IMG/VR virus record: IMGVR_UViG_2703718769_000009
Location: 1 to 4,746 of that record
From: a virus
Taxonomy: Duplodnaviria; Heunggongvirae; Uroviricota; Caudoviricetes
Reading direction: 5' to 3' (one strand)
DNA: 4,746 nucleotides
Shown here: positions 1 through 4,746 of the stretch, piece by piece
How the letters are laid out: each line of letters starts with the position of its first letter
How positions within the stretch are numbered: position 1 is the stretch's first letter
The notes under the pieces: generated by a model
Told to the model about the DNA's origin: nothing
Databases searched by the model: none
The model's input: only the letters and a program-made list of their open reading frames with translations
Translations under genes and position numbers: made by a program

Positions 1-261
1 AATGAGAAATACACGCGCTGGGTAAAGACACAGCCGTGTGCGTGTTGTGGTAAGCCTGCTGACGATCCGCATCACCTGATTGGTCATGGTCAGGGGGGAA
101 TGGGGACAAAGGCCCACGATATTTTCACGCTACCGTTGTGCCGGGAGCACCACAACGAACTTCATGCAGACCCGCTGGAGTTTGAGAAAAAGTACGGCTC
201 TCAGATTGAGTTAATTTTTCGTTTTCTTGATCACGCCTTTGCGACTGGCGTGCTCGGGTAA
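1..261 (+). CDS. 3' fragment of a phage nin-region protein with Cys/His-rich HNH-like zinc motif (DUF968/YdfU- or NinG-like); 5' end lies outside the window
   Basis: Frame 1 is open from position 1 to TAA at 259-261. Translation ...QPCACCGKPADDPHHLIGHGQGGMGTKAHDIFTLPLCREHHNELH... shows a CxxC...HH...C..HH pattern typical of HNH/zinc-ribbon phage proteins. It sits immediately upstream of rusA, as in lambdoid nin regions. Family name is from recollection, not a search. Confidence 0.6.
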   Translation, partial: NEKYTRWVKTQPCACCGKPADDPHHLIGHGQGGMGTKAHDIFTLPLCREHHNELHADPLEFEKKYGSQIELIFRFLDHAFATGVLG

Positions 262-273
262 AAGAGGTGACTG

Positions 274-633
274 ATGCTCATAGATTTGGTTTTACCTTAC
301 CCGCCGACGGTGAACACTTACTGGAGACGCCGTGGCAGCACATATTTTGTATCAAAAGCAGGGGAGCGTTATCGCCGGGCAGTGGCGCTTATTGTTCGCC
401 AGCAGCGACTGAAATTAAGCCTGTCCGGACGGCTGGCAATAAAAATTATTGCAGAGCCACCGGATAAGCGTCGTCGTGACCTGGACAATATTCTGAAAGC
501 ACCGCTGGATGCGCTGACGCATGCGGGAGTGCTTATTGATGACGAGCAGTTTGATGAAATCAATATTGTACGTGGTCAGCTTGTTCCTGGTGGTCGGTTG
601 GGTGTGAAGATTTACAAAATTGAGAGTGAGTGA
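274..633 (+). CDS. rusA: RusA-family Holliday junction resolvase (crossover junction endodeoxyribonuclease)
   Basis: 119 aa ORF with ATG at 274 preceded by GAGGTG (264-269). Size and sequence features (RRRDLDN, LDAL, GGRL) resemble E. coli RusA. Position between the nin-like gene and the Q-like gene matches lambdoid synteny. Confidence 0.85.
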   Translation: MLIDLVLPYPPTVNTYWRRRGSTYFVSKAGERYRRAVALIVRQQRLKLSLSGRLAIKIIAEPPDKRRRDLDNILKAPLDALTHAGVLIDDEQFDEINIVRGQLVPGGRLGVKIYKIESE

Positions 634-641
634 GCGTAAAT

Positions 642-1172
642 ATGATATATCCGGAAATGACAGGCAAAAGCGGCGAACATTTACGCCTGAACACGCTGGA
701 AGCAGTCTGGATCCAGGGGAAATTACGGATGTGGGGGCGGTGGTCGTATATCGGTGGGGGTAAATCCGGAAATATGTTTAACCGGTTACTGGTTTCGAAA
801 AAGCTGACGAAAACAGCAGTTAATGAGGTTTTACGCAGAATGAAGAAATCCGGGCTGGAAAAACCGGAACTTGAGGCATTTTTTTGGGATATGACCAGAG
901 GGAAGCAGAAGAGCTGGTTGTCACATTGTACAGACGCAGAAGCGTTGATTATTGATCGCGTTATCAGTGAGGTGCTTGGGGAATATCCCGGGCTAATCAA
1001 TGTTCTTCGGCAAAGGTACGAAGGCCGGGGAATGAGTAAGAGAAAAATGGCAGAATGTTTAAATCGTACTCACCCGGAATGGTGTTTCAGCACATGTGAG
1101 AAACGTATTGCAGGTTGGTTAGCCGTGGCTGAACACATGCTTTATGTACCTATGCACGATTCATTTCGATAA
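642..1172 (+). CDS. putative late-gene antiterminator (Q-like), assigned by synteny
   Basis: ORF directly after rusA and directly before a promoter-like site plus strong intrinsic terminator. Contains a Cys cluster (C-x8-C-x3-C with a nearby His) that could bind zinc. Start is uncertain: GTG 630 overlaps the rusA stop (GTGA), ATG 642 and ATG 657 are alternatives. I cannot align it to lambda Q or 933W Q from memory. Confidence 0.55.
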   Translation: MIYPEMTGKSGEHLRLNTLEAVWIQGKLRMWGRWSYIGGGKSGNMFNRLLVSKKLTKTAVNEVLRRMKKSGLEKPELEAFFWDMTRGKQKSWLSHCTDAEALIIDRVISEVLGEYPGLINVLRQRYEGRGMSKRKMAECLNRTHPEWCFSTCEKRIAGWLAVAEHMLYVPMHDSFR

Positions 1173-1178
1173 AAAAGC

Positions 1179-1207
1179 TTGCTTTTTTACGCAGAAACAG
1201 CTTTAAT
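1179..1207 (+). promoter_or_regulatory. candidate sigma70 late promoter (pR'-like): -35 TTGCTT, 17 bp spacer, -10 TTTAAT
   Basis: TTGCTT at 1179-1184 and TTTAAT at 1202-1207, located 7 bp after the Q-like stop and about 60-80 nt upstream of a strong terminator, as for pR'/tR' in lambdoid phages. Confidence 0.35.
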
Positions 1208-1265
1208 TCCTGTAAGCTTGGCAAAGCTGTATCGCGAGGCGAAACGCAAGTTTTTTTTCGCACAA

Positions 1266-1291
1266 GGAAGCCACCTGAAGGTGGTTTTTTT
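1266..1291 (+). terminator. intrinsic terminator, tR'-like
   Basis: Stem GCCACC (1270-1275), loop TGAA, stem GGTGG (1280-1284), followed by T7 (1285-1291). A T8 tract at 1251-1258 sits just upstream. Confidence 0.7.
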
Positions 1292-1414
1292 GTGTCTGCA
1301 ATATACAGCAGCGCCATAAATTCGCTGGTGGTTATTAATACAGTTCTTTCAGCTTGCTGGCTTTTTCGACAAGAGTTATTGGTGTGTCACGTTAACCGGA
1401 AAAGGGAAAAAGGC

Positions 1415-1612
1415 ATGCTAAAACAGCAGGATATGACAGAAACCGCCAGAGTGGTGTTTGATGAATTAAGCGTCACCGAACCGGCGACAGTCGGGGAGAT
1501 TGCGCAGAATACTTACCTTTCACGCGAACGTTGCCAGTTAATACTGACTCAGCTTGTTATGGCGGGTCTGGCAGACTATCAGTTCGGTTGTTACAGACGC
1601 CTTCAGTCCTGA
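1415..1612 (+). CDS. small hypothetical protein (65 aa), possible helix-turn-helix regulator
   Basis: ATG at 1415 preceded by the purine-rich AAAGGGAAAAAGG. Translation MLKQQDMTETARVVFDELSVTEPATVGEIAQNTYLSRERCQLILTQLVMAGLADYQFGCYRRLQS has an HTH-like segment (TVGEIAQNTYLSRERCQLIL). The longer 106 aa version in the ORF track starts at GTG 1292 inside the terminator T-run and has a junk-like N-terminus. Confidence 0.5.
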   Translation: MLKQQDMTETARVVFDELSVTEPATVGEIAQNTYLSRERCQLILTQLVMAGLADYQFGCYRRLQS

Positions 1613-1622
1613 AGGCTTTTTT
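1599..1622 (+). terminator. intrinsic terminator overlapping the stop codon of the small ORF
   Basis: Stem GCCTTCA (1599-1605), loop GTCC, stem TGAAGGC (1610-1616), followed by TTTTTT (1617-1622). The TGA stop (1610-1612) lies inside the 3' arm. Confidence 0.6.
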
Positions 1623-1761
1623 ATTTGTGGTAAATGGGCGGCTGGTGGTGTTAGGGGCACTCACCAGCCATCTGCTCATGCTTCAGGATCACAAGCAAAC
1701 CTCAGGCCCACTGCTTTGCGCAAAAGCAGAATGAGCCTATCAGAGACAGGCTTAATGATCC

Positions 1762-2838
1762 ATGCTTAATACTGTAAAAATACCCAGTTGTGAGTTAATC
1801 AACGCTGACTGCCTGGAATTTATCCAGACCTTACCTGAAAACTCTGTCGATCTGATAGTCACAGACCCGCCATACTTTAAAGTAAAACCCAATGGCTGGG
1901 ATAACCAGTGGAAGGGCGATGAAGATTACCTGAAGTGGCTGGACCTGTGTCTGGCGCAGTTCTGGCGGGTATTAAAGCCCGCGGGAAGCATTTACCTGTT
2001 CTGTGGGCATCGCCTGGCATCGGATATCGAAATCATGATGCGTGAGCGCTTCAGTGTGCTGAACCACATTATCTGGGCGAAGCCGTCCGGACGATGGAAC
2101 GGGTGCAATAAAGAAAGCCTGCGGGCGTATTTCCCGGCCACAGAGCGTATTCTGTTCGCGGAACATTATCAGGGGCCGTACCGCCCGAAAGATGATGGCT
2201 ATGAGGCGAAGGGCAGGGCACTGAAACAGCATGTGATAGCCCCGCTGATTTCTTACTTTCGTGATGCGCGTGCAGCCCTGGGGATAACGGCAAAACAGAT
2301 AGTGGATGCCACGGGCAAGAAAAATATGGCGTCGCACTGGTTTAGTGCCAGTCAGTGGCAGTTACCGAACGAAAGCGATTATCTGAAATTGCAGGCGCTG
2401 TTTGCCAGGGTGGCAGAAGAGAAGCATCAGCGCGGAGAACTGGACAAGCCCCATCACCAACTGGTCAGCACATACAGTGAACTGAACCAGCAGTATACGG
2501 AACTGCAGAGTGAATATAAGCATCTGCGGCGGTATTTCGGTGTGACGGTGCAGGTGCCGTACACCGATGTGTGGACTCATAAACCGGTGCAGTACTATCC
2601 AGGGAAACATCCGTGCGAAAAACCGGCAGAAATGCTGCGGCAGATAATCTGCGCGAGCAGTCGTCCGGGTGACCTGGTGGCGGATTTTTTCATGGGTTCT
2701 GGCTCAACCATAAAAGCAGCTATGGCGCTCGGGCGTCGTGCAACTGGTGTTGAACTGGAGGCAGAACGTTTTGCGCAGACCGTTAAGGAGATTAGTCACA
2801 TCCTTACATGCTCAATTGATGACGGGAAGGATGGATAA
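1762..2838 (+). CDS. beta-class DNA methyltransferase (N6_N4_Mtase type, probably N6-adenine); no adjacent restriction endonuclease, so apparently an orphan
   Basis: 358 aa ORF. Motif IV TDPPY at aa 34-38 (nt 1861-1875) near the N-terminus. Near the C-terminus, HPCEKP followed by DLVADFFMGSGST (AdoMet-binding motif I). Motif IV before motif I indicates beta class; DPPY rather than SPPY favours N6-adenine. A ~260 aa region between the motifs would be the target-recognition domain. Confidence 0.9.
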   Translation: MLNTVKIPSCELINADCLEFIQTLPENSVDLIVTDPPYFKVKPNGWDNQWKGDEDYLKWLDLCLAQFWRVLKPAGSIYLFCGHRLASDIEIMMRERFSVLNHIIWAKPSGRWNGCNKESLRAYFPATERILFAEHYQGPYRPKDDGYEAKGRALKQHVIAPLISYFRDARAALGITAKQIVDATGKKNMASHWFSASQWQLPNESDYLKLQALFARVAEEKHQRGELDKPHHQLVSTYSELNQQYTELQSEYKHLRRYFGVTVQVPYTDVWTHKPVQYYPGKHPCEKPAEMLRQIICASSRPGDLVADFFMGSGSTIKAAMALGRRATGVELEAERFAQTVKEISHILTCSIDDGKDG

Positions 2839-2949
2839 AGATATGGTCAGTTCAGGCTGTGAAGCAAGTAGACAGATAAGGCTACAATAAAAACTGACAA
2901 TAGTAAAATAGCTTTTTCCCAGGTAGTCATGAATACGATCTCTTAAAGC

Positions 2950-2969
2950 GCCCGCTGATACCAGCGGGC
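2950..2969. other. perfect 8 bp GC-rich stem-loop (GCCCGCTG-ATAC-CAGCGGGC) about 110 nt downstream of the methyltransferase stop
   Basis: Exact inverted repeat read from the sequence. No U-tract follows on the + strand; only a short TTT on the - strand. Confidence 0.5.
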
Positions 2970-3231
2970 AATACATACTGGCATTAATGTTAAGTTCAGG
3001 GATAATTCATCGTATTTTGTGGTACGACGCTATCAATGTTAATAAACAGTATTTTTCATGTAAAATTTCTGTTTTTTTGATCTGATTCTCGTTTCCTGGG
3101 TTATGATGTTGTTGTGAACCATGCTGTTGAATGATAATGTTCGGGTATAAAATTGTTGCTGATATGTAGCGCAGTGAGCAGGTGGTATTTCTGTTGCTGA
3201 GTGTACGGATACAGTGCTTCCCTCCCTCAGC

Positions 3232-3240
3232 GGGGGGGGG
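3232..3240. repeat. G9 homopolymer tract, preceded by a complementary C/T-rich run (3217-3227)
   Basis: ggggggggg at 3232-3240. The upstream CTTCCCTCCCT can pair with it in + strand RNA through C-G and U-G pairs. Confidence 0.6.
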
Positions 3241-3610
3241 AAGGTGTGCTGTGGTTTTAGAAACACCGGAAACGAGAATGATGCGGGTTTGCTGGTGCCG
3301 GGATAGAGTCGCCGGAGGTCATGACATAGAGCAAAAAAGGAATGTGCATGCAAATACACACCTCTTCGGAGAGCTCTTCTTTATATGGATGAGCCTCAAG
3401 GTCAATAGTTCATCTGTTATGTATTCATATGTTGTTACTTATATAATCCATACGGGCATATCATCAGTACACACATACTATTATGGCATTTTATTTTTGT
3501 TTTAACTGAATTCCCGGGGCACTCTTTTTGATTTCTGATAAGGAACCAGAATTTTCTGTTAAATGGTGTCACGTTGTAAATGGTTAATGGAAGCAGCTTA
3601 TTATCCATAA

Positions 3611-3634
3611 TCACACCTGAGTTAACAGGTGTGA
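3611..3634. repeat. perfect 9 bp inverted repeat TCACACCTG-AGTTAA-CAGGTGTGA; candidate operator or RNA hairpin
   Basis: Arms 3611-3619 and 3626-3634 are exact reverse complements with a 6 nt spacer. No U-tract on either side. Confidence 0.55.
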
Positions 3635-3967
3635 GAATACTTCCGGGTGGCAGGAACACATCTGACTGATACCAGATTATCAACTTTATTTTACACCATA
3701 CAGTTGAAAACGTTATTCCGCTTGATGGGCATATCACTGTGTCAATAACTATCCATTCCATCTTTTAACCTTCTCGGTACACATTGCTTTCGATTGTTTT
3801 GCTAAAAATCATAGTCAATAAATCAGTGTAACTCATTGAAAAAGATCGTTTTCTTTGTCTTCCTGGGGTTTTCTTTTCTATTTTGTATCACTTTGGTTCA
3901 AGTTGTTTCATTTTTTTGTAATACAAATTAGCAGGATGAGCGGGAATATAAAAAAAATCGGATGTTT

Positions 3968-3995
3968 TTGTAACGGATATTATTTTTTGTAAAAT
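3968..3995 (+). promoter_or_regulatory. candidate sigma70 promoter for the downstream esterase gene: -35 TTGTAA, 16 bp spacer, -10 TAAAAT
   Basis: TTGTAA at 3968-3973 and TAAAAT at 3990-3995, about 65 nt upstream of ATG 4062. Embedded in three direct copies of TTTTTGTAA (3913-3921, 3965-3973, 3984-3992). Confidence 0.3.
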
Positions 3996-4061
3996 AATGT
4001 ATTTTTATTTAAATCTCTCTCAGAAAAGAATTTATTGTTCCTTTATATGGTGGAAAAGGTC

Positions 4062-4746
4062 ATGGTATTTAAACACTACGATGTGGTCAGGGCGGCGTCG
4101 CCGTCAGACCTTGCTGAACGACTGACACAAAAACTGAAGGAGGGGTGGCAGCCATTTGGCAGTCCGGTGGCCATCACGCCTTATACACTGATGCAGGCCA
4201 TTGCCGCAGAGGGTGATGTGACCACGCCTGTGGTTGTGCCCGACACAGGGGCTGGTGGCTCTCCGGGAGTGGCTACCACTGAACCGGAGTATTACTACGT
4301 TATTCCCCTGGCCGGGCAGTCGAACGGTATGTCCTATGGTGAGGGGCTTCCTCTGCCGGAGACCTATGATCGCCCTGACTCCCGTATTAAGCAGCTGGCG
4401 CGTCGCAGCACTGTGACGCCGGGTGGTGATACCTGTGCATACAATGACGTTATTCAGGCAGACCACTGTCTGCATGACGTCATTGATATGAGTGGATTCA
4501 ACCACCCACGGGCCGACCTGACAAAGGGGCAGTATGGTTGTGTGGGGCAGGGGCTGCATATTGCCAAAAAGCTTCTGCCGTTCATTCCGGTAAATGCAGG
4601 TATTCTCCTGGTTCCGTGCTGTCGTGGTGGCTCAGCATTCACCTCCGGAGATGATGGCGCATTTACTGAGTCTACCGGTGCTTCCGCCAGCTCAGCCCGA
4701 TGGGGAGTGGGTAAACCGTTGTATCAGGATTTTCTCTTCCGTACAA
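4062..4746 (+). CDS. nanS-p: 5' part of a prophage 9-O-acetyl-sialate esterase-like protein (NanS-p-like; DUF1737-type N-terminus plus SGNH/SASA esterase domain); 3' end lies outside the window
   Basis: ATG 4062 with GGTGG 8 nt upstream; frame open to the window end (228+ codons). Translation MVFKHYDVVRAASPSDLAERLTQKLKEGWQPFGSPVAITPYTLMQ... then YYYVIPLAGQSNGMSYG with the GQSN catalytic-serine block (nt 4314-4325). GC-rich with E. coli-like codon usage. Not in the ORF track because it has no stop in the window. In Stx phages this gene family lies directly downstream of stxB. Confidence 0.75.
   Translation, partial: MVFKHYDVVRAASPSDLAERLTQKLKEGWQPFGSPVAITPYTLMQAIAAEGDVTTPVVVPDTGAGGSPGVATTEPEYYYVIPLAGQSNGMSYGEGLPLPETYDRPDSRIKQLARRSTVTPGGDTCAYNDVIQADHCLHDVIDMSGFNHPRADLTKGQYGCVGQGLHIAKKLLPFIPVNAGILLVPCCRGGSAFTSGDDGAFTESTGASASSARWGVGKPLYQDFLFRT

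Follow-up and report, generated by a model that had tools for sequence, protein, structure and literature searches.

Positions 1179 to 1291 of the DNA analysed here (the window, a 4746-base stretch of prophage sequence) very likely form the late-gene control cassette of the Q-like gene upstream of them, a member of the DUF1133 family, and they are built like the pR' unit of phage 21. The case is carried by the sequence elements themselves, by the homology of the gene product to phage 21 Q (Q21), by the conservation of the layout in relatives and by the way in which the unit is exchanged as a cassette. A pR'-to-tR' unit after the Q-like gene had been proposed in a sequence-only reading of the window, and Q21 homology, the phage 21 layout, recurrence and cassette swapping all bear this out. 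The short RNA that the unit is predicted to yield is most simply a by-product of late control. This kind of system is well known; the unannotated example described here is new. Existing annotation calls DUF1133 no more than a domain of unknown function or, loosely, an antiterminator, and a literature search for DUF1133 found no paper. Its placement with Q21, together with a located promoter, pause element and terminator, gives a template for studying late-gene switching in DUF1133 prophages, where the methylase, tRNAs, an IraM homologue and a NanS-like esterase are among the cargo in the late genes. It also marks a multicopy, unannotated predicted transcript of approximately 75 nt for lookup in existing EHEC datasets, and corrects the view of IsrK as the by-product of an AntQ late promoter.

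Gene neighbourhood

The window comes from a lambdoid E. coli prophage, of which it represents the late-regulatory region, and its positions 1-2780 are 93% identical to prophage Sp9 of O157:H7 Sakai. Its genes and other landmarks outside the cassette are the following.

1-261: DUF968 protein, C-terminus
274-633: RusA
642-1172, plus strand: Q-like antiterminator gene, DUF1133 family, 176 aa (Pfam, hhalign, Foldseek)
1415-1612: small TrmB-like ORF
1599-1624, plus strand: second, strong intrinsic terminator, found by scan (7-bp stem, T6 tail) and by folding, directly 3' of the TrmB-like ORF
1762-2838: N6/N4 DNA methylase
2840-4060: AT-rich stretch, apparently non-coding
from 4062: DUF1737 protein, start of gene

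Read mechanically, the Q-like ORF opens at GTG 630; alignment puts the start of its homologues at ATG 642. Downstream of the homologous unit, Sakai Sp9 has the methylase, tRNAs, a DUF1737 protein and the holin.

Three side observations concern this neighbourhood. A published Hfq-binding peak, EcOnc49 (Sakai 1772764-1772808, minus strand), is antisense to the 3' end of the TrmB-like ORF, at approximately 1546-1590 on the minus strand of the window. On the minus strand of the AT-rich stretch, at 3435-3761, lies a 108-aa ORF that is named anti-adapter protein IraM by RefSeq in matching genomes; IraM stabilises RpoS. Only 44 of 5426 complete E. coli genomes have this IraM-bearing form of the region, which stands where Sakai Sp9 has its ileZ-argO tRNA genes. 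At 3221-3243, in the moron region, an inverted repeat (CTTCCCTCCC...GGGGGGGGGAAGG) holds a G9 run that might be prone to slippage.

Relationship of the Q-like protein to Q21

Pfam assigns the Q-like protein to DUF1133 at an E value of 2.7e-109; Phage_antitermQ (PF06530) matches more weakly, at 1.3e-7, though above the cut-off. A direct sequence search of the PDB returned marginal but colinear matches to phage 21 Q (E 0.4). When a profile of the DUF1133 family, built from 12 members, was compared with phage 21 Q using hhalign, the probability was 91.5% and the E value 8.5e-7 over 136 aligned columns, nearly the full length. The AlphaFold (AF2) model of the protein is of low confidence (mean pLDDT 60.7), and in a Foldseek search of the PDB its top 11 matches were all Q21 (TM 0.49-0.69), with no non-Q21 match better than E = 1. 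On the basis of the profile comparison and the fold search of the low-confidence model, we conclude that DUF1133 is a divergent branch of the Q21 family, and the Q-like protein a distant homologue of Q21.

The two remain far apart in several respects. Identity between DUF1133 proteins and Q21 is only about 17-23%, the DUF1133 family carries an extra insertion of approximately 30 residues, and it has no counterpart of the long minor-groove loop of Q21. In Q21 this loop enters the DNA minor groove (PMC6606751), and the protein has a sigma-region-4-like fold (10.1101/651190). In sequence as in fold, the lambda Q family is unrelated. About 40% of complete E. coli genomes have a DUF1133 gene, and a single O157 strain can have up to seven matches to the Q-like gene region.

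Layout of the cassette

The elements of the cassette, from the promoter to the end of the exchanged segment, are as follows.

1179-1184, plus strand: -35 element TTGCTT of the putative late promoter pR', at the position of phage 21 TTGACA and present in relatives
1187-1202, plus strand: putative Q-binding region in the spacer, by analogy with phage 21
1187-1194, plus strand: variable upstream half of that region, TTACGCAG, at the position of QBEu
1195-1202, plus strand: conserved downstream half, AAACAGCT, at the position of QBEd
1202-1207, plus strand: -10 hexamer TTTAAT, non-canonical (T for A at -11), in the register of the phage 21 -10
1213-1218, plus strand: -10-like hexamer TAAGCT, probable sigma-dependent pause element, identical to the phage 21 SDPE and fixed in spacing
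1213-1243, plus strand: conserved 5' leader block TAAGCTTGGCAAAGCTGTATCGCGAGGCGAA, which includes hairpin 1215-1228, near-invariant in window-type relatives
1214-1291, plus strand: predicted short pR'-tR' transcript of approximately 72-78 nt, from promoter geometry and terminator
1215-1228, plus strand: 5-bp hairpin AGCTT-GGCA-AAGCT, read from the sequence
1234-1261, plus strand: second predicted hairpin, from the MFE structure, containing the T8 tract 1251-1258
1264-1291, plus strand: intrinsic terminator tR', with core stem GCCACC/GGTGGT, loop TGAA, T7 tail and A-rich upstream arm
1283-1324, no strand: mosaic junction, end of the Q/pR'/tR' cassette, from phage-record matches

The promoter-like site that had been pointed out at 1179-1207 is indeed present in the sequence, with a spacer of 17 nt between -35 and -10. 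A consensus promoter scan of the window did not report TTGCTT-17-TTTAAT, because the -35 matches the consensus at only 3 of 6 positions and the second position of the -10 is not an A. The strength of the promoter is in doubt because it has a T at -11 where sigma-70 needs an A; this A is nearly indispensable, and without it open-complex formation should be crippled. From the usual spacing between -10 and start we predict that transcription begins at A1214 (plus or minus 2), relative to which the pause element spans -1 to +5 and overlaps the start. The composite motif TTG-N20-TTNAAT-N5-TANGCT, which was derived from the comparison with relatives, occurs a single time in the window, at 1179-1218, against an expectation of 0.00 from 200 shuffles.

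The phage 21 GenBank record annotates a -35 (TTGACA), QBEu (ATTGAGCA), QBEd (AATGAGCA), a -10 (AACACT), the start, the SDPE (TAAGCTG) and a terminator; the two 8-bp Q-binding subsites fill the spacer, and the terminator ends approximately 50 nt from the start. The window has the same order of elements as phage 21 (PDB 6P18, 6JNX), with each counterpart at the same offset from the -35, the SDPE excepted. The positions of ATTGAGCA and AATGAGCA are exactly those of TTACGCAG and AAACAGCT, and the SDPE hexamer TAAGCT is identical to 1213-1218, but it stands 36 nt from the -35 (start to start) in phage 21 and 34 nt in the window, that is at +2 to +7 in the one and at -1 to +5 in the other. The two units differ in further details. 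The downstream Q site reads AATGAGCA in phage 21 and AAACAGCT, as a putative site, in the window, and whereas the two phage 21 sites are direct repeats, the upstream half in the window is no clear repeat of the downstream half; among the relatives, which have AAA(C/G)nGCT as the conserved downstream half, such a repeat is clear in one sub-lineage only (AAACTG...AAACTG, 12-bp period). The -10 is AACACT in phage 21 and TTTAAT in the window, and the phage 21 RNA is approximately 50 nt long with one hairpin, compared with approximately 78 nt and three predicted hairpins here. Among the features that characterise a Q21-type cassette, the window has a gene of the Q21 family (from sequence profiles and the predicted fold) immediately upstream, by sequence a -10-like probable pause element in the initially transcribed region, and shortly downstream an intrinsic terminator followed by late genes.

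The lambda pause element, AACGAT, lies at +1 to +6 and adjoins the start, and the -10 is the canonical TAAATT as opposed to TTTAAT. Lambda 6S RNA, approximately 194 nt long, is likewise a by-product of Q-controlled termination. Short pR' transcripts are the rule for lambda, 21, phi80, 82 and P22 (PMC7547250).

Conservation of the layout

Relatives were taken from 34 DUF1133 loci of species-representative genomes (protein identity 51-81%), 80 viral contigs and phage Rac-SA53, and include Escherichia, Shigella, Salmonella, Citrobacter, Klebsiella, Enterobacter, Kluyvera, Raoultella, Buttiauxella, Phytobacter, Pantoea, Serratia and other genera. The arrangement of elements seen in the window is far beyond chance. 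TTG-N20-TTnAAT-N5-TAnGCT is found in 54 of 58 distinct DUF1133-linked downstream sequences, with TAnGCT fixed 5 nt after the -10 in the same number; the motif search required the TTG, so that its invariance is partly built in. The TT and AAT of the -10, a G six bases upstream of it and an AA pair are near-invariant without being forced by the search. Among 32 unique 40-mers, A occupies positions 18-19 in 29-30 and G occupies position 22 in all 32. Each fixed position of TTnAAT is kept in 30-32 of the 32 unique variants, including those in which the hexamer is non-coding, and T at -11 is kept in 31, non-coding lineages again included. Rac-SA53 alone has a normal -10, with TATCTT in the place of TTnAAT. 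The -10 hexamer TTnAAT may overlap the protein-binding site. In many relatives the promoter overlaps the stop codon of the Q-like gene, and in the window lineage it comes just after the stop. A terminator (GC-rich hairpin and T run) is present in 51 of the 54 motif-bearing relatives, and the predicted RNAs are 64-106 nt long (median 76).

The leader is conserved unevenly. Its 5' block is near-invariant in window-type relatives from E. coli, Shigella, Citrobacter and Salmonella, and the first 30 or so transcribed nucleotides are kept within each Q sub-lineage. Downstream of the block the leader differs between lineages, terminator included, the T tract ranges from 6 to 8 among near-identical relatives, and the segment of the second hairpin is missing from other leader alleles. 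Of 5426 complete E. coli genomes, 596 have the leader allele of the window (1-3 copies each), and in none of these does RefSeq annotate anything there; an exact-sequence literature search with the conserved leader block found no paper. As a separate observation, the unit of Sakai Sp10 (gene ECs_1958; locus L005, 5066-5200) agrees with the window in promoter, pause element and conserved 5' leader, while its 3' leader half and terminator differ and tRNA genes follow directly.

Folding of the RNA 1214-1291 gives three hairpins at -29.3 kcal/mol (z = -3.4; 0 of 200 shuffles as good). The terminator core GCCACC-TGAA-GGTGGT lies at 1270-1285, flanking A/T pairs extend it to 1264-1291, and its hairpin alone amounts to -13.1 kcal/mol. 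The consensus scan gave this terminator for the minus strand alone, even though its T tail is better on the plus strand. Hairpin 1215-1228 is weak (-5.0 kcal/mol) and loses its fifth pair in relatives with TACGCT or TATGCT. Sequence and folding thus agree with the earlier description of a hairpin at 1215-1228, a U8 tract and a strong terminator, each of them lying where it had been placed.

Predicted course of transcription

We infer the start, the pause, the binding of Q and the antitermination as follows. Host RNA polymerase with sigma-70 would start at about A1214 from TTGCTT-17-TTTAAT, and after approximately 12 nt of RNA sigma region 2 would re-engage TAAGCT (1213-1218), causing the polymerase to pause. 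Without the Q-like protein the polymerase would resume, stop at 1264-1291 and release an RNA of approximately 75 nt. Once the prophage is induced, the Q-like protein would be made, bind the site in the spacer (AAACAGCT, 1195-1202) and load onto the paused polymerase. The Q-modified polymerase would then ignore the terminators at 1264-1291 and 1599-1624, and readthrough would extend over the TrmB-like ORF, the DNA methylase and the moron region, and on into the lysis and structural genes that lie outside the window.

By-product or small RNA

The terminated RNA of approximately 75 nt could also act in trans as a small RNA in lysogens, in the manner of StxS and possibly dependent on Hfq through its U-rich stretch and the poly-U of the terminator. 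We consider this unlikely. The precedent is StxS, an RNA of Stx1/Stx2 phages that derives from their terminated pR' transcript and led to the proposal of such transcripts as a general source of small RNAs (PMC7547250). The logic is the same in that the short transcript would lie between late promoter and terminator, directly after a Q gene, in O157-type prophages; the Q gene with which StxS is associated is another one, found in Stx phages. StxS is cut by RNase E from a 258-nt precursor to 74 nt, and its Hfq binding and its targets rpoS and stx1B have been demonstrated (PMC7547250), whereas the RNA of the window is a prediction from sequence. In favour of a function in trans are the well-structured fold (z -3.4), the terminator hairpin with U7 tail together with the internal U8, and the spread of the allele (596 of 5426 genomes), with related alleles in several O157 prophages, among them Sp9 and Sp10.

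The pattern of conservation points the other way. Only the first 30 or so nucleotides are conserved across lineages, a pattern that suits Q loading better than a small-RNA seed and is explained by pausing and Q loading; the remaining leader is variable or replaced, U tract (6-8 T) included. No conserved single-stranded seed was found, the conserved segment overlapping the pause element and the first hairpin. The weak -10 makes an abundant RNA doubtful. Rfam has no match to the predicted RNA, and a search of the whole window with its 4227 families at E values up to 10 returned only chance-level hits, to the Phe leader and RNAI (19-21 bits), and none to isrK (RF01394) or isrJ (RF01393). None of the orphan Hfq sites of Sakai corresponds to the predicted RNA, in a list that leaves out peaks within 100 nt of a gene; specifically, no EcOnc peak of Table S2 of PMC4104026, from which peaks at 100 nt or less from a feature were excluded, lies at the Sp9 pR' site. 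An interaction like that of IsrK, in which the short RNA would pair with the readthrough leader (1292-1445), was rejected because 196 of 300 shuffled sequences paired as well.

Two known RNAs were also considered and set aside. HnrS (EcOnc10-12) is a newly described multicopy 66-nt prophage small RNA (PMC13502914), and by its Sakai coordinates it does not follow Q but lies, in Sp9, Sp10 and Sp12, in the interval from the endopeptidase gene to the terminase gene. IsrJ was ruled out as the AntQ late-promoter RNA because its Rfam consensus is unrelated; on a related leader the isrJ model scored 14 bits, compared with a gathering score of 37, and matched the terminator only.

Alternative readings of the promoter

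The pause element itself might be taken for the true -10, in which case transcription would start near 1225, the RNA would be approximately 66 nt long and TTnAAT would be part of a protein-binding site. This has the appeal that TAnGCT offers the key sigma-70 positions T-12, A-11 and T-7 in all relatives, while TTnAAT lacks A-11. We nevertheless find it improbable, given that no -35 lies 16-19 nt upstream, the conserved TTG being 28 nt away, and that there is no conserved extended -10 TG. Phage 21, moreover, annotates the identical hexamer as a pause element with the start 1 nt before it, and Rac-SA53 has a good -10 (TATCTT) at the TTnAAT position and TAAGAT at the TAnGCT position. Registers of the -10 shifted by +1 and +2, and other -35 hexamers for TAAGCT, fail on spacing or at key positions.

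A second alternative accepts the promoter at 1179-1207 but not that it is constitutive. The T at -11 would make the Q-like protein or another phage factor necessary for initiation, there would be little or no short RNA in the lysogen, and the protein would be activator and antiterminator at once. This, too, seems to us to have only a slim chance of being right. It would account for a T at -11 that is kept in 31 of 32 variants, even where it is non-coding, and for a conserved half-site, AAAnnGCT, that abuts and overlaps the -10, and the sigma-region-4-like fold of Q21 (10.1101/651190) is in keeping with it. However, all characterised Q systems use constitutive promoters (PMC7547250; PMC6606751), and an intact terminator is kept in 51 of 54 relatives, which argues for control by termination and not by initiation.

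Extended to the whole DUF1133 (AntQ-type) family, the same idea would have a promoter that is crippled by the -11 T and fires only with the Q-like protein on AAAnnGCT, and in that general form we regard it as a long shot. If true, one protein would both start initiation and suppress termination, lysogens would contain no short RNA, and TAnGCT, 11 bp downstream, would be the hand-over point for sigma region 2.

Exchange of the cassette

A late-gene control cassette of the phage 21 kind is also indicated by its behaviour in other phages. In phage records with other Q types, the match to the window begins only at about 1283-1364. In Stx2_EH1910 the shared downstream DNA is preceded by a lambda-type Q gene with its own promoter (TTGATT-16-TAAATT), AACGAT pause element and terminator, and in phiP27 by a third type of gene, again with its own promoter and terminator. 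With these other Q types, a separate promoter and terminator stand ahead of the shared DNA; exchange therefore involves the whole cassette of Q gene, promoter, leader and terminator. Joint exchange of a Q gene and its elements is expected if protein and DNA site must match.

The isrK loci

In relatives whose DUF1133 protein is 76-79% identical, a canonical promoter and then Rfam isrK directly follow the gene. The gene order of Gifsy-1 is antQ-isrK-orf45-anrP-isrJ, and AntQ is an antiterminator by experiment, the toxicity of which is rescued by Rho (PMC4825925). AntQ is very probably a DUF1133 protein, because the antQ-isrK order matches that of the DUF1133-isrK loci. As a presumed member of the family, AntQ lends indirect support to the predicted Q-dependent readthrough of the terminator.

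isrK travels with the C4 antisense RNA, its a1/b1 targets and an antirepressor gene, and this isrK-C4-antirepressor cassette is usually located elsewhere in phage genomes. At a Salmonella locus (L011, 2088-2928) the antirepressor gene is immediately followed by the window-type motif of promoter and pause element. More generally, viral contigs with isrK and a DUF1133 gene just upstream carry the motif 0.8-1.0 kb downstream in 22 of 26 cases, compared with only 1 of 95 viral isrK loci without a DUF1133 gene; the isrK unit is therefore the insert and the motif the element linked to the Q-like gene. One locus with isrK and DUF1133 carries the window's own leader allele. For Gifsy-1-like prophages, sequence comparison predicts that the isrK cassette was inserted downstream of the DUF1133 (AntQ-type) gene, separating it from the late promoter motif that belongs to it. 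It is therefore improbable that IsrK is the late-promoter by-product, as the StxS paper assumed. As a positional equivalent of the predicted RNA it was rejected, isrK being the leader of the inserted C4/antirepressor cassette with the motif after it.

In E. coli ECMA0423 (locus L009, approximately 2840-3140) the DNA after the isrK-C4 segment is without the window-type motif and resembles, by sequence, an insertion-sequence transposase gene.

Follow-up and report, generated by a model that had tools for sequence, protein, structure and literature searches.

M.EcoGII is a characterised methyltransferase in commercial use. Together with M.EcoGI from the same organism (E. coli O104:H4 C227-11), it represents a group of prophage-encoded, non-specific enzymes that the lysogen does not express and whose expression is deleterious (Murray et al. 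2018, PMC5778455). The authors suggested that both are switched on as the prophage excises, and named phage 1720a-02 as the carrier of a very similar enzyme (PMC5778455). A second group comprises Hia5, Hin1523 and Nme1821, which are found at the mom position of Mu-like transposable phages, have no detectable activity in laboratory conditions, and were both proposed and assayed as broad anti-restriction enzymes (Drozdz et al. 2012, PMC3299994); in restriction-protection assays, DNA modified by such enzymes from Mu-like prophages was shielded from 30 m6A-sensitive endonucleases (PMC3299994). Small regulatory genes next to modification enzymes are known from the com-mom operon of phage Mu, in which a zinc-finger translational activator (Com) accompanies an acetamido-adenine modifier (Mom), and from the C proteins of type II restriction-modification systems. 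In addition, M.EcoPA8orf6770P-PNB-2, a two-subunit methyltransferase of a Stx prophage reported to act on 16S rRNA, is non-specific alone, and a small partner is said to give it specificity (Gong et al. 2023, PMC10810198).

The locus compared here with these systems lies in a window of 4,746 nt from a tailed-phage record (IMG/VR IMGVR_UViG_2703718769_000009). Its methyltransferase resembles M.EcoGII and M.EcoGI in being a prophage-borne orphan of the beta class; it is phage-borne and late in position, and presumably non-specific for m6A, like Hia5, Hin1523 and Nme1821, but it is located in a lambdoid late operon rather than at the mom position. As in com-mom, a small gene with a possible regulatory role and a probable structured leader precede a late DNA-modification enzyme that is probably toxic to the host, and the mechanism may be comparable; neither Com nor Mom is homologous to the window's proteins. 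The placement of a small HTH-type protein just upstream of the modification gene is also that of C proteins; however, these are of the Xre type and accompanied by an endonuclease, whereas the protein here is a predicted winged helix and has no endonuclease beside it. We rejected identity of the pair with M.EcoPA8orf6770P-PNB-2 (Koudelka lab), which has a DPPW motif and whose gene, the fifth counted from the side of the integrase, lies near position 2456 of its phage.

Profile searches, folding and GC content bear out the gene order proposed in an earlier, sequence-only reading of this DNA: a Q-like gene, tandem tR'-like hairpins, a small ORF, a methyltransferase gene, an AT-rich stretch and a NanS-p-type gene. 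Both central ORFs named in that reading are present on the plus strand, at 1415-1612 (65 aa) and 1762-2838 (358 aa), and the best matches to the window are 92-96% identical. The Q-like late antiterminator upstream (630-1172, plus strand) matches PF06576 (DUF1133, E=2.7e-109), PF06530 (Phage_antitermQ, E=1.3e-07) and phrog_753, 'anti-termination protein Q-like' (E=2.6e-73). It is followed on the same strand by two consecutive hairpins, each with a U-run (1172-1295), whose predicted RNA fold reaches -49.8 kcal/mol (z=-5.24; none of 200 shuffles equally stable). These hairpins are part of the Q cassette and lie outside the methyltransferase module; similarity to phages with other Q types begins only at about position 1317. 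The StxS small RNA, which is tied to a short Q type of 144 aa (PMC7547250), was considered at pR'-tR' and discarded, as the window has a DUF1133-type Q and an Rfam search of the window gave no match to it.

The ORF at 1762-2838 encodes an M.EcoGII-family, beta-class N6-adenine DNA methyltransferase. The match to PF01555 (N6_N4_Mtase) that the earlier reading had expected was obtained with E=1.2e-42 (146.7 bits against a cut-off of 26.7) and spans residues 29-340. The motifs VTDPPY (residues 33-38) and FFMGSGST (309-316) stand in beta-class order, and the presence of DPPY instead of SPPY indicates N6-adenine as the target. Structurally solved relatives include RsrI, CcrM and MboIIA. Aligned over the full length with M.EcoGII, 311 of 350 residues are identical (89%, with 94% positives), a value that is if anything an underestimate, the reference having been taken from a machine-read supplement (PMC11551740). 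The C-terminal tail is nine residues longer than that of M.EcoGII (358 versus 349 aa), since recombination has joined the gene to the downstream slot within its last codons. By these comparisons the ORF is an orthologue of M.EcoGII, a published non-specific adenine methyltransferase; the 11% of differing residues may have changed the specificity of the window's enzyme. That the gene is an orphan, as first proposed, held up well: no partner endonuclease lies beside it in any of 11 annotated contexts, and PADLOC returned MTase_II models only (PDLC03265, E=4.9e-155), which is not the composition of a type II restriction-modification system. In all annotated relatives, the small winged-helix ORF precedes the gene, and what follows it is tRNAs, iraM, a holin gene or nanS-p.

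In lambdoid prophages of E. coli, the small ORF and the methyltransferase gene form a module of the backbone that is very common. Of 5426 complete E. coli genomes, 2475 carry the pair at ≥80% query coverage, and a single genome may have as many as seven copies. The named relatives of the M.EcoGII family share the arrangement of the window, downstream of Q and with the small ORF upstream: an O104:H4 genome has Q, the small ORF, a 349-aa methyltransferase, tRNAs and then nanS-p, and phage 1720a-02 has Q, the small ORF, the methyltransferase and then stx2A. In the divergent phages cdtI, Morganella IME1369_02, Yersinia P840 and Aeromonas phiO18P the methyltransferase also has a late-operon position, adjoining holin/lysin genes. 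As the enzyme is an orthologue of a characterised one, close to half of the complete E. coli genomes carry the pair and anti-restriction has already been proposed in print, the methyltransferase finding itself has little weight; the locus is an ordinary, known element, and it is the regulatory layer of small protein and leader that is worth following up.

It had been proposed that the pair occupies the slot in which Shiga-toxin phages carry stxAB; read in this way, it would be a moron of a toxin-less phage, serving as an epigenetic regulator in the lysogen or as cargo equivalent to the toxin. The pair is indeed an orphan methyltransferase module situated, like stxAB, between Q and nanS-p. Comparison with Stx2 prophages does not agree with this proposal, since the same two genes are located there between Q and the tRNA-stxAB cassette. 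The Stx2 prophage in NZ_CP027373 has the order Q, 65-aa ORF, methyltransferase, tRNA-Ile/Arg/Arg, stx2A, stx2B, iraM (a pseudogene) and nanS-p, and this order is repeated in phage 1720a-02 and in many records of Stx-converting phages. Alignment of the window with Stx2 prophage L002 runs at 94% identity from position 1 through both genes to 2789, stops, and resumes at 3546. The positional counterpart of the tRNA-stxAB cassette is therefore the non-homologous stretch 2790-3545, in place of which the Stx2 prophage has 2059 bp with tRNAs and stx2AB. Neither tRNA genes (ARAGORN, which found none across the whole window) nor blastn similarity to the Stx2 prophage cassette were detected in 2790-3545; the window thus carries a toxin-free and tRNA-free version of the Stx slot directly downstream of the pair. 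Because the same genes sit upstream of the tRNAs and stx2AB, the pair is, to judge by these alignments, not a replacement of the toxin cassette but conserved backbone that co-occurs with it. An epigenetic role in the lysogen is also unlikely, given that M.EcoGI and M.EcoGII were reported silent there and that constitutive expression harmed the cell (PMC5778455). Taken as a whole, the moron proposal is hardly credible. In the corrected annotation the toxin slot begins within the final codons of the methyltransferase gene, so that the cassette marks where the stx insertion site starts on its upstream side.

In our preferred explanation, which we consider probable, a conserved cassette spanning 1317-2838 opens the late operon; it is composed of a winged-helix protein and an M.EcoGII orthologue, silent in the lysogen, dependent on Q and serving anti-restriction. 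In the lysogen, transcripts running towards the methyltransferase gene would first meet the tR'-like terminators of the Q cassette and then a further hairpin with a U-run where the small gene ends, and these would keep silent a methyltransferase that is harmful if made constitutively. After induction, modification of RNA polymerase by Q would bring about transcription of the cassette along with the genes for lysis and morphogenesis. While the phage DNA replicates and before it is packaged, the enzyme would methylate its adenines along the whole length, and the progeny would be protected in the next host from many restriction systems sensitive to adenine methylation at once. The late expression suggested in the earlier reading can reasonably be inferred from the site downstream of Q and the terminator-like hairpins, and anti-restriction by self-methylation, also suggested there, is what the literature proposes for the close homologue M.EcoGII (PMC5778455). 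Both ideas are thus a published hypothesis and already known. For the window's enzyme, non-specificity, silence in the lysogen and toxicity are presumed from work on its homologues, and Q-dependent late expression of this copy as well as the anti-restriction benefit are likewise deductions. Our literature search found no demonstration of anti-restriction by an M.EcoGII-family enzyme during phage infection. Heavily m6A-modified DNA is itself a target of m6A-dependent type IV endonucleases (PMC11037411); since methylation exposes the DNA to these, its net benefit would depend on the host.

The small ORF at 1415-1612 (plus strand) belongs to phrog_331 (E=3e-37), a family annotated with function unknown, and its product is named 'TrmB family transcriptional regulator' by NCBI. 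The helix-turn-helix character ascribed to it earlier is in line with the AlphaFold2 model, which predicts three helices and a beta-hairpin (pLDDT 73) and for which Foldseek gave TMq values of about 0.75 to winged-helix domains of IclR, MarR, SelB and Zalpha proteins. The match to TrmB (PF01978) was below threshold (E=0.0034, 17.6 bits against a cut-off of 25.6), and NCBIfam models had no match on this ORF; the predicted structure therefore supports only a generic winged-helix fold, not membership in the TrmB family. No HTH_3 (Xre-type) match was present in the Pfam search. The protein has only two cysteines, none forming a zinc finger, and Pfam returned nothing beyond the weak TrmB match that would point to homology with Mu Com. 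Homologues (327) occur across Enterobacterales under purifying selection (median dN/dS 0.106). Moreover, the small ORF is syntenic with the methyltransferase gene in 55 of 78 species-level loci of Enterobacterales, and this synteny together with the low dN/dS speaks against the suggestion that it is an unrelated moron. Each gene also occurs without the other, and 20 of the 78 loci have leader and methyltransferase with no detectable small ORF. The late anti-restriction explanation alone leaves the conserved small protein and the leader unaccounted for.

Further examination of the region between the two genes revealed two structured elements on the plus strand. The first is a terminator-like hairpin over the stop codon of the small ORF (1599-1624), with a 7-bp stem (GCCTTCAG/CTGAAGGC) followed by TTTTTT; an equivalent hairpin stands upstream of the leader in nearly all related loci, and 23 of 51 of these loci have the strict terminator pattern. 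The second, at 1625-1767, is structured and conserved, spans about 140 nt and ends at the methyltransferase start codon; it is probably the mRNA leader of that gene. It matches its covariance model with 127.8 bits, is present in 54 of the 78 species-level loci (nhmmer), and folds as a single sequence with z=-3.47. The diversity for the alignments came from the species-level genome scan; a scan of viral contigs gave close E. coli relatives only. In the MAFFT alignment, pairing holds in 93.4% of cells, and two-sided changes support 12 pairs, where shuffles gave 3.3 and slid controls 2-7; in the model-fitted alignment, 20 of 26 pairs are so supported against 9.1. Covariation backs P3 and the long-range P1 as well, and the pair at 1676/1699 is one of those that covary. 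P2 is a 12-bp inverted repeat that is kept from E. coli to Xenorhabdus in the sequence itself, beyond pairing. Rfam gave nothing at E≤1 for the whole window and only chance-level hits for 1560-1800 (best E=0.29, with 16.7 bits where the gathering score is 36). Coding potential between the two genes was rejected, every frame being broken by indels among close relatives. Both the synteny of small gene and methyltransferase and the structured element appear to be undescribed.

These features raise the possibility of a further layer of control, additional to the late anti-restriction role, in which the small protein would bind the leader RNA or DNA and permit translation of, or read-through into, the methyltransferase gene; the toxic enzyme would then not be made until enough of the small protein is present, late in infection. 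We put this forward tentatively. In its favour are the synteny of the two genes across genera and the purifying selection on the small ORF, the covarying element between them that ends directly at a start codon which no Shine-Dalgarno sequence precedes, and the mutually exclusive helices that can form within the leader. Winged-helix domains can bind RNA hairpins, and SelB-SECIS structures are among the fold matches. Mu offers a precedent, controlling the toxic late gene mom by a small translational activator and a structured leader, and Mu-like prophages in which a non-specific methyltransferase replaces mom retain Com or possible Com binding sites (PMC3299994). Against it, leader and methyltransferase lack a detectable small ORF in the 20 loci mentioned above, the small ORF also exists without the methyltransferase, and the protein is not a Com homologue. 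Nor was a conserved helix over the AUG found: the candidates AUCAG/CUGAU, GGUCA/UGAUC and CAUG/YAUG have uncompensated mismatches, and RNAalifold predicted none on the tail. In the leader helices G-U and A-C cells are equally frequent (19 versus 19), so the wobble pairs are uninformative as to the transcribed strand.

Should the small protein instead be a conventional DNA-binding transcription factor, either a C-protein-like controller or a late regulator, P2 would be its operator. The winged-helix fold resembling MarR and IclR regulators, the TrmB family name at NCBI and the wide sequence conservation of the P2 repeat are consistent with such a role. However, a palindromic operator leaves the covariation in P3 and the long-range P1 unexplained, the TrmB match falls short of the Pfam threshold, P2 is kept unchanged in loci without the small ORF, and no promoter-like site was found at the P2 region. 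We therefore regard a transcription factor as unlikely. A still more doubtful idea, which we consider improbable, is that RNA rather than phage DNA is the physiological substrate and that the small protein is a targeting subunit. M.EcoGII does methylate RNA and DNA:RNA hybrids in vitro (PMC5778455; PMC7544214), and another Stx-phage methyltransferase acquires a preference for 16S rRNA through a small co-expressed partner (PMC10810198; bioRxiv 10.1101/2023.09.20.558713). That enzyme, M.EcoPA8orf6770P-PNB-2, is the product of a different gene, of another locus and family, as its DPPW motif and its position near the integrase end indicate, and is no guide to the pair in the window; the M.EcoGII-type methyltransferase is often found without the small ORF.

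More broadly, it is possible, if doubtful, that winged-helix protein, stop-codon hairpin and leader of about 140 nt together constitute a post-transcriptional gate of the com-mom kind, or a partnership modulating specificity, in lambdoid phages of Enterobacterales. If so, it would time or restrict the synthesis of a genome-wide adenine methyltransferase and would be a regulatory layer so far undescribed. Our literature search turned up no account of how phages silence a non-specific methyltransferase that is toxic and later activate it; for this control, the small protein and the structured leader, both conserved, offer a testable handle.

Downstream of the methyltransferase gene, GC content drops to 0.28-0.38. 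This AT-rich 'island' contains an intact homologue of iraM, encoding an anti-adapter protein, on the minus strand (3435-3761; NCBIfam NF007393, E=1.6e-42, 144.2 bits against a cut-off of 121), and the gene is annotated as iraM in relatives. It is followed by the 5' part of a NanS-p-type esterase gene on the plus strand (4062-4746; PF08410, DUF1737, E=2.9e-16), which leaves the window and whose counterparts in relatives are annotated as SASA family carbohydrate esterase or DUF6645.

The 358-aa protein encoded at 1762-2838 (+) scores far above the PF01555 threshold, and has DPPY towards its N-terminal end and FxGxG towards its C-terminal end, which identifies it at the sequence level as a beta-class N6-adenine methyltransferase, the class that the sequence-only reading had proposed with PF01555 as the expected match. 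RsrI, CcrM, MboIIA and similar enzymes are its relatives of solved structure. Decisive for identity is the full-length alignment with M.EcoGII (reference sequence as printed in the supplement of PMC11551740), at 89% identity (311/350). No truly non-specific adenine methyltransferase had been characterised before M.EcoGII. This enzyme and its near-twin M.EcoGI are encoded by prophages of E. coli O104:H4, are unexpressed in normal growth and deleterious under constitutive expression, and were suggested by the same authors to be switched on at prophage excision (PMC5778455). That paper also names phage 1720a-02 as a carrier of a very similar enzyme, and the record of this phage has the order Q, small hypothetical ORF, DNA methyltransferase and stx2A remnant. 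No endonuclease gene was found beside the methyltransferase in any annotated context examined, and PADLOC returned methyltransferase models only, so the enzyme had rightly been called an orphan, and the kind of orphan that it represents is known and named.

The window opens with the 3' end of a DUF968 gene (+), followed by rusA (274-633, +) and a Q-like antiterminator (630-1172, +; DUF1133, E=2.7e-109; a weak Phage_antitermQ match; PHROG 'anti-termination protein Q-like'). Directly 3' of the Q stop codon, two strong hairpins stand in succession, each with a U-run behind it (1172-1295, +; fold z=-5.24). Since phages that have another type of Q show homology only from ~1317 onwards, these hairpins are part of the DUF1133-type Q cassette; no StxS-like RNA was detected. 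After the 65-aa ORF (1415-1612, +) and the methyltransferase gene, the AT-rich stretch carries a gene as well, an intact iraM homologue on the minus strand (3435-3761; NF007393, E=1.6e-42), and the 5' part of a NanS-p-type esterase gene begins at 4062 (+; DUF1737). The iraM product is an anti-adapter that stabilises RpoS. ARAGORN detected no tRNAs in the window. A GC-rich patch (3180-3360, GC ~0.5) lies within the AT-rich stretch between the methyltransferase gene and iraM and contains a G8 run after CCCTCCCTCAGC; no ORF of note, RNA family match or similarity to the Stx2 cassette was found in it.

In the Stx2 prophage of E. coli 05-3629 (NZ_CP027373), the annotated order is DUF968, RusA, DUF1133 (Q), a 65-aa hypothetical protein, a DNA methyltransferase, tRNA-Ile, tRNA-Arg, tRNA-Arg, Stx2A, Stx2B, iraM (pseudogene) and SASA esterase. 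Window positions 1-2789 give a 94% alignment to this prophage, after which similarity is lost and comes back at 3546 inside iraM. Therefore, the small ORF and the methyltransferase gene are found together with stxAB, on its upstream side. The counterpart of the stxAB slot in the window is 2790-3545, and the prophage cassette of tRNAs and stx2AB measures 2059 bp. Thus, the genes and their order had been read correctly, but the pair does not occupy the stxAB slot, and its interpretation as a moron is not supported, since the same pair accompanies stxAB in the Stx2 prophage. The comparison of the Q-to-nanS-p interval across E. coli prophages, which had also been proposed, found the filling of the slot to be variable: tRNAs only in O104:H4, nothing in ST540 and phage cdtI (holin directly next), and iraM only in O121 and O39 strains, as in the window. 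The 363 phage records matching the window are mostly Stx-converting, with a 'DNA methylase' annotated beside stx. The homology breakpoint with Stx prophages (2789-2838) falls within the final ~16 methyltransferase codons, and because the slot junction lies there, the C-terminal tail varies with the slot filling (349-358 aa in the protein alignment). The iraM gene, intact in the window, is a pseudogene just 3' of stx2B in the Stx2 prophage (L002, 6742-7065).

The small ORF is a real gene, with homologues in Escherichia, Shigella, Salmonella, Klebsiella, Citrobacter and Buttiauxella and a median pairwise dN/dS of 0.106. AlphaFold2 models the 65-aa protein as three helices plus a beta-hairpin that forms the wing (pLDDT 73), and Foldseek matched this model to winged-helix domains of several kinds (IclR and MarR regulators, SelB, Zalpha; TMq ~0.75), although the E-values are only ~0.01, as expected at such a domain size. 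A Pfam TrmB match remained below threshold, NCBIfam models gave no match, and the protein belongs to PHROG family 331, which has no assigned function. That it acts as a conventional DNA-binding controller appears unlikely to us. In 55 of the 78 usable species-level loci, the methyltransferase gene has a homologue of the small ORF 150-350 nt upstream, with 38-50% identity in Xenorhabdus, Photorhabdus and Rosenbergiella, so the ORF is not the unrelated moron that the sequence-only reading had considered. This association is facultative, as 20 loci have the methyltransferase without the small ORF. In the E. coli O55:H7 DEC5A locus (L006, 3516-4563), a frameshifted small ORF and the first part of the intervening leader precede a 237-aa helix-turn-helix protein that replaces the methyltransferase, with the tRNA trio next; thus, the small ORF can pair with another downstream gene. 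Its stop codon lies beside or inside the loop of a hairpin followed by a U-run (1599-1624, +). An equivalent hairpin and U-rich run precede the leader in nearly all related loci (strict terminator pattern in 23/51), and because the hairpin persists where the ORF body is lost, the 3' end of the small ORF seems to form part of the conserved unit. Such loss of the ORF body was seen in several loci.

As DNA, the 150-nt spacer separating the two genes is more conserved than the flanking proteins, even in a Morganella phage. The conserved element in it, a probable mRNA leader of ~140 nt (1625-1767, +), was located by nhmmer directly 5' of the methyltransferase start in 54/78 species-level loci from many Enterobacterales genera, and coding capacity was excluded, every reading frame being broken by indels. 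RNAalifold and inspection gave four helices: P1, a long-range pairing of UGGGC with GCCCA; P2, a 12-bp hairpin; P3, a 17-nt loop closed by 4 bp; and P4, a 5-bp hairpin. When 51 sequences were aligned with MAFFT, 93.4% of cells were paired and 12 pairs had two-sided changes, compared to 3.3 +/- 1.1 after shuffling (0/500 reach 12) and 2-7 in slid controls; one P3 pair (columns 54:78) is C-G in 26, U-A in 11 and A-U in 8 sequences. A covariance model recovered distant copies in a Yersinia phage (70 bits) and in Serratia and Chania loci, and its alignment, which is model-fitted and hence biased towards the structure, has two-sided changes in 20/26 pairs (9.1 shuffled). No Rfam family matches the leader. 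With 19 G-U and 19 A-C cells, the wobble counts favour neither strand as the transcribed one. The leader ends at the methyltransferase start codon, which has no Shine-Dalgarno sequence (1752-1764, +), and a GATC (Dam site) occupies -6 to -3 in 50/51 aligned sequences. Two alternative pairings are possible, GUGRA with UYNGC (exclusive of P3) and GGC with GCC around P4 (exclusive of P1), and a switch would look like this. P2 could be a protein-binding site, because its sequence is conserved beyond pairing. Xenorhabdus/Photorhabdus loci (L142-L171, ~1400-1500) keep the small ORF and the methyltransferase; of the leader, only a P2-like hairpin is left, closed by GGUGAAA/UUUCACC, and the 3' half differs.

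The observed identity, position and late-operon synteny, combined with the published non-specificity, lysogen silence and toxicity of the homologue, suggest that the enzyme would be made solely from the Q-antiterminated late transcript, behind the terminator-like hairpins, and would methylate adenines throughout the replicating phage genome ahead of packaging. Broad protection against m6A-sensitive restriction would result. For this last step, which we infer, Mu-like prophages offer a direct precedent, their non-specific methyltransferases having shielded DNA from 30 m6A-sensitive endonucleases (PMC3299994). A cost to the phage is foreseeable, because m6A-dependent winged-helix endonucleases cut M.EcoGII-modified DNA (PMC11037411). 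In sum, orphan status, late expression (from the position behind Q and the hairpins) and probable anti-restriction stand from the sequence-only reading and are the already published view for the M.EcoGII family, whereas its moron and epigenetic readings are not supported, the epigenetic one being unlikely because the homologue is reported to be silent in the lysogen and toxic.

The arrangement resembles com-mom of phage Mu, with the gene of a small protein followed by a structured leader and then by a toxic late DNA-modifying enzyme. In Mu, Com acts on the leader of mom as an activator of translation. Mu-like prophages in which a non-specific methyltransferase replaces mom keep a Com homologue or possible Com sites (PMC3299994). 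A comparable function of the small protein and leader may be entertained tentatively, as a functional analogy and not as membership, since Com and Mom are not homologous to the window's proteins. Far less probable is that the small protein is a substrate-targeting partner of the methyltransferase, a reading prompted by M.EcoPA8orf6770P-PNB-2 (PMC10810198), an unrelated enzyme from an Stx phage; the DPPW motif and integrase-end position of that pair mark a different locus and rule it out as the window's pair. Only one part looks undescribed, namely the conserved winged-helix partner and, with it, the structured leader. This part merits experimental follow-up, because M.EcoGII is widely used and no description of its control in its phage was found in the literature examined.

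The small ORF-methyltransferase element itself is already known and extremely common: segment 1400-2838 is present at >=80% coverage in 2475/5426 complete E. coli genomes, in up to 7 places per genome. In the more distant phages Morganella IME1369_02 (62% identity), Yersinia P840 (60%) and Aeromonas phiO18P (49%), the enzyme keeps the late-operon position beside lysis genes. Three records titled Vagococcus, Chryseobacterium and Pseudomonas lundensis (L106, L107 and L170) carry enterobacterial-type methyltransferase loci at 65-79% identity, and probably represent contaminated or mislabelled assemblies and not true host range.

Follow-up and report, generated by a model that had tools for sequence, protein, structure and literature searches.

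The stretch of DNA analysed here (the window; 4,746 nucleotides, positions 1 to 4,746 of the tailed-phage record IMGVR_UViG_2703718769_000009) carries a Q-like gene (DUF1133/Phage_antitermQ) and a DNA methyltransferase gene, followed by an AT-rich interval at 2839-4061 and then by nanS-p. GC content is 0.372 over the interval, against 0.518 in the methyltransferase CDS and 0.561 in the nanS-p part, and reaches 0.511 at 3180-3400. Three hairpin loci with dG <= -14 are found across the island, compared with 0.08 expected from shuffles, and none of 100 dinucleotide shuffles matched this count in the whole-island scan. They lie at 2950-2969 (dG -17.4, z -5.4), at 3217-3244 (dG -22, z -2.7; plus strand only) and at 3611-3634 (dG -14.5, z -5.1). 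An earlier note on this DNA had described an AT-rich island with sharp edges, a GC-richer core at about 3180-3400 and these three hairpins, all of which are confirmed by the figures given. The features of the interval are as follows.

2839-3094: segment downstream of the methyltransferase gene, common to prophages with the same methyltransferase (alignments)
2941-3030, minus strand: candidate small RNA of ~90 nt, convergent with the methyltransferase gene (conservation and predicted fold)
3036-3064, minus strand: predicted sigma-70 promoter of the candidate RNA, with -35 TTTACA (3064-3059), a 17-nt spacer and -10 TAACAT (3041-3036) (9/12 in a consensus scan)
3039-3359, minus strand: spurious-looking ORF of ~106 aa (no family match)
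3095-3360: lineage-specific non-coding filler where relatives have tRNAs and STnc100, holding the GC-richer core and the C-rich/G9 hairpin 3217-3244 (BLAST)
3182-3505, plus strand: spurious-looking ORF of ~106 aa (no family match)
3333-3358, minus strand: predicted iraM terminator, a hairpin (3358 to 3341) followed by a U6 tract (3338 to 3333) (fold)
3361-3390, plus strand: probable STnc100 terminator vestige, CCTCTTCGGAGAGCTCTTCTTTAT against the canonical GCCCCTCTCCGGAGGGGCTTTT (BLAST homology)
3435-3761, minus strand: intact iraM-family anti-adaptor gene of 108 aa (NCBIfam, PDB, PHROG and RefSeq matches)
3611-3634: incidental palindrome in the iraM CDS, over the codons for TPVNSGV (allele alignment)
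3762-3908, minus strand: iraM 5' flank common to the closest alleles (78% HSP to the related loci L003 and L005)
3909-4061: lineage-specific, extremely AT-rich stretch directly upstream of nanS-p (BLAST and GC content)

Apart from the iraM-family gene, the interval may be divided into four parts, namely the segment after the methyltransferase gene with its conserved hairpin, the decaying filler, the iraM promoter region and the AT-rich DNA upstream of nanS-p. Most of what the island holds is ordinary and has been annotated before, the candidate RNA being the one modest new lead; what lies beside iraM is promoter DNA, a decayed STnc100 remnant and a short conserved element that may be an undescribed small RNA.

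The iraM-family gene and its slot

Judged by its sequence relationships, the ORF of 108 aa at 3435-3761 belongs to the iraM family, and the gene is intact and under purifying selection. Its product matches the NCBIfam model NF007393 (IraM; PRK09919) with 144.2 bits against a curated cutoff of 121 (E 1.6e-42, residues 1-107 of 108) and phrog_4407 at E 3.3e-55. The solved IraM, PDB 8TWD chain A, is matched by phmmer at E 2e-29 with residues 1-77 ungapped, a comparison that expresses sequence similarity to the IraM core (residues 1-78, a PmrD-like beta-barrel). The identity of the gene is already known, as the identical protein is named iraM in RefSeq (WP_001443281.1) and is annotated at the same coordinates in O111, O121 and O103 genomes. 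In the PHROGs resource, phrog_4407 is listed as 'unknown function'. Comparison with the L003 and L005 alleles, which are 84% identical, gives a dN/dS of 0.15-0.17, and across seven iraM alleles 45 columns are invariant, including C81, C92, C97, C102 and the ICPYG motif.

The description of the island as ORF-free cannot stand beside this gene, nor can the central reading of a non-coding island, since 27% of it is intact, selected and annotated iraM and the promoter and terminator flanks of the gene explain more. A translated or nucleotide search had been expected, if it undid that reading, to reveal a known gene in frameshifted form; a known gene was indeed found, in an intact state. The characterisation of the ORFs as junk-like fails for 3435-3761, but is apt for 3039-3359 (minus) and 3182-3505 (plus), neither of which has a match in Pfam, NCBIfam, PHROGs or PADLOC, or by tblastn in 50,697 phage records. 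These two ORFs overlap on opposite strands in DNA of locally GC-richer composition, which might suggest that 3039-3505, outside iraM, is the decayed remnant of a protein cargo such as a toxin or endonuclease. This origin is nevertheless very improbable, given the lack of any match for either ORF, the absence of PGAP annotation there in nearly all carrier genomes and the fact that the slot holds RNA genes and no CDS in relatives.

The hairpin at 3611-3634 lies within the iraM CDS. The palindrome is perfect in the window lineage only, with a mismatch in both L003 and L005 and a 6-nt insertion in L005 as well, and its candidacy as a conserved site was rejected on finding it unconserved in L006, L010 and K-12.

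BLAST comparison of the island with related loci reveals a mosaic structure. The window from 3361 to 3908/3918 forms a module of ~550 bp with a 78% HSP to L003 and L005, in otherwise different contexts. In Stx2a and Stx2c phages, iraM is found on the minus strand between stx2B/STnc100 and nanS-p, and in other prophages, in the same orientation, between tRNAs/STnc100 and nanS-p or DUF1737. The tRNAs and STnc100 that precede iraM in relatives have been lost here: ARAGORN detected no tRNA in the window, and STnc100 is represented by a terminator vestige. The gene at the iraM position is a pseudogene in L004 and L028 and is apparently interrupted in NZ_CP027435.1, and in the set L029, L030, L004 and L028 the module is either absent or pseudogenised. 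The gene is thus dispensable, as shown by these broken copies in some related prophages.

The term moron (Juhala et al. 2000, as used in PMC4104026) denotes an extra late-operon gene, located after PR', that carries a promoter and a terminator of its own, is of atypical composition and occurs in some related phages but not in others. The iraM module is located in the late region, has a GC content of 0.36 between flanks of 0.52-0.56, is patchily present and has a predicted promoter and terminator. The interval is very likely to be a lambdoid prophage late-region moron slot with an intact, opposite-strand iraM-family cargo that by homology would act on RssB. It lies downstream of Q/PR' and the orphan DNA methyltransferase gene and upstream of nanS-p, and equals the stx slot of Stx phages.

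Gene flanks and the STnc100 position

Upstream of iraM on the minus strand are a Shine-Dalgarno sequence, AGAAGG (3774-3769), and a -10-like hexamer, TATGAT (3803-3798), for which no good -35 was found. The -10 column of five alleles reads TATGAT, TATACT, TATGTT, TATAAT and TATACT. A scan for the PhoP box KGTTTA-N5-KGTTTA with <= 2 mismatches gave 0 sites in the window, where chance alone would give 1.5, and the upstream region did not align with that of K-12 iraM. On the 3' side of the gene, the minus-strand fold from 3372 to 3325, which contains the predicted terminator, has an energy of -11.8 kcal/mol (z -2.5).

The stretch at 3909-4061 has a GC content of 0.255, three TTTTTTGTAA-type repeats and, in a consensus scan, promoter-like matches on both strands. 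Together with the iraM 5' flank it makes 3762-4061 a putative divergent iraM/nanS-p promoter region. AT-rich DNA gained horizontally is a typical target of H-NS, and Battesti et al. 2012 reportedly found K-12 iraM to be repressed by this protein; H-NS binding, an option raised in the earlier note, is plausible at the very AT-rich 3762-4061. It is rather unlikely, however, that control of nanS-p and/or iraM through H-NS silencing is the chief role of the AT-rich DNA. The GC content of 0.255-0.32 across 3762-4061, the divergent layout, the promoter-like sites on both strands and the TTTTTTGTAA repeats are all consistent with silencing, but they concern just ~300 bp of the island, and nanS-p is normally transcribed within the Q-dependent late operon. 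Silencing would moreover be compatible with the iraM explanation and not an alternative to it.

The filler at 3095-3360 has no BLAST homology to L003, L004 or L005. Homology to L003 and L005 begins at 3361, within their STnc100 terminator matches, and a vestige at ~3205-3390 occupies the STnc100 slot, on the plus strand directly upstream of iraM and convergent with it. Alignment of this sequence with seven STnc100 copies gives 43-50% identity, compared with 64-81% among the canonical copies themselves. Membership of the STnc100 family (RF02076, gathering threshold 47 bits) was rejected by every model-based test, and the sequence is kept as a probable vestige. There was no Rfam match to the family at E <= 1 in the window or E <= 10 over the island, while seven copies in related loci score 132-158 bits; an nhmmer profile returned nothing at E <= 1000, with a positive control of 2e-64; and a custom covariance model run with filters off produced just fragments of 4.4 and 2.2 bits, the latter at 3362-3371. 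The local fold at 3361-3390 is weak (-10.4 kcal/mol, z -2.0).

A functional, highly diverged sRNA of the STnc100/PasD family at 3180-3390, as opposed to a dead remnant, is improbable. In its favour are the exact syntenic position and strand, a series of colinear motifs at matching distances (CCCTCAGCGGGG, TGCGGGTT, GCCGGAGG..CATG, then a 3' end resembling a terminator) and local scores against some copies that exceed those of shuffles (z up to 4.4); PasD and STnc100, moreover, are related at the structure level only (bioRxiv 10.64898/2026.05.13.724894). Against it, in addition to the failed model searches, the sequence has lost both the long-range helix and the CCGGG/CCCGG hairpin, its terminator is weakened and the filler fold has a z of -0.94, compared with -2.65 for a canonical STnc100 copy. 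The G-tract of the 3217-3244 hairpin varies in length between strains, its outer stem is broken in relatives, a 64-nt deletion occurs in relatives, and the hairpin, the first of the putative sRNA, is deleted in L019 and L023.

The filler is unconstrained and decaying, and took the place of the tRNA-STnc100 module of relatives. Since the GC-richer core sits where relatives carry tRNAs and STnc100, and keeps only an sRNA vestige, it is, on comparative sequence grounds, the decayed remnant of an RNA module. The suggestion of a decayed remnant made in the earlier note was thus sound as to the core, but the lost cargo was RNA and not a toxin or endonuclease gene. Two other origins for 3095-3360 were considered. 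Derivation by deletion from an L003-like tRNA region yielded marginal patches only, with one colinear patch at 3159-3196 (6-16 of 200 shuffles being as good) and a 12-mer in common with tRNA-Gly, and a search for a plasmid origin gave no match.

A candidate small RNA beside the methyltransferase gene

The segment at 2839-3094 shares 85% identity with L003, and 2929-3100 shares 76% with L004. In other prophages with the same methyltransferase, the counterpart of this segment is followed by a tRNA cluster. The element at 2935-3070 was found in 42 of 5426 complete E. coli genomes. Read on the minus strand from 3030 to 2941, the candidate RNA would have a stem-loop of variable sequence at its 5' end, then ~25 nt of unpaired A/U-rich sequence, a small hairpin and the GC hairpin (2969 to 2950), followed by GCUUUAAGAG. 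The same three-helix fold is predicted for all variants, the 5' stem persisting through changes on one side of it. A 3' core of ~55 nt is near-invariant (1-2 differences), in contrast to the flanks, where 33-46% of positions vary (Fisher p 5e-7 to 1e-9). The promoter hexamers are likewise kept across lineages (TTTACA/TTCACA and TAACAT/TAATAT) while the spacer sequence varies, and the better -10, TAATAT, is present in all 29 of 29 close relatives. On the minus strand, the 2950-2969 hairpin has a stem of 8-9 bp (dG -17.5, z -4.3) and a tail of GCUUUAAGAG, or GCUUUUAAGAG in three lineages; the tail on the plus strand is without a U run, and the hairpin is missing from the intrinsic terminators listed by a consensus scan.

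These properties, together with an architecture and position like those of the convergent prophage moron-site sRNAs of Tree et al. (PMC4104026), suggest a ~90-nt minus-strand sRNA with its own promoter. Structured RNA of this kind as the main content of the interval is conceivable, if somewhat less probable than not, and could coexist with the iraM explanation; the RNA may regulate host targets or sRNAs in trans, or may be a cis-acting antisense RNA to read-through late or methyltransferase transcripts. Several observations weigh on the other side. No two-sided compensatory changes were seen across the three sequence lineages; as two of the three helices are also invariant, covariation is uninformative either way. 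The number of lineages stayed at three after further scans: 17 viral contigs with the element were all of the window lineage, a genome scan for further variants gave 0 matches, and three metagenome contigs reproduced the three known lineages. The U-tract, GCUUUAAGAG, is poor. No trans target within the window scored better than shuffles. There was no Rfam match, including to AgvB (RF02702), AsxR (RF02703) and Esr41 (RF02676), and searches at E <= 1 over the window and E <= 10 over 2839-4061 returned just noise on 2950-2969 (Trp_leader, 17 bits; CRISPR-DR9, 15 bits). Other possible readings of the identical patch are a joint left by recombination among mosaic phages and a plus-strand element such as an mRNA 3' stabiliser.

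The candidate RNA was also compared with the Pas RNAs. The element at 2935-3070 is absent from E2348/69, an EPEC strain in the genome collection, and as this is the strain that defines PasA-D, the candidate is not one of them; its sequence had no match in the supplement of the Pas preprint.

It is a tentative proposal, and rather doubtful as a whole, that the ~55-nt element and conserved minus-strand promoter encode an undescribed prophage sRNA of ~90 nt, convergent with the late operon, with its unpaired A/U-rich stretch used for regulation or sponging in trans, or else with a cis-antisense role in restraining late read-through in lysogens. The idea of structured RNA in the island, raised in the earlier note, is accordingly retained for the 2950-2969 hairpin, a conserved element that could be part of a small RNA, and given up for 3611-3634, which is unconserved coding sequence, and for the variable hairpin at 3217-3244, deleted in two relatives. 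If expressed, the RNA would add a member to the convergent moron-site sRNAs; the sRNA and a non-PhoP-regulated iraM allele would then be two independent handles on host stress physiology.

Proposed function and relation to known systems

By homology with proteins of known mechanism (K-12 IraM and IraL; PMC10844676, PMC4045071), the 108-aa protein would bind the adaptor RssB and block delivery of RpoS to ClpXP, so that a lysogen expressing it would accumulate RpoS and gain stress tolerance. With its own Shine-Dalgarno sequence, a conserved -10 and a predicted terminator, window iraM would be expected to be expressed while the prophage is repressed, and late transcription under Q control would cross it antisense. 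No experimental work on phage-borne iraM alleles was found in the literature searched. The interval formerly taken for a non-coding island has as its main cargo a known kind of lysogenic-conversion gene. In many lambdoid prophages, Stx2a and Stx2c phages among them, iraM-family anti-adaptors lie in or beside the stx slot, a point of modest value for the study of STEC.

K-12 IraM (YcgW) is an RssB anti-adaptor induced by Mg2+ starvation via PhoPQ (PMC10844676; PDB 8TWD). The window protein belongs to the same family by curated HMM, is of similar length (108 against 107 aa) and 55% identical, and shares the four cysteines and the ICPYG C-terminal motif. Both genes are AT-rich and lie next to or within prophage DNA. 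Nine of 14 RssB-contact residues are identical in the two proteins and the rest are conservative changes (residue list from PMC10844676). Within the three contact clusters defined in the IraM-RssB crystal structure (PMC10844676), identity extends to 5/5 RssB-NTD contacts in cluster I (I4, I6, W22, K26, I42), 2/5 in cluster II (T13S, C14S and L75I substituted) and 2/4 in cluster III (H63N and I64V substituted). The overall identity of 55% and the five differing interface residues would count against function of the window allele. The two genes also differ in setting, as K-12 iraM is at the edge of the e14 element and the window gene in a moron slot, within the late region of a lambdoid prophage that looks intact, with an unrelated upstream region. 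Because the window allele is without the K-12 PhoP box, RpoS stabilisation by it may answer a different signal.

IraL of UPEC CFT073 is an IraM homologue, ~59% identical to K-12 IraM, and represents a diverged allele that still stabilises RpoS, although it binds RssB differently from IraM (PMC4045071). Like the window gene, it is found on horizontally acquired DNA with its own regulation. IraL differs in its location on the potB island, its log-phase role and its contacts with the RssB N-terminal domain only.

Among RNAs, the closest parallels to the candidate are AsxR (RF02703) and AgvB (RF02702) (PMC4104026), which are also short, convergent to a CDS downstream of PR' and variable towards the 5' end, with a conserved 3' portion that ends in a GC hairpin. 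The candidate is longer (~90 nt against 51-60 nt), has a poor U-tract and no Rfam match, and is carried by just 42 of 5426 complete genomes. STnc100 (RF02076), which overlaps EcOnc27/sRNA103 downstream of stx2B and is related to PasD, shares with the window its syntenic position, the terminator vestige at 3361-3390 and colinear fragments, but the window sequence fails the model tests, has lost key helices and is polymorphic or deleted in relatives.

The iraM-like genes of Stx2a and Stx2c phages (for example LC567829 'iraM' and FJ188381, phage 1717, ACI43140; phrog_4407) are of the same family, with 60-63% amino acid identity to the window protein. These phages keep a canonical STnc100, with stx and tRNAs upstream, whereas the window lineage is without these and has a different 5' flank. 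The iraM-like gene nonetheless lies in the same antisense slot, which in the Stx phages is that between stx2B/STnc100 and nanS-p.

Gene order and composition

The window comes from a lambdoid prophage and corresponds to its late-regulatory region; chromosomes of O121:H19 and other STEC/EPEC strains are annotated with the same gene order. Comparing the island between the methyltransferase gene and nanS-p with three diverged relatives by BLAST revealed a mosaic, with homology to the relatives resuming at the nanS-p start.

Features of the window, with the BLAST-defined segments of the island
to 261, DUF968/NinG-like C-terminus
274-633, RusA
630-1172, DUF1133/Q-family protein
after the Q-family gene and before the TrmB-like ORF, PR'/tR'-like gap
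1415-1612, TrmB-like ORF, 65 aa
1762-2838, orphan N6/N4 DNA methyltransferase
2839-4061, island
2839-3094, island segment common to other methyltransferase-bearing prophages
3095-3360, island segment, lineage-specific
3361-3908, iraM module (74-nt 3' flank, CDS and ~150 nt of 5' flank), 78% identical to related loci L003 and L005
3909-4061, island segment, lineage-specific and extremely AT-rich (GC 0.255)
from 4062, nanS-p DUF1737 N-terminus

The compositional boundaries described in the earlier note were confirmed (GC 0.372 for 2839-4061 vs 0.518 for the methyltransferase CDS and 0.561 for the nanS-p part), as were a GC-richer core (GC 0.51 at 3180-3400) and three hairpins, at 2950-2969, 3217-3244 and 3611-3634 (dG -17.4, -22 and -14.5 kcal/mol). 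These hairpins exceed chance: a sliding scan of the island found three loci at dG <= -14, where 0.08 would be expected from shuffles, and none of 100 shuffles reached three.

Upstream, the gap 3' of the Q-family gene (1172-1300) contains the hairpin CCACCTGAAGGTGG, which with its trailing T7 resembles a terminator on the + strand (~1271-1291); the consensus scan lists the hairpin on the - strand as well. The gap has no Rfam match. The arrangement looks like a PR'/tR' region giving a short leader RNA, a prediction that resembles the StxS-type transcript of Stx phages. The 65-aa ORF (within 1415-1625) has a weak TrmB-type HTH match (phrog_331, E 3e-37), and is closed by a strong intrinsic terminator (1599-1616 and a T6 tract). 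All related prophages retain this ORF 5' of the methyltransferase gene. At the other end of the island, a TTTTTTGTAA-type motif occurs three times (3912, 3964 and 3983, within 3912-3997) in the 25% GC lineage-specific stretch just upstream of nanS-p. The repeats may be a binding site for a regulator or a nucleoid protein, or reflect nothing more than low sequence complexity.

The iraM gene and its slot

The island had been described as ORF-free, with junk ORFs only, a claim that does not hold for 3435-3761 (-). This 108-aa ORF is an iraM-family gene (K-12 IraM is an RssB anti-adaptor), scoring 144.2 bits against the NCBIfam model (cutoff 121) and matching the solved IraM chain 8TWD (E 2e-29, residues 1-77) and PHROG 4407 (E 3e-55). 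The phrog_4407 entry still carries the label 'unknown function' in PHROGs. An identical protein, WP_001443281.1, is annotated as iraM by RefSeq PGAP at the same position in at least 28 complete genomes (O111, O121, O103, O39). The window allele was compared with six others, from two prophages (84% aa identity), an Stx2a phage, two other prophages/phages and K-12. The 45 invariant columns, which include four cysteines and a C-terminal ICPYG, together with dN/dS of 0.15-0.17 against the closest alleles, establish that the ORF is a gene under purifying selection. The IraM-RssB crystal structure (PMC10844676) defines 14 IraM contact residues; the window protein has nine of them unchanged, among these the full set of five contacting the RssB receiver domain, and its differences at the other five positions are conservative. 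The 3611-3634 hairpin sits in the iraM codons for TPVNSGV and is treated as incidental, because the perfect palindrome is confined to the window lineage.

A member of the iraM family occurs in 4726 of the 5426 complete E. coli genomes, but the window's particular island in only ~29. Many lambdoid elements carry a family member at this location and in this orientation: antisense between stx2B and nanS-p (yjhS) in Stx2a/Stx2c phages, and flanked by a tRNA cluster on one side and nanS-p or DUF1737 on the other in further prophages. Tree et al. (PMC4104026) described this location, downstream of PR', as the 'moron' slot. At the iraM position, two related loci (L004, 4907-5035; L028, 3503-3631) have a short pseudogene annotated 'internal stop; incomplete', and two more (L029, L030) have no annotated gene; iraM has therefore been lost repeatedly from the slot. 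In NZ_CP027435.1 (strain 2014C-3599, ~1987525-1989176) the spacing between the island halves exceeds that of the window by ~1.27 kb, which hints that an element, perhaps an IS, has inserted in or beside iraM.

Structured elements of the island

In every relative examined, a canonical STnc100 (a known phage sRNA family, RF02076; + strand, 132-158 bits in Rfam) ends immediately 3' of the convergent iraM, with tRNAs upstream in most. STnc100 overlaps EcOnc27/sRNA103, an RNA detected by experiment downstream of stx2B (PMC12711010). In the Stx2a and Stx2c phages (L006/L007, 4671-5216) 11 nt separate the end of STnc100 from the stop codon of the iraM homologue, so that a single GC hairpin serves both genes as a bidirectional 3' end; phage vB_EcoS-640R1 has two tandem-spaced copies (4198-4391, 4667-4855) upstream of its iraM homologue.

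No model-based test found STnc100 in the window: Rfam at E <= 10 and an nhmmer profile (positive control 2e-64) gave no match, and a custom CM with filters off returned fragments of 4.4 and 2.2 bits only. No tRNA was found in the window. BLAST homology to the relatives starts at 3361, inside their STnc100 terminator, and a forced alignment yields fragments in the same order and at matching intervals, with identity of 43-50% vs 64-81% among canonical copies. The GC-richer core is most likely the wreck of a tRNA-STnc100 module. Its G-tract (3228-3236) varies in length between otherwise near-identical prophages (L001, L002, L011-L025); nearly all close relatives have GCAGG in place of the window's GAAGG, a change that breaks the outer stem of the 3217-3244 hairpin; L019 and L023 lack the whole hairpin through loss of 64 nt between direct GCAGGTG repeats; and the predicted fold of the stretch is no more stable than that of shuffled sequence (z -0.94). 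From these observations it is concluded that the core is unconstrained DNA. Its two overlapping ~106-aa ORFs have no match in Pfam, NCBIfam, PHROGs or PADLOC, or by tblastn against phages.

The 2950-2969 hairpin region may be the one new part of the island. A ~55-nt core containing the hairpin shows 1-2 differences across the three available lineages, vs 33-46% of positions in its flanks (Fisher p 5e-7 to 1e-9). This contrast may reflect a recombination patch, or an element with a + strand function. A minus-strand sRNA of ~90 nt (3030->2941) is a tentative reading, to which somewhat less than even weight is given. Its predicted promoter, TTTACA-N17-TAACAT, keeps both hexamers while the spacer varies; the -10 (3036-3041) is TAACAT in the window vs TAATAT in all 29 close relatives (complete genomes), and this single difference is what keeps every genome short of full identity across 2935-3070. 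The same fold is predicted in all variants: a variable 5' stem-loop, a ~25-nt unpaired A/U-rich stretch, a small hairpin, a GC hairpin and a poor U-tract. Covariation is uninformative, with two helices invariant and zero two-sided changes. Viral, genome and metagenome scans gave no new lineages, the candidate matches no Rfam family (AgvB, AsxR and Esr41 included) and the element is absent from E2348/69, the strain defining the Pas sRNAs. The non-coding reading of the island holds only in part, for an sRNA vestige, a candidate sRNA and AT-rich promoter DNA; the original observation is largely accounted for by an already-annotated gene, and the candidate RNA is the one modest new lead.

Predicted expression and proposed action of iraM

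Predicted expression signals comprise a Shine-Dalgarno AGAAGG 7 nt from the ATG, a putative hairpin plus U6 downstream of the stop codon, and a -10-like hexamer kept in five alleles (TATGAT, TATACT, TATGTT, TATAAT, TATACT), with no good -35 in the upstream region. The orientation of iraM against the late operon suggests that it would be expressed from its own putative promoter while the prophage is repressed, and would later meet antisense interference once Q-dependent transcription starts. K-12 IraM responds to Mg2+ starvation through PhoPQ (PMC11825808, PMC10844676). The upstream region of K-12 iraM is unrelated to that of the window gene, for which no PhoP box was found, so that this logic is not simply transferable. 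From its homology to K-12 IraM and IraL (PMC10844676, PMC4045071), the window protein would be expected to bind RssB, keeping RpoS away from ClpXP and raising RpoS-dependent stress tolerance in the lysogen.

Follow-up and report, generated by a model that had tools for sequence, protein, structure and literature searches.

The window, by which we mean the whole stretch of 4,746 nt that was analysed, belongs to a lambdoid, Stx-phage-like prophage without stx, of which it is the late-regulatory region. Its genes follow the order rusA, a gene at the Q position, a small ORF, a methyltransferase gene (+ strand), an iraM homologue (- strand) and a sialate esterase gene (+ strand). The run of nine G that concerns us here lies in an unannotated gap of 596 nt that extends from the stop codon of the methylase to that of iraM, the end of iraM being 195 nt away from the tract. 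The features that bear on it are the following:

1762-2838, + strand: DNA methyltransferase gene, which forms the left edge of the unannotated gap.
3178-3184, no strand assigned: first copy (GCAGGTG) of a 7-bp direct repeat, the second copy, at 3240-3246, being GAAGGTG in the window and GCAGGTG in the common allele.
About 3186-3394, + strand: diverged STnc100-family sRNA gene or relic, with the core nhmmer alignment at 3221-3381.
3217-3227, + strand: pyrimidine run CTTCCCTCCCT, the 5' arm of a hairpin, equivalent to AAUCCCCCU of the STnc100 hairpin H1 and about 4 nt longer.
3228-3231, + strand: loop CAGC, which aligns with the (G/A)(U/A)GC loop of the STnc100 family hairpin.
3232-3240, + strand: G9 homopolymer forming the 3' arm, which aligns with GGAGGGGCG of STnc100 and is hypermutable.
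3362-3387, + strand: degenerate remnant of the STnc100 terminator, GCCCCUCUCCGGAGGGGCUUUCUU having become CUCUUCGGAGAGCUCUUCUUUAUAUG.
3435-3761, - strand: iraM homologue (anti-adapter protein IraM, WP_001443281.1; phrog_4407), facing the sRNA relic in convergent orientation.
4061-4746, + strand: 5' part of a SASA/DUF6645 sialate esterase gene (nanS-p type), a gene that usually follows STnc100 and PasD.

The gap was found in 29 complete E. coli genomes (O111, O103, O121, O39 and others) at 98.3-99.0% identity over at least 90% of its length, and PGAP has annotated nothing in it in those 29 genomes save a short hypothetical protein at the left edge in strain 8E. Comparison between prophages divides the gap into three parts: 2839-3094 is common to many prophages, the sequence from 3361 on is common to other iraM loci, and the 266 bp between them (3095-3360) looked at first like an orphan. 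At the position of this middle part, strain STEC299 has three tRNA genes and further sequence; a tRNA scan of the window found none, and neither the gap nor the 266-bp module gave a megablast or blastn match in phage and plasmid collections.

Several other elements of the region may be recorded here. The iraM homologue has no SNP in its 327 nt across 28 aligned loci, while about 2% of the sites in the flanking DNA are variable, a pattern that suggests purifying selection on a lysogen-expressed gene, here a prophage-borne iraM (an RpoS-stabilising anti-adapter) in the stx-proximal cargo slot. In the AT-rich DNA upstream of iraM, the T-run at 3983-3988 (an A-run on the iraM strand) ranges from 6 to 10 among the related loci and may belong to the promoter or the leader of iraM. 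A perfect 8-bp G+C-rich hairpin at 2953-2972 (GCCCGCTG-ATAC-CAGCGGGC, followed on the - strand by GCUUUAAG) sits in the post-methylase segment that is common to many prophages (83-85% identity). About 100 nt past the gene at the Q position, CCACC-TGAA-GGTGG followed by T7 (1271-1291, + strand) resembles tR', the terminator of the late promoter region, at which the short StxS-type transcript of Stx phages ends.

Positions 3217-3244 read, in order, CTTCCCTCCCT, CAGC, GGGGGGGGG and AAGG, as the sequence-only reading of this DNA had described them, and they hold the only G9 or C9 run in the window. In dinucleotide shuffles such runs averaged 0.05 per window, and at least one was present in 7 of 200. 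That reading also held that the two runs could pair in the RNA of the + strand only, and the asymmetry that it noted was borne out. The best register, from C3217-G3243 to T3227-G3233, has 11 pairs in the window allele, nine of them Watson-Crick and two G-U; since the two G-U pairs become C-A mismatches on the - strand, the strand asymmetry is real. For positions 3205-3255, the + strand RNA is predicted to fold at -27.3 kcal/mol (z -3.16, with 1 of 200 shuffles equally stable) and the - strand RNA at -16.4 kcal/mol (z -1.8), and folding the hairpin with DNA parameters gave the same order as with RNA (-10.9 kcal/mol for the + strand and -7.2 kcal/mol for the - strand). Three structural interpretations of the motif were considered and rejected. 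An intrinsic terminator has its stem at the tract, but the nearest U4 on the + strand (3254-3257) is 10 nt past that stem and the - strand has none. A canonical G-quadruplex would need at least 15 G, and the sequence offers just one run of 6-12 G with no adjoining G3 runs. For H-DNA or a triplex, the pyrimidine and purine runs share a strand and so make an inverted rather than a mirror repeat.

The length of the G-run was compared across 36 related loci from 20 RefSeq genomes, 15 IMG/VR entries and one metagenome (the one extra locus that a metagenome scan yielded, with G6), which are not all independent, because some strains may be present both as an IMG/VR entry and as a RefSeq genome. With the window counted, the tract was G6 in six loci, G7 in 15, G8 in six, G9 in four, G10 in three, G11 in two and G12 in one, G7 being the commonest allele, and the pyrimidine run and loop were invariant in all 37 tract-bearing loci. 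Nine loci of the O111 group share identical flanks of 390 nt on the left and 195 nt on the right (585 nt) and nevertheless carry 8, 8, 8, 9, 10, 10, 10, 11 and 12 G, so that the proposal of a length-variable tract held even inside a single flanking haplotype. All indels of the 1.2-kb region are in homopolymers; four other homopolymers in it vary too, but they track the SNP haplotypes and are constant within the O111-group haplotype. Among haplotypes with G6 or G7, the length hardly varies. Since the G-run changes length in one identical flanking haplotype in which the A/T runs are fixed, we are confident that it is truly hypermutable. In E. coli mononucleotide runs, the indel rate climbs exponentially with run length (PMC11754648), and we infer that slippage is the cause of the length variation.

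The position of the tract in the prophage is that of a known small RNA gene. In Stx2 phages, STnc100 has been reported past the stx2 operon at a distance of 75 nt (PMC12370729). PasD and STnc100 are both linked to the esterase gene, and a common ancestor has been proposed for them (bioRxiv 10.64898/2026.05.13.724894). In Stx2a phage EH1910 and in STEC299, Rfam places STnc100 on the + strand directly beside iraM (153.8 and 146.4 bits, respectively), and the segment of the window occupies the same position, past the stx/tRNA slot, convergent with iraM and before the esterase gene. The Rfam model itself (RF02076) gave no match at E <= 1 in the whole window or at E <= 10 in 3100-3420; its gathering score is 47 bits and true copies score 136-165 bits, so that the copy in the window is below threshold. 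A profile of 102 STnc100 variants used with nhmmer gave weak local matches (E 1.2 and 1.7) that were collinear and correctly spaced, and when 3095-3360 was aligned locally with the copies of STEC299 and EH1910, no significant score was obtained. The homology becomes clear only with closer variants of the family. One STnc100 copy (165 bits in Rfam) gave a single nhmmer match to the window, at 3221-3381 on the + strand (E 1.6e-8); ten different bona fide copies gave E values from 9e-9 to 8e-4, all collinear and on the + strand; and searches with single copies matched the window only at 3186-3402, again on the + strand. The common alleles score the same in nhmmer as the window allele. Global alignment to the 102 variants reached a score of 33 at best, compared with an average best of 15.0 +/- 2.3, and never more than 21, for shuffled sequence; control regions of the window gave nothing. 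The best conserved block is 3270-3315, with 78% identity over 46 nt, and the homology from 3361 on is the end of the STnc100 terminator. From these comparisons we are confident that the segment is a strongly diverged copy of an STnc100-family gene and that the motif is its inherited 5' hairpin. Some IMG/VR prophages (L071 at 811-1488 and L054 at 3121-3798) have two full tandem STnc100 copies with a weak third match between them, just past three tRNA genes, and the second tandem copy of this type is the closest relative of the window segment.

The hairpin itself can be followed base by base. Positions 40-60 of the STnc100 model, tccccctgagcggaggggcga, align with CCTCCCTCAGCGGGGGGGGGA of the window and form the first stem-loop of the Rfam consensus structure. 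In the family, this hairpin has the form UGGUGAAU-CCCCCU-NNGC-GG-N-GGGG-C, in which the N of the 3' arm is A, U or C. One subfamily has CCUUUCU/GAAAGGG instead, with compensatory changes from C-G to U-A at two pairs. The window alleles align in register with the family hairpin. The commonest allele, GCGG-G-GGGG-C, is the family sequence with N = G, that is, seven G and then the conserved C; in the window allele, nine G are followed by an A where the conserved C would stand. As the alignment indicates, the 11-nt all-pyrimidine run 4 nt from G9 is no chance neighbour, and the two runs are the arms of one hairpin inherited from an sRNA gene. It is probable that the homopolymer arose by one substitution at the variable position between two G blocks: a change from N to G in the family arm GCGG-N-GGGG-C would join GG and GGGG into G7, a G:C run of seven would slip at replication and drift to between 6 and 12 G, with fast change once it had at least eight. 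The rest of the gene has decayed, most of its terminator, long-range helix and CCGGG hairpin being lost. The change is presumed to have run from N to G; exact-pattern scans of species-representative genomes with two motifs found no match and so yielded no outgroup.

Several observations suggest that the copy has decayed. Of the 47 consensus pairs, 29 are still possible, and they are unevenly spread, with 5/5 in the 5' hairpin, 3/8 in the long-range helix, 2/5 in the CCGGG hairpin and 4/9 in the terminator stem. The whole 266-nt module on the + strand folds no better than its shuffles (z -1.3). No sigma-70-like site was predicted in 3067-3550 and no terminator-like site at the tract or at the terminator remnant. 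The SNP density of the segment (5 per 200 nt) equals that of the flanking non-coding DNA, whereas iraM has none in 327 nt. The segment has also been disrupted in two independent ways: in strain 8E (locus L037, near position 1140) the DNA between the GCAGGTG repeats is deleted (62 bp when measured against a G9 allele) and the entire hairpin with it, and strain 2014C-3599 (locus L038, 3040-4303) carries IS600 at 3376-3378, in the terminator remnant. We therefore favour, with a probability of roughly 0.7, the interpretation that the copy is a relic and that the length of the tract is without consequence, a neutral hypermutable sequence. The earlier proposal of a functional + strand RNA structure thus fares differently in its two parts: the structure is there by descent, both runs aligning with the conserved STnc100 5' stem-loop, but a function for it is less likely, as the copy looks decayed. 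There are points against a relic. The hairpin is the sole fully kept element and both its arms are longer than in the family, which could reflect selection on the stem; none of the loci read that retain the segment has fewer than six G; and a diverged sRNA can remain functional. It is on balance that we infer a lack of function, and nothing found here suggests an effect of the tract on virulence or phage biology.

The main rival to the relic is a live, divergent STnc100-like sRNA whose 5' stem is tuned in length by the tract. According to this proposal, the G-run would set the 5' stem-loop at about 8 to 13 pairs and with it the stability or level of the RNA, providing a heritable and reversible tuning of a riboregulator. 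The retention of all five hairpin pairs together with the lengthening of both arms would favour it, as would the predicted hairpin energy of about -22 to -35 kcal/mol, which deepens as the tract lengthens. A closing helix is possible in both alleles (AAGG or CAGG past the run), through CUU/AAG or UGC/GCA. Furthermore, the relative PasD2, an abundant and Hfq-dependent sRNA (PMC8550237 and its supplement), starts right at the hairpin. Against this proposal stand the degenerate terminator and the lack of any predicted terminator-like or promoter-like site, the failure of the Rfam model to detect the copy, a SNP density no different from that of neighbouring non-coding DNA, the natural deletion and IS600 alleles, and a module no more structured than its shuffles. 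We consider a live sRNA of this kind unlikely, and there is a slimmer chance that an expressed STnc100-like sRNA has its level heritably and reversibly altered in EHEC O111, O103 and O121 as slippage of the G-run (6 to 12) resizes a protective 5' hairpin. If it were true, it would represent a phase-variable small RNA in E. coli, and since the gene is convergent with iraM, iraM and the control of RpoS might also be affected.

A distinctly unlikely alternative assigns the role to the - strand, where the C-run would belong to a C-rich, G-poor stretch past iraM that loads Rho and stops iraM read-through before it enters the late operon in antisense. Poly(C) is a classic strong activator of Rho, the - strand has a C/G ratio of 2.3-2.8 between 3354 and 3235, and its RNA shows no structure over the module (z 0.13). 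This skew, however, stems from a + strand that is a G/U-rich sRNA relic, in a window whose + strand is G-skewed throughout; relatives with an intact STnc100 have no C-run, and one strain has deleted it. A hairpin with U6 at 3360-3331 on the - strand may, moreover, already end the iraM transcript. When compared with a rut site (C-rich, G-poor, weakly structured, about 80 nt or more), the region agrees on composition only, and a Rho-loading role would thus be one that base composition fits and nothing else does. As observations in their own right, 3095-3354 on the - strand has a strong excess of C over G (C/G up to 2.8) with unstructured RNA and resembles a Rho loading region past iraM, and at 3331-3360 on the same strand UGUGUAUUUGCAUGCACA followed by UUCCUUUUUU makes a hairpin and U-run about 75-105 nt past the iraM stop. 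The latter could be an iraM terminator built from sequence of the sRNA relic; relatives have a strong STnc100 terminator hairpin at that place instead.

It is very unlikely that the length differences are errors of homopolymer sequencing or assembly, even though homopolymer miscalls are frequent in long-read assemblies and the adjoining esterase gene is flagged as frameshifted in several of these PacBio-era genomes. Errors would have to account for a range of 6 to 12, for G7 in all sampled O121 loci, for a span of 6 to 11 G in IMG/VR contigs derived from draft genomes, and for A/T runs of 6-8 nt that track the haplotypes. The concordance of near-identical strain pairs (1056-1 and 1074-2, both G10; 01_3327 and 07_3986, both G8) also argues against random assembly error. 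Some of the length differences could all the same be homopolymer errors of long-read assemblies. In five loci (L005, L006, L008, L010 and L014), the esterase gene that follows iraM bears a flag for a frameshift or an internal stop, which points to either true pseudogenes or indel errors from long reads and is a caveat for homopolymer counts from those assemblies.

Least credible of all, and hardly to be entertained, is a phase-variation switch that turns a small protein gene on or off by frameshift: ORFs of about 100 codons do span the tract on both strands (3182-3505 on the + strand and 3039-3359 on the - strand), and the - strand ORF measures 106, 117 or 44 aa according to tract length modulo 3, but the DNA shares ancestry with a non-coding RNA gene, has no evident ribosome-binding site with a start codon, and carries no annotated gene in the 29 RefSeq genomes. 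The three concatenated frames over the tract found nothing in 5.8 billion protein clusters, neither a homologue nor a called copy of themselves, and nothing in Pfam or the PHROGs, whereas IraM matched phrog_4407 at 3e-55. A ribosome-binding site reading of AGGGAGGG on the - strand was rejected, there being no start codon after it. The idea that the tract shifts these overlapping reading frames is not supported: the frames lack homologues and PGAP annotation, they differ between alleles, and one strain has deleted the tract.

The preferred interpretation, a hairpin inherited from a decaying sRNA gene, explains an odd-looking motif by descent and shows how a decaying structured-RNA gene can yield a hypermutable tract. 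The segment adds a diverged member to a known sRNA family, the simple-sequence repeat in it being of a known kind too, and no description of an STnc100 variant bearing a homopolymer was found in the literature examined. Annotation based on Rfam overlooks diverged STnc100 copies, a point that matters when the prophage sRNAs of pathogenic E. coli are surveyed. The G6-G12 tract, changing fast in the O111 lineage, is a possible marker for fine-scale typing and also a likely point of disagreement between assemblies.

Among known systems, the segment is nearest to STnc100 (RF02076), with which it shares strand, synteny, a collinear homology over about 165-200 nt (E of about 1e-8) and a 5' hairpin at the same place. 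It differs from STnc100 in scoring under the Rfam threshold, in the decay of the terminator, long-range helix and CCGGG hairpin, in a 5' portion of 40 nt that cannot be aligned, and in having a variable-length G homopolymer as its 3' arm opposite a 5' arm longer by about 4 nt. PasD1 and PasD2 (EcOnc13) of EPEC and EHEC prophages are situated immediately before the esterase gene (bioRxiv 10.64898/2026.05.13.724894), and PasD2 starts with the same hairpin, GGUGAAUCCUCCUUGGAGGGGC; however, the window segment has no significant direct similarity to PasD2 (z -0.2) and lacks the PasD seed and terminator.

With the contingency loci of Neisseria, Campylobacter and Bordetella, the tract has in common a G:C run of at least seven, a change in length by slippage and differences between close relatives, being G6-G12 overall and G8-G12 in one flanking haplotype. 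The tracts of those loci, however, are located within ORFs or promoters, where they switch a gene, whereas the tract of the window lies in a non-coding sRNA relic, where the ORFs have no homologues and 3067-3550 has no sigma-70-like site. Polymorphic mononucleotide repeats were reportedly described in non-coding E. coli DNA by Gur-Arie et al. in 2000 and by Diamant et al. in 2004, and the tract resembles them in being non-coding and in varying between strains. It stands apart from them in that, in E. coli, G:C runs of 9-12 are much rarer than A/T runs, and it has seven length classes where the neighbouring A/T runs have two to four.
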